Shown: piece by piece, positions 1 through 64,000 of the stretch
Layout: the number at the start of each line of letters is the position of its first letter
Position numbering within the stretch: position 1 is the stretch's first letter
Notes under the pieces: generated by a model
The model's input: only the letters and a program-made list of their open reading frames with translations
Databases searched by the model: none
What the model was told of the DNA's origin: nothing
NCBI RefSeq assembly: GCF_000007005.1
Contig: NC_002754.1
Length of the DNA stretch: 64,000 nucleotides
From: Saccharolobus solfataricus P2
Lineage (GTDB): Archaea > Thermoproteota > Thermoprotei_A > Sulfolobales > Sulfolobaceae
Strand: one strand, 5' to 3'
Program-made: the position numbers and the translations under genes

Positions 1-252
1 GTATACTCTTCTTCCCTATACATTGTCGCAGCAAGCTTAGTTTCTTTAGCCTCTCTGCTTTCATTATTACTTATAATCTTAATAGCAAGGAGACATATGA
101 TAGAGTATTTCTATATGATTCCTTCGTTCGTTTATATGAACTTTATTGTCGCACTAAACTTCACTGCAATATTTTTAGAGTTAATAAGAGCACCTAGAGT
201 GTGGGTAAAAACTGAAAGAAGTGCCAAGGTTACGGGGGAGGTCATGGGATGA
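1..252 (+). CDS. C-terminal part of a membrane protein, probably a family 2 glycosyltransferase (5' truncated by window)
   Basis: Frame 1 is open from base 1 (VYSSSLYIVAASLVSL...PRVWVKTERSAKVTGEVMG*). It has hydrophobic helices and a W-x-K-T-x-R tail typical of GT2 membrane domains. The stop overlaps the next start (ATGA). Confidence 0.55.
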   Translation, partial: VYSSSLYIVAASLVSLASLLSLLLIILIARRHMIEYFYMIPSFVYMNFIVALNFTAIFLELIRAPRVWVKTERSAKVTGEVMG

Positions 253-857
253 TAACTGAATTTTTACTTAAAAAGAAATTAGAAGAACATTTAAGCCATG
301 TAAAGGAAGAGAATACGATATATGTAACAGATTTAGTAAGATGCCCCAGAAGAGTAAGATATGAGAGTGAATACAAGGAGCTTGCAATCTCTCAGGTTTA
401 CGCGCCTTCAGCTATTTTAGGGGACATATTGCATCTCGGTCTTGAAAGCGTATTAAAAGGGAACTTTAATGCAGAAACTGAAGTTGAAACTCTGAGAGAA
501 ATTAACGTCGGAGGTAAAGTTTATAAAATTAAAGGAAGAGCCGATGCAATAATTAGAAATGACAACGGGAAGAGTATTGTAATTGAGATAAAAACTTCTA
601 GAAGTGATAAAGGATTACCTCTAATTCATCATAAAATGCAGCTACAGATATATTTATGGTTATTTAGTGCAGAAAAAGGTATACTAGTTTACATAACTCC
701 AGATAGGATAGCTGAGTATGAAATAAACGAACCTTTAGATGAAGCAACAATAGTAAGACTTGCAGAGGATACAATAATGTTACAAAACTCACCTAGATTC
801 AACTGGGAATGTAAATATTGCATATTTTCCGTCATTTGCCCAGCTAAACTAACCTAA
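249..857 (+). CDS. cas4: Solo Cas4-family 5'-3' exonuclease with 4Fe-4S cluster (SSO0001-like)
   Basis: One N-terminal Cys (VRCPR) plus C-terminal W-E-C-x-x-C-x5-C-P; RecB motifs GRAD, IEIK and QLQIY. Confidence 0.92.
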   Translation: MITEFLLKKKLEEHLSHVKEENTIYVTDLVRCPRRVRYESEYKELAISQVYAPSAILGDILHLGLESVLKGNFNAETEVETLREINVGGKVYKIKGRADAIIRNDNGKSIVIEIKTSRSDKGLPLIHHKMQLQIYLWLFSAEKGILVYITPDRIAEYEINEPLDEATIVRLAEDTIMLQNSPRFNWECKYCIFSVICPAKLT

Positions 858-888
858 AATTAAAATCTCTCATCGATATAATTAAATT

Positions 889-2091
889 GTGCACACTAGA
901 CCAGTAGTTGCCACAATAGCTGGGAGTGACAGTGGAGGAGGTGCTGGATTACAGGCTGATCTAAAGACGTTTAGCGCATTAGGAGTTTTTGGTACAACAA
1001 TAATAACCGGTTTAACAGCACAGAATACAAGAACAGTTACAAAAGTATTAGAGATACCATTAGATTTCATTGAAGCTCAGTTTGATGCGGTTTGCCTAGA
1101 TTTACATCCAACTCACGCCAAAACTGGAATGTTAGCTTCTGGTAAAGTGGTAGAACTTGTACTGAGAAAAATTAGAGAGTATAACATAAAACTAGTTTTA
1201 GATCCAGTGATGGTTGCGAAATCTGGATCATTATTGGTAACAGAGGATATCTCGGAGCAAATAAAAAAGGCGATGAAGGAGGCCATAATATCTACTCCAA
1301 ACAGATATGAAGCTGAGATAATAAATAAGACAAAGATTAATAGTCAAGATGATGTTATAAAAGCGGCAAGGGAAATTTATTCTAAGTATGGGAATGTTGT
1401 AGTTAAAGGATTTAATGGAGTAGATTACGCCATAATTGACGGAGAAGAAATAGAGTTAAAAGGTGATTACATCAGTACTAAAAATACACATGGTAGTGGA
1501 GACGTATTTTCTGCCTCCATAACTGCATATCTTGCCTTGGGATACAAACTTAAAGATGCATTAATAAGAGCTAAAAAATTCGCTACAATGACAGTCAAAT
1601 ACGGTTTGGACTTAGGAGGAGGATATGGACCAGTAGATCCCTTTGCCCCTATAGAGTCCATAGTGAAGAGAGAAGAAGGAAGAAATCAGCTAGAAAACTT
1701 ACTTTGGTACTTAGAGTCTAATCTTAACGTTATACTTAAACTAATTAACGATACCTCGAAAGTAAATGTGGCATATATGACAAAGTATAATGATGTATTA
1801 AGTTTAGCTGGAGGATTAATAAAATATTTGGACAAGCTGAAGATTGATGGACCGATACTTAATAATGTAAATAACGAGATAACTAGAATCATGAGAGAAA
1901 CACCAGATGAGAAAATAGGAATATTATTGCCATTTACTGATAAAATATTAGACGCTGCGGAAAAAGGTAAAATAAAATTAAATAAAAGTGGTATTAATGG
2001 GGACGCAATACTACGAGATAATATGGTATTAATTATAGCCAAGGATAAGGATGAGTTAATAAGAAAGTTAAAAGAGGTAGCTATAGGTTGA
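889..2091 (+). CDS. thiD: Hydroxymethylpyrimidine/phosphomethylpyrimidine kinase with degenerate C-terminal ThiN-like domain
   Basis: [29 protein letters not shown] and THGSGD motifs. Confidence 0.92.
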
Positions 2092-2969
2092 TAATCGTAG
2101 TAGGAAGTTACAACGTTGATGTAATATTGAAAGTTAATAAAATACCTGAAATTGGAGAAACTGTAATAGCTGATGAATTATACATAACGCATGGAGGTAA
2201 AGGCTCAAATCAGGCAGTATCAGCTTCAAGATTAGGAAGCCATGTTAAAATAATCGTTGCAGTGGGAGATGATAAACATGGAACTGATGCGATCGAATTT
2301 TGGAAATCAGAAAATATTGACGTATCTAAAGTGAAAGTAAAGAGTGGTATAAACACTGGAACTGCATATATATTCGTTGACAAGAAAGGAAGAAATATCA
2401 TTGTTGTAAACAGAGGTGCAAATTACTATTTGTCAGAAGACGATTTAAATAATAGCCTCGAGGGTGACATATTATTAATGCAATTGGAAATAAGGGAAAG
2501 TGTAGTTAAAAAGGCAGCAAAGGAGTTTAACGGAATAAAAATACTTAATCCCGCCCCAGCTAACCTTAAAGATACTGAAATTTTGTCATTAGTAGATATT
2601 ATAACACCTAATGAAATAGAGTTCAAAGAGTTAGTAAATACTGACGATTTCGAATATGGTTTAAATCTATTGCTAAAGAAAGTAAAAAAGGCGGTGATAG
2701 TTACGCTAGGGGAAAGAGGAGCACTTCTGGCAACTAGAGACGGAAAAAAGGTACTTATACCAGCTCCTAAAGTAAATGTTATCGATGAAACGGGAGCTGG
2801 TGACGTATTTAATGCAGCGCTTTCCGTGTATTTAGAAAAGGGGTATGACCTTGAGACTGCAGTTGAATATGCGAATAAGGTTGCAGCGCTTTCCGTAACT
2901 AAGATAGGAGCTTTAGGACCAAAATTAGATGAGGTGGTGAGATTTCTTGAAGAAATCGACAAAGCGTAA
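2088..2969 (+). CDS. rbsK: Ribokinase (PfkB family)
   Basis: GGKGSNQAV, NPAPA, TPNEIE and DETGAGDVF signatures. Confidence 0.85.
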   Translation: MIIVVGSYNVDVILKVNKIPEIGETVIADELYITHGGKGSNQAVSASRLGSHVKIIVAVGDDKHGTDAIEFWKSENIDVSKVKVKSGINTGTAYIFVDKKGRNIIVVNRGANYYLSEDDLNNSLEGDILLMQLEIRESVVKKAAKEFNGIKILNPAPANLKDTEILSLVDIITPNEIEFKELVNTDDFEYGLNLLLKKVKKAVIVTLGERGALLATRDGKKVLIPAPKVNVIDETGAGDVFNAALSVYLEKGYDLETAVEYANKVAALSVTKIGALGPKLDEVVRFLEEIDKA

Positions 2970-2970
2970 A

Positions 2971-3060
2971 ATGAAAAGTGATAGAAAAGAAGAGGAACAT
3001 TGCATAGCAGGATTTTGTGATCTAGATTTTGTAGATATAACGGAGCGAGAGGATCTATGA
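2971..3060 (+). CDS. Candidate 29-aa microprotein MKSDRKEEEHCIAGFCDLDFVDITEREDL
   Basis: ATG lies 1 nt after the rbsK stop and the TGA overlaps the next ATG (ATGA), so the ORF fills the whole gap. Confidence 0.45.
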   Translation: MKSDRKEEEHCIAGFCDLDFVDITEREDL

Positions 3061-3743
3061 AAATTACCTTTATTGGAACTGGAGCTGGTTCTAGTCTAGG
3101 GCTAAAAAGGGTTAAGTCCAGTATATTAATTAACGATAAAGTACTTCTTGACTTAGGTCCTGGGGCTGAGTTAAGATTAGAAGATCTAAGAATACATCCG
3201 AAAGCTCTCTTTATTACTCATTTGCATATTGATCATTTCAGTGGAGTTTTTGACTATTTAGTCCAGAGGAAAATAAGACAAATCCCCGAATTAGTAATCT
3301 ATTCTCCCAAAGGCTTTTCAGAAGTCCTAAACATATACACTAGAATAGGAAATAATATTTCGGCTAAAATATATGAAAGCGACTTACCCAGCGGTAAAAT
3401 TGACGAAATGGAAATATATTCGATTCAAGCTTGTCACTCGATTTATGCCGTTAGCTACATTATAAGCGATGGAAATACGAGAGTATTATATACTGGTGAT
3501 ACTAAAGAACCTTGTAATGCTATACTAGAAAACATAAAAGATGTTGATTTGATCATTCATGAAACAACTTGTGTAGATGACTGTAGTATTTGGGGACATA
3601 CTTCAATAAAACAAATATTTGAGTTATTTAGCAATAAGAGAATTTTTGCTACACACATTCCGGCCGAAATTGAAGAAAAAATAATAAGCCTTGCTAATAA
3701 TAAAATAAATATTGCTTTTGACGGGTTGTCATTAAATGTGTAG
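3057..3743 (+). CDS. Metallo-beta-lactamase-fold hydrolase (RNase Z/PhnP-like)
   Basis: FIGTG, THLHIDH, YTGDT and IHETT..GHT motifs. Confidence 0.82.
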   Translation: MKITFIGTGAGSSLGLKRVKSSILINDKVLLDLGPGAELRLEDLRIHPKALFITHLHIDHFSGVFDYLVQRKIRQIPELVIYSPKGFSEVLNIYTRIGNNISAKIYESDLPSGKIDEMEIYSIQACHSIYAVSYIISDGNTRVLYTGDTKEPCNAILENIKDVDLIIHETTCVDDCSIWGHTSIKQIFELFSNKRIFATHIPAEIEEKIISLANNKINIAFDGLSLNV

Positions 3744-4458
3744 AATTTTGGCTTTTCATACTAAGGGCGAAATTTCAAAAGAATACGTAAATGCATTAAT
3801 AAGGGCAAGTAGAAATGATATTTTCTCTAAATATGGAAGTCATCCAGATGGATGGGGTCTAAGTATATTTCTCAAGAGAAATGATAAATGGAAGGTAATT
3901 TATTATAGATCAGAAGATCCAATATATGAGGATCCTAACATCAGTTATCTAATTGATATTGCCAAGGGAGAGGACATAGTTGGAGTTATTCATGCAAGAA
4001 AAGCCGGTAGGAAATTTCTTACCGGACTATCTCACGCTCATCCCTATTACATGCGAGCAAACATCTATGATCTCTACTTTGCTCATAATGGTTCAGTTAG
4101 TAGAACAAGCTTTAAAGATAGCAATAGACCATTCACAGATAGCTATCTAATTCTAGAAGAGATTAAGACTTTAATAGAGAGTAATATGTCTCCATTTGAC
4201 GCGTATGCAATAACTCTAGATAAACTGAAGGACTGTTCTACGAGCTTAAATTCAAGTTTGATTTATTACAATAAGAAGGAAGGACCCTCTATTCTAATTG
4301 GATATTATTATAATAGGAATAGATTATCAAAAGAGACTAATGAAGAGTATTACAAGCTATATACAGACAATAAAAGATACATCTTTTCATCAACAATAAA
4401 ATATTATCTAGGAGTAGATGCAGAGGAACTTATAATGGGAAGTATTATACATCTTTAA
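3736..4458 (+). CDS. Class II glutamine amidotransferase (YafJ/EgtC-like)
   Basis: N-terminal MCR (Ntn Cys), HPDGWG, HARKA, HPY, AHNG and TDS. Confidence 0.82.
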   Translation: MCRILAFHTKGEISKEYVNALIRASRNDIFSKYGSHPDGWGLSIFLKRNDKWKVIYYRSEDPIYEDPNISYLIDIAKGEDIVGVIHARKAGRKFLTGLSHAHPYYMRANIYDLYFAHNGSVSRTSFKDSNRPFTDSYLILEEIKTLIESNMSPFDAYAITLDKLKDCSTSLNSSLIYYNKKEGPSILIGYYYNRNRLSKETNEEYYKLYTDNKRYIFSSTIKYYLGVDAEELIMGSIIHL

Positions 4459-4499
4459 GAGGTATAAATTCTTAAGCATGAAGATTATAATATTTATTT

Positions 4500-5348
4500 A
4501 TGAAGGAGAGTCTCATAGAAGCAAAAGTTATGGATTATGGTAAACTAAAGGACATTCAAAAGGAAATTTTATATTACAAGCTCTATGTTGACGCATTGAA
4601 AAAGAAAGGGATTAAGGAAAAAGTGGACCCACCCCCTACCTTGCCCAAATCTATTGTATCTTCAGTGCTCACTGGAGGAATCCCTAGAGATGGCCCACTA
4701 CAGATAGAATTAGTTAGTAATGATGTAGTAAAGATAAAGGAGTATAACACTTTAGTAAAAATACAGAGTGATTCTAGGCTACCGTTATATGCCATAGTAG
4801 AGTACAGGGATACTGATATAAGGGTTTATTTAGCTTATCGAGAGAATCCTAGCATAGTTGGATTAGACCTAGGCTTACGGCATCTAATAACAATTGTTGC
4901 AATAAAAGATACCAAACCATGGAAAGTGAGATTCTTTGATGAGCCTAAACTTATGGAGAAATTTGCAAATTTCTTAAGTGAAAATCAAGGAATTATTAAG
5001 TTAGAAGAAATGAAGAGTAACGCTAAAAGAATTATTTACGAAGCTGTAAGCTTTATTGAAGATTTAGAACCAAAAGTAGTTGCGATGGAGAATTTGGAAT
5101 ATTTTGAGACCAAAACGGGTAAAGGATTAAGAGCTTTACAGAATATGCTAGAGAACGAAATACGAAGAAGAGGTATTAGATATAGAAAAATAGACCCATA
5201 TAACACATCAAGGGTATGTGCAAAGTGTGGATACAAGAAAGGTGAAATATTAGGCTCGCTATTTGTATGTCCAGCATGTGGATATAAAGCGGATAGAGAT
5301 TATAACGCAGCATATAATATAGCACTAAAATGTTATTACACTTGCTAA
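4500..5348 (+). CDS. tnpB: Compact TnpB-like (IS200/IS605 OrfB) RuvC + zinc-ribbon protein, 282 aa
   Basis: RuvC-I GLDLG, RuvC-II AMENL, YNTSRVCAKCG...CPACG zinc finger and RuvC-III DRDYNAAYNI. Confidence 0.87.
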   Translation: MKESLIEAKVMDYGKLKDIQKEILYYKLYVDALKKKGIKEKVDPPPTLPKSIVSSVLTGGIPRDGPLQIELVSNDVVKIKEYNTLVKIQSDSRLPLYAIVEYRDTDIRVYLAYRENPSIVGLDLGLRHLITIVAIKDTKPWKVRFFDEPKLMEKFANFLSENQGIIKLEEMKSNAKRIIYEAVSFIEDLEPKVVAMENLEYFETKTGKGLRALQNMLENEIRRRGIRYRKIDPYNTSRVCAKCGYKKGEILGSLFVCPACGYKADRDYNAAYNIALKCYYTC

Positions 5349-5350
5349 TA

Positions 5351-6334
5351 CTAAATACTCCAATAATTCCTCAAAATATTCTTCTCTTCACTCAGATAAT
5401 TCATAAATCTGGATCTCACCGAATCGTTTGACTGATATTTTTTATACTCCATTTTTATGTTTGCAAATCCTTCTAAAAACGCCTTTAAACCTTTTATTAA
5501 ACCTTTATCGTAGCCCCCCTCTAAAACTGCATACTTTTTAGTGAATTTATTACTGAGTACTCCAAAACTATAGAATGTGTATTCAGTAGCGTTCACTGAT
5601 GCTAGACCGTCGCCCATGTAAGAGTCAAATCCAGCAGAATAAGCGATAACTGCTGGTTTGAAGTCATCTAAAATTGCCTGGATAATTGGAATTAATTCCT
5701 CATATAAATCGTCACTACCTAAAGGAGGAATTAGTAAGTTAATCTTCGTCCCTTCTGCATCTTTCTCGCCTATCATATCTGGGAAACCGTTTCCAGGATA
5801 GATAGTTCTAGGATCTTGATGCACATCAATATGCAAAATATCTGGATCATCATAAAAAATCTCTTGAGTGCCATTGCCGTAATGCACATCAAAATCAATA
5901 ATTGCAACTCTCTTTAGCTTGTACTTCTTAATGGGATATGCTACATTATTAAAAATGCAAAAACCTAGGGTAGGAGCACCAAACGCTCTACCGTTAACTC
6001 CAGCGTGATGACCAGGTGGCCTAACTAATGCAAAACCATTAGTCTCAAATGCCTCTAATGCACCACCCATTGCATAAAGTGCGGACTCATAGGTGTACCT
6101 ATTAGTATAAGTATCTTCGTCTAAGTTCTCTTCTAATTTGGAGTGTTTTTCAACTAATTTAACGTAATCTTCCGAATGTATTATTTGTGGATCATCAACT
6201 TTAATAGGTTTTTTGAACTTAACCTTAAGTTGATTAATTGCAGATAATGCCTTGTCTATTCTACTGGGATTCTCAACGTGATACCCCTTTGGAGCATGAT
6301 ACTTGTATATATCATCATAAACAATAGTTATCAT
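5351..6334 (-). CDS. Histone deacetylase/AcuC family hydrolase
   Basis: RPPGHHA, GFCIFNN, IDFDVHYGNGTQ, SAGFD and LEGGY. Confidence 0.92.
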   Translation of the reverse strand: MITIVYDDIYKYHAPKGYHVENPSRIDKALSAINQLKVKFKKPIKVDDPQIIHSEDYVKLVEKHSKLEENLDEDTYTNRYTYESALYAMGGALEAFETNGFALVRPPGHHAGVNGRAFGAPTLGFCIFNNVAYPIKKYKLKRVAIIDFDVHYGNGTQEIFYDDPDILHIDVHQDPRTIYPGNGFPDMIGEKDAEGTKINLLIPPLGSDDLYEELIPIIQAILDDFKPAVIAYSAGFDSYMGDGLASVNATEYTFYSFGVLSNKFTKKYAVLEGGYDKGLIKGLKAFLEGFANIKMEYKKYQSNDSVRSRFMNYLSEEKNILRNYWSI

Positions 6335-6375
6335 TTAGCCTATCTTTTTATAACACGTCTATTTAAGTTTAAAAC

Positions 6376-7431
6376 ATGAATCGAATACAGAGAGTACAAA
6401 AAGAATTGGAGAGAGCTAATGCAGATTACTTAATAACTGGCACTACTAGCAATATGTACTATTTAATAGGATTTTCTGAGGAACAAATGGAAAGGCCACT
6501 TTTACTTTTCATTACCAGAGACGATTATTTTCTACTTGTACCAAAACTTTATGAGGAGCAATTAAAGCAATTTCCGCTTATCGTCTACAGAGACGGAGAG
6601 GATCCTTACTCCAAGCTAAATTTGAAGGAAAATTCTAATGTTTTAATTGACGATACAACCTTCTCGCTATTTACTATAGAAATACTAAATAGATTCAAAC
6701 CTGGAAGAATAGGCAGAGCCTCACGTATATTGGGAAAGCTTAGACAAGTAAAGGATGATGAGGAATTAGAAAAAATGGAGAAAGGTGTTAAGAAAGCGGA
6801 ACAACTTATTTTAGAATTTGTATCGAACATAAAGGAAAATATGACAGAGTGCCAAATAGAGAGAAAATTAAAGAGTTTCTTGATCGAAGAGGCGGGTAAT
6901 ATATCGTTTGATCCAATAGTAACCTCCGGTCCTAACTCTTCTATGCCTCACTTAAGATGTAGTGATAAAAAGGTAAAACGAGGTGAGGCAATAGTTATAG
7001 ATTATGGGATAAAGCATGATGGCTACTCTACTGACACCACAAGAGTGTTCTCCTTAGGTAAACCTAATGATCCTTTAATTTTAGAAATTGTCGAAATTGT
7101 TAAAACTGCGAATGAAGAGGCTGAAAAGCATGTAAGAGAAGGTATGAGAGCAAAGGAAATTGACTATTTTGCTAGAGAAGTCATAACTAATAAAGGGTAT
7201 GGGGACTATTTTATTCACAGAACTGGACATGGTATAGGAATCGACGTTCATGAAGATCCATATATTTCGCCGGATAACGATGATGTAATAGAGCAAAATA
7301 TGGTGTTTACTATAGAGCCTGGAATTTATCTACCAGGCAAATTTGGGATAAGGATAGAAGACGAAGTAGTAGTAAAAAAAGGTTATGGGAAAACACTAAA
7401 CATGTTACAAAAAGAATTATACATTATATAA
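6376..7431 (+). CDS. pepQ: Xaa-Pro aminopeptidase/prolidase (M24B)
   Basis: IDYG...YSTDTTR, HRTGHGIG..VHE, EPGIY and GIRIED. Confidence 0.9.
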   Translation: MNRIQRVQKELERANADYLITGTTSNMYYLIGFSEEQMERPLLLFITRDDYFLLVPKLYEEQLKQFPLIVYRDGEDPYSKLNLKENSNVLIDDTTFSLFTIEILNRFKPGRIGRASRILGKLRQVKDDEELEKMEKGVKKAEQLILEFVSNIKENMTECQIERKLKSFLIEEAGNISFDPIVTSGPNSSMPHLRCSDKKVKRGEAIVIDYGIKHDGYSTDTTRVFSLGKPNDPLILEIVEIVKTANEEAEKHVREGMRAKEIDYFAREVITNKGYGDYFIHRTGHGIGIDVHEDPYISPDNDDVIEQNMVFTIEPGIYLPGKFGIRIEDEVVVKKGYGKTLNMLQKELYII

Positions 7432-7554
7432 TTTCGGCCATAATTTTTTAATTTCAGAATTTCTCTTCAAATGGTAATATTACATCTATGGTCGTTCTTA
7501 GTACTATAAAGAACGGAAGAAGGAAAACACTTAAAAGCATTTAGATATATCTTT

Positions 7555-10479
7555 TTGAAGGTGATTTCGGTGAAAAAGAGTTTGATAATATTACTTTTTG
7601 TAATATTATCTCCTATAACATATTTAACATTACCACTATCCTCACAATCCACTCCTATTCAAGGATATGCGACAAGTAGTGAGTTGATAACACCCGGCGA
7701 AATTGAGGTACCAATAACCTTTCATTTGATTAACTTAGGTCAAACCTTAACTGAGGTTACAATAACCCCTGCAGATACTTATCCGTTTTACCTTTACCCC
7801 TATAATAATGGAACTGAACTTACACACATACCCTTGTGGAATCAAGGACAGACAGTAAATGTTACTTACTTGTTTGATATAGCTAGTACTGCTAAGACTG
7901 GTACATATACTGATGTAGTTGTAGTTCAAGGTATCACTACCTCTGGTACCCAAGTAACTTATGATGTTTTAGTACCAGTAGTAATAGCTGGCTATGTTAA
8001 TTTCTCCGCATCATCAGTATGGGGAACAACATCAAACCCAATGGTAGTAGGACCAGGAGAAAACAACATCCCACTAACAATAATACTACAAAACTTAGGT
8101 AATTCGTTAGTCACCAATATAACATTAGAACTAAACTCACAGTTTCCAGTTGGATTCCTACAAAATAACGCTACAATTTCCGCAATACCAGCAGGATATT
8201 ATGGAGAGGTAACTGTAATGACTTCAGTATATCCTAATGCAACTGAAGGTTTGTATTACATCAAGCTAAATGTAATATACTATCATAATGCGACTACTAC
8301 AGTATTAGTACCTATTGATATAGGATCATCTAATCAAGTGTCACTAGAGGACGCATGGGGTACACCATCAGACCCGATGGTAGCTGCGCCTGGTGAAACT
8401 TTACTTCCCCTCACTATTTACGTAAAGAATCTTGGCGAGAACCTACTATCCAATGTCATGTTAATATTGCAATCTCACTATCCAATTCAATTCCTCCAAA
8501 ATTACACAATGATAGGTTTCGTACCAGCTGGAGGTTATAATTACGTTACAGTAGTAGCAAACGTCTATAAGAACGTAACACCTGGAGTATATTACGTACC
8601 AATAACCTTAGTGGCATACGATGGAGGGTTCATGCAGACTTTTGAAATGCCAGTCTACGTTTTAGGCTATGTTAATTTCTCCGCATCATCAGTATGGGGA
8701 ACAACATCAAACCCAATGGTAGTAGGACCAGGAGAAAACAACATCCCACTAACAATAATACTACAAAACTCTGGGATAGTTACTGTAACTAACGCAACCT
8801 TGTTCCTACAATCACAGTATCCGGTACAGTTTCTACAGAACAATGTAACCCTTGGGAACGTCCCAGCCGGCTATCCTATACCAGTAACAGTACTAGCAAA
8901 CGTTTATCCTAACGTAACAAATACCGGTGTTTACTACATAACCGCAAAAGTGATGTATTACGATGGTGTGATACAATATGTAAAGGTCCCAATATATATA
9001 GAGTCACTAAATCAAGTTTCGGTAGAGGGTATATGGGGTTCTTTATCTAATCCAATACTGGTAGCTCCGGGTGAGAACAATGTACCACTAACGCTAGTGA
9101 TAAAGAATCTTGGTGAAAACCTACTATCAAACGTAAGCCTAATATTGCAATCTCATTATCCGATACAATTCCTCCAGCAAAACGCCTCCGTTGGTTTCGT
9201 TCCCGCTGGTAGCTACAATTACGTAACAGTGACGGCCAACGTGTTTCCAAATGCAACTCCAGGAGTATACTACATACCAGCAACCCTAGTGGCTTATGGT
9301 GGATTTAAGGAAAACATAATGATAACTGTTGATATCCTAGGATATGTTACAATACAAGCTCAAAGCTTGTGGGGAGAAGTAACATCCCCAATAACGGTCT
9401 CCTCAGGTGAGACTGATGTACCTTTAACGGTTTTACTCAAAAACACTGGTGACGTTAATATTCTTAATGCTACCCTAGTTTTCCAGAACGTAGAGTATCC
9501 ATTAATCTTCCATCAGGCCACTGCACAAATCGGTATTGTACCAGCTGGTCAAGAGAATTATGCAACAGTTACTGTAAGTGTGTTTCCAAATGCAACTCCA
9601 GGAGTATACTACATACCAGCAACTCTATATTACTTCAATCATCAAACCACAATAACAGTTCCAATAACAATTTATTCACCTAATATTTCAGTAAATTTAG
9701 TAACTATTCCACCTCAAGTATTTCCTAGCTATTATGATGTTAGATTATTGGTAATTTTAACAAACTTTGGAGGTGGTATAGCGGAAAACGCTAACGTGAG
9801 CATTCAATCACCATTCCAAGTTATATCTTCTAATCCACTACACTTAGGAGCACTACCAGTGGGAGTCCCCATCAATGCCACATTTCTTATTAATGTTCCA
9901 AATAATACAGTGCCTAAAATCTACATTGTAAACATTACTATTAACTATGATGGTGGAAAAGAAACGTATCAATATCCATTACAGATATATCCCAAGGCTA
10001 ATCTGATAGTAGTAGGAGTTTCTTATCCTTCACTAAGTGCAGGAGACAGCAACGTGCCAATTACAATAACTCTTAAAAACGCTGGAAATTCGACAGCTAA
10101 GAACGTTATAGTTAGGCTAGGAACTTCCAATCTAATATATCCTCATGTGAGTTCATCAAACCCATTGCAAGCATTAACAGCATCTGAGGTATTCGCTGGA
10201 GATATTGCACCCGGACAAGCAATAAATGTAACTTTTGTAGTCGATGTAAGTGGTGGAGCGTCTGCTGGAACTTACCCATTAGCAATTGCTTTGATATGGA
10301 ATCAAACTGGTGCACTATTTCCATTTGAGCAGTCTGATACATTCTACGTAACAATATCTCCTCCATTCTATGAACAGTTCTTTAAATCACCTATTGGCAT
10401 AATAACAATTATAGTAATAATAGTTATAATTATAGTGATTGCTGCCGTACTCCTAAGAGTAAGAAATAAAAGAAGATAA
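7555..10479 (+). CDS. Large cell-surface glycoprotein with tandem ~113-aa Ig-like repeats (COG1361/S-layer-domain type)
   Basis: N-terminal signal peptide; repeats of W-G-x-x-S-x-P...PGE-x-N-x-P-L-T-I...N; many N-x-S/T sequons; C-terminal TM helix with an RVRNKRR tail. Confidence 0.8.
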   Translation: MKVISVKKSLIILLFVILSPITYLTLPLSSQSTPIQGYATSSELITPGEIEVPITFHLINLGQTLTEVTITPADTYPFYLYPYNNGTELTHIPLWNQGQTVNVTYLFDIASTAKTGTYTDVVVVQGITTSGTQVTYDVLVPVVIAGYVNFSASSVWGTTSNPMVVGPGENNIPLTIILQNLGNSLVTNITLELNSQFPVGFLQNNATISAIPAGYYGEVTVMTSVYPNATEGLYYIKLNVIYYHNATTTVLVPIDIGSSNQVSLEDAWGTPSDPMVAAPGETLLPLTIYVKNLGENLLSNVMLILQSHYPIQFLQNYTMIGFVPAGGYNYVTVVANVYKNVTPGVYYVPITLVAYDGGFMQTFEMPVYVLGYVNFSASSVWGTTSNPMVVGPGENNIPLTIILQNSGIVTVTNATLFLQSQYPVQFLQNNVTLGNVPAGYPIPVTVLANVYPNVTNTGVYYITAKVMYYDGVIQYVKVPIYIESLNQVSVEGIWGSLSNPILVAPGENNVPLTLVIKNLGENLLSNVSLILQSHYPIQFLQQNASVGFVPAGSYNYVTVTANVFPNATPGVYYIPATLVAYGGFKENIMITVDILGYVTIQAQSLWGEVTSPITVSSGETDVPLTVLLKNTGDVNILNATLVFQNVEYPLIFHQATAQIGIVPAGQENYATVTVSVFPNATPGVYYIPATLYYFNHQTTITVPITIYSPNISVNLVTIPPQVFPSYYDVRLLVILTNFGGGIAENANVSIQSPFQVISSNPLHLGALPVGVPINATFLINVPNNTVPKIYIVNITINYDGGKETYQYPLQIYPKANLIVVGVSYPSLSAGDSNVPITITLKNAGNSTAKNVIVRLGTSNLIYPHVSSSNPLQALTASEVFAGDIAPGQAINVTFVVDVSGGASAGTYPLAIALIWNQTGALFPFEQSDTFYVTISPPFYEQFFKSPIGIITIIVIIVIIIVIAAVLLRVRNKRR
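7990..8770 (+). repeat. 106-bp identical direct repeat, copies at 7990-8095 and 8665-8770
   Basis: GGCTATGTTAATTTCTCCGCATCATCAG...ATACTACAAAACT occurs twice, 675 bp (225 codons) apart. Confidence 0.9.
9241..9623 (+). repeat. 44-bp identical direct repeat, copies at 9241-9284 and 9580-9623
   Basis: GTGTTTCCAAATGCAACTCCAGGAGTATACTACATACCAGCAAC occurs twice, 339 bp (113 codons) apart. Confidence 0.88.
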
Positions 10480-11142
10480 AAATATCTTTAAAATTATGAT
10501 AAGAGCTTTTCTACTTTTAACATTGTTTTTTAGACCAATTTATTCGGAGTTAGCCTTAGTCCTCTCTTTAATACTCATACTATTAATACTTCTTCTTTCT
10601 TCTTTATCCTTATTAATAAAAATCTTAAGGCTACTGAAAAATATATATTAAACTAGAAACTAAAGAAAACATGTTAGGGTAAAATCTGTAATTTAATGAT
10701 GCTGTTAATTTTACATAGGTTGAAAATAATGAAGTTAAATGGTTTATCGTTAGAATACGATAGAGCATTTGACTTAACAAGACTTTGAATGTAAGTTAGA
10801 AGATCTTTTAATAACTGCTTTGTGGACTTGTTAATTTTCGCATAGGGTTAAGAGGTCTTGCAAACATAAACTGTACATATGATCACTAATTGAAACAAAG
10901 ATAATAGTAAGCTTAATGAAAAATATCCAACATATCAATTAAGCGTTTAACAATCATTTCTTTATGTAGAAGAAGTGGATTTTCTTTAGATCTAGCATTG
11001 ATATATATTATCGTTATACATAATATAGAATTTTTAATTAAAAATTAAAAATATAAAAATATAATTATCATAAACCTATAATATATGCAAGCTTGCGATA
11101 GCTTAGAGGAAAAATTATAAGTTTCTAAGAGTTTCTCTGAAA

Positions 11143-11760
11143 ATGTATATGATCCTAGAATTACTTAACATAATTGGTATAATTGCATTTACAATTTCTG
11201 GTTCTCTTAAGGGAACTAATAAGGGACTAGATATTTTTGGTGTTGTAACTCTAGGTGTAATAACTAGTTATGCCGGAGGTATAATTGCAGATATCTTACT
11301 GGGCATATATCCACCACAGATACTAAAGGAATTGAATTACCTACTACTAAGTGTAGGTATTTCCATTTTCGTCTTTTACTTCTATAAATGGTTACAGACT
11401 AATCCTATAAAGATGATAATTGCGATAAGTGATGCAGTAGGACTTTCAACTTTTGCTACATTAGGTGCATCATTAGCTTACTCTTATGGGTTAAATCCAA
11501 TATCAGTTGGATTAATTGCGGCTATTGTTGGCACTGGTGGAGGTGTGATAAGAGATGTTCTTGTAAACGAAATTCCTATGGTACTTACAAAGGAAATATA
11601 TGCTACTGCAGCCCTTCTTAGTGGATTTATATACTATTTCACTACTCCTTATTTACATCATGATAGTTTATTTGTAGCTTTTCTGGGTTCATTTTTATTG
11701 AGAATACTTTCAATAAAATACAATTTTAATTTACCTAAAAGGGAAGACAACAAAAGCTAA
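11143..11760 (+). CDS. Trimeric intracellular cation (TRIC) channel family protein (UPF0126)
   Basis: Duplicated halves: AFTISG...DIFG...AGGIIAD and SDAVGL...GGGVIRDVL..EIP; seven hydrophobic segments. Confidence 0.87.
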   Translation: MYMILELLNIIGIIAFTISGSLKGTNKGLDIFGVVTLGVITSYAGGIIADILLGIYPPQILKELNYLLLSVGISIFVFYFYKWLQTNPIKMIIAISDAVGLSTFATLGASLAYSYGLNPISVGLIAAIVGTGGGVIRDVLVNEIPMVLTKEIYATAALLSGFIYYFTTPYLHHDSLFVAFLGSFLLRILSIKYNFNLPKREDNKS

Positions 11761-11766
11761 TCCTTG

Positions 11767-11946
11767 CTATCTCTTTATATAGTAGAAATATCTCCCTCTT
11801 CTGCCTACCTTATTTTCCTTAATAAGTTGGGACAACGCATTGTAAACTTCTGGGGCAGGGTACGGTATATATTTCAATAAGTCATTAAATGTTATCCACT
11901 CCCTATCCTTTATTATTTTTTCTACAGACTGTTTAACATCTTCCAT
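11767..11946 (-). CDS. 59-aa winged-helix nucleic-acid-binding protein (missed by ORF track)
   Basis: Translated by hand: MEDVKQSVEKIIKDREWITFNDLLKYIPYPAPEVYNALSQLIKENKVGRRGRYFYYIKR*. Three helices plus a basic/aromatic wing hairpin. Confidence 0.72.
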   Translation of the reverse strand: MEDVKQSVEKIIKDREWITFNDLLKYIPYPAPEVYNALSQLIKENKVGRRGRYFYYIKR

Positions 11947-12049
11947 ATATATTATAATATAACTAAATGTAAAATAAGTTTGTGTTAAAAAGGTTTGTAG
12001 ATGTGTTATAAGATAATTTTATATTTATGGTCAATCTTTTACCACTGCA

Positions 12050-12673
12050 TTGTTATTATACTTTAAGCCTACCAAAAAAGAAAGAGATATAAACGTTGCT
12101 TTGGAAATTGTATCTGAGTTATTCGCTTCGAGAATTGGTAAACTAATGGGTTTGCCTATTCTAGAAGTGTCTTTAATAAAACATGGGGATGAAATAGGAT
12201 TATTAATGGATTATTTACCGGATAAAGCTACAGAGCAGAATATATATAATTTAGATGAAATCAAGATGAGTTTAGCATTTGAAGAATGGATTCTAAACAT
12301 AGATTTAAAAGAGGATCATGTACTATCAAAGAACGGAAAGGGATTCATCATTGATCATGGACATTCATTGTCTGCTTGGAAACCATTATACTATATAATA
12401 CAAATCATAGATAAAAAGGTAAGTAGATTTAATTTGTGGGCTAGTGAGGATGATTTTAGAGATGGAATAGAACTGTTATCGTCAATAGATCATAATACTA
12501 TATCTGAAATTCTTAAGGAAAGCTTCTCCGAGGTAGTTGAGAGTAATTTCTGCAAATTATTTACTAGGGAAGTTGCTGCCGAGTACATGGACTTGAATAT
12601 TAAGATTTTGGAAAAAAGAATGAAATATCTGAAAGATGGTAAGATTTTATTTACCTATAATTATAGGCAATAG
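12050..12673 (+). CDS. HipA-like / PI3-4K-like atypical kinase, possibly N-terminally eroded
   Basis: YFK, E-x-x-A-x-x-I-G-K-L-M-G-L-P, EWILNIDLK and IIDHGHSL motifs. Confidence 0.65.
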   Translation: MLLYFKPTKKERDINVALEIVSELFASRIGKLMGLPILEVSLIKHGDEIGLLMDYLPDKATEQNIYNLDEIKMSLAFEEWILNIDLKEDHVLSKNGKGFIIDHGHSLSAWKPLYYIIQIIDKKVSRFNLWASEDDFRDGIELLSSIDHNTISEILKESFSEVVESNFCKLFTREVAAEYMDLNIKILEKRMKYLKDGKILFTYNYRQ

Positions 12674-13030
12674 AAATATAGCAAACATTAGATTAAAAAA
12701 TACAATTATAGTTATTATTGTATATAGCTTATTTCTCTCTGACGCAAACTGCGCAATCCCTAATAACACTCTAAGTACGGGGGTAGCTATTAGAACCATT
12801 AAGCCTAAGTATATATAATCTAAACCGTATAGCTTAGGCAGTCCACTAAATATTTCAGAGGGTTTGAAAATTGAACTATTAACAATTGAATTTGAACTTG
12901 ATATCTGAGTGATAGTAAAGCCGTTTGAACCATTATTCACAAATAGTAGAGCAACTCCGAAAATTATTATTATTGCACTAATTATTACGCCTATTCTTAA
13001 CGTATTACCTATAATATTGTTAAAGTCCAT
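12647..13030 (-). CDS. DUF1634-type membrane protein
   Basis: Three TM segments with G-L-x-x-L-I-A-T-P-V-L-R-V; directly follows the TauE gene, the usual arrangement for this family. Confidence 0.7.
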   Translation of the reverse strand: MDFNNIIGNTLRIGVIISAIIIIFGVALLFVNNGSNGFTITQISSSNSIVNSSIFKPSEIFSGLPKLYGLDYIYLGLMVLIATPVLRVLLGIAQFASERNKLYTIITIIVFFNLMFAIFLLPIIIGK

Positions 13031-13880
13031 ATCCGAACCCCCTTAGTATCATTTGAATTCCTAGAAAGATGAGAATTGCAGTAAAAATGTACCTTATAGT
13101 TTTATTTGTAACTCTAACTAATATTTTAGTCCCAACAAACGCACCAATTAAAACACCCAATGCAGTACCTGCTGCCAAAAATGGCTGTATGTATCCGAAT
13201 ATCCAGTAAATTGAGCTCCCAGTTGCAGCTGTCACGCCAATCATGAAGTTACTAGTAGTAGTACTAACTTTCATCGGTAAGTTCATAGCCCAATCCATAC
13301 CTAAAACCTTGAGCGCACCGGAACCTATTCCCAACAAACCAGAGATGAAACCAGCAAAGAACATAATTATTTCACCTAACCACCATCTAACACCATGATA
13401 TTCAACCTCTTGTTTTAGGACTGTATCGTAATATTTCCCATAGAGCTCAAAAACTCTAGTTGTCCAATCTGGCTTAATGGGTTTAGGAAGTTCAAATTTA
13501 GACTTAGCAAGTTGTACATAAACCTGGGAAAGTAAGACAATTCCAAAGACAATGTATACTATAAATTCCAAGTGATGAGCGTAAATATAGGCCACTGTTA
13601 AGGCTCCAGCTATAGAGCCTGTTGTAGTAGCTATTTCAAGTCCCATTCCTATTTTGACGTTAGTTATTCTATCCTTAACGTAAGCACTTGCTGCACCACT
13701 AGAGGTTGCTATGGTTGAGATTAGACTAGCTCCAGAAGCATAGGCAATAGGCACATTTAGATATAATGTATAAATTGGTACTAAAAACGTGGCTCCACCT
13801 AAACCGGTTAAAGCGCCTAGTATACCTGAAAGAGCACTTATTAGCACAACTGTAACAAAAAATTCTATTGGCGTCAACAT
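13020..13880 (-). CDS. Sulfite exporter TauE/SafE (TSUP) family permease
   Basis: GALTGLGGATFLVP and GFISGLLGIGSG repeats, STTTSNFMIG. Confidence 0.87.
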   Translation of the reverse strand: MLTPIEFFVTVVLISALSGILGALTGLGGATFLVPIYTLYLNVPIAYASGASLISTIATSSGAASAYVKDRITNVKIGMGLEIATTTGSIAGALTVAYIYAHHLEFIVYIVFGIVLLSQVYVQLAKSKFELPKPIKPDWTTRVFELYGKYYDTVLKQEVEYHGVRWWLGEIIMFFAGFISGLLGIGSGALKVLGMDWAMNLPMKVSTTTSNFMIGVTAATGSSIYWIFGYIQPFLAAGTALGVLIGAFVGTKILVRVTNKTIRYIFTAILIFLGIQMILRGFGYGL

Positions 13881-13919
13881 AAAATATACTACTAACTAAA
13901 TGGTTATTAAAGTATTCTA

Positions 13920-15314
13920 TCACTCTTCATCATATTCAACTGGATCTTTAAGTCCATTGATCCTAAACGCCATCTTCCTCATATAACAAGGCCCACATTT
14001 CCCACAATGTTTTTGCCCACCTTCATAACAGCTCCAGGTCAAATGTAGTGGGGCACCAATTTCGTATCCCAGCTTTACTATTTCGTGCTTTACTAAATTA
14101 CCAACTGGCATTAATATCTCAATTCTCTTGTTTGGACCAGTTGCATATGGGCTTAACTTATTTAACATCCTTATGAATTCCATCTCGTTATCTGGATAAG
14201 CTCCAGCTTCCTCTAAATTTATTCCAGATGCTATGGCATCATATCCATAGGCTTCGGCAATTGCTAATGAAACAGAGAAGAAAATTAGATTTCTTGCAGG
14301 AACCCATTCATGTGCAAACTCTGCTCCTTCTTCTCCTTTCCTATCCTTAACTATCTCTCCTCCTCCCTTTATTAACGTGGCATGACCTATTATTTTGAAT
14401 AAATCTGTATTTATTTCAAGCAGTGGTATTTGCAAATATTCGGCAATTTTCCTCACGGCCTCTCTTTCCTTTTCCTCAGCCTTATGGTGGTAATTAAAGT
14501 GTATTAGAGTAACTTCATGACCTTCTCTTAGAAGTTTAGTTGCTGCTACAGTGGAATCTAACCCACCACTTGCCACAACAAGTACCCTATACTTCTTTCT
14601 TTTTTCCATGATAGGCAACGTAGTTATTAGTTTATTCGAAGTGACCATTACTACCGAATATGGTTCCAATTTAGTTATATTTACTGGGTCGAATGGTTTT
14701 GCATCAAAATATTCGTCAAGAGATGTAAAGAATAGGGACTCCAACGAGTGGTCATAAGCCATGTATAATGGCTTAAAGTTCTGAGCTAGAAATATTCTAT
14801 CAGGGTTTTTCTTATCTCCTATAACCAAAGCAAAACTTCCTTTGATTTGCTCTAATATTCCCTTTAGTGCTTCAAGATTACCGTCCCACGTCTTGTCCAA
14901 AAGTAGTGGAAGAATTGCACTATCTATCTTAGTTTTTCTTTTTAATTCATATTTTTTCTCTAATTCTAAATCATTTGCGATTATTCCATTATGAGTTACA
15001 ATATATCTGTCTCCAATAAAAGGTTGAATGTCGTCCTCAGTTTTCTGTCTAACGTATTCAGTAGTGGGTTCTGCCCTATTATTAGCTATGACAACCCTAG
15101 AGTCTTCATCTAAAATGCCGTATAGTAATTCCTCTTTTTCTGAGGGCTTTCCTATGGATTTTCTTACTTTTACTGTACCATCCTTTTGAATTACAACAAT
15201 ACCAAAACTGTCCCTACCCCTATCTTCTGCCTTTTTGAGGATACTAGCTAATTTCAGCTCAACTTTCTCAAAATTTTTAGGGTTTAATATGAGGACTCCA
15301 GATACACTGCACAC
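13920..15314 (-). CDS. queC: GAT-QueC: class II glutamine amidotransferase fused to 7-cyano-7-deazaguanine synthase (archaeosine pathway)
   Basis: N-terminal MCSVSG...RGRDSFG...HNG GATase; then [18 protein letters not shown] and TWSCY..CGKCGPC QueC motifs. Confidence 0.95.
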
Positions 15315-15333
15315 TTGTTTATACCTTTATAAC

Positions 15334-15555
15334 TTACCTAAAAATCTGTCTAAACTCTAATTTTATCATAATTAGGTCTTCTTCTAAATTTTCGCCATCG
15401 ACCATGGAGAATCCATATTTAGACGCTATGAAGGGAATGCTTTCTAATGTGTCTTCTGTTGTCACAAACGTAACAATATCTCCTAATTTACATTTGTCTT
15501 TCTGTTTAGATAGAAATGTCTCTACATCTTTTGTACTATTAAGGATATCCACCAT
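15334..15555 (-). CDS. Small SirA/TusA-fold-like protein lacking the CPxP motif
   Basis: 73 aa; the pattern L-G-D-I-V-T-F-V-T...[11 protein letters not shown] resembles TusA topology; sits upstream of queC on the same strand. Confidence 0.45.
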
Positions 15556-15588
15556 ACTTTTAACCTACATGAAATAGTTAATAAAATT

Positions 15589-17808
15589 GTGGAGATTCTA
15601 AGTGAAGTAAATGACAAGCTAAAAACGTTTAACGCTAAGATAGCTCACGTTCATACAGAAACTTTTCTGGAACCGGAATATGGACCATCCATAAACGAAA
15701 TAGATATTGATGATAAGCTAAAGAAATCTATTATAGAATATGGAATAGAGAGATTATATAAATATCAATATGATGCATACCGAAAAATAAAAAATAAGGA
15801 AAACGTCATGATCATATCAGGTACTGGAACCGGTAAAACTGAAGCATTTTTAATCCCAATTCTAGACCTAGCATTAAAGGGCGAAAGAAGTGTTTTAGTT
15901 TATCCTACAAAAGCTCTAGCAAGGGATCAACTTACTAGAGTTTACAAATTAGCAAGAGAATTAGGATTGAATGTTGGGATTTTCGATGGAGATACACCGG
16001 AAAAAGAGAGAGAAAGATTGTATAGAAATCCTCCTCACATACTAATAACTAATCCAGATATGATACATTTAGGCCTAGCTTTAAGTACTAGATTCAGGTT
16101 TTTGTTAAGAACTGCTGATCATTTTATATTTGATGAAGTTCATGTATATGAAGGCGTTTTAGGTGCTCATATAAGAAATCTAGCTGATAGAATCAAGGAA
16201 TTTAAGAACGATATTCATATAGTAGCGTCAAGTGCCACAGTAGGCGCTACAAAATACTTGTTTGAGGAGCTGTTCGGGGTTGAGGGGGAAATAATAGAGG
16301 GGATAAGAAGAAGAAAAGGAATCGCAATACATAGCATTATTGATAGTGGTAATTCTAGTAGGTGGACGTTGGCTGCTTATTTGGCGGCAGTTCTAGTTAA
16401 AAATGGGCTAAAAGTACTAGTGTTTACTGATTCTCAACAGATGGCAGAGTTAGTAGCTAAGATAGCTGATAGATTTAGAGTAAATCTAGAGGTGCATAGA
16501 GCAGGTTTAATTGCAGAAGAAAGGATAAAAGTAGAGGAGAAGCTAAGAAATGGAGAATTGGATGGAGTAGTGGCCACACCTACTTTAGAGCTAGGAATAG
16601 ACATAGGAACCATTGATGCAGTAATAATGGCAGAGAATCCACCAAGTTATACTAAATACGTTCAGAGAGCTGGGAGAGCAGGGAGAAGGAATAACGCTGG
16701 TTTAGTATTTACAATCTTAGGAGATGATCCTATAGATAGTTACTATCTTAGGCACCCAGAGGAGTTCTTTACCAGAAAAATACAAGCATTAACATTTGAT
16801 CCTACAAACATAGAAGTAATTAAAATTCATGCTTTAGCATATTTGGCTGAAAAATATAGAGTAAAGTTGAATAATTTACCTCCTCTTTGGAAAAAAGCAT
16901 ATGAGATATTAGCTACCGAAAGCAGAGCTAAAATTGTAGGTAGTTATGTCTTAGCTACTCCAGAAACTAAAAAATATGTTGCCACAACCTCTCTTAGGAG
17001 TGTAGGCCCCATAGTAAGAATATATGAAGATAAGAAGAAAATCGGCGAAAGAGAACTGCCTGCGGCATTGCATGACCTATATCCAAATGCAGTATATTTG
17101 ATTTCAAAGAAGACTTACATTATAGAGGAATTTGATATTGACAGATTAATAGCAAAGGTAAGAAAAGTTAATAGTGAGTTATCGTATTACACTAAACCCC
17201 TTTATTCAATGGATCTATTGGAGTTTAATAAAAAAGATGAGAGAGAAGTATACGGAGAAAAAGTGGAATATGGGGACATGAAATTAGTCATGAGAGTGGA
17301 AGGTTATGTAACTTATGATGTATATTCTAAAAGGGGGAAAAATGAGTACTTTTATGAAAACCCTATTTCATTTACATATAATACGAAGGGGCTTCTAATA
17401 TACCACCCATTAATAGATGACTTCACTCTCATAGATCATATGGAGACCTACCATGCAACCGAGCACGTATTAATATCTGCAGCCAGAGTTGCCGCAGGAG
17501 CGTCGTTAACTGACTTGGGAGGAATAAGCTATCCTAGTGGACACGTTGTAATATACGACTCCTCCATAGGAGGAAGCGGAGTTTCTAAATTATTATTTGA
17601 AAGATTGGAGCAAGCTTACGAAGTTGCATTAGATATAGTTAAGAGTTGCAATTGTGAGGATGGTTGTCCTAATTGTGTATACAGTCCATATTGTGGTAAT
17701 AATAATAAATATTTATCTAGGAAAAAATCGTTAAGATTAATAGACGGGTTAATAAAGGGTACAATAAAAGGAGTAAACAAGGATAGAGAGGGAAACCCAA
17801 TTGCATAA
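15589..17808 (+). CDS. SF2 helicase with C-terminal DUF1998 zinc domain (Hrq1/SftH/MrfA family)
   Basis: [42 protein letters not shown] and [10 protein letters not shown]. Confidence 0.92.
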
Positions 17809-19660
17809 TAACTTTTACAGAATATTAAAGCCAACAAAAGTAGGCAATGTTGAGGTAAAGAACGTAATAAAATACTCAGAAGGTATATCTATCTTACCAA
17901 ATGCCGTACCTAGATATGAATACTTTAGGGGATTAGAGGGTGAGAATGTAATTGATTTCATTGATTATAAGGGTGTAGATGACTTAGGTGACAAGCTACG
18001 AGTAAAGGCTGGTACTAAATGGAGTGAAGTTCTGGAAAAATATAAAGTAGAATTTTGGTCTAATGCGGATTTTTCTATTGGAGGGTCTGTATTCTTTAAT
18101 GACCCAATTACAGGCTTTAATGAATTTGGAAAGATAAATGGGAGAGTTGAAGTTGATGCCTACTTGGATGGCAAATATTACTCTGGACGATATAAGGGTG
18201 GAATTGTAATACATGTCTATTTGAAAAAAGAGGAAAAGGAAATAGTGTATAAAAGGTTATATGGAAACTTATCCGAATTAATTTCTATTATAAAAAGTTG
18301 GTATACTTCAAGAATACCAGTATTTAGGGAAGTTAGTCTAGTAAAGAAAGATAAGGAGAGTTATATACTGGTATCATATCCCAAAACAAGAGAAGTACTG
18401 CTACAGGGTTTATTAAGCGAGTTTAACGAAGAAAGTTCACCTATTGTTGAGAAGATAGAGTATGAGTATTGGTATCTAGGTTACTCACCTCTAAACACAA
18501 TTGATAGTATAATTAATCTTGCAAAAGAATCTCAGCTGTCGGTAATACGATTTAGAAAGGATGAAATCGCTTATTCAATTTACTCTAATAAGCGACTAGA
18601 GTCTATAAGAAACACTCTAGAGTATTCTACCATAGAGGGAGAAGGCTTATTCAATGGATGCATTCTATGCGGTAAATGTGTTAGTGTTTGCCCTTACGGT
18701 AAACAAACTAATGACGTATTCCATACTCCTCTTGGTTTCTATTCAATCACATATTTTGAGAAAGAGAACGATCTGGCTAATTGTCACATGTGTGGTTTAT
18801 GTGAACAAGTTTGTCCTGTAAGATTAGATATCACTAATGAATTAAGAAAAGCTACAAAAATTAATCAAATATCCCCTAAGAATCTACTCAGAAGTATTAA
18901 CAGCGATCTAAGTAGTGTTCTGATAATAACATCTTTATCAGAAGAACTTAATGATCAAATAATTAAGTCTCTTATATACTTAATTAAAAAAGGTAAGAGA
19001 GTAGGTATATTTTACCTAGCAGAAGACTTTTCGAAAATAGTGAAGAATGAGTTTAGTTTAGAGGGATTGTTAAAATTTAAAGAAATTTATACCATAACAC
19101 CTGAAGAATATTTCTATTTACAGAAACTAAAGAAAAGGACTGTAATAGATATATACAATATACAATTATTAGCAATGAACGACTTAAAAATGAATAAAGA
19201 TAACCTTCATATACCATGCTTGTTAGGGAGTGAGTTAAACGAGTCAAATTTTACTTGCACCAATGTGTTTCTTAATATCCTTAATAATAAGGATAATATT
19301 AATAGGACAATTGATAAAAAAGTTACACTATGCCCATTAACTGCAAGGGAATTAAATATTAAAACACCGTTAGATTTAGTTGAAATAAACTTAGATGAAA
19401 ATTATATTAGCGATTTTTACAAAAAGCTTGAGATCGGTACTAAAGATTTAGGAGAAGATATTGAGGAAGATTTAGGTTGGTACAAGGATATTGAGGATAG
19501 AATAGTAGATGAAGTATACTCTACACTAATAGATGGAATAATTAAAGGCGAGAACATAGAGAACTTAGTTCTACTGTATTTCAAACTAAATAGTATGGAC
19601 TTAACCAAAAATATTAAAGAGATCTTAATGGATAAGTTAACTAAAATTATTTTCTCCTAA
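17801..19660 (+). CDS. Divergent FAD-binding/2x[4Fe-4S] oxidoreductase-like protein (GlcD/GlcF-type fusion)
   Basis: N-terminal V-K-A-G-T-K-W...S-I-G-G PCMH-like region; [12 protein letters not shown] and [12 protein letters not shown] ferredoxin motifs. Confidence 0.68.
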
Positions 19661-20195
19661 CAATATAAAGCAGATGGCCAATTTCTGGTAATATCAATTC
19701 CTTCATAGCTAATCTTACAGCGTCAGGTGAACCGGGCAACAGGAAAATTACCTTGTCGTTTATTATTCCAGCAGTAGCTTTTGTCAAATATGATGCGGAT
19801 TTAACTTCAGGATCATTATAGCTCACCAGTCTAAATACATCGGAAAAACCCTCGATTTCTCTATCGAATATTCTTCTTATAGTCTCTACTGTGACATCAC
19901 TCTGCGTATAACCAGTACCGCCTGTTGATATAATTACGTCAGTTTGGGAATTATCTAAGGCGTTTGCAAAAGCTTTAAGTATTTTTACTTTCTCATCCGG
20001 CACTAATTCGTAACCTATTATATTATAGTTCGATTGTATAATTAACTGTTTTATAATATCCCCGGACTCATCTATTAAAGGTTCCTTTCTCACTAATTTC
20101 TCATATCTAGAAGTACTTATTGTAATTACGTAAAAGTTTATATTAGTAGGAGCGTGTTGCCTATGTTGTTTATGAGCTGACATAAGATTATTCAA
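19647..20195 (-). CDS. moaB: Molybdenum cofactor biosynthesis protein B
   Basis: DESG, STGGTG..QSDVT, EIEGF, S-x-A-x-A-G and LPGSPDA. Confidence 0.9.
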
Positions 20196-20198
20196 TCT

Positions 20199-21008
20199 TC
20201 AAAATGATTTTAACTTTACTATTTCAGCTATATCTAAATCCATATCGTTAAATTCATCCCTCACCAGAATCTTTCCTTTAATAAAAATTTCCATATTAGG
20301 TAATAGTTCTGTAAATCTAGTCCTAAAACTAGTTAAAATATACTCGTTGCCATGATTGTCAGTTACAAGATACTTTACTGGAATAGTAAATGGTTTAATT
20401 GATTTTAAAATTCTCACATATCCTTCAAATTCCTTTACTTCCCTAACTGGACCAAATTTTTCACATTGGACAATTTTAAATGTATATCCTCGCCCTTCAA
20501 AAATGCCTTCTAAAATCCTTTTACTTTTTAAAATCTTAAATGAAGAATAGTCTAGAGTCTCTATTTCAGACTCTTCGACAGTGGATAACGGTTTAGTGAT
20601 CCCCTTTTTTCTTAACTCCTCTAAGACGTAATAATGTTCTGGTTTGAAGCTCAAGAAGTCCATATCATTACCCTTGCCTAAATACAAATAGCTCCCAGTA
20701 ATTCCTACATCTCCATTAAAAAAGCGCAGGAATTCTCTTACTCTGTTATTGAATATCTTAGCATTGAATGGATCTAAGATTTCACTTTCGTTTAGGGGAA
20801 CTAAAGGTACATTAAATCCTATCTCATCAACATATTTTAATAAATTGCTAAATTTAGTTCTTACTACTTCTAACGCATCATTTAACCTCTTGATCTTTAC
20901 CCCATTGAATAATCTAGGTATTGCAACAGCATACCCATCTGGATGATAGCATCCTTTAATGCTCCATATTACATCTCTATATTTTAGAAAATAACCCTCA
21001 ACTATCAT
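20199..21008 (-). CDS. Predicted Pol-beta-superfamily nucleotidyltransferase (COG1665-like)
   Basis: GITGSYL..G.GNDMDF (GS...DxD); N-terminal KGCYHP; beta-rich C-terminus. Confidence 0.6.
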   Translation of the reverse strand: MIVEGYFLKYRDVIWSIKGCYHPDGYAVAIPRLFNGVKIKRLNDALEVVRTKFSNLLKYVDEIGFNVPLVPLNESEILDPFNAKIFNNRVREFLRFFNGDVGITGSYLYLGKGNDMDFLSFKPEHYYVLEELRKKGITKPLSTVEESEIETLDYSSFKILKSKRILEGIFEGRGYTFKIVQCEKFGPVREVKEFEGYVRILKSIKPFTIPVKYLVTDNHGNEYILTSFRTRFTELLPNMEIFIKGKILVRDEFNDMDLDIAEIVKLKSF

Positions 21009-21033
21009 ACTCTTAGTTAACTTTTTAATAACT

Positions 21034-22064
21034 ATGACTTATCAACATTACGATTTGAAGGTCATTATAGTCGGAGGAGGAATAGTAGGTAGTTCGATTT
21101 ATAGATTGTTAAAGAAAAATGGAATTGAAGTACAATTAATTGATCCTAAAGTAAAAAGACCATTTCCAAGTCTAATCCATTCTTTGTTGTTAAAGGGAAA
21201 AGATATTGAATTAGCTAAATTGTCTTTAAATTTTTATAAAAAATTTAACATCCCTTATTACCCTTTTAAATCATACACTTTAGGTAAAATCAACTCTTCA
21301 ATAATAGACTCGTGGATCTCTGCCGGAGTTAATATTAACGTAAAATATGTAAATTGGATAAATGACCAGGCCATTGAGGCCATTGGCGGAGATGGATTAG
21401 TGTCCATCGGAAGTTTAATAAACAGTACAGAAAAGATTATATATCAGTCCAATATTGTCATCGACAAGGGTAAGGGATTTGTTAAATTAATAATAAACTA
21501 TATGAAAGCGATTTGATAATTCTCTCTGCTGGAGCGTGGAGTAAATATTTAATTAACGTTAAGCTCCCTGTAAAGACTTACTATTGTTGGGCTTCACTAT
21601 TTTTAAGTAAAAAGAAAGAGGTAGGATCTAATATAATATATGATTACGTTAATAACTTCTATTCTAGACCAGTTATAGGGCTTGGATTTCCGTTAGCTAT
21701 TATGGGAGATGGAAAAGCTATAGAAACTACTCCTTTACAGCAAAATATCTGTATAGAAGATAAGAATGAAGTTTCCGCTAGAATTTCCAGGAGGCTAGGT
21801 GAAGTCAAGGAGTTATATACTTCTGGTAGTTTTTGTGAAGCCACGCCAGACATGAGACCAGCATATGGAAAAATAGCTGAAAATGTATATTTTATAGGTG
21901 GATTTAACGGTTATGGAGCTGAGGTAGGGCCAGGGTTAGCTCATGTCCTTGTAGAGGAGATTTTATCTAAAAAAGAAGATACTTATTTTACGGAATATAG
22001 ACTAGAAAGGCTTAATGGGTATGATGGCAATTTCGAAATAGGGCAAGAACCTCATGAGTTATAG
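21034..22064 (+). pseudogene. FAD-dependent oxidoreductase (DAO/sarcosine oxidase beta family) split by a -1 frameshift near 21489
   Basis: ORF1 has GGGIVG; ORF2 has SAGAW, TPDMRP and GFNGYG..GP. The second frame is open upstream as NNKLYESDLIIL, so a fusion gives about 343 aa. Confidence 0.8.
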
Positions 22065-22492
22065 ATTCTTAAATGAGCTTTTATCGTTTCATCCTCACTT
22101 ATGGATAGCTTGCTAATTTCTAAATGAGACCTCTGCTTATCTCTACATTTTATGCAATCGTATAGTATCCACGCTCCTAAAAATTCGTCACCATAATAAT
22201 ATTTAATTCCTCTCCATCCCTCTTTGATAAGCAAACTATCGGCTACTTTCTCATTCGTAGTTGGAAATGCCACCATTTTCTCTAATTTTATGTAATACGG
22301 AGAGTAATTCTTGAAATATTTTGCGTGTATAAGTACTGAAAATGGTGTGTAAAATTCATCTATATCACTTACCTTAACTATTTGTACAATGTTATTATTG
22401 TCAACGTATATCGCTACGTTTCTATAATCTTGGAACAGATCTTCCAGAAATGACCAAGGGGAAGGTTGTGATCCTAATAGCCATGATATCAT
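22052..22492 (-). CDS. Hypothetical protein
   Basis: 146-aa ORF with normal composition and no motif recognised. Confidence 0.6.
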   Translation of the reverse strand: MISWLLGSQPSPWSFLEDLFQDYRNVAIYVDNNNIVQIVKVSDIDEFYTPFSVLIHAKYFKNYSPYYIKLEKMVAFPTTNEKVADSLLIKEGWRGIKYYYGDEFLGAWILYDCIKCRDKQRSHLEISKLSISEDETIKAHLRIYNS

Positions 22493-22536
22493 AGTTAGTA
22501 GACTTTTTAACTGGAAAATAAAAAATTATTTCGAAA

Positions 22537-22585
22537 ATGATGAAGTGACGGTTTTCTGAGTTGTGAAGACCATTCCCCTCACTGA
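22537..22585 (+). ncRNA. C/D box guide sRNA
   Basis: C box ATGATGA 22537-43, 12-nt guide, D' CTGA 22556-59, C' GTGAAGA 22563-69, 12-nt guide, D CTGA 22582-85; intergenic. Confidence 0.8.
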
Positions 22586-22597
22586 GGCAGATATTAT

Positions 22598-23215
22598 ATG
22601 AGATCCAAATTGATGTTTATTAGTGATCTAGAAAAATTAGCTAAAAGACTAGAGGAATTGTATGGAGATATAGAACTAGATGATATAGTACAAAGACTAA
22701 TAGATTTTTATGAATTAGGATTCACAAATATTAACCACTCCAGTCTACAATTAATATTATCTGCTTACTTCAAGAGTCTAGGCTATAGAGTATTCGTGGA
22801 GTATGAGAAGAAAGGAAAACTACTTGATCTCTACGTTAGTGATGAAGATATGGGAATAGAAGTAGAATATGGTTATATACCCAATTCAGATGCCATAGAT
22901 GCTGAAGAGTATCTATTAAGTAGAATTTCACTAAAAATTCTGAGGTATAGTAGTTTATCATCGAAGTTCTATATTGCAGTGCCCTCTTTTTATATGCCAC
23001 CTATCCCCGAGGAATTAACAGCTGACGTAAAAGATAAAGCAAAACTGAGGAGAGTAATTGAAATAATTAGAAAATTTTATAAAATTAATGATGTAACTTT
23101 TAATGATGTAAAATTAGCTAAAATTAATGGTATAATATCTGTAGATATTAGCAACTTAAGTATAAGTGTAATCGATATTAGAAAGTATAAACAGCTAAAG
23201 GACTCTTACAAATAG
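22598..23215 (+). CDS. Hypothetical protein, PD-(D/E)XK-like fold
   Basis: GYRVFVEY...LDLYV....GIEVEYG pattern. Confidence 0.5.
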
Positions 23216-23842
23216 ATAAAGAAATAGAAACGATAAAAACGGCACAGAAATATTATCATCGATATACGGTAATAGTTCAGCAACGGTAGCAAGGATTCCG
23301 GCTATTAAACCAGGTATATTTAATACAAAGTAGCCTACTGTAGCGCAGAATATTAACATTCCCATTGATCCCCAAAGTCCTTTAACTCTCCTCTTATACA
23401 CAAAATTTCTTATTATTCCGGTTATGCCATCACCAAAAGACATGAAGATTAAGGGAAGAACAGCAACGTAAATTAGATCAGTGCTAGTCCAATAATTGGG
23501 ATCTAAAATAAACATTACTAATAAAACAGTCCCAAAGGAGAACGCGAAGAACACTTCCCCTAAATTTTCCTTATCCATAAACCAACTCATCTCTTTCCTT
23601 AGCACTCTTATGGTTATCAAATACGCCATAATGAGATAAGATGTAATTATTGGAACTAAGGGAGAGTTAAAAACAAATGGAGATAGTACTGCTACAATCC
23701 CCCCTCCTAACATGTGTATTGCCTTTCTAGTTACATATGCTCCGAATTTTTTTGAGATTAACTTAGAAATGTACAGAACAACAATCGCCACCCATATACT
23801 TAGCGCTATTCCCCAAGCGATATCGCTAATAGTTATTAACAT
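23195..23842 (-). CDS. Dolichol/phytol kinase-like CTP-dependent membrane kinase (SEC59/COG0170)
   Basis: RKAIH, FGDG.TGIIR, K-G-L-W-G-S, AE and DDNISVP motifs. Confidence 0.8.
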
Positions 23843-23894
23843 CCACCATAATTCTCAATGAATCCTTTAAAAATTAATCCACAATAATCAAATT

Positions 23895-24512
23895 ATGCAA
23901 TTATACAAATACTCATTAAAGGACGGATATTTGGTTCCAAATGAAAATGGTGATGTTACAGTATTCGTGGAAGGAAATTTTATCTCAATAACTGATAAAA
24001 ACGGTAATAAGATAGAAGGCGCTAGATTTAAGTATCTAGGGAATGAATACCTCCTCTTAGAAAAACTTAGGTATTTGGCGAAGTTAGTTAACGTAGATGT
24101 AGATGAGGATGTTCTTTTGGCTCACCCTACATTAAGAAATAGAACACTTGCAATAAACAAACTTATGGGCGAACTATTTGAAGTTTTCATTTATAATCTC
24201 TTGCTAGCAAAGGACTATAAGGTAAAAAGACAATTTGAAATTTATCCTTCGCTTCGTAAATTCACTCATACTAGATGGCATAATAGGCCCGACTTTATAG
24301 TAGAAGACAAGCTCGTAATTGAGGCCAAAATTCACAAAAATGATTACCTACAGACTCTAGAGTACTCTAAATATTTCAAGTACGGTATGGCAGTATTTCC
24401 ATTTACTGGAGAGTGTAGAGTACCTAAAGGTTGGATTTGTATATTTAACACCACAAAGGATCAGTCTAGATTCTACTCTCTTCTTGAAGATTTATTATCT
24501 AGAGTTAAGTAA
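23895..24512 (+). CDS. PD-(D/E)XK restriction-endonuclease-like protein
   Basis: GELFE...RPDFIV....IEAK...QTLEY. Confidence 0.65.
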
Positions 24513-24519
24513 TTGCCAT

Positions 24520-25713
24520 ATGGAAATTGGCACTCCCTTATTTGAAGGTTCGAAGAAAATCCTTCTACTTGGAAGTGGAGAGTTAGGAAAGGAAATGGCT
24601 ATTGAGGCACAAAGAATGGGATTAGAAGTTGTTGCTTTAGATAGATACGATCTAGCTCCTGCCATGCACGTTGCTCACAGAAAGTATGTAGTAGATATGA
24701 TGAATCCAAACGCTATTAAGGCAGTAGTGAAAAGGGAAAGACCAGATGCGATTATAGCTGAAATAGAGGCAATTAATACAGACGCATTAATTGAACTTGA
24801 AAGCAACGGCTTTAGAGTGGTTCCTAATGCAAATGCAGTAAAAGCTTGCATGAATAGAATTGAATTAAGAAGATTTGCTGCAGAAAAACTTAAACTTCCA
24901 ACTACGAAATACGCATTTGCCGAAAATGAAGAAGAGGTAAAACGAGCTTGTAAGGATATTGGTTTTCCTTGTCTGATTAAACCGGAGATGAGCTCTAGTG
25001 GGCATGGCCATGTATTAGTCAATAAAATCGAGAATGTAGAGGAAGCTTATAGAGAGTCTATATCTCACGCTAGAGGTAAGAGTAGAAGAGTCATTGTAGA
25101 AGAGTTCGTAAAAATAGATACTGAGCTAACAGTATTAACGTATAGATATCATTCGAATTCTGATAGCATAATAACTAAGACCATTGAACCAATAGAACAT
25201 AAGAGACCAAGCTATTATTATGTTGAGTCATGGCATCCTTCTAATGTAAGCCAAGGAGTGAAAGAGACTGCTAGGGGAATCGCACAAAAGGTTGCAGAAG
25301 AACTAGGAGGTCTAGGAATATATGGTGTTGAAATAATAGTTAGTGGAAATAGAATTCTCTTTAGCGAAGTAGCGCCCAGACCCCATGATACTGGATTAGT
25401 TACATTAGCTAGTAGCGATATAAATGAATTCCAAATTCATGTTAGAAGTGCAATAGGCTTGCCGACTCCAGAAGTTAAGTTAGTTTCCCCAGCGGCCTCT
25501 CATGTGATTTTAGCACAAACAGAAAATGTTTGGGGACCTAAATTTCTAAACATAGAGAAGGCAATGGAGATTCCGGGCGTACAAGTTAGGTTGTTCGGAA
25601 AACCTGTTACATACGAGAAGAGAAGAATGGGTGTAGTATTGGCAACTGGAAATAGTGTAGAAGAGGCGTTAGAAAAAGTTAGAAAGGCATCTTCAATAAT
25701 ATTAGTTAAGTGA
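24520..25713 (+). CDS. purT: Formate-dependent phosphoribosylglycinamide formyltransferase
   Basis: [29 protein letters not shown] and FGKP...RRMGV; start placed at the internal ATG 24520. Confidence 0.95.
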
Positions 25714-26757
25714 ATGTATCTTCTTTATTAGACTTATAGTGTTTCTTATTTTCTCCATAACAAACTGCGACGATTTAGTTGAGAAGGAGTCATGAAGAGT
25801 TTCATATTCTAAGTCGTATATTCCAGCTATCTCGGCTATTGAAATTGTCCAAATTCTGGCAGTCGCATCGTAATTATATCCACCCCCACCTAACATTATG
25901 AGCCTACCATTAGAATATTCGTGAACTAGGCGATGGATCTTGGTTACCACATCTAAATAGCCATGGGTAGATAATTTTAACTCAACTAAAGGGTCGTTAA
26001 AATGAGAATCACCACCTGCTACAAGAATAATTAGTTCTGGCTTATATCTTTCTATAGCGGGGACTACTATTTCGTCGAAGGCTAAGAGATAACCATCATC
26101 TCCAGTACCAGGTGGAAGAGGGATATTGATAGTATACCCTTCCCCTTTCCCTAGCCCGATCTCGTTCACATCCCCGGTACCCGGGAAGAAATTAGGATGA
26201 AACATGTGTAAAGAAATTTTCAAAATATTATTATCATCAATTAATAGCTCTTGTGTACCATCAGCGTGATGACCATCTATATCAACTATGGCTATTCTTG
26301 AAAAGAAACTCTCCCCTAATTTAGATATTAGAGCCACATCGTTAAAAACGCAAAAACCAGCTGCTCTATTCCTCTTTGCATGATGAAAACCTCCACCAAT
26401 ATTGATAGTGTGGTTAAATTCTCCACTTTTTATTAACTCTAATGCCTTTACACTACCACTTACTCTGATTAATGCCGCCTCATATATACCCTTAAACGCT
26501 GGAGTATCTCCGTCATCCAAATAGCCTTGACCCTCCTTACTTTTATATTTTACAAATTCTATATATTCTTTGGAGTGTACCAGCTGAAGAGCCTCTTCTG
26601 GAATCGACTTGGGTTCAACTAGTGTGATGAAATGAAATGCACCTCTTTCTTCTAGGAGCCTTTTAGTCATGCTTTCTCTCAGGGATTTAAATGGATGATA
26701 GTCTGGGAACGAATAGTTATAATATTCGTCTGTCCATATAAAAGCCGTTTTGTGCAA
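25702..26757 (-). CDS. acuC: Acetoin utilization AcuC / histone deacetylase family protein
   Basis: [34 protein letters not shown] and GGGGY. Confidence 0.9.
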
Positions 26758-26804
26758 AGTATATCACTACTTTTTTATTTTTCAATTTAAAATACTTATC
26801 TAGT

Positions 26805-27947
26805 ATGATAGATAACACACTCATCACAAAGCCGAGTTATGTTGCGCATAGTATGGATAAATTGAGCGATATTATTTCTAAGATGAAAGAAAACAAGATG
26901 TGGACTGTACCCGTTATCAAGGATAGGAAATTAATAGGTTTGATCTCTTATAAAGATCTTCTTTCTAGAAGGGTGAGTCTAGAGACTAAAGCGATAAACA
27001 TTATGAGTCCCAGTGTTACTGTACAAATTGATGAGGATATTAATAGATTAATTGCAAAATTCTATACTACTAAGGCTAGAGTAATACCAGTCATAAATGA
27101 GAAGCGGGAATTTATTGGTTTAGTAACAAGGGAGTCATTACTCTCGTATTTGCTGAAAGCAAACGAAATCCCAGAAAATAGGACTGCAAGAGAATACATG
27201 ACCTCTCCAGCTACATCAATAGACGAAAACGATTCTATAGCCAGGGCAAGATGGTTAATGATAAGAGATAATATAAGCAGACTGCCAGCAACTAAAGAGT
27301 ATAGACTAACTGGAATCATAAGTGCAAGAGACATAGTTGATGCTTTGTACAGTGTAAGTGGAAGGAAAAGAGAGTCGATAATGAAAGATGAAGAAAGGGT
27401 TATGGCGATGCCAGTTAAAGAAATTATGAAGTACCCGGTTATAACGGCAAATGGAAAAGACTCACTGACGGATGTAGTAGAGAAACTACTTAAATTTAGA
27501 ATCTCTGGAATGCCCGTTATGGAAGGCGATAGATTAAGCGGTGTAATAAGCGGATTAGATATTATTAAGGCAGTAGCTGAAAAAATGCAACTATCAATAC
27601 CCATTGAAGCTAAAATACCTCAAGAGCTAAAATCCAACTTAGAGTTTAAGGCAAACATAGATGACATACTTGAAAGATATTTAAGTAAAATAGAAAGGTT
27701 AACCGAAGTTATAAACTTTAAGGTATCGTTTAAGGAAGAAATGAGGAGTAGTACGGGAAATAAAAAACTATATACTGCAATGGTAAGGGTAACTACTAAA
27801 ATAGGTGATTATGTAGCTAGGGATACAGATTGGGAACCCGTAGTTGCGTTAAAGAATGCTGTAGAAAAAATAGAGGAAAGAATATTAAGAAAACTAAGAA
27901 AAATAGAAGAGAGTAACAAAAAAGGGATTAAGGCAGAAGAGGCTTGA
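26805..27947 (+). CDS. 4xCBS-domain protein with C-terminal HPF/RaiA-like domain (Hib-type hibernation factor candidate)
   Basis: Four CBS repeats (VPV/IPV/LPA/MPV...G-I-I-S), then an ~95-aa beta-alpha-beta-beta-beta-alpha region ending in DWEPVVALKNAVEKIEERI. Confidence 0.75.
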   Translation: MIDNTLITKPSYVAHSMDKLSDIISKMKENKMWTVPVIKDRKLIGLISYKDLLSRRVSLETKAINIMSPSVTVQIDEDINRLIAKFYTTKARVIPVINEKREFIGLVTRESLLSYLLKANEIPENRTAREYMTSPATSIDENDSIARARWLMIRDNISRLPATKEYRLTGIISARDIVDALYSVSGRKRESIMKDEERVMAMPVKEIMKYPVITANGKDSLTDVVEKLLKFRISGMPVMEGDRLSGVISGLDIIKAVAEKMQLSIPIEAKIPQELKSNLEFKANIDDILERYLSKIERLTEVINFKVSFKEEMRSSTGNKKLYTAMVRVTTKIGDYVARDTDWEPVVALKNAVEKIEERILRKLRKIEESNKKGIKAEEA

Positions 27948-28660
27948 AAATTGGAGTAGTGCAACCTTTAGAAGTTAAGTCAGCAATTTTACTAGCTGAA
28001 AAAGCATTAAAGGAGGGAGCAGAGCTAGTACTATTACCAGAAAAATGGACAAGAAATATAGATGATGTACCACTGCTTGAATTTCAGAAATTAGCTAAAA
28101 GATACACCGCTTATATCTTACCTGGAGCATTTGAAGATGGAGTATCAGTAATCACTCCAATAATTGATGATAGTGGAAACCTAAAAGGAATAGCGAAGAA
28201 AATTCACCTATTTAATGAAGAAAGAGTGAGACTCATTCCAGGTAATGAAGCAGTCCTCTTTACCTATAGAGGAATAAGGTTCGGAATCTCAATATGCTAT
28301 GATATAGACTTCCCTGAAGTGGTCAGAGAATTATTTTCTAAAGGAGCCGAGATAATATTGGTACCCTCAAAAATAAGAAGCAATGGTTTAGATATTTGGA
28401 ATGAATTCCTTAGGATAAGAGTCTTGGAAAATAGGATAGGAATAGTAAACGCAAACGTATACAATCCACCAGATTTCCCTGGAAGAAGTGTGGCTATCGT
28501 TCCGGAACAGAGACAAGATGGTATTGTTATACCTAAAGTAGTAGGAGAATTAGGAAGTGAAGAAAGTTATATGATAGTTGATATAGACCCGTTAAAATAC
28601 ATGTATCTACGAGGAGATAGATTAAAAGAGTACGTCAAATTTACAGTTAAGGAATTATAA
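27944..28660 (+). CDS. Carbon-nitrogen hydrolase (nitrilase family)
   Basis: LLPE, KKIHLF and ICYDIDFPE catalytic triad. Confidence 0.9.
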   Translation: MKIGVVQPLEVKSAILLAEKALKEGAELVLLPEKWTRNIDDVPLLEFQKLAKRYTAYILPGAFEDGVSVITPIIDDSGNLKGIAKKIHLFNEERVRLIPGNEAVLFTYRGIRFGISICYDIDFPEVVRELFSKGAEIILVPSKIRSNGLDIWNEFLRIRVLENRIGIVNANVYNPPDFPGRSVAIVPEQRQDGIVIPKVVGELGSEESYMIVDIDPLKYMYLRGDRLKEYVKFTVKEL

Positions 28661-29461
28661 GGGAATTTTATAAGCTAGACCTTCCGCTATTTCCTCCTTT
28701 AAAATCCTTTTGAACTTATAATCGTAATATAGTTCAAGCTTAAATCTAGGATGCAAAGTATCCCCCATAACTACCCTATCACCAGAAACCTTTCCGTTAA
28801 TTATCCTAAAATCAAGACTTTCCCCTTCCCTAATTACCAAAACTTCATTTTCATAAGGCAAAACATTCATAGAAACTAGAGAAGGAATTAGATAATAACT
28901 ACTTGGTAATGTTAAATTTAATAAAACCTCCTTATTAGATGATATTATTTTACTAACGACATTTGCATCAGTAAATATATTCCTTTTCCTGTTATGCGAC
29001 TTAATTTTACCGTTTTCGAATTCTATAACAATATCTTCCTCTTCTCTTGAGGCTACATGATCCTCTAACTCTTGAAAACTCCTATATGCCATAAAAGTAA
29101 ACCTTACGACTCCCTTCATTATTAAAGCCTTAGGAGGTATAGTAGAATTATCGATAAATTTAACCTTCGTCTCTTTACTAATTGGAATTGCATAATATGG
29201 ATAATATGCGAAATCGTCTTCCTTAATGCCTAAAGTTTTTGACGCATTCTTTACAAATAGGGTTCTATCAAATTTGTAATCTTCGTATATATTCTTGACT
29301 TTAGACTCCAGACTCTTCACTACGTTAGAAATTATCTCATTTTCAAAATATGCATGAATAGCAAAAACTAAACTTAACTTGCTTGCATATTCTTTCGTTA
29401 ATTCTAAAATTTTTGTAAGATTATCGTATTTTGATAGAAGTTTAAGTGAATCCATCATCAA
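28655..29461 (-). CDS. Hypothetical protein
   Basis: 268-aa ORF; no motif recognised. Confidence 0.6.
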   Translation of the reverse strand: MMMDSLKLLSKYDNLTKILELTKEYASKLSLVFAIHAYFENEIISNVVKSLESKVKNIYEDYKFDRTLFVKNASKTLGIKEDDFAYYPYYAIPISKETKVKFIDNSTIPPKALIMKGVVRFTFMAYRSFQELEDHVASREEEDIVIEFENGKIKSHNRKRNIFTDANVVSKIISSNKEVLLNLTLPSSYYLIPSLVSMNVLPYENEVLVIREGESLDFRIINGKVSGDRVVMGDTLHPRFKLELYYDYKFKRILKEEIAEGLAYKIPL

Positions 29462-29575
29462 TACTACTTTCTATAACCTAAAATACTTAACGAGACTCAG
29501 AAAACGTTAAAATCTTTGAGAAAAGGTAATTTTCGAAAACCTAGACCTTTCTACAATACTTAGTTAAAAAAAATG

Positions 29576-29625
29576 ATGATGAGCGCGCCCTTATCGGATC
29601 ATGTGAAGAATACCACCGGCACTGA
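29576..29625 (+). ncRNA. C/D box guide sRNA, antisense-overlapping the 3' end of segC
   Basis: C ATGATGA 29576-82, guide GCGCGCCCTTAT, D' CGGA, C' GTGAAGA 29603-09, guide ATACCACCGGCA, D CTGA 29622-25. Confidence 0.75.
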
Positions 29626-30088
29626 TTCTTTCCAGAATTTCTTTTCTAGCAATTAATCTTATCTTATTAACGTCCCAAATTTTCTCTATGATTTCCATAC
29701 TTTTTTTCTTAAAATTTTTACTTACGAATATTCTACTCTCTAGACCCTTAGACTCTAGTAAGTCTTCTGGATCATAACCTTTGTTACTAATTCTTAAAAT
29801 TATTTTACCTCCATCACAATTAATACAAACTCCATCAATTCCGTATCTCGAAATTGGATATAATTTATGCCTAGGTGAATAGACTTTACCAGAAGGCATT
29901 ACGTTATAAACAGCATCTAATCCCATCCTTAAGAATGCCGCACATAAATTCTTACCAATTATTGGAAGATCCTCATAAAGGAACGCTATGTAGGCTGAAG
30001 CTATCTCTAAGTCATCTACACCTCTTCCCAATAGTATTTTTTTAAATTCATCAGAATAAATTATTGCACTATAGAGCTTCTCAAACAT
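29591..30088 (-). CDS. segC: Chromosome segregation accessory protein SegC (SSO0033)
   Basis: 165-aa ORF divergent from segAB; length and position match the described SegC. Confidence 0.8.
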   Translation of the reverse strand: MFEKLYSAIIYSDEFKKILLGRGVDDLEIASAYIAFLYEDLPIIGKNLCAAFLRMGLDAVYNVMPSGKVYSPRHKLYPISRYGIDGVCINCDGGKIILRISNKGYDPEDLLESKGLESRIFVSKNFKKKSMEIIEKIWDVNKIRLIARKEILERISAGGILHMIR

Positions 30089-30138
30089 ACTTATACTTTT
30101 TAAAAATCTAGCATATAAATATTATCATTATAATATGG

Positions 30139-30150
30139 TGGACTCGTCAG
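30139..30150. promoter_or_regulatory. Probable SegB binding site 2
   Basis: TGGACTCGTCAG matches the reverse complement of site 1 (TAGACTCTTCTA) at 8/12 and lies about 60 bp upstream of segA. Confidence 0.55.
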
Positions 30151-30186
30151 TATTATCATGTAGAATTCCTTATTAAACGTTATAGA

Positions 30187-30201
30187 TAGAAGAGTCTAGA
30201 C
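30187..30201. promoter_or_regulatory. SegB centromere-like binding site 1
   Basis: TAGA-AGAG-TCTA imperfect palindrome immediately before the segA ATG. Confidence 0.75.
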
Positions 30202-30864
30202 ATGATAGTCACAGTAATAAATCAGAAAGGAGGAGTAGGCAAAACAACGACTTCAGTAAATTTATCTTACTATTTAAGCAAGGAAAAGAAGACAGGATTG
30301 CTCGATTTGGACCCGGAAGGAGGAGCGACCATATCTTATGGAATGAAAAGAGAACTTAAAGAGCTCCCATTAGGCGAAAAAAGTGTAAATATCTTTAATG
30401 TGGAAGTGTTTCCAGCACACATTGGACTGTTAAAGTTAGAATTGAATGGAGATGTAGAAGAAATTAGTAACAAAATTAAGGAAATAGGGAAACAGTTCGA
30501 TTTCCTCGTTATAGATACTCCACCAAATCTGGGTACGTTAGCAATATCAGCAATGTTGGTTGCTGACAGAATAGTTTCACCGGTAACACCACAACCCTTA
30601 GCACTAGAGGCAATAAAGAATCTCGACTCTAGATTAAAGAGTATAGGGAAGAACGCTTATTCTTTTACAAATTTTTCAAAAAAGGTAGTTAAGCTAGATA
30701 ATCTATCATCAGTAAAATTCACAGAAATTACAATACCACCCTCTAGATTATTCATTGAAGCTTCTAGACTAGGAGTTCCAGCGTTAAGATATGAGGAAGT
30801 TAGAATAAAGAAACCTAAGCTAGCTAACTATTATCAGCAATTAGCAAAGGTGATTAGTGAATGA
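30202..30864 (+). CDS. segA: ParA-family chromosome segregation ATPase SegA (SSO0034)
   Basis: Deviant Walker A KGGVGKT, DLDPEG and IDTPP. Confidence 0.92.
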   Translation: MIVTVINQKGGVGKTTTSVNLSYYLSKEKKTGLLDLDPEGGATISYGMKRELKELPLGEKSVNIFNVEVFPAHIGLLKLELNGDVEEISNKIKEIGKQFDFLVIDTPPNLGTLAISAMLVADRIVSPVTPQPLALEAIKNLDSRLKSIGKNAYSFTNFSKKVVKLDNLSSVKFTEITIPPSRLFIEASRLGVPALRYEEVRIKKPKLANYYQQLAKVISE

Positions 30865-31190
30865 GTGAATTAGATTTCCTATTGAAGAAGAAAAGAAAAA
30901 GTGAGGACGAAGAGAAAATCATTAATAATAACGAGAATGCAAAAAAAGAGGAAATTACAAATGAAGAGGAAAAAATTAAGAACGATATGTTGAAGTATAT
31001 TGAGAAAGATCCAAAAATAGGTGTATGGAGTTATCCCGCATTTTTAGTTCTTCAATACCTCTATCATACAGTTCCGGGATTTAAAATGAGTAGAACAGCC
31101 AAGGAAGCGTTAGAAAAGGGATTGAAAGAAATGTACCCTACACTATTTACCATTGCAGAAAAAATTGCAAAAGAGAGATTTAAAGAGTAA
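30861..31190 (+). CDS. segB: Centromere-binding protein SegB (SSO0035)
   Basis: 109 aa, overlaps segA (ATGA-type); C-terminal RHH-like IGVWSYPAFLVLQYL...MSRTAKEALE. Confidence 0.88.
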   Translation: MSELDFLLKKKRKSEDEEKIINNNENAKKEEITNEEEKIKNDMLKYIEKDPKIGVWSYPAFLVLQYLYHTVPGFKMSRTAKEALEKGLKEMYPTLFTIAEKIAKERFKE

Positions 31191-31266
31191 TATCTGGTAA
31201 TATTTCTAGGAAGTATTACTAATCAGGTTTAAATGCTAGAGATTATATTTATCTGTAACTGTTAAG

Positions 31267-31734
31267 GTGATTAGAATGGACATATGTGTAAAGGCTAGAA
31301 ACGATGAAGAAGCTACAAGGGCTCTACAATTAAATTACAATTGTGTTGTGTACAGTAGACCTTTAAATAATATATTAACATTTATACCAGATCAATATAT
31401 ATCTGATATAAATATTAATAATGAACGTACCGTTGTAATCACAGATAGTTTAGAATTAATTAATACACTAAAAAGTAGAAATCTCAAAATTGCGTATAGA
31501 GTTAATAAGCCTTATATGAATATTTTGATATATGATTATTTTGTACTAGAGTTTATACCAAAAAATATTAGAGATCTGAGATTCTACAAAGGTAAAGTTT
31601 ATATAGATAATATCGATAATTTAGATATATATAGTAAATTGGAAAACTTAAAGATATCAGGAGTATTCACCAATAACTTAGATTTTATAGTAAATCTCAA
31701 AAAATTAGGATTATATAAAAATAGGATTATATAA
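31267..31734 (+). CDS. Hypothetical protein, weak glycerophosphodiesterase-like C-terminus
   Basis: Ends in ISGVFTNNL, which resembles the GDPD terminal motif; no catalytic His motifs seen. Confidence 0.45.
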   Translation: MIRMDICVKARNDEEATRALQLNYNCVVYSRPLNNILTFIPDQYISDININNERTVVITDSLELINTLKSRNLKIAYRVNKPYMNILIYDYFVLEFIPKNIRDLRFYKGKVYIDNIDNLDIYSKLENLKISGVFTNNLDFIVNLKKLGLYKNRII

Positions 31735-31736
31735 AA
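31706..31736 (+). repeat. 15-bp tandem duplication TAGGATTATATAAAA spanning the stop codon
   Basis: Copies at 31706-31720 and 31722-31736. Confidence 0.85.
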
Positions 31737-32274
31737 GGGAGATTTTAAGTCTAGAGAGTGTCACTCTTGACTGAAGAAAGACGAGTATAGAGCGAGGAGT
31801 TAGCGGACTTTAAAACCGCGTTGAGTTACAAAAATATATGCATAGATAGCGTTTAGGCATTGAGGAGGCCAAAATTTTGAGGTTACCATGAGTAATACCT
31901 TATAATACTAAATCTAATTATACCACTTTCCATTTTAGGGAATACTACCAGTACTAGCGTTAAATAGTAATCGGAAAATTTGCTAAATATAATATCACGT
32001 AGTCACCCTATAGAATTGCTTCTCTATGAAATTAGTAACAATGAACGGTGACTAGAGGATCTAGAATATGTGAAAATTTTATATTAGTAGAGTTAAATTA
32101 TTACTTAGGAATGCACAGTTTATCATAGTTAATAAAAAAGCTATATAGTAATAATTATGTCTACGATGCTAAAAGATCTAATATACCATGAAAGAGATAA
32201 GATAAAAAATCATACTAAGTCAACGATCGATAGTTTCAACATAGACTCTCTTCTCTTAAACGTGAATTTTTAAC

Positions 32275-34002
32275 ATGAAAAAGGGAATATCATCAATCCT
32301 AGGTGCAATTATATTAATACAAATAGTAGTATCCTCTGTGGGATTAATTCTTTACTTAACTTCATTAAACGCTAAAATGTCTAACATAGCATACTCACAA
32401 ATATATGAAGAACTTCAAAACGCACCTATATCTGTAATTCCCACTTACCAAGGACCAATGATAATCTCAACCAGCTCATCTCACATGGCAATAACATATA
32501 TAATATATCCTAATGGGAAAATAATTCACACAAACATTCCACTAACACAGAACGGAGTATATATAAATTTCGATAATAATCCTTGGAGCGTAATAGTACT
32601 TAATGATGGAAATTGGTATAACATCTCTGCAAATGATAGACTAGTAAGTCCTAATACTACAGCACTAGGAGGGATTAGATTATATGAACCATACAGTTAC
32701 ACAATAAATCAAGGGAAAATTAACTTAAGCTATCTAGCTACCCCACCTATATATGGTAAAAATCTAGATCCTGCAAATTGGAACCTATTATCAGAAAGTC
32801 CAGCTTCATATACACCTTATGGAATTCAAAATTCACTAATACTTATTCCAGAAAATGGTTCAATTCCAATTATAGCAAATTTGTCCTCTGGATTGCAATA
32901 CTTTGATATAGCAATCCCTTATAATAATCGTGTTTTTGTAGGTGTAGCAGCTGGGGCTACACCCGGAATATGGTATACTACGAACTCACCCCAATTCTCC
33001 TATTATCTGCCCTTAGAGTTTAGTGTGTCATACCAAGCGGATTACATAGTACCAGTTTATAACGCAACGTTTGAATATTCCACGTGGATAGATGGTGCCA
33101 GATATTATGTAACTCTAAGTTACGTGACATATAATATGATATACTTCATGAAACAAAATAATTATACAATAAAAACTCGAAATGGTGAAATACAACTGCT
33201 AAGCTATAAGTTTATAGGCTATCTTATGGCATCTAAAATAGACTACGGCTCTGTTGAGTTTGGTATATGGAGCTTTCCCACTGGTACATCAATAACTGAT
33301 ATACCAATTCCAGGCTATAACAACTATACATTATATTCTGGAGTAATGATAAACGCTTCGTATACCGCATTTAATGAGTCTGGTGTAGTTCCACCCTCAG
33401 CTCTTATACTACCATTACAAGGAGGTAATGGATATCTGAATAGCACAAATATAACTGAAGAGAGTTTAGTAAATGTTGAAATGATGATAAGTGGTGGCAA
33501 CTTAGACTATAATTCTAACGGTACCCCGATACCTAATGTCATGAATTATACTTACTTCTGGTATTTCATAAATCCTCAAATAAAAAAATCCAATAGCGTT
33601 AACCTACTTATCTCCATTACACCTAATTCACAAGTAACTGTAGCTCTAAGAGATAGTGGAGGGTTTATATATCCAGACTATTCTTATATTGCGTACTCTT
33701 TAGCCGAAAAATACTCAGTTACACACAATTATGTGGGATTAAACGGAGGGCCTCCACTTACCGTGATTATAGACGACGTGTCTGGAACATTAATTAATGG
33801 CAGTAATCAAGGATATTTACCATTAGGTTATCCGGTAGTAAACGCTAATTATAAATATACGATAATCCCAGGTGACTATGTACAATACACTGAGACTGCT
33901 ACATATCAATACTTCAAAACTATTAACTTACAAATCAACTATAATTTACCATTTATAATAATAGTCCCAGAGGATGTCTACTATCCTTACTTTGCTGTGT
34001 AA
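32275..34002 (+). CDS. Large secreted protein with class III (type IV pilin-like) signal peptide
   Basis: MKKG|ISSILGAIILIQIVVSSVGLILY matches the PibD cleavage motif; the body is rich in N/Y/T/S with many N-glycosylation sequons. Confidence 0.75.
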   Translation: MKKGISSILGAIILIQIVVSSVGLILYLTSLNAKMSNIAYSQIYEELQNAPISVIPTYQGPMIISTSSSHMAITYIIYPNGKIIHTNIPLTQNGVYINFDNNPWSVIVLNDGNWYNISANDRLVSPNTTALGGIRLYEPYSYTINQGKINLSYLATPPIYGKNLDPANWNLLSESPASYTPYGIQNSLILIPENGSIPIIANLSSGLQYFDIAIPYNNRVFVGVAAGATPGIWYTTNSPQFSYYLPLEFSVSYQADYIVPVYNATFEYSTWIDGARYYVTLSYVTYNMIYFMKQNNYTIKTRNGEIQLLSYKFIGYLMASKIDYGSVEFGIWSFPTGTSITDIPIPGYNNYTLYSGVMINASYTAFNESGVVPPSALILPLQGGNGYLNSTNITEESLVNVEMMISGGNLDYNSNGTPIPNVMNYTYFWYFINPQIKKSNSVNLLISITPNSQVTVALRDSGGFIYPDYSYIAYSLAEKYSVTHNYVGLNGGPPLTVIIDDVSGTLINGSNQGYLPLGYPVVNANYKYTIIPGDYVQYTETATYQYFKTINLQINYNLPFIIIVPEDVYYPYFAV

Positions 34003-34255
34003 GCTGTTTAAGATAAACCGTAAAGTTTATACATTTTCATGATAATTTTTTACAGTAAAGTACTAGCAAATGGGGTAAATATCCCGACGAGCTAGCGGTG
34101 AAAAATGCTAAAGATGTGCGGGTGTTCTATATAGGTTTGTCCGTAACTTCGGTAAAGCCTAAGAACAGAGGATTAATGTTAACAATCATGAAATCCTATG
34201 AAGCCCAAACTCCTAACAGAATTAATTATTAATTTTTTGTTGTAATATTTTACAT

Positions 34256-34702
34256 GTGATCTCAAAGTTTAGCTTTCAAAGGCTTAAGAAGGGCGCCCTA
34301 AAATACTTGGTATTAGAGTCCTTAAATGAGAGGCCAATGAGAACGTATGAAATCATCAAGACTATAGAGAAGAAATTCGAAGGTTCTTATAGACCTAGCA
34401 CAGGGTCAGTATACCCAGTTCTAAAAAGCCTTGTAGAAAAAAACTTAGTAGAAGTGAAAGTCGAAAATAATAAGAAAATTTACATTATAACAGAGAAGGG
34501 GAAAAATGAGCTGCAGGAAATCAAGAATAAATCACTTAAACTTCTAGGTGATAATACGAAATTCTCAAGACAAATATTACAAGAATTATTACAAATCGCA
34601 TTTTACTTATATGATAATAGATCAAAAATAGATGAAAATAATATACAAAAGATCATAGAATACTTAAGGAATTGTAGAAACCAATTAAAGAATGTCTTGT
34701 GA
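34256..34702 (+). CDS. PadR-family transcriptional regulator
   Basis: LVLESL..RPM..YEI, PSTGSVYPVL and YIITEKGK. Confidence 0.9.
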   Translation: MISKFSFQRLKKGALKYLVLESLNERPMRTYEIIKTIEKKFEGSYRPSTGSVYPVLKSLVEKNLVEVKVENNKKIYIITEKGKNELQEIKNKSLKLLGDNTKFSRQILQELLQIAFYLYDNRSKIDENNIQKIIEYLRNCRNQLKNVL

Positions 34703-35257
34703 AATATATTTGAGTAATTCTAGAGATTTATTTACAACAGTGACTGGATCTCGATCTAGAATGAAGAGTGAAGGCTCTTTACCATAATCACCTAAATCCA
34801 CAATATAATTAGGAACCTTAGACAACTTACGAATACACGAATCAACCATAAAGTTCATAGTACTATGCTCCCTATATTTTACCTCTTTAGGCTCCGAAGA
34901 CCTATCGAATATACAAAGATCTTGAGACGGTAATTTCTCAATAACTTCTCTATAATACTTTAAGTTTATTGCACTTCTTATATTTCTATCATGCTTCATT
35001 ACAGTTAAAATCACCCTTGCCACATGATCAGATGCTCCAAACGCTGGCAGCATACAGTATATTACTTTTTTAAATGCTGTAGTTAACCTGCCTGGAATTG
35101 CTGCAACATCATTAGCATCGGCTGCATTAGATACTGCATATCCAATATTAGTTCTAACTTCTGGAATAAGTAGATAAGCCCTTTCATTAGATACAAAAAT
35201 ATCTACTGCCTCCTTAAGTCTTTTTAAAACATATTCTCTTTCACTTTCATCTTGCAT
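34685..35257 (-). CDS. thiN: Stand-alone ThiN-type thiamine-phosphate synthase
   Basis: PEVRTNIGYA, IPGRL, FGASDHVAR, RSAINLKY and DLGDYGKEP. Confidence 0.82.
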   Translation of the reverse strand: MQDESEREYVLKRLKEAVDIFVSNERAYLLIPEVRTNIGYAVSNAADANDVAAIPGRLTTAFKKVIYCMLPAFGASDHVARVILTVMKHDRNIRSAINLKYYREVIEKLPSQDLCIFDRSSEPKEVKYREHSTMNFMVDSCIRKLSKVPNYIVDLGDYGKEPSLFILDRDPVTVVNKSLELLKYISQDIL

Positions 35258-35369
35258 AGAAAATAAATAGTATCTTGGCTTATAATATTTTCAACGATCA
35301 TAGACATAGTTATACTTCGTCAGACTTTAAAGAGCAAGATTTATATTTCATGAGTAATACTAAATTGTT

Positions 35370-35828
35370 ATGCCGAAATCCAGAATGCACGGTATAAGGC
35401 TCAACAAGAAACAAGAGGAAGAGAGGAGGATTAACGCTGTAAAAGATGTGAGGAACGGGATGAGTATAAAGGACGTTGCCAAGAAGTATGACGTCTCCAT
35501 CTTTACCGTGTACAAGTGGTTGAGGAAAGGTGACCTGAGCGCTAAGCCGAGGAAGGGACCCACGAAACTGAAGGACGAGGAAAAGCTCGTCCGAATCTTA
35601 GAAAAGAGCCCAAGAGATTTCGGCTTGAACTACGATTTCTGGACCTTGAAGCTCATAGCGTATATACTTGACAAGGAATTTGGGATAAAGTACAACCCGA
35701 GGAGTTTAAGCCCAGTCCTCAAGAAATTAGGCTTCAAGTACAAGAAAGGAAAGAGAACTTACGTTAGAGACGATAACGCTGTAGAAAGGTGGGTGAAGGA
35801 ACAAGGGGAGAAGCTTTTAAAAAAATAA
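35370..35828 (+). CDS. IS630 transposase OrfA (HTH part)
   Basis: HTH (SIKDVAKKYDVSIFTVYKW) and winged HTH WTLKLIA; ends at TTA AAA AAA TAA. Confidence 0.9.
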   Translation: MPKSRMHGIRLNKKQEEERRINAVKDVRNGMSIKDVAKKYDVSIFTVYKWLRKGDLSAKPRKGPTKLKDEEKLVRILEKSPRDFGLNYDFWTLKLIAYILDKEFGIKYNPRSLSPVLKKLGFKYKKGKRTYVRDDNAVERWVKEQGEKLLKK

Positions 35829-36382
35829 GAGAAGGGTACAAGGTACACATCTTCGATGAGTCGTACGTGTCCTACATAAACAAGGGTAAAGGCTGGATGA
35901 AGGTCGGAGGAGGGATAAAGGTCAACCCTAAGAGGAAGAGGTTTGCAGTAGTAGGCGGGATAACGATTAGTAAAGAGGGAATAACTTTCTCCTATTCGAC
36001 ATACAAGAAGCCCTCGCTGAACTCAAAAGATATTATACTCTACTTGAGGAAGGTAATAAAGGACGAGAAGACCGTGATAGTGATGGATAATGCTAGAATA
36101 CACGGTAATGAAGTGAGGGAATTCCTTGAGGAAAATGGGGTGGAGTTTGTTTATCTGCCGCCTTACTCTCCGGATAAGAGTCCGGCGGAGGGGCCGTGGG
36201 CAGTCCTCAAGAAAAGGCTCTACTCGAAGATTTACACGGACTTCGAGACCTTAATGTGGGATGCAACGAGGTTCCTACGCTCCATATCCAAGAGAGTAAA
36301 TGACCTTACGTATAGTGTGAAGAGGTGCGGTGAACCTTGGACGTCAATACTGAGTGAAGTTTTCTTGCCCTTTAAAGTCTGA
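35789..36382 (+). CDS. IS630 transposase OrfB (DDE part, -1 frame)
   Basis: FDES, MDNARIH and LPPYSPDKSPAE; the stop codon lies inside the right IR. Confidence 0.9.
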   Translation: MGEGTRGEAFKKIREGYKVHIFDESYVSYINKGKGWMKVGGGIKVNPKRKRFAVVGGITISKEGITFSYSTYKKPSLNSKDIILYLRKVIKDEKTVIVMDNARIHGNEVREFLEENGVEFVYLPPYSPDKSPAEGPWAVLKKRLYSKIYTDFETLMWDATRFLRSISKRVNDLTYSVKRCGEPWTSILSEVFLPFKV

Positions 36383-36666
36383 CGAAGTATAATAGTTTCC
36401 TTAAGTCCACGAAAGTTATCTACTCTGTTTGTAATCATATTTAACACATCGTTAAATGTAAATCCCGAATATGTGGCGAAAAACGCAAGACGTGAGAGTG
36501 TCCGGAATGTAATTATCTGAACGAATAGATAAACAGAATGATAAATATTAATATTGCCAGAAGGGTAGGACCTGGATCACCGAGAAAAACTTTATAATGG
36601 AAAAATATCAAGACGAGAGGATTTACCTATCGCGCATAGCGTTGTCTGATCGCGAGGAGGTGCGTC

Positions 36667-37811
36667 TCAGAGCTGAACGGCTCTACGTTCTGGAGGAGTC
36701 CTCCGTTGGATCGCGAGGAATATCTTGATGTTGTAGATCACTCCCAGGACGTGAAGGAAGACGTCGTTCCTCCAGGTCGTGGTCCCGTAGGGCCTCCAGA
36801 ACGCGTTCAGGTAGGTGCCGAAGAACTCCACGTGGGCCCTCAGGGTAGTGAAGGGCTTCTCCCGCGCTATGAGCTGTGTCGGGGAGGGAGAGAATCCCCT
36901 GTCCGCGATCTTAATCCCCTTGAGCGGTGACTTGAACCTCTTGTCCGAGAAGTTGGCTGGCTTCACCGTGATGGACCTCATGAAGAGGGAGACGGAGATC
37001 ACGGCCACGGCCTTAAGCCCGTAGTGCGAGACCCCTCTCTTCTTGGTCCACCTTCCCTCGAACCTCCTCTTGGTTCTCCCCAGGGAGAGCAGCTTCCCGG
37101 CCCTCTCCAAGTTACCTTCCCTCCTCTCCAGCTCCGCCTTCTCCCGAAAGGTCTCCACGCTCCTCTTCCCAGGAGGTAAGTCCAGTAGGAAGGAGTCCAC
37201 TAGCCACGCCATGAAGTCCACGAGATGCGCGCTCGCAGGGAGGTAACTGGGTAGGCACTTCTCCTCAAGCTTGAAGGAAATCTCCAACAACTTCTTCCTC
37301 ACCCCGTACAACCTGCCCACGAAGTCGTGCAGCGTTACTACTTCCAGTAAGTCTATAGTCTAGTATTATTTTATAAAATATTATTGAAAATAATTCCATT
37401 GTATTGGCCTTAATGAATACATAAAGCTTATCAACTTGATTAATTGATTCCTTGTTATCACTATTTATAAGAAACTTATTAATGAATTATAAAGTATAAC
37501 AAATTTCTGGAAACAGTAGTGCTCTTCCCCACCTTCCTCCCCACGAACCAGGCCACGACCACGTTCACGTTGACCATTTTCACCGCGTCCCTATAGGAGC
37601 AGGAGTAGAGCACCATGACGATTAACAACTTCAGGTAAACCAGCGCGCCCTCGCCCAGAACCCTCTCCAAATCCATGGCGTCCAGCACGGGCTTGATCTC
37701 CGTTAACCATTTTTCCCTCCACGGCATATCCTCTATTGGGGGAAGAGGGTAGTACATCAAGTTTGGTATGTGTCTTAATGTTCTTGCCATGGTACTACCC
37801 TCTACTCCCAT
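36667..37811 (-). pseudogene. IS5-family transposase disrupted by MITE insertion
   Basis: Removing the insert restores ...KVGKSTLHDFVGRLY...; VDS, HYGLK, ADRGF and R-x-x-VE DDE motifs. Confidence 0.88.
37336..37518. mobile_element. 183-bp AT-rich MITE (length fits the Sulfolobus SM2 class)
   Basis: Imperfect IRs TACTACTTCCAG / CTGGAAACAGTA (10/12), 2-bp GT duplication, abrupt drop in GC, no ORF. Confidence 0.82.
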
Positions 37812-38480
37812 AACTTAAGTGTTACTCCAATTTAATCCAAGATAATGCTAAAAATCAATTTATTCTTGTCAATAAAAATTCAATTTTTTACATTCCGGAC
37901 ACTCTCACGTGCATTTTCTAAACATCACTTCATGTGTATTGACTGGTTCTTACCTAGAGATTGGAGAGGGGAAAGTTATTATTTCCAGATAAATTTTTGA
38001 ATAATCCTTCCTTTTCAATGTTTTTAATGAAAAAACTTTTACAGAATCATTTGCGTTTTCTCGTAACTTGGTGAAACCTAAATCAAAGGGTTATATCAAA
38101 AATTATTATATTATTATATTATAAATAATATTAAAAACCTAAGTGAGGACAAGCTCTTTTTACTTACCACCTACATTGTAAAATAACTTCTCTCCTTAAG
38201 GACCATTAATTCCTACCTTATAACTTCGAGAAGCAGTCCCTATCTTTCTATTTATCCGATTTCTTTCTCATGTTAAAGGAGAAGATTTCTGGCCATATCA
38301 TTTTAAGAGATTAACATTTATCTTTAAGGTATTAGCGTAAGTTGCCTCTTTTTTCATATAATATAGACTAAACTAAATAAACCTAATAAACTGAAAGAGT
38401 TACAAACCTTGTTAAAATAACCCTATAAAGAGTTTATAAGAAAAATATTTAAGTTAACAAGAAGCTTTTAATAGTTAGAG

Positions 38481-40262
38481 TTGAGTGATATGGGATTAAA
38501 AGATGTTATTGTAGATATTTTCCAACTTGACAAAGATTGGACTACAAGAATTGTTATGGGAATGTTAGTTTTAGGTGTAATATGGGGCTTATTAGGTGTT
38601 ATTGATTCATTAATGGTTAGATTAGTTGAGGCTTCGTGGGGACTTTCGGCTGTCTTACCTTTAACTCCTCAAGAATATTTCGCTGGTATAACATTACATG
38701 CTGAAAGGGACTTATTCGGTTTTGCTCAACAAGTTATTTACGCAATATTTATATATTTTACAATAAAGCTTCTAAACATAGAACCTAGAGCCAAGTGGAT
38801 GCTTAATCTCGGCTTTATTGCAGTTAATATTTCAATGATGTTTATGGAGGGACCAATTTTAATTATACCAGCAGCGGGTTTTGATAACTACTTCTCCGCT
38901 ACAATATGGTATTATCTCTCACCACTAGGAATACCGGGTTATTCTCAATATGTTGTCAGCCCATTATTTTTCTGGGGCTGGATATTACTGGATGCTTTCA
39001 CTTATATTGGTGGTTTCTGGATAGTATATCATTACTACTTAGCTAGTAAAAATATGAAAGAAAAACTTCCAGTTCCTCTTGTTTACTTCTTAATGGTCAC
39101 CTTAATGTTCATGATAGGGTATTCCGGTGTTACAGCTGCTGATGTATGGGATGTTTTAGCGTTCTATCACATAGTAGGATTAGATCCAATAGCAAATCAG
39201 ATAGCGTTCTGGATATTTGGCCATGCGATAGTTTACATGGCTTGGGTCCCTGCAGTAGGTGCATTATATCTACTAATACCAATGTTAGCTAACAAACCAT
39301 TATATAGTGACAGAATGGGAAGAATATCTGCACTATTATACTTAATATTCTCTAACAATGTTCCTATCCATCACTTATACATGGTCAATCTTCCCATAGC
39401 ATTAAAGTTACTCCAAGAAGTTCTAACATATTCCGTAGTAATACCTTCCATGATGACATTCTTTAACTTGTGGGCAACCGCAAAGGGAGCTGATGTAAAG
39501 TGGAATATTATAACCGCCTGGACTGTTACCTCATTCGCTGGGGCAATAGCAGCTGGTGTTACTGGTATATCTAACGCAACTATAAGCTTTGACGCAATAG
39601 TTCATAACACGGATTGGGTTGTTGGACACTTTCATGCAATGATACTATTCTCCATAGTGCCTGCGGCATGGGCAGTATTATACATTATGATAACTATGAT
39701 GAGTGGAAGGATATGGTTCTCTAAGGGAATGGCATGGTTACATTATATTGGTTATATGATAGGCACTACATTTCTAATCGTGGGATTTGAACTAATAGGA
39801 TTCTACGGCGTAGTTAGGAGGGCTGAGATTTATCCTAGAGTACCTGGGCTAATTGATGCTGAAGTAATAGCAACTGTTGGTGCAATTATAGCCGATTTAG
39901 CTACTTTAGTATGGTTCTTAAATCTAGTATTAACTTTAGTTAAAGGGAGACTAGTAAGGCTAGAGGGACTATCATTGCCTCAAGTTGCTGGTGCAGTAGC
40001 AATGAGTTTAGAATGGCCATCTTCAATCTCGTTTACTAGCCCAGTTTTGAAGTTTATAAAAACTCACAATACTAGCAAAAAAGGTCTAGCGTCAACTATA
40101 GTATTAGCAATTGTTGGTGCAATACTTATCGTAGTTAGTGCTGTTCCGTTGGCTTTTGCAGGTGATGCTTACACTCCACAAACTTGGATTTGGATTACTA
40201 TTCTTACAATCGGAATTATTTTTTCAGCTATTGGTTCTCTTAAAGGTATGAAGTCTATTTGA
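38481..40262 (+). CDS. doxB: Heme-copper terminal oxidase subunit I (DoxB)
   Basis: [20 protein letters not shown] and GHFHAM metal ligands. Confidence 0.9.
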
Positions 40263-40263
40263 G

Positions 40264-41331
40264 GTGATTAAAGTGGATAGGAAAGAAAAATTTGAACTTT
40301 ATTGGGTTATATATGTAATTGTACTATTCGCAATAGTAATAGGTGCGACTGCACCTGCAGTATATACCGTAGGAGGCGATTTGTCCTCTGTCCAAGCTGG
40401 GATTATAATTCCAAACACCGCCGTTAATGAGGGAAAGGTCATACAAGGTACATTATATGCTTATCAGTATTATTTCGCCATAAAAGAAAATGGAGGGAGT
40501 ATTACTTCTAACGAGCTAGGAAGTCCGTATTATTATAACATAATGGTAGCACATCCCGGCCAATATATTAACTTAACTATGTATGCTGCACCACACATGG
40601 CTACTGCTAATTTCTACTACCCAGATTACGCTACACACGTCGATGATGTTCAGATAGTTCCTGGTCTAGTTCAGTATGCACCAGTAGTGGTTCCTAATAT
40701 TAGCGGTGCTTTTGCCTTTCTAAACGGTGAGTATAATGGTCCTTGGTTTAGTTATCAAGAAGGATTATTATTAGTACTACCCTATCAAGGATATATGAGC
40801 CAAACTGACGTTAGTAAGTACATTACGCAAACCCATTTGGCCCAAACAAGTACTCTGGTTGGCGATCCGTATAATCCCCCTATTGTAGTTTATAATACCA
40901 CAATGACTCCAACAGTTGATCTTGTTGCGGATCAATATGCAATATTTAATAATTCTGTTCCCGGTCCAACAGCAGTAGTGCTAGCTAACTCCAATGTGAC
41001 CGTAAACATGTATATTCCAACTCCTAATAGTGATCATAACTTCCTGTACAACTATTCCACCAGTGGTACCCCCTATCCAGTGAGAAATGTTTACATAGGC
41101 ATTTACGCAGTGTGGTGGAATGGTAGTATAACATTAGTAAAGCAAGTTCCCATACCATATGATAAGACGATAACTTTCACTTTTACAGCCAATGCGCCGG
41201 CTTATCTATATGGTTTAATCACTCCAGTTTACTATAATTATAATTTCATGAATATGTCTAATACTCTAACCGGAGAACAATACGGATATGTAATGGGATT
41301 ATGGGGTACAATTTTGGTTGAACAAGGGTGA
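40264..41331 (+). CDS. doxC: Terminal oxidase subunit DoxC (subunit II-like, no CuA)
   Basis: N-terminal TM then a cupredoxin-like domain; follows doxB. Confidence 0.78.
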
Positions 41332-41528
41332 TGAATATGGTTAGCTTCTTTAAGTTATTAGGTATAGGGTATATATTAGCAATTGCATTATTAGTGTGGG
41401 AGCTAACTGAGGAAACGCTTCACGCTGCAGCTACTAGCTATATTTTACCATTTACAATTGGTGCCTTTATAGGGTTTATATCATTCTTTCTGTTCGTCTA
41501 TTTTGCACCCGAAGAAGAACATAAATAA
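41328..41528 (+). CDS. doxE: Small terminal oxidase subunit DoxE
   Basis: 66 aa, two TM helices, overlaps the doxC stop; T-rich terminator follows. Confidence 0.7.
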
Positions 41529-41624
41529 TTGAAGGTAATTTCTTTTTTTAATTATTTTTGATTATCATCATACAGAGTAAAACTTTTTAAGCTAAACTAA
41601 CTTAGTATATATTAGTGAGATAAT

Positions 41625-41819
41625 ATGCAACGAATTGATAAGTCCATGGCTATAAGTGGAATTGTAATACTGAGTCTTTCACTTATAATGCTACTAATGG
41701 CAATATTCTCATCCTCAATGTTAGCGTGGCTTGCACCGGAACCTAGATACTATATACCAACTTTAGGTTTTATAATATCTTCATTTTTGCTAGCTTGTTG
41801 TAAGACTACTAGTAAATAA
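41625..41819 (+). CDS. Small membrane protein (possible DoxF)
   Basis: 64 aa, two TM helices, own TATA-like box, downstream of doxE. Confidence 0.5.
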   Translation: MQRIDKSMAISGIVILSLSLIMLLMAIFSSSMLAWLAPEPRYYIPTLGFIISSFLLACCKTTSK

Positions 41820-42533
41820 AGAGACAAAATTCTTGTATATTTTCTCCTCAATTTCTATTTCTTCAATCCTTTTTAATAGACTAATTTGCTTAACAACAAT
41901 TTTCACGTTACATGGTTTATTTCTACTCATTTTTTCAGGACCCATAAACGGTGAATCAGTCTCTGTAAGGATGAAATCTAAAGGAATTTCCTTAGCAACT
42001 TTTTGTCTAACCTTATCCCTTACTATTATTGGAGGAATTGATATTAATCCGCCGTACTCAATTACCTTATTGGCTATCTTAACGCTTCCTTCAAAACTGT
42101 GTATCACAAATCTAATCCTATAGGAGTTAATTATTTCCAAGAAATCTTTCATTCCTCCTCTTATATGGATTATTACTGGTTTGTTTTCTTTTTCGGCTAT
42201 TTGCAAAAATTTCTCCAGAACTTCTATTTGTTTTTTCCTAAGATCCTCGTCTTTTATCCAAAAGTAATCTAAACCGACTTCACTTATTATCTTCCCATAC
42301 CTAGTTAATTCCAAACACTTATCAATCTCATTAACCTTATCCTTTACAAATTCTGGATGAAAACCTATTGCTGGAATAATATTCTTATATTTTTTAGCTA
42401 GCTCCAGTGTATGTAAATTACTTTGGAAATCGACACCAGCATTCACTATTAATATTTGGCATTCATTTATTACGAATTCCCTATCCATGTCAAATTCCTT
42501 TACATCAATATGAGCATGGGAATCTACTAACAT
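41790..42533 (-). CDS. tatD: TatD-family metal-dependent nuclease
   Basis: DSHAH, GFHP, EVGLDY, IH.R, HSF and ETDSPF. Confidence 0.92.
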   Translation of the reverse strand: MLVDSHAHIDVKEFDMDREFVINECQILIVNAGVDFQSNLHTLELAKKYKNIIPAIGFHPEFVKDKVNEIDKCLELTRYGKIISEVGLDYFWIKDEDLRKKQIEVLEKFLQIAEKENKPVIIHIRGGMKDFLEIINSYRIRFVIHSFEGSVKIANKVIEYGGLISIPPIIVRDKVRQKVAKEIPLDFILTETDSPFMGPEKMSRNKPCNVKIVVKQISLLKRIEEIEIEEKIYKNFVSLFTSSLTTS

Positions 42534-42540
42534 TAAGGAA

Positions 42541-42564
42541 AAAGAGAAAAAAATACTTAAAAAA
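42541..42564 (-). terminator. Oligo-T terminator after sso7c4
   Basis: The minus strand carries several oligo-T runs right after the stop codon. Confidence 0.55.
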
Positions 42565-42729
42565 TTACTTCCAAGGTTCTTTCAATAACTGTATTTTTAC
42601 TACTCCCTCACTTTCATCAAAAGTTACCTTTACTAGATCTCCCTCTTTAATCTGGAACTTCTGTCTCACTTTGGCTGGAATCGTTACTTGATAGTTTCTT
42701 GATACTTTTACTATTTCTTCTACTGCCAT
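42565..42729 (-). CDS. sso7c4: AbrB/SpoVT-fold chromatin protein Sso7c4, 54 aa (missed by ORF track)
   Basis: Translated by hand: MAVEEIVKVSRNYQVTIPAKVRQKFQIKEGDLVKVTFDESEGVVKIQLLKEPWK*; QVTIP..VR....I..GD AbrB motif. Confidence 0.88.
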   Translation of the reverse strand: MAVEEIVKVSRNYQVTIPAKVRQKFQIKEGDLVKVTFDESEGVVKIQLLKEPWK

Positions 42730-42930
42730 TCTATTCACCATAATACTCTATTACTTATCTAATATATAAATCTTACTCAGATTTGTAAATAATAGATACT
42801 AGTACATAAGTGAGAATGATGTAGTAATGCTTTATATCCAAAGTATATTAGTAATACTTAATAGTAACTATTTTTGTATAATACTTGCATTAGAGGTTTA
42901 TAGATTCAATAGTTACCTTACTATGGTTGG

Positions 42931-42944
42931 AAAAAATTTTTATA
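42931..42944 (+). promoter_or_regulatory. BRE/TATA box for sta1
   Basis: AAAAAATTTTTATA ends 33 bp before the start codon. Confidence 0.55.
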
Positions 42945-42977
42945 TGTGACTTGTTAGATTCTTTATTAGTGAGATAA

Positions 42978-43367
42978 ATGTCTGAAACCCAATTAAGTGA
43001 GGGCACAAGAATAAAGTTACCATCTGGAAAGGATGCTGGTCTAGTAGATATTTTGTCATTTTGCTACGGTCTATCAGAAACTGATGTTACAGTACTACTT
43101 GCACTAATGAAAGGCGATGCCAGAGGTACTGAAGAATTAGAAAGTGATCTTAAGCTTTCTAAGGCTTCGATCAATAGAAGTCTAAATAAGCTACTTGAAA
43201 TGGGATTAGTAATGAGGATAAAGGAGCCAGGTAATAAGGCTGGAAGACCAAGGTATTTGTACAAGGCAAGGGATTACGCTGAGCTTAAAGGTAAGATGCT
43301 TAGCGATATAAAGGATTGCGCAGATAAGATGGCACAACTAGTTGAAAAGGAATTCAAGCCATTGTAA
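42978..43367 (+). CDS. sta1: Lrs14-like winged-helix regulator (Sta1, SSO0048)
   Basis: FCYGLSETDV, LSKASINRSLNKL..MGLV and GRPRYLY; 129 aa. Confidence 0.82.
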   Translation: MSETQLSEGTRIKLPSGKDAGLVDILSFCYGLSETDVTVLLALMKGDARGTEELESDLKLSKASINRSLNKLLEMGLVMRIKEPGNKAGRPRYLYKARDYAELKGKMLSDIKDCADKMAQLVEKEFKPL

Positions 43368-43433
43368 TTTTTTCAAGATTTCTCTATTTTTAGTACTTTA
43401 GATTTAAAAGCTTTAATATAATAGTGAATATTA

Positions 43434-43829
43434 ATGTTTTGGCATAGGAGAAGAGGGTTAAAGTGGCTTATATTATACGTCTTATCTAAGGGTCCAATGA
43501 CAGGTGCTCAAATTATGGATGAGATAGAGAAGACAAGTCATGGTATGTGGAGACCATCTCCGGGTTCTATCTATCCTGCATTAGACGCTCTGGAATCTGA
43601 GGGTTTAATAAGGATTAGCAGAGTCGATGGATGGAAAAAATATTATGAGTTAACAGAAGAGGGTAGAAAAGCTATAGGAGCTATGTCAGAGGAGGATAAA
43701 ATCAAAGAAGCAATAGAACAATTGGAGTTCTCCGCTAGATACATAGTCGAGAATCTAGAGAAATTAAATGACGAAGATAAGCGAAAAGTGAAAAATATAT
43801 TGGACGAATTAAGTAAAGTTATGCGATAG
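43434..43829 (+). CDS. PadR-family transcriptional regulator
   Basis: WRPSPGSIYPAL..LE.EG and YYELTEEG. Confidence 0.92.
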   Translation: MFWHRRRGLKWLILYVLSKGPMTGAQIMDEIEKTSHGMWRPSPGSIYPALDALESEGLIRISRVDGWKKYYELTEEGRKAIGAMSEEDKIKEAIEQLEFSARYIVENLEKLNDEDKRKVKNILDELSKVMR

Positions 43830-43862
43830 ATTTTTATTTGATAAGTTATATTTACTATCAAT

Positions 43863-44612
43863 ATGCCTATTGAAGTTTATGAGTATGACAAATACATTTT
43901 ATTGAAATTTTATCAAGCTGATAATAGATACAATCTATTTAATGTTGAGTTTATGACACAGATGATAGATGTTTTATCGGCAATCAATGAGAACAAGGGA
44001 AAAAGATTTCTCGTCATTAGAGGAGAAGATAACTTTGGTGCAGGTGCAGATATAAGAGAATTAATTAAAGCCTCTAATGATAGTGAATTTGCAGTTACAT
44101 TCTTTACCTATATGAGGGAAGTATTTCATAAGATGCTTGATTTAAATAAAATAGTTATTTCTCAAGTGAAAAAAATAGCCTATGGAGCTTCTATGGAATT
44201 ATTGTTATTCTCAGATTACGTGATATCAGAAAAAAAGGCAATGTTTGCAACACCGGGTGTGAAAATAGGCGTATTTCCCCCAGTTCTCTCATCAGTTGGC
44301 CATTTTATATTAGGCTATAATAACGTTAAGAGAATTGCAATGAAAGGTGATGTTATTGATACAAATGAGGCTAAATCTATTGGCCTAGTACATATTATTG
44401 ACGACGACTTAGACAAGGCAACTTTAGATTTAATAGAAGAACTATCGACCCTTGCGCCTTCTGCAACATTGTATATAAAAAGAAATATGTTGAGGACATT
44501 TAGAAATTATATTGATAAAGCCTTTGATGATCTTATTGTACAAATCCAGAGTGAGGAGGCAAGAGAGGGGCTGTTAAGCTTTCTTAATAAGACTAATCCT
44601 CCTTGGATTTAG
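43863..44612 (+). CDS. Enoyl-CoA hydratase/isomerase family protein
   Basis: FGAGADI, AYGASMEL and FATPGVKIG (the second catalytic Glu is replaced by Gly). Confidence 0.87.
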   Translation: MPIEVYEYDKYILLKFYQADNRYNLFNVEFMTQMIDVLSAINENKGKRFLVIRGEDNFGAGADIRELIKASNDSEFAVTFFTYMREVFHKMLDLNKIVISQVKKIAYGASMELLLFSDYVISEKKAMFATPGVKIGVFPPVLSSVGHFILGYNNVKRIAMKGDVIDTNEAKSIGLVHIIDDDLDKATLDLIEELSTLAPSATLYIKRNMLRTFRNYIDKAFDDLIVQIQSEEAREGLLSFLNKTNPPWI

Positions 44613-45619
44613 CTAATTTCCCTTAACCTTAAAAGTCGCCCTCCCGCATAAAGGAAGACTATAGTAAAGAGGAAGACTATAGAGACCAGTATGGGATTAG
44701 GTGATATACCATATACTATCAGATCTCTTATAATTGTTATGATTACAGATAATGGTTGATATTCAACGAATATTCTTACTATTGGCGGATATACGTTAGG
44801 AGGAAAGAACGCATTACTTAAGAACATCAGCGGAAATACTAGAACATTAGCCACTATCTCCGAAAGAAATATTTTATCCTTTGGTGTCAATCCGTAGATT
44901 ATAGCTCCTAGACCGCCAAACAGTAAAGTTGCAATTACTAAAAATCCAAGAAATTCTATGCCTATTATTGGTATAAAACCAAATAGAATTCCTAAAATTA
45001 TTACTGCAGTTGTGGAAATTAATGTTATAATTATCACGTAGATTATTAGCGAGATCACCCATTCATAACTCTTTAACGGCGATGTAGCTAATCTTTCGAT
45101 TATTCTATCCCTAAAATAACTAGCAGAAACTCCTATCGTACTAAGTATTCCATTAGAGAGTGAGATTATTCCTATTATTCCGGATATTAAGTAATTATAA
45201 TAAGTATAATTTGATATCTGTAAAACTGTAAAATCGTATGTGTTATTTACCTTTTGATAGTACTGCTCAATGACCGATTCCAATACTGGTACGAACTCCT
45301 GATTTTGCTTGCTAGTATATATTGTAAAGCTAGACCCATTCGATATAACGTAAATATAGTCATGTTCAGCTGCGTATTTTAGACTTACGTTAGTTACTCC
45401 TTGGAATATTTCTGTAGAATTCAGATACTTTGCTAGACCATAATTTCCTTCTACAGCGACAGTAACGTGAAAATAGCTACTAAATCCTCCAAATACAAGA
45501 CCAAATAGTAGTGTTATGATAATAGGAAAGACGATAATCCAGAAGATTACAAATCTATTTCTTAAATTATCCTTAACTAATGCAGAAACAGTTAGTAATA
45601 TCCTATTCATTGTTCTCAC
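44609..45619 (-). CDS. ABC-2 type exporter permease
   Basis: FWIIVFP, ERLATSPL and FLSNAFFP; six TM segments. Confidence 0.9.
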   Translation of the reverse strand: MRTMNRILLTVSALVKDNLRNRFVIFWIIVFPIIITLLFGLVFGGFSSYFHVTVAVEGNYGLAKYLNSTEIFQGVTNVSLKYAAEHDYIYVISNGSSFTIYTSKQNQEFVPVLESVIEQYYQKVNNTYDFTVLQISNYTYYNYLISGIIGIISLSNGILSTIGVSASYFRDRIIERLATSPLKSYEWVISLIIYVIIITLISTTAVIILGILFGFIPIIGIEFLGFLVIATLLFGGLGAIIYGLTPKDKIFLSEIVANVLVFPLMFLSNAFFPPNVYPPIVRIFVEYQPLSVIITIIRDLIVYGISPNPILVSIVFLFTIVFLYAGGRLLRLREIS

Positions 45620-46343
45620 TATCTTCTAAAGACTTAATTAATTCTAGATAAGCGTCTTCTAAATTAGTAGCCTTAAATTCTGCCATTATTTCGTCTGCTG
45701 TTGAGACTTTTATTAATTTGCCTCCATATAGTATCGCAACTCTATCCGATAGCTTTTGCGCTTCATCTAGATAATGCGTTGTTAGGAAGATTGTTACTCC
45801 CTTATTTTTCATCATCTTTATAATTTCCCAAAATCCTCTTCTAGCCTTAGGATCTAGACCCACAGTTGGTTCATCCAAAAATAAAATTTCTTGGCTTCCT
45901 GCAAATGCAGATGCAATTCCTACTCTTCGTACATAACCCCCAGATAAATATCTTAGTTTCTGATTTTTTACCTTTTCTAAATCTAATAATGAAATTAATT
46001 CATCAACTTGCGTTTCCTTCCCATTATATAATTTGACAAAATACTCTATATTCTCCCTTACAGTCAAATCTAAAAATCCTTGATAGTCTTGTGGCATTAC
46101 CCCAATCCTTTCTCTAATCTTTCCACACTCATTCGGTACCTTATATCCGATTACCTTAACCTCTCCCCTAGTTGGCTTTAGCACACAAGAGAGTATTTTC
46201 ACAGTTGTTGTCTTCCCTGCTCCATTTGGCCCGAGCAATGAAAATATTTCGCCTTTATAAACTGTAAACGAGATCCCCCTTAATACTTCTTTATCCTTGT
46301 ATTCTTTATATAAGTCCTTAACCTCAACTATAACATTAGTCAT
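45603..46343 (-). CDS. ABC exporter ATP-binding protein
   Basis: GPNGAGKTT, LSGG and LDEPTVGLD. Confidence 0.95.
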   Translation of the reverse strand: MTNVIVEVKDLYKEYKDKEVLRGISFTVYKGEIFSLLGPNGAGKTTTVKILSCVLKPTRGEVKVIGYKVPNECGKIRERIGVMPQDYQGFLDLTVRENIEYFVKLYNGKETQVDELISLLDLEKVKNQKLRYLSGGYVRRVGIASAFAGSQEILFLDEPTVGLDPKARRGFWEIIKMMKNKGVTIFLTTHYLDEAQKLSDRVAILYGGKLIKVSTADEIMAEFKATNLEDAYLELIKSLEDSENNE

Positions 46344-46371
46344 ATATGCTAATTATTTCATAATAGTTAAT

Positions 46372-47328
46372 GTGAATTTCGGTAAAGTTCCTATCAATAA
46401 ATTTATTTATAATTTACCAATAGGGGACTGTCTCACTTGCCCATCCATAGGTGAGGACGCTGCAGTTCTTGAGGCTAAAGACAAATATTTGATAGTACAT
46501 TCAGATCCAATTACGGAGGCTAAGAGTGACAGTGGCTTTCTTTCAATTGCGGTTGCATGTAACGATATAAATATGAAAGGGGCTCAATGCAGATGGGTAA
46601 ATAGTATCATTTTACTTTCAGATATTTCACACTTAAATGCTACAATTTCTGCAATATCAGAAGCGTGTAACTTAATAGGCTGTAAAGTTGTAGGTGGCCA
46701 TACAGAGGTCTCGGATAAAGTTAAACAAGACATTATAATTACTACTGCAATTGGTGTTTCTAATAAGTTCTTGAGTTATAAGAATGTAAAAGAGGGCATG
46801 AAAGTTGTACTGGTCGGCAGTCCTGGAATAGAAGGAACGTGGATCTTGGCTAAAGATTATGACCAGTTGTTGTTAGAAAAAGGTATAAGCAGGGAGATTA
46901 TCGAAAAGGCAAAGGAGTTTAAGAAGGATATAGTAGTTCAACCGAAGGCTTTAAGTATTTTAGATTACGTGGTTGCAATGCACGATGCTACTGAAGGAGG
47001 AATAATGCAAGCGATGCTTGAGGTCGCAAAAGCCAGTGGTTATACTGTTTCGATTAATTTAGATAAGATTGTGTTGAGACGTGAGACGAAAATTATAACT
47101 AAAGCGTTAAACATTGATCCTTTAAGATTAATCTCTTCTGGGTCTTTTATCGCAGTATCTAACACTCCGGAAAAGATTCTTGAGAGGATAAGTGAGGCAT
47201 ATATAATAGGTGAGATAAAAAGAGGAGATCCGGTTTTAGAGATTAAAGGTGTTGGAACATTTAATCAAGATTTCGAGGAGGAATTGGTCAAGTTTGAAAG
47301 TAATTATCTTGGCTGGGGGAAGGGGTAA
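46372..47328 (+). CDS. AIR synthase/HypE-related PurM-like ATP-binding protein
   Basis: GEDAA, SDPIT, NDI, GGHTE, MHDATEGG and SSGS; start placed at GTG 46372. Confidence 0.8.
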   Translation: MNFGKVPINKFIYNLPIGDCLTCPSIGEDAAVLEAKDKYLIVHSDPITEAKSDSGFLSIAVACNDINMKGAQCRWVNSIILLSDISHLNATISAISEACNLIGCKVVGGHTEVSDKVKQDIIITTAIGVSNKFLSYKNVKEGMKVVLVGSPGIEGTWILAKDYDQLLLEKGISREIIEKAKEFKKDIVVQPKALSILDYVVAMHDATEGGIMQAMLEVAKASGYTVSINLDKIVLRRETKIITKALNIDPLRLISSGSFIAVSNTPEKILERISEAYIIGEIKRGDPVLEIKGVGTFNQDFEEELVKFESNYLGWGKG

Positions 47329-47788
47329 AAGAATAACGCTATTTAAACCGTTCTTAGTAGTTTGCGGTAAACCGCTAATTTCATGGGCTTTTGACGCGGT
47401 AAATAAGTTATCTGACAAGGTATATTTAGGCATTAACCAATCCCATCCGTTGTTCACAATATTTAAGCATTCCATTTTCAAAATATTTCCTACTCCAGAT
47501 ATTTCTTATGAAAACGATGTCAAATACGTGGTTGAGAGTTTAGGGCCACCAATCTTAGTTTTGCCTGTTGATATTGCATTTATTAACAATAATATTATAA
47601 ATAATTTGATTGAGAGATGTGCTGTCGATATGTGTACTCTCAAAAGTTATGGTAGCTATCTCGGTGTCACATATTGGACCGGACTAAATTTTTCAAATTA
47701 TACTGATATTGAAGTAAAGGAGAAGCTATATAACATAAATACTTGGGAAGATTATATTAAAGCCAATAAGGAGTGTAATATACTTTGA
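47294..47788 (+). CDS. MobA/CobY-like NTP transferase
   Basis: ILAGGRGKR...KP....GKPLI, LPVD and NINT.ED; start placed at TTG 47294. Confidence 0.78.
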   Translation: MKVIILAGGRGKRITLFKPFLVVCGKPLISWAFDAVNKLSDKVYLGINQSHPLFTIFKHSIFKIFPTPDISYENDVKYVVESLGPPILVLPVDIAFINNNIINNLIERCAVDMCTLKSYGSYLGVTYWTGLNFSNYTDIEVKEKLYNINTWEDYIKANKECNIL

Positions 47789-48516
47789 AAAGAATAATCA
47801 TCCTTTCGCCTTTTAGAGGGCTTTTTAGATCTCTATTATATTTTTTGTTAGGCCTCATTATGGCGTTAATATCAGCAGGATATTTTTCCCAACTTTTTTC
47901 GATAGTTGGAATAAATAGAGATATTGCAATAATTATTTCAATAACTATTTCATTTCTAAGTCTATTCAGTAGCCCTTTTAACTTGGTTTTAACAGAAGTG
48001 AAAAAGGAGGCTATTGCAATTGAGGAAGATGTTGTATTTTTCTTTGGTTTTCCCATATTTATACCGCGTATATCAAGACAAAATATGAACACATTAATTG
48101 CTGTAAATCTAGGCGGAGCTCTTATCCCATTGGGAGTTTCCTTATTTTTAATGTATGAATTGCAAGCTTATATTGTATATTTTATAATAAATATAATAGT
48201 AGTAATTATTGTGTCAAAACTCTTTTCTAGGGTAATTAGAGGTGTTGGAGTTATAATGCATCCCATAATACCTAGCATATTTTCAGTAATAAGCAGTTAT
48301 GTTCTTTTCTATAAGCTTCATATTCTCATACCCTTATCTGCGTATATTGGAAGCGTACTAGGGACGTTAATAGGTGCTGATTTACTTAACTTGAGAAGAA
48401 TTATTAATGAGGCCAGACCACAAGTTATAAGTATAGGTGGGATGGGTACATTTGATGGTATATTCGTATCTGGTATCATATCCGTATTTATAAGTGAACT
48501 TCTAGTTATTATTTAA
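47785..48516 (+). CDS. DUF1614-type membrane protein
   Basis: IAVNLGGALIP, GTLIGADLLN and SIGG.GTFDGIF. Confidence 0.8.
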   Translation: MKRIIILSPFRGLFRSLLYFLLGLIMALISAGYFSQLFSIVGINRDIAIIISITISFLSLFSSPFNLVLTEVKKEAIAIEEDVVFFFGFPIFIPRISRQNMNTLIAVNLGGALIPLGVSLFLMYELQAYIVYFIINIIVVIIVSKLFSRVIRGVGVIMHPIIPSIFSVISSYVLFYKLHILIPLSAYIGSVLGTLIGADLLNLRRIINEARPQVISIGGMGTFDGIFVSGIISVFISELLVII

Positions 48517-48738
48517 AATACTTTTGCTCCAAATTCTGCTCAATAATACATCACTTACAAAAAGATAAGACAGATAGTCTCAGATATTTCTTTTAATTTT
48601 TATAGTAGATGGCCTCACTTAGATTTCGAACTGATAAAGAGACCATTTAAAGTATAGAGGACGTTAGTATGTCTGCCTTAGATTTATCTCTATCAAATAG
48701 AGTAAATCATTTATAGCCATTAGAAACTATTATAGAAG

Positions 48739-48814
48739 GGGGCCGTAGTCTAGCCTGGACTAGGACGCCAGGCTTGGGCCCTGGTGATCGCGGGTTCAAA
48801 TCCCGCCGGCCCCA
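48739..48814 (+). tRNA. tRNA-Pro(TGG)
   Basis: Acceptor GGGGCCG/CGGCCCC, anticodon arm CCAGG-CTTGGGC-CCTGG, GTTCAAATC T-loop. Confidence 0.95.
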
Positions 48815-48832
48815 CTTACGGGGCTTGAAATT

Positions 48833-49279
48833 ATGACAAAGGATATCGTAAAAAAGCTTGTTATTAATTCGATGAAAAGAGTGAAGATTGGTATATTTTA
48901 CCTTGAGAACGATATGATAGAAGAGGCTCGTAAAGAAATCCAAAAATCTTGGAGGCAAATAATGTCAGCACTCTTGATACTAAACTTGTATAATGCGGAG
49001 GAAAAACAATTCACACACTATAACGTTCCTAGATCAAAGATTTTTAGTGTATCGAAGTCGTTAGAAGATAAAGGTTATAGAGACCTTATTAAAATCTCCT
49101 CAATGTACTTTTCATCACTACAAGAATTACCAAAAAGTGAGATAAAGATTCTTATAACCGTGTTTATTAAAGAAGAAATAGAACACATTAAGGAATGGTT
49201 TAAGGCAATATGGGATGAGAAATTAGATGACGAATTAAACGAGATAAAAAAAGAAAAGCAATGGCTAATACAATCCTAA
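48833..49279 (+). CDS. PaREP1/HEPN-like protein
   Basis: YLE..MIEEARKEIQKSW..IMSAL resembles the PaREP1 helix; lies between two tRNAs. Confidence 0.5.
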   Translation: MTKDIVKKLVINSMKRVKIGIFYLENDMIEEARKEIQKSWRQIMSALLILNLYNAEEKQFTHYNVPRSKIFSVSKSLEDKGYRDLIKISSMYFSSLQELPKSEIKILITVFIKEEIEHIKEWFKAIWDEKLDDELNEIKKEKQWLIQS

Positions 49280-49343
49280 TAAAACTTTTACTTTGACGTT
49301 AACTAAAGATAACTTTTTAATCCATTATTAGTATTTTTATCAC

Positions 49344-49430
49344 GCCGGAGTAGCTCAGTTGGCAGAGCGCCCGGCTGTTATGCCGGGTGCAGAAACCGGG
49401 TGGTCGGAGGTTCGAGTCCTCCCTCCGGCG
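49344..49430 (+). tRNA. tRNA-Asn(GTT) with 14-nt intron at 37/38 (49381-49394)
   Basis: Acceptor GCCGGAG/CTCCGGC; CCCGG-CTGTTA[intron]A-CCGGG; bulge-helix-bulge CTGT/GCAG with TAT and AAA bulges. Confidence 0.93.
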
Positions 49431-49747
49431 CTATTCTAGAAGTTCGTCACTAGAAATTCGATACGAAAATAAATCAACACGTAAAGTATGTTTTATGCAA
49501 AATCATGTCTAATTGAGATCACGAATCTTTATGGGAGTCTATGATCCTCTGGATTGTCCATAAATGAGAGATATGAACAATAATCGATGATGGGATCGCT
49601 GGAGGAGAAGGGAATCGGTCTTATTTATCGGTTCTTGTTTTACAATCTTGGGCATGAAAATCTTCATATCTACTTTCTTTCACCTTTCTCTAAAATTCAA
49701 GACCAATTGCCAATAAATATCACAAATTAACTATAAAGATTTATATG

Positions 49748-49832
<85 letters not shown>

Positions 49833-49872
49833 ACTACTTTAATAGTATACTTTATCCCTTTTTATGCTTTAT

Positions 49873-50182
49873 GGGGCCAGACCCCCTACCCCATGGCCTA
49901 CCTATCTATAGGTTTACCCCAGTTTCACTCTGGCTGTTGACCAGCGAACGCTGGCGTCCAGGCACGGCTGCTCCCTTCCGGGCCTCGCCGATTCCCCCAG
50001 CTATCATGGTACTTTCTCTCCCTCCGGAGAGAAAGCCCATGACCGCCAAGCCCCGCTGGGCAGCCTTCATCGCTCCACTGGGACCTACAGATAGGAGACA
50101 CCATAGGGTAGGAGTTACTGGTGCCCGCATTACGCCTTGCGGGTAATAGGGATTGGCGAGATCCCCCACCCTCCCTGACCCC
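49873..50182 (-). ncRNA. ffs: Signal recognition particle (7S) RNA
   Basis: About 310-nt GC-rich island with helix-8 GGCCCGGAAGGGAGCAGCC, helix-6 GGAG loop and paired GGGGTCAG/CTGGCCCC ends. Confidence 0.93.
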
Positions 50183-50237
50183 ATCTTTATATATATCCTT
50201 ATTATTTTTAAGAGTATTGATAAAGGTCAAGAGTTTA

Positions 50238-51206
50238 CTATATTACTATTGTTGTAGTTTGTAGAATTACTGCTATTACTGCAAATATTGCCTCCATTCC
50301 CCATAAAATTATAACTACTTGATACTCCTTAAATCGACCCATTTTCATTACTATATGTGTTAATGAATGAGGTTTTTCATCCCAATATAATCTACCGCTA
50401 GAGTCTACTTTGCCAAATGATACTCCCTTGAAGTTAGTTCTTAGCTTCAATATAAATTCCACGACGTATGGTATGTAGAGAATTGCTAATGCCGTGTACA
50501 TGAAGCCGGCAATTCCTATAGCTCCTATCAATGCTCCTATGAAGTATGTACCAACATTTCCTGGAAATATTTTCGCAGGATATTTATTAAATATGAGAAA
50601 TGCCGATAGTGAAAAAATTGCTGAAAGCGCTATTAAGCCAGCTTGATATGTGGGACCGGTGTGCGTTAGCCCTATATAAGCCAGTGCGGATAGCATTATT
50701 ATTCCCATACCTACACCTAATCCGTTTAGACCTTCTAACATATTAAAGGCGTTAGATGTTATAGTTAGCGCAAATGGTATTATTATAATATAATAGAATA
50801 TTCCGAAATTTATTGGTCCTAAAAACGGAATTGATATTATGGAATGCCCGACACTGTAAACTATTAGTGGAACTGATGCGAAAATTGGCAAGAAAGCCCT
50901 TACTGATTGTCTAACGTTAAATATATCGTCCAATAGTCCAAGAAACGCTATAAGTAGTGAGGAGAGTATTACGGCGGGAATAACTCTTTCACTCCTTACA
51001 TCAGTTAATAATAAGGAGAAAGATCCGGCTATAAATCCAGCTATTATACCTATCCCACCCAATAATGGTATTTCTGGCTTATCTGGTTTATTTATATCCT
51101 TACCTACGAATCTACTCTTTTTAGCTTGTCTTATTACCCAGACCGTTGTAATATAGCTTATGAAAAAGGAAATTAAAATTGGGAGTAGTATTGCAAGTAT
51201 TCTCAT
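50238..51206 (-). CDS. aglH: UDP-GlcNAc:dolichol-phosphate GlcNAc-1-phosphotransferase
   Basis: GKDINK, GLLDD, NAFNMLEGLNG, FNKYPAKIFPGN and PHSL. Confidence 0.9.
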   Translation of the reverse strand: MRILAILLPILISFFISYITTVWVIRQAKKSRFVGKDINKPDKPEIPLLGGIGIIAGFIAGSFSLLLTDVRSERVIPAVILSSLLIAFLGLLDDIFNVRQSVRAFLPIFASVPLIVYSVGHSIISIPFLGPINFGIFYYIIIIPFALTITSNAFNMLEGLNGLGVGMGIIMLSALAYIGLTHTGPTYQAGLIALSAIFSLSAFLIFNKYPAKIFPGNVGTYFIGALIGAIGIAGFMYTALAILYIPYVVEFILKLRTNFKGVSFGKVDSSGRLYWDEKPHSLTHIVMKMGRFKEYQVVIILWGMEAIFAVIAVILQTTTIVI

Positions 51207-52205
51207 TTACTTTCTCCTTTGAATGGTAAACTGTGCTAGATACTTTAAAGCCTTTTCAGCAGTTTTATTAGAAACAGGAATTTCACGTAAGTTTTCTATT
51301 GCAAGATCCGAGTATTTTTTAGCTAAATCGTATGCATATTGTAATGAATGTTTTCTTATTATTTCCGAGGCTCTTTCTAGATCTTCTTTTTTAGCTTCCT
51401 TGTTACCAAGTGTTGAAACCAGAATTTTCTTCTCATCTTCAGTAGCTTCACTTAAAGTTTTTATAACTAGAATTGTCTTCTTACCTTCCCTAATATCACT
51501 ATAAATCGGTTTCCCTAGTTCCTTTTCATCTCCAATAATTCCTAGGATATCATCTACTATTTGGAACGATATACCCAAATTTAATCCATATTCGGTTAAT
51601 TTTTTAACCACATCATCATTAGCCTTATTAATTATACCACCTAACGCTGCAGAGCATGAAAACAGCATCGCGGTCTTTCCTTTTATCATTTGTATATACT
51701 CTTCCTCAGTTACGTCAAGTCTGTTCTCAAATGACATATCCATTGCTTGACCTTCAGATATTATCTCAATAGAAGTGATAAATATAGAAAATGCCTTATA
51801 AAAAGTATTGCCGTCAAGACCCTTTAGTGCCTCATTTAAGGCTTCAAAAGCCTTTGCGTGTAAGTAATCCCCCGCAAGTATTGCCATTGGTTCACCCCAC
51901 TTTACATGAACAGTTGGTAATCCTCTTCTCAGACCATCGTTGTCCATAATATCATCGTGGACTAGAGTAAAATTGTGAAGAATTTCTACGGCTGCAGCTG
52001 CCTTGTATGCCCTTTCTCTGTCCCCGCCAATTAAGTCTGAAGATGAAACCAACACTAATGGTCTAAGTCTTTTACCTCCTGCTGTAAATAAATGAAATGA
52101 TGCTTCCTCAAGCGTCTTAAAATTGCTCTTTACAAAATTTTTTATCCGAAAATTTACATTGTTAACTATCTCGTTAAAATATAAACTTAGATCATCACTA
52201 CTCAT
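51207..52205 (-). CDS. gds: Geranylgeranyl diphosphate synthase
   Basis: GGKRLRP, HDDIMD...RRG, KT and FQIVDDILG. Confidence 0.95.
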   Translation of the reverse strand: MSSDDLSLYFNEIVNNVNFRIKNFVKSNFKTLEEASFHLFTAGGKRLRPLVLVSSSDLIGGDRERAYKAAAAVEILHNFTLVHDDIMDNDGLRRGLPTVHVKWGEPMAILAGDYLHAKAFEALNEALKGLDGNTFYKAFSIFITSIEIISEGQAMDMSFENRLDVTEEEYIQMIKGKTAMLFSCSAALGGIINKANDDVVKKLTEYGLNLGISFQIVDDILGIIGDEKELGKPIYSDIREGKKTILVIKTLSEATEDEKKILVSTLGNKEAKKEDLERASEIIRKHSLQYAYDLAKKYSDLAIENLREIPVSNKTAEKALKYLAQFTIQRRK

Positions 52206-52206
52206 T

Positions 52207-54031
<1,825 letters not shown>

Positions 54032-54625
54032 TTATTTATTTGCAAATATGGTAATGAATATATGGCGCTCCATAGTCCATTTTCAACTTCTATTAAATTT
54101 CTTGATTTACTCTCAATATATTCAACCGGAATAATGCCAGCTAGATGAACTAGTGAGTTATCTAAATATTTAGGATTATTATCAAAAGGATATGAGGAAA
54201 TTATTTTTATTCTAATTGGTTCCAACTGAACCGTAATTGGTTCCTCACCATCTCTAAATAGAATAGGAGAGTTAAGTTGCAGTGAGGTTCTAAGTGCTTT
54301 AACCAAGAAGTTTGGAGGAAATATCGCTTCATCCACTAGGTGAAGTATTTCAAATCTCTCATCTTCACTAATTGGAATTCCACATCGCCTTATAGCGTCA
54401 TTTGCTAGCTTATCAGTAATGTAAATATAGTATGAAGAGAAAGGAATCGACGAATCCCAATAAACCTCCTCTTTAATACACTCAAAACCTACTGCCTCAT
54501 TGAATTGCATTATGAACTGTCTGATCGCCTCAGTATTTACAAAAATGTTTAATGGTTCTATAATTCCATCAAGCACTAGAATAGGATTATTTACTCCTTT
54601 AAGAGGGATTCCCAGAAACGGAACT

Positions 54626-55480
54626 TTAACTTCCAAACCGCGCTGCAAGATAACCCACAACTGAATCTTTAGGTCCCGAAGTATCACCAGAAGTTGCATG
54701 TTTTAAAATATAGGCTTTTTTACCTAACTTCTTAGCTAGAATTAGACTAACCATTATAGGACCATAACCGCATAAAGTAACATCCTTGCCTTCTACAACC
54801 TCATATAAACCTCTATAATCTAATTGCTGAATTTTTTCTATTGCTTCCTCGTCCTTTTTCATTGTAATTTCATGGGGGTCATAGTGATTCATATCACTAC
54901 TAGCCAATACCACTATATCCTTATCCGAATACTTTTGTATAACCTTATAAATAGCATCTGCTAGGAATTCAGCAATCTCTGGCGTTTGCATCATAATAAC
55001 AATTGGAACTATCTTAAAGTTATCATCAAAAAAGTATTGCAAAAAAGGTAATTGAACCTCAATTGAATGTTCGTATAAGTGTGACTTTTCTTCCAGATCT
55101 ATTACTTCAGATTCCATAACTAATTGCATAAGAACCTCTTCATCTACTTTTACGCTACCTAATGGAGTTTCCCATTCTCCCTTAGGCCAAGCTGAAACAT
55201 AAGAACCTAAACCAGTATGATTAGGACCTAATATTATCACAACGTCTGGCTTACCTTCTGAAGCTAAATAATAATATGAGTGAGCTGCAACTGGACCACT
55301 ATAAATATATCCAGCATGTGGTACGATAAAAAATAAATTATCTCTTTTCTTCTTCTCGTAAGATTGTTTAGGAATATCTCTGGGACCTATATTGTGTCTG
55401 AATGACCATTCAATCTGCATTTTAAGTTTTTTAGGATCTGATTCATAAAAAGAACCTGCAACAGCTGGTAATCTCCTCAT
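54626..55480 (-). CDS. MEMO1 family protein (COG1355)
   Basis: [39 protein letters not shown] and CG.GP. Confidence 0.92.
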
Positions 55481-56172
55481 TGAACAAGCCTCATCTCGAA
55501 CTCACTTACTGGTACTGCCAAATCACCATCTGGAGGAATTACTCTTCTTTCTCTGAGTATCTGCCTTGCTAATGCCCAATATAATAACGCCAACGATTTT
55601 CTGCCTTTATTATTAGCTGGTATTATGAGATCGATATAATCAATTTTAGCATCGGTATCAGCAAAAGCGACAATTGGTATTCCTACTTTAGCTGCTTCTT
55701 TTATTGCTTGAGTATCAGTTCTAGGATCGGAAACTAACAATACTTTCGGCTCTATATATGTTGACAAGTAGGGGTTTGTAAACGTTCCCGGTATTATTCT
55801 ACCTACTAGCGCTCTAGATCCTACAACTTCTGCAAACTTTTGAACTGGCCTATATGCATAGGGTCTACTTGCTACCACAATTATGTCTTGTGGATCATAC
55901 CTCGATAAGAACTTGGCCGCAATTCTTAATCTTTCATCTATCTTTCTAACATCCAATACATATAATCCTTCTGCTCGCACTCTATACACAAAACTCTCCA
56001 TGTATTTAGTACAACTATGAGTGCCTATATGAACTCCAGCTGAAAGATATGTGTCTACTGGGACTAGTAATTCTATTATTGCACCTTTTTCGGATTTTCT
56101 TAATTCCTCTTTTTCTGCTTCAGTTAATTCTCCTCCTCTTTCTTCTTTTTCACTCAAATTGGTCACCTTCAA
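55477..56172 (-). CDS. rps2: 30S ribosomal protein S2 (uS2)
   Basis: [16 protein letters not shown] and IPANNKG. Confidence 0.97.
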
Positions 56173-56369
56173 ATTGGTCTAGTATAGTGGATTACTTCGT
56201 TAATTATATCTACGTGGGATAAAAGCATTCTTCTACAACAATATCTTTTTACTCCTAAATCATCAAGAACCTTTCCTGGATTCTCTCCAGCATTAACTCT
56301 CGTTATAAATGACTGCCATTTATCAGCAATCAATGAGCCACATGTAAAACATCTAATTGGGATTAACAT
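56169..56369 (-). CDS. rpoN: RNA polymerase subunit N (Rpo10)
   Basis: PIRCFTCG...RYCCRRMLL. Confidence 0.97.
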
Positions 56370-56375
56370 TTCAAT

Positions 56376-56789
56376 TCACCTATACGACTTCTGCCTCCAT
56401 CTCCTTGCACTATATCTCATCCACTTCTCTGATTCCGTCTGCCTTGGATCTCCAGCTAACATTGTCCTATCATAAGCCCTATATATCTTCTCTAATTCCT
56501 TACTACCAGTAAATTTAACCAACGCCCTAGCTAAAGCCATCCTAGCAGCATCAGCTTGACCCATTATCCCACCACCATAAGTTATTATTTTAGCATCTAT
56601 TTTTGATCTAATATCATTCCCAGCTAAAAGTAATGGTTCCATGATTTTCAATCTTACCATTTCAATTGGTATTAACTCAATTGGTACGTTATTTACGAAG
56701 ACTCTTCCTTTTCCAGCATATATATAACATGTAGCTCTAGCTGTCTTTCTCCTAGCACTGGAAATAACTAATTTCTGTTCTTCACTCAT
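56376..56789 (-). CDS. rps9: 30S ribosomal protein S9 (uS9)
   Basis: RKTARA, GGG..GQA.A and ARRWRQKSYR. Confidence 0.97.
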   Translation of the reverse strand: MSEEQKLVISSARRKTARATCYIYAGKGRVFVNNVPIELIPIEMVRLKIMEPLLLAGNDIRSKIDAKIITYGGGIMGQADAARMALARALVKFTGSKELEKIYRAYDRTMLAGDPRQTESEKWMRYSARRWRQKSYR

Positions 56790-57231
56790 CCACTCCACCC
56801 TAGCTCTTTTGAAACCACTTCTACTGTAACATACTTACCTTTAAGTCTACTCACATCAGAGTCTGGGAATTTAATAAATTGTCTCCCCTCGAATTCTTTT
56901 GGCACCCCAACATATATCTTAACGTTCTTTAACATTCTACGTCCTTTACTGCTTTTAGGTAGCATTCCTCTTATAGTCCTTTTCACTATATTTATTGGTG
57001 ATCTAGGCCTTCTAATCCCATTTCTATAAGGATTAAAAAGCGTTTTTACGGTTAAAAGTAATTTGTAAGACTCAATAACTCTGTTCTTCTCTCCACTTAT
57101 TACCGCTTTCTCCCCATTTACTATAATTACCTTTTTGCCTTCCTTTAAAAGCCTAACTACGTTACTAGCCATCCTACCTAAGATCTGACCTTCTGCGTTA
57201 ATTATGACCACTTGCTCTTGAACTTGCGTGC

Positions 57232-57235
<4 letters not shown>
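56786..57235 (-). CDS. rpl13: 50S ribosomal protein L13 (uL13)
   Basis: GRMAS, N.EKAVISG and RGMLP. Confidence 0.96.
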
Positions 57236-58778
<1,543 letters not shown>

Positions 58779-58795
<17 letters not shown>

Positions 58796-59324
58796 CTATC
58801 TCACCTCCTTCTTGTTGAGACATAACTGGTGGTCTTGACTTAAATGAAGAAGTAACATAATAATCTATTAGATTTTCCTCATCTACATTGACAATATATC
58901 CTGGAGATGTAACTCTTTTGCCATTAACCGCAATATGTCCATGAGTTATTAACTGCCTAGCTTGATATATCGTATTTGACAATCCTTTCTTATACACTAT
59001 AGTCTGTAATCTTCTCTCTAATAGATCTTGCTCAGTTAAACTTAGAATATCATCTACGGTTGCGGTTTCTTTCTTTAATAAGCCCATCTTTAACAGTTTC
59101 CCAACTAGCTGCTTTTCCCTAACAGCTCTCTCTGCAGGCGGCAATGCTAATAATGATCTTGCTTGGTGTCTGAACTTTCTAATTATTGACTGCGCTATCC
59201 AGATTTCCCTTTTATTCCTTAAACCATATTTTCCTAATAGTTCTTGCTCATAACCTATTCTCTCTTTTATCCAAGGATGTCCTGGGGTTTCCCACTTTTT
59301 CCTACTTTTCTTCGGATCTCCCAT
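58779..59324 (-). CDS. rps4: 30S ribosomal protein S4 (uS4)
   Basis: [14 protein letters not shown] and [10 protein letters not shown]. Confidence 0.97.
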
Positions 59325-59334
59325 CTAAATCACC

Positions 59335-59832
59335 TTAAGAGGATTTTTGTTGTTGAGAAGAAGATTGTTGAGATTGTGGTTGAGCTGCTTTCTTTCTAGC
59401 CACACCTATAGTCATACCAGTTCTCCCTGTAGTCCTAGTTCTTTGTCCTCTAACCTTTAAGCCTAACGAATGCCTAACTCCTCTCCAACTTCTACTCTTC
59501 TTCTCTCTTTCTATATCATTTCTTACATAGAAGATCAAATCAGAAGTCACTAAATGTAAATCTAAACCACTCTCGTAATCTTTACGCCTATTATATAACC
59601 AACTAGGTAACCCTTTAATTGTATGATCGCTTATTACAGATTCAACTTTCTTTACTTCAGCATCAGATAGTTCCCCTAATCTCGCATTTGGATCCATTCC
59701 TAGTTTTCGTATTATCGCTTTCGCAGTGTTGTAACCAATTCCTTTTACCATCGCTAGGGCATAAGGTAATTTCATAGTTCCATCTACATCTTGCCCGAAA
59801 ATTCTAACAACATACTTAAACTGTTGACTCAT
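59335..59832 (-). CDS. rps13: 30S ribosomal protein S13 (uS13)
   Basis: VKGIG, LPSWL.NR and [11 protein letters not shown]. Confidence 0.97.
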
Positions 59833-59852
59833 TAAGTATCAGCTTGTATGGT

Positions 59853-61130
59853 CTATGTAAAACTAGTTTTTAAGTTTTTCAATACGTTATCCATTTTTGT
59901 TTTAGCCTCAGCTATAGCATAATCTAAACGGTTTGATATATATTCTATGCTATAAGGTGAATAATTCCCAAAATATTTCTTTATAGGAGTATAAGGACTT
60001 TCTCTAAATTGTGGCTTAAGTTCTTTCCCATCATATGTAATTATAGGATATTGTCTGAAATCATCTATATAACCTACAATTTCGCTTCTAATATTATATT
60101 GAGCCAACCTCTTTTTAACTAAATCTGGATTATCAGTAAATATAAGTATTGAATCAATTGATATACCAAAAGGATCTATGTTAATCTCATTCAGCATCTT
60201 TCTAACCTTTGGATTTATTAATGAAAGAAACTTCTCCTCATCTATTACAAAACTTAAGTTAGTTATCTTCGAAACCTCCAGAGCATCAGCACGTATCCCT
60301 CCGTTAGTAACATCTGTCATAGAATAAACGTCGCTTGACAAATAATCTCTAACTATAATACAAGTAAGTAAGTCTTTTATGTTAAGCGTCTCCGAAATTA
60401 CATCAGGCATACCATTATATATTGCTGTAGTTGCAATAGTTCCACCGCCATTTCCTTCAGTCATGAGTATTTTTAGCCCCTTCTTCACTCTTTTCCTTAA
60501 GAAATCCTTAGACTTTAATATTCCTATTGAACCTACAGCACCACTTATCCTATCTCCTAAAACTAAATCGCCACCTATTCTTAATGTGCTACCAGCCAGT
60601 ATTGGGATATCTAAAGCTTTACTAATAGTAGTTACACCTGCTTCAAAGTCTATCAACATTCCTATATCGCTATCATCAGAAAGGTGTATGTCCACAATTA
60701 GACCTAATGGGTATGCCCCCTTAACCATAATATCCCGCAATGTTGCTCTAGTAGCATAAAAGCCGGCTAGGAACGGAAAATAAGATAGCCTAGAATGGAT
60801 ACCATCTATGGAGACGACTACGTTTTCCCTAATTCCAGCATCATCATATTCTTCGATTTGCTTACCAGCTAACTCAAATAACTTAGTATGTATTAAATTA
60901 TCACCTATACCTCTAGATCCTAATCCGGCTTCCCCAGCTCTTATGTTAGTTTTAGGAAAACCAAATTTATCATCGGCCTTCATGGAATTAATAACTTCAG
61001 TCAAAATAACGTTAGAGATTTCTTCTGCATTATACCTATCACTCTTATAGAACCTTATTTCCTCTATTAGTTTAGTTTTTGCTTTTTCAATGTCCGGATA
61101 AAGTCTTCTTACTATTCCCTCTAGATCCAT
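59853..61130 (-). CDS. AIR synthase-related (PurM/HypE/ThiL superfamily) protein
   Basis: GLGSRG.GD, DDAG, IDG.HSRLS.FPF, MTDVTNGGIR and ESPYTP. Confidence 0.75.
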   Translation of the reverse strand: MDLEGIVRRLYPDIEKAKTKLIEEIRFYKSDRYNAEEISNVILTEVINSMKADDKFGFPKTNIRAGEAGLGSRGIGDNLIHTKLFELAGKQIEEYDDAGIRENVVVSIDGIHSRLSYFPFLAGFYATRATLRDIMVKGAYPLGLIVDIHLSDDSDIGMLIDFEAGVTTISKALDIPILAGSTLRIGGDLVLGDRISGAVGSIGILKSKDFLRKRVKKGLKILMTEGNGGGTIATTAIYNGMPDVISETLNIKDLLTCIIVRDYLSSDVYSMTDVTNGGIRADALEVSKITNLSFVIDEEKFLSLINPKVRKMLNEINIDPFGISIDSILIFTDNPDLVKKRLAQYNIRSEIVGYIDDFRQYPIITYDGKELKPQFRESPYTPIKKYFGNYSPYSIEYISNRLDYAIAEAKTKMDNVLKNLKTSFT

Positions 61131-61334
61131 TAACGCAAAATATAATGCCATTATAATATATTTTTCTCATCAAGTGATTAGACGTATTTTGTTTTAAAAT
61201 ACAATAAGAGTAAACTACTATATGTTAATTTTTACAAATATATAACCAAAAAGATTCACGTAAAAATTAAGGTCGTGTTTATCATGAAATTACGGGATAA
61301 TAATAGCTTTTTTAGTAGTAGTGGCGTAATAAAT

Positions 61335-61688
61335 ATGGGACAAAAATTGCCACCTACAAACAAACCTTCTTTTGAAAAGTTATATGACTGTGAAACTGAA
61401 AGTTGTATTCAAAAACTAGTAGATGATTATATTTATAATTTAATAACTGACAATAATAATATTAATAATTATACCACATTCAAGTTATTTAAAGATGAGG
61501 ATGATAATGAACATAAATTCGTTTTAAATGAAAAAGTGATGTTAAATAGTTACTTATTTATCAAAGTACTTCTAAGGAGAATACTTGAGACAGATCTCGA
61601 TTTTGAATACGTAGTTGAGGACCTCGAGAAAAAATTGGGAAATACACATCCAGTTGTTCTCTTTTTGAAACAATTCAAAGATGATTAG
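61335..61688 (+). CDS. Hypothetical protein
   Basis: About 117 aa from ATG 61335; no motif recognised. Confidence 0.5.
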   Translation: MGQKLPPTNKPSFEKLYDCETESCIQKLVDDYIYNLITDNNNINNYTTFKLFKDEDDNEHKFVLNEKVMLNSYLFIKVLLRRILETDLDFEYVVEDLEKKLGNTHPVVLFLKQFKDD

Positions 61689-61733
61689 TGCTTTTTTACT
61701 TAAACTTCTCTTTACTTTTTGGGGAAACTGATT

Positions 61734-62819
61734 ATGAGTATCGATCAAAGGTTACAGCTTATAATGAGAAATACAGCTGAAGTTATAACTATAGATGAAT
61801 TAAGGAAAAAATTAGAATCTGATGAGAAATTAAAGGGTTATATAGGATTTGAGCCAAGTGGATTATTCCACATTGGATGGCTAATCTGGACACAAAAAGT
61901 GAAAGATTTAGTAGAAGCAGGCATTAATATGACATTATTAAGAGCAGCTTGGCACGCATGGATTAACGATAAGTTGGGTGGAGATATGAACCTAATAAAA
62001 ATGGCTGCTGACTACGCAGTTGAGGTAATAAAGAATTACGGAGTCGACGTAGGTAAGTTGAACATAGTAGATGCTGACGATATAGTTAAGGAGAAAGATT
62101 ATTGGGCTCTTGTGATAAAAGTAGCGAAAAACGCTAGTTTAGCCAGAATAAAAAGAGCACTAACAATAATGGGAAGAAGGGCAGAAGAGGCTGAAATAGA
62201 TGCATCAAAACTGATATATCCAGCCATGCAAGTTAGTGACATATTTTATCTGGATTTAGACATAGCACTAGGAGGAACAGATCAGAGAAAAGCCCACATG
62301 TTAGCAAGAGATGTAGCGGAAAAAATGGGCAAGAAGAAAATAGTATCGATACACACACCACTTTTAGTAGGGCTTCAAGGAGGACAGAGAATGAACATAA
62401 CAGAGGGAATGGAAGAAGACGATATACAAGCTGAAATAAAAATGAGTAAATCAAAGCCAGAATCTGCGATCTTCGTTAATGATAGTAGAGAAGATGTGGA
62501 AAGAAAAATAATGGGTGCATATTGTCCTAAAGGTGTTGCAGAAAATAATCCAATTCTTCAAATATTAAAGTATATCATATTTCCGCGTTATAATTTTGTA
62601 AAGATTGAAAGAGATATTAAATATGGTGGGGACGTTGAATTTAAGGATTACGAGGAATTAGAAAGGACTTATATTGAAGGAAAAATACATCCGATGGATT
62701 TAAAGAAGACTACTGCGAGAAAACTAAATGAGATATTAGAACCTATAAGAAAAAGTTTAGAAAAGAAACCCGAGTTCGAGGAAATGATTCAGAAGATATC
62801 CAAAAGTGTAACAAGGTAA
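61734..62819 (+). CDS. tyrS: Tyrosine--tRNA ligase
   Basis: YIGFEPSG, YPAMQ..D, GG.DQRK.H and KMSKS. Confidence 0.95.
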   Translation: MSIDQRLQLIMRNTAEVITIDELRKKLESDEKLKGYIGFEPSGLFHIGWLIWTQKVKDLVEAGINMTLLRAAWHAWINDKLGGDMNLIKMAADYAVEVIKNYGVDVGKLNIVDADDIVKEKDYWALVIKVAKNASLARIKRALTIMGRRAEEAEIDASKLIYPAMQVSDIFYLDLDIALGGTDQRKAHMLARDVAEKMGKKKIVSIHTPLLVGLQGGQRMNITEGMEEDDIQAEIKMSKSKPESAIFVNDSREDVERKIMGAYCPKGVAENNPILQILKYIIFPRYNFVKIERDIKYGGDVEFKDYEELERTYIEGKIHPMDLKKTTARKLNEILEPIRKSLEKKPEFEEMIQKISKSVTR

Positions 62820-62826
62820 TGTAAAG

Positions 62827-64000
62827 GTGAGCTTCCAAATGAAATATGATATAAGGTTAAGATTTGAAGTAGAGGGTATAGTCGAAAAAACTGATGTAAT
62901 AGGTGCAATATTTGGCCAGACTGAAAACTTATTTGGAGATGAATTCGACCTAAGAGAGTTGCAAGATAAGGGAAGATTGGGAAGGATTATTGTAGAGGTA
63001 AAAACTAAAGGAGGGAAAAGCGAAGGAGAAATAATTATACCATCGAACTTAGACAGAATTGAGACCGCATTAATTGCTGCAATGGTTGAAAGTGTAGATA
63101 AGGTAGGACCATACAATTCAAAATTTGAGCTTATAGAAATAGAAGACATTAGAGCTGAGAAACTTAAAAAAATCATAGAAAGAGCAAAGGGAATTTTGTC
63201 AAGCTGGAGTAAAGAGAAATCACTGGACATAAAGGAAGTAATAAATGAGATAAGTAGCGCAGTAAAGGTAGGGGAAATAACAGAATATGGACCAGAAAGA
63301 TTACCCGCAGGCCCAGACGTGGACAAGGATCCTAATTTAATAATAGTAGAAGGAAGAGCTGATGTAATAAATCTACTCAGATATGGCTACAAAAACGTAA
63401 TAGCAGTAGAAGGAGCCACGTCAAGGATACCGGAAACACTAATTAACTTATCTAAGATGAAGAAGACAGTAATAGCGTTTTTAGACGGAGACCACGGTGG
63501 AGATCTGATACTCAAAGAATTATTAAGTAATAATGTAAAGATAGATTTCGTAGCAAGAGCACCGATTGGCAGAGAGGTAGAAGAACTAACAGGGAAAGAA
63601 ATTGCAAAAGCCCTTTCCAATATGATGCCACTTACTCAATATCTAAAGAAGGTTCAAGAGGCAGAACAAGCAATAGCTAAAAATGTTATTGCAAAAGAAG
63701 AGAAACCAATACAGTCTGAAACTACACAACAAGTAGTCCAGATAACTTTGCCACAAAATATCCTTGAAGAAATCAAGAAACTCCCTGGAACTCTAGAGGG
63801 CGTTCTCTATGATAATAATTGGAATTTGATTGAGAAAGTTCAAGTACGAGATATAATACCTAAGTTAGAGGCTTACGAAGACAATAAAGTAGCTTATATA
63901 ATATTTGATGGGGTAATAACTCAAAGATTATTAGATTTAGCGTCTCAAAAAAACATTAAAATGATAATAGGAGCTAGAATAGGTGGAATAAACAAAAGAC
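62827..64000 (+). CDS. dnaG: Archaeal DnaG (primase-like, exosome subunit), 3' truncated by window
   Basis: Translated by hand: MSFQMKYDI...DVIGAIFGQTE...DLRELQ..GRLGRI; TOPRIM VEGRADV and FLDGDHGG. Open to the end of the window. Confidence 0.95.
   Translation, partial: MSFQMKYDIRLRFEVEGIVEKTDVIGAIFGQTENLFGDEFDLRELQDKGRLGRIIVEVKTKGGKSEGEIIIPSNLDRIETALIAAMVESVDKVGPYNSKFELIEIEDIRAEKLKKIIERAKGILSSWSKEKSLDIKEVINEISSAVKVGEITEYGPERLPAGPDVDKDPNLIIVEGRADVINLLRYGYKNVIAVEGATSRIPETLINLSKMKKTVIAFLDGDHGGDLILKELLSNNVKIDFVARAPIGREVEELTGKEIAKALSNMMPLTQYLKKVQEAEQAIAKNVIAKEEKPIQSETTQQVVQITLPQNILEEIKKLPGTLEGVLYDNNWNLIEKVQVRDIIPKLEAYEDNKVAYIIFDGVITQRLLDLASQKNIKMIIGARIGGINKR

Follow-up and report, generated by a model that had tools for sequence, protein, structure and literature searches.

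The question raised by this locus is whether a short TnpB-like gene in the chromosome of Saccharolobus solfataricus P2 is the relic of a transposon, a host nuclease that still follows a guide RNA, or a host nuclease that works without one. Cas12 descends from TnpB, and compact relatives of TnpB are sought as genome editors. A first-pass annotation of the 64,000-nucleotide stretch of DNA that was analysed (the window) had proposed that the gene, which we call mini-TnpB, encodes a domesticated miniature RNA-guided nuclease with a trans-encoded or gene-overlapping guide, and that it was a candidate for an undescribed system.

The system had already been described: Altae-Tran et al. (2023, PNAS; PMC10691335) reported a Sulfolobaceae "GATase-TnpB" clade of about 280 aa with a wedge and an active RuvC domain and without room for a downstream RNA. 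Mini-TnpB shares with this clade the Sulfolobales host, the length, the restriction to WED and a catalytically intact RuvC, the adjacent GATase gene, the lack of downstream RNA room and the immobility; we find no difference, and it is a member. No later papers on the clade were found in the searchable literature. The published account is one paragraph and holds no tests. New here are the negative tests for an overlapping RNA, the dN/dS estimate and the recognition that the MBL gene, too, is a constant neighbour, together with the variable downstream neighbour, the conserved promoter box, the CYYTC motif and an 88-aa ORF in some lineages.

Identity and predicted structure

The three acidic RuvC residues and the four-cysteine zinc finger of a 282-aa protein, both read earlier from the sequence, are found (Table 1). 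The D-E-D triad of a split RuvC-like domain, recovered by alignment, HMM, PDB and fold comparison, lies in the motifs GLDLG (residues 121-125), AMENL (195-199) and DRDYNAA (265-271), and D267 aligns with the ADYNAA motif of CnCas12f1 (PDB 8hr5). The zinc ribbon is inserted in RuvC; its cysteines (C240, C243, C257 and C260) are invariant in the 24-orthologue alignment, as are K263 and R266 across Sulfolobales. PF07282 (Cas12f1-like TNB) matches residues 212-274 with E 3.3e-20 (72.4 bits against a cut-off of 26.3), and NCBIfam NF040570 (guided_TnpB) covers residues 103-276 with 68.8 bits, below its cut-off of 100 and in this respect unlike canonical TnpB. In the Pfam search no HTH_OrfB or OrfB_IS605 domain appears, in agreement with the earlier statement that an N-terminal HTH is lacking. 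The motif CYYTC forms the extreme C-terminal end of the protein and is invariant in the 24-sequence alignment; it is missing solely in the relocated and divergent copy of HS-7 (L014). Databases annotate the gene as 'transposase IS605 OrfB'.

The span first given for the locus, 4459-5351, contains a real plus-strand ORF, but the gene itself is shorter: 4459 is the first base past the upstream stop, and 5351 is the first base of the convergent gene. The TAA stop (5346-5348) lies, as had been noted, 2 bp from the stop of the convergent deacetylase ORF.

Table 1. Features of the mini-TnpB locus (window coordinates) and predicted layout of the protein (residue numbers)
Feature	Position	Strand	Basis
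MBL-fold, RNase-Z-like gene (= SSO0006 / Saci_0271)	3057..3743	+	PF00753 + PF12706
Class-II GATase-like (Ntn, Cys2) gene	3736..4458	+	PF13230, 21.7 bits, just below cut-off 23
Promoter-like A/T box TATAAATTCTTAAGC	4463..4477	+	positional conservation across genera
mini-TnpB gene	4500..5348	+	ORF; Pfam + NCBIfam matches; 282 aa
D123 codon, RuvC-I catalytic Asp, in GLDLG	4866..4868	+	invariant in 24 orthologues
E197 codon, RuvC-II catalytic Glu, in AMENL	5088..5090	+	invariant in 24 orthologues
Zinc ribbon C240-x2-C243 ... C257-x2-C260 (TNB domain)	5217..5279	+	PF07282; 4/4 Cys invariant
D267 codon, RuvC-III catalytic Asp, in DRDYNAA	5298..5300	+	invariant in 24 orthologues
C-terminal CYYTC motif (C278, Y280, C282)	5331..5345	+	24-sequence alignment
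Convergent histone-deacetylase-family gene	5351..6334	-	PF00850, E 2e-62
Predicted WED strand	residues 3-12		AlphaFold2
Predicted vestigial REC helices	residues 16-35, 50-58		AlphaFold2
Predicted WED strands	residues 63-114		AlphaFold2
Predicted RuvC	residues 118-231 + 266-281		AlphaFold2
Predicted TNB zinc ribbon	residues ~232-265		AlphaFold2

The structure prediction that had been suggested as a check was run with AlphaFold2 (pLDDT 85.7), and Foldseek places the model in a Cas12f/TnpB-like fold, with Cas12f and TnpB as top matches over the whole chain (E 2e-11 to 5e-11). The fold matches Cas12f, TnpB and RuvC, and every one of the nearest structures is an RNA-guided enzyme. In the alignment to ISDra2 TnpB, positions 112-270 of the family profile correspond to residues 184-368, and the segment preceding RuvC is about 111 aa long, compared with about 183 aa in ISDra2 TnpB. 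The predicted model has an N-terminal WED (wedge) beta-barrel; in place of a helical REC lobe of about 100 aa it has a stretch of about 50 residues with two helices between the WED strands, which bears out the short REC/bridge region of the first-pass annotation.

The RuvC triad, the TNB zinc ribbon and the WED barrel are common to mini-TnpB and canonical IS200/IS605 TnpB (ISDra2, 408 aa; PDB 8bf8, 8exa), but mini-TnpB is about 126 residues shorter, has the two helices as its REC and has no long C-terminal tail; it is also single-copy, without LE/RE ends, tnpA or an omegaRNA region. Cas12f / Cas14 proteins (type V-F; PDB 8dzj, 8j12, 7c7l), which are the top structural matches (Foldseek E 2e-11 to 4e-10), share the RuvC-TNB architecture, whereas mini-TnpB is 120-250 residues shorter and has neither REC nor the N-terminal zinc-finger lobe. 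The locus is not that of a Cas12f system, with no CRISPR array or cas genes near mini-TnpB and no tandem repeats in 1-14000. From the alignments and the model we identify the protein as a TnpB with a Cas12f/TnpB-like fold and an intact catalytic triad.

Copy number, synteny and selection

Mini-TnpB occupies a single locus per genome in 15 Sulfolobales genomes representing every genus sampled, and full-length orthologues stand at the same site throughout the order, down to 40% identity. In the comparison with S. islandicus, selection against amino acid change is evident (dN 0.045, dS 0.488, dN/dS 0.09). The pairwise distances between mini-TnpB orthologues follow those measured for the genes beside it (correlation r 0.80-0.87), and mean divergence is equal. 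The clade is isolated, with 7 representative clusters (50% identity) at E <= 1e-30 and the next match at 4e-18. As the first-pass annotation had seen for tnpA and the end hairpins, the marks of a mobile element are absent: neither tnpA nor a second TnpB copy is found in the window, and near mini-TnpB there are no IS-end hairpins or inverted repeats, a search for inverted and direct repeats giving short matches at chance level. The single-copy synteny and purifying selection that had been suggested for checking are thus both found in Sulfolobales. These comparisons establish that the gene is immobilised and under purifying selection, and they strongly support the proposal that it is a domesticated part of the core genome.

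The same data bear on the reading of mini-TnpB as an ordinary IS200/IS605 remnant, truncated and decaying where it stands. Its annotation as a transposase, its short length and its score below the NCBIfam TnpB cut-off are what such a remnant would show, but the low dN/dS, the full-length orthologues at one site across the whole order and the invariant catalytic residues argue against decay, and the reading also fails because dispersed near-identical copies with IS605 ends are not found. We give it almost no weight, and regard it as ruled out by the conservation of the gene and the intact triad. In the S. islandicus Tn-seq study (PMC6249222), the complete list of essential genes has none of the 'Mobilome' category, which suggests that mini-TnpB is non-essential if it is classed there.

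Neighbouring genes and promoter

The gene order PfkB - MBL - GATase - mini-TnpB is kept across genera. The GATase-like gene ends 41 nt upstream of mini-TnpB, and belongs to a family that is likewise restricted to Sulfolobales. The MBL gene resembles RNase Z models and scores under their cut-offs; its end overlaps the start of the GATase-like gene by 8 nt, an arrangement kept in other loci, so the two are probably translationally coupled. Constant linkage is found upstream only. Downstream, the neighbour is a deacetylase, an M24 peptidase or a metallophosphoesterase depending on the genus, and in Metallosphaera, Aramenus and S. acidocaldarius the deacetylase does not occupy this site.

Mini-TnpB could be the nuclease of a three-gene module, for instance one that processes RNA or nucleotides; it would then work together with the GATase-like Ntn hydrolase and the RNase-Z-like MBL protein, or on what they produce. 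The overlapping MBL and GATase genes precede mini-TnpB, with the GATase-like gene adjoining it, in 18 of the 20 sequence-distinct loci, spread over all genera, and the shared Sulfolobales-restricted distribution points the same way. However, synteny covers a whole 6-kb block, which runs from a Cas4-like gene and takes in ThiD and PfkB, and the adjacency may therefore reflect simple vertical synteny; mini-TnpB has a conserved promoter-like box of its own, and in two divergent genomes (L010 and L014) it lies apart from the MBL and GATase genes. We consider a functional module improbable. The Cas4-like gene (249-857) is solitary, and the genes that flank mini-TnpB are metabolic.

The promoter-like box is an A/T-rich element (ATTCTTAAG or TTTAAAT) that stands about 27-30 nt before the mini-TnpB ATG in almost all genera, and its position is kept even at loci with an extra 88-aa ORF upstream. 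The TATA-like box of the first-pass annotation is supported by this conservation about 27 nt upstream, and its position suggests a promoter role; the spacing to the ATG would imply a leaderless or near-leaderless mRNA, in line with the nearly leaderless start proposed there. A sigma-70 and terminator scan, which is uninformative for an archaeon, returned 3 sites where 5.8 were expected.

The 88-aa ORF occurs upstream of mini-TnpB in six loci. It has no Pfam or NCBIfam match, a word-based homologue search gave near-identical proteins only, and no PDB structure matches its AlphaFold2 model (pLDDT 79) significantly (best E 0.17). A GC-rich insert at the S. caldissimus locus corresponds to no Rfam family or tRNA, does not recur at the other loci and has no exact metagenome match.

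Search for a guide RNA

With 41 nt upstream and 2 nt downstream, there is no intergenic room for a right end or an omegaRNA, as had been stated, and a fixed downstream guide is impossible because the downstream neighbour differs between genera. The suggestion of a gene-overlapping guide finds no support in the order-wide tests that we applied. Synonymous-codon identity along the ORF is flat (0.33-0.46), with no synonymous constraint. RNAalifold gives -0.35 kcal/mol over the final 170 nt of mini-TnpB, where it finds 0 compensatory pairs, and 0 to -0.5 kcal/mol for the whole ORF on both strands. A single-sequence MFE z-score scan of 19 orthologues yields no consistent signal, and an Rfam scan of 2500-8000 at E <= 1 has no match. 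As a positive control, 14 mobile Lactobacillus TnpB loci show conserved structure (z -5 to -7 and beyond). The structure tests are aimed at conservation across the order; on this evidence the mini-TnpB ORF holds no conserved overlapping RNA, and no omegaRNA is detected over its 3' end or in the 2 nt after it. The Saccharolobus sequences on their own (n = 5) do give some signal, though a weak one (windows as low as z -2.3 to -3.6), and structure in the last 300 nt is likewise weak (z -1.5 to -3.6).

These results weigh on the reading that mini-TnpB is still RNA-guided, by a guide supplied in trans or by a fast-evolving transcript that overlaps the gene or its convergent neighbour. The WED, RuvC and TNB lobes, which hold the omegaRNA scaffold in TnpB, are all kept, and therefore mini-TnpB may still bind RNA; the conserved catalytic triad, the RNA-guided character of all the nearest structures and the weak genus-level structure of the last 300 nt also favour this reading. 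Against it stand the lack of conserved sequence or structure over the ORF on either strand, the changing downstream neighbour, and the reduction to about 50 residues of the REC lobe, which in TnpB and Cas12f holds the guide-target duplex. We judge this reading unlikely, and it is just as doubtful that a 282-aa protein without a REC lobe is a functional programmable nuclease with a trans-encoded or non-canonical guide.

The absence of an adjacent guide gene also separates mini-TnpB from TldR and dCas12f-sigmaE. Those proteins are immobilised, host-retained TnpB derivatives at fixed loci too, but they are nuclease-dead transcription factors that have lost catalytic residues and kept an adjacent guide RNA gene, whereas mini-TnpB retains the triad and has no RNA gene beside it. 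Could it nevertheless be a non-cleaving DNA- or RNA-binding regulator? Other immobilised TnpBs are reported to have turned into repressors or activators (PMC10705468 and PMC13472631). In mini-TnpB, by contrast, D123, E197, D267, K263 and R266 are invariant, and no guide RNA gene lies beside it (no adjacent non-coding region and no Rfam match), so that a regulatory role is very improbable. We reject a TldR-like identity on account of the conservation and the intact triad.

A proposed domesticated nuclease without a cis-encoded guide

The explanation that we consider somewhat probable as a whole is that mini-TnpB is an ancient, domesticated, vertically inherited GATase-TnpB that acts as a nuclease without a guide RNA encoded in cis. 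On this view a TnpB ancestor parted from its transposon at an early date, when the sampled Sulfolobales genera had not yet split, and was pared down until two helices of the REC lobe remained beside the wedge, the RuvC domain and the zinc ribbon. From then on it would have passed by vertical descent as a single-copy gene of the host, and a promoter of its own probably drives a leaderless transcript. We infer that it has been retained as an active, metal-dependent RuvC nuclease. In contrast to canonical TnpB, it would have no omegaRNA encoded in cis at its 3' end or overlapping it.

That mini-TnpB cuts nucleic acid without any guide RNA, selecting its substrates by their structure or with the help of a protein partner, is the mode of action that we favour, tentatively and at slightly less than an even chance; a guide encoded in trans is the main alternative. 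PMC10691335 likewise suggests that GATase-TnpB is possibly RNA-independent. Searches of the literature, including those with the locus tags (Saci_0269, SSO0008 and the neighbours), gave no report on expression, binding or activity. To our knowledge, no RNA-independent nuclease of the TnpB lineage has been experimentally demonstrated.

Implications

Since the clade is already in the literature, the value of this analysis lies in a sharper, testable statement and not in discovery. The known domesticated TnpBs (TldR and dCas12f-sigmaE) are nuclease-dead, whereas GATase-TnpB appears to keep its nuclease throughout the order, without a REC lobe or a cis guide. If mini-TnpB is trans-guided, it would bring the minimum size of a thermostable RNA-guided nuclease down to about 280 aa, and no natural RNA-guided nuclease in the TnpB/Cas12 lineage would be smaller; it would also count among the core-genome functions in Sulfolobales. 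If no guide is needed, it would be the first TnpB descendant shown to be a structure-specific nuclease without a guide, and would imply that a scaffold once guided by RNA can return to the role of an ordinary host nuclease.

A reduced TnpB with an intact RuvC core

The gene first annotated as a compact, catalytically intact TnpB is a genuine ORF that encodes the RuvC motifs named for it (GLDLG, residues 121-125; AMENL, 195-199; DRDYNAA, 265-271). Across 24 aligned orthologues, the triad D123, E197 and D267 and the zinc-binding Cys 240, 243, 257 and 260 are invariant, as are K263, R266 and the C-terminal C278-x-Y280-x-C282. The interval originally assigned to it is an intergenic-to-intergenic span, bounded by the end of the GATase-like gene and the nearby deacetylase stop; the gene itself starts at 4500.

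Coordinates of mini-TnpB, its neighbours and features noted at loci from other genomes (L numbers)
Feature	Locus	Coordinates	Strand	Remarks
Cas4-like nuclease gene	window	249-857		PF12705, PF01930
MBL-fold, RNase-Z-like gene	window	3057-3743	+	SSO0006
GATase-like gene	window	3736-4458	+	Ntn, Cys2
mini-TnpB ORF	window	4500-5348	+	282 aa; TAA stop 5346-5348
Deacetylase-family ORF	window	5351-6334	-	convergent; stop 2 bp past mini-TnpB TAA
974-aa ORF	window	7555-10479
87-89-aa ORF	L002; L003; L004; L011; L012; L015	5718-5981; 5671-5937; 5711-5980; 725-988; 2140-2409; 5711-5980	same as mini-TnpB
Divergent mini-TnpB orthologue	L014 (Sulfolobales archaeon HS-7)	6001-6816
Split mini-TnpB orthologue	L015 (Aramenus-like MAG)	6001-6833		ORFs 6001-6462 and 6528-6833
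536-bp insert	L054 (Saccharolobus caldissimus)	3850-4385		hairpin 3937-3965

The sole Pfam match of the protein is PF07282 (Cas12f1-like TNB; residues 212-274, E = 3.3e-20), with no HTH_OrfB or OrfB_IS605 N-terminal domain. The NCBIfam guided_TnpB model spans residues 103-276 (model positions 171-388 of 389) at 68.8 bits, below its cut-off of 100, and solved structures, including CnCas12f1, AsCas12f and ISDra2 TnpB, are matched by sequence over the C-terminal half only. The AlphaFold2 model from those 24 aligned sequences (mean pLDDT 85.7) places a strand (3-12), two helices (16-35 and 50-58) and further strands (63-114) before the RuvC core (118-231), the zinc ribbon and a last helix (266-281). 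Its top Foldseek matches in the PDB are Cas12f and TnpB ternary complexes (AsCas12f 8dzj, 2e-11; ISFba1 TnpB 8iaz, 5e-11), bacterial RuvC being matched at 4e-4 over the core only. Family profile positions 112-270 align with ISDra2 TnpB residues 184-368, so the part preceding RuvC is about 111 aa long, compared with about 183 aa in ISDra2 TnpB. In the predicted fold, the wedge is retained and the REC lobe is shrunk to two helices.

A described clade confined to Sulfolobales

A word-indexed protein search returned 33 relatives at E <= 7e-65 (31 full-length, 272-282 aa; two fragments) from Saccharolobus, Sulfolobus, Sulfuracidifex, Sulfurisphaera, Acidianus, Metallosphaera, Stygiolobus and related MAGs, the lowest identity being 43%, followed by a gap to E of about 1e-9. 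When 1.84 billion representatives were searched exhaustively with an HMM, seven clusters fell at E <= 1e-30 (six of 247-285 aa and one 101-aa C-terminal fragment), and the next score, 4e-18, belonged to ordinary TnpBs of 360-450 aa matched over the RuvC/TNB half only. The clade is therefore small, isolated and Sulfolobales-specific. The first-pass annotation saw in it a candidate for an undescribed system, which it is not: a paragraph in Altae-Tran et al. 2023 (PNAS, PMC10691335) describes it as 'GATase-TnpB' and terms its guide binding uncertain. In that account the Sulfolobaceae proteins measure about 280 aa, keep a wedge and an active RuvC and leave no space for an RNA gene downstream, and independence from RNA is raised as possible. 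The finding is therefore a correct rediscovery of a known, described and uncharacterised clade. No other paper in the searchable literature uses the term, and a literature search gave no match for the locus tags of mini-TnpB and its neighbours.

In the HS-7 genome (L014), the relocated orthologue has 38% identity, lacks a clear start codon over its first 24 homologous codons and ends in KGYYS in place of CYYTC, with the triad and zinc ribbon retained. The two ORFs into which the L015 orthologue is split point to a frameshifted pseudogene or else to misassembly of a low-coverage MAG.

Vertical inheritance and gene neighbourhood

Each of 15 Sulfolobales genomes in a species-representative collection carries exactly one locus, and the same co-directional genes (ThiD, PfkB kinase, MBL/RNase-Z-like and GATase-like, the last overlapping the MBL gene end) precede mini-TnpB in 18 of 20 sequence-distinct loci; two divergent genomes (L010 and L014) show unrelated neighbourhoods. 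The gene downstream varies: Saccharolobus, Sulfurisphaera, Stygiolobus and Acidianus-like genomes have a deacetylase there, Metallosphaera and Aramenus an M24 peptidase, and S. acidocaldarius a metallophosphoesterase. Comparison with S. islandicus gives dN 0.045 and dS 0.488, hence dN/dS 0.09; more distant pairs range from 0.04 to 0.15, with dS saturated. Protein distances between pairs of orthologues are correlated with the corresponding distances for the neighbouring GATase, MBL and PfkB genes (Pearson 0.80-0.87), and mean divergence equals that of the GATase (0.50 versus 0.51). Such a pattern marks a host gene of long standing, passed on vertically and under purifying selection. The single-copy synteny and purifying selection sought across Sulfolobales are both found, strongly supporting the domestication proposed from the first reading. 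The genomes do not show the scattered, near-identical copies with IS605 ends that an ordinary IS remnant would imply. One syntenic locus per genome, the low dN/dS and divergence that tracks the neighbours rule out such a remnant, and a gene in decay is barely conceivable.

The linkage to the GATase-like gene is real. That family is likewise restricted to Sulfolobales, as would fit a functional link without being specific to one. The 8-nt overlap of the MBL and GATase-like genes, kept across the order, suggests a translationally coupled pair. That mini-TnpB is the nuclease of a module with these two genes is nevertheless improbable: the linkage lies within a larger syntenic block and mini-TnpB appears to have its own promoter, which makes a functional link no more than possible. 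The MBL protein is a COG1234 paralogue scoring below RNase Z cut-offs. Tags mapped via neighbours assign Saci_0271 to the MBL gene and Saci_0268 to the downstream phosphoesterase, and thus Saci_0269 to mini-TnpB.

At six loci from several lineages, the GATase-like and mini-TnpB genes are separated by a conserved 87-89-aa ORF, which the window lacks, as do Saccharolobus, Metallosphaera and S. acidocaldarius. Neither Pfam nor NCBIfam gives a match for it, and nothing in the PDB significantly resembles its AlphaFold2 model (four strands and two helices, pLDDT 79). Only in S. caldissimus does an insert separate the mini-TnpB stop from the deacetylase: after a perfect 11-bp hairpin comes a GC-rich (46-62%) stretch of about 270 nt, strongly folded (-91 kcal/mol) within an AT-rich genome, with no Rfam match, tRNA, copy in other loci or exact metagenome match. 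The insert may represent either a small mobile element or an RNA gene of no recognised family. Elsewhere in the window, the stand-alone PD-(D/E)XK Cas4-like gene belongs in most genera to the same syntenic block and has no CRISPR array within 14 kb. The product of the 974-aa ORF is probably a surface protein, having a signal-like N-terminus, a transmembrane helix at the C-terminus and several internal repeats of about 100-110 aa that show at the protein level; in the DNA, tandem repeats were not detected.

Promoter and essentiality

We aligned the 60 nt before the mini-TnpB ATG from 19 loci. An A/T box (ATTCTTAAG in the window; TTTAAAT, CTTAAGT or CATAAGT elsewhere) lies some 27 nt before the ATG in nearly every genus, also at loci with an extra ORF after the GATase-like gene. 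Sulfolobus promoters have a TATA box centred near -26, and many mRNAs are leaderless. By these features, the box supports the earlier suggestion of a separate TATA-like box and a nearly leaderless start, and mini-TnpB probably has its own promoter and a near-leaderless mRNA. In the Tn-seq study of Zhang et al. 2018 (PMC6249222), none of the 441 essential genes, listed in full with their arCOG categories, falls under 'Mobilome', and other 'IS605 OrfB' genes are placed in that category; if the S. islandicus orthologue is classed likewise, this would indirectly indicate that it is non-essential in rich medium.

Absence of a conserved cis guide and possible modes of action

With 41 nt of intergenic room upstream and 2 nt downstream, we searched in five ways for an RNA that would share the coding region. 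The fraction of same-amino-acid pairs with identical codons (15-codon windows, 19 orthologues) is flat at 0.33-0.46 over the whole ORF and does not climb towards its 3' end. RNAalifold gave -0.35 kcal/mol, three pairs and no compensatory change for the last 170 nt plus 10, and 0 to -0.5 kcal/mol for 120-nt windows over the entire codon alignment on both strands. Single-sequence folding energies of the orthologues had mean z from -0.95 to +0.15 with no consistently structured position, and the locus had no Rfam match at E <= 1. In the positive control, 14 mobile Lactobacillus TnpB loci (mean nucleotide identity 0.77), alifold-versus-shuffle z reached -5 to -7 and beyond near the stop codon and past it; five Saccharolobus sequences of the same identity gave -1.5 to -3.6, a weak value that at n = 5 is not evidence. 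A conserved cis-encoded omegaRNA is absent, and the gene-overlapping guide once proposed finds no support in the flat synonymous profile and the lack of conserved RNA structure.

We read mini-TnpB as a probably active RuvC nuclease retained by the host without a cis guide; that it is a non-cleaving regulator seems very unlikely. There is a substantial possibility, somewhat short of probable, that it acts independently of RNA and picks its substrate by structure or via a partner, a reading favoured by the lost REC lobe, the lack of an RNA gene at the locus and the differing downstream context between genera. Against it, TnpB holds its omegaRNA scaffold with the WED, RuvC and TNB, none of which has been lost here, and we know of no guide-free member of the TnpB lineage. 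Guidance by a trans-encoded or non-conserved RNA is rather unlikely, if still worth serious consideration. The function of mini-TnpB lends itself to easy testing in its genetically tractable hosts.
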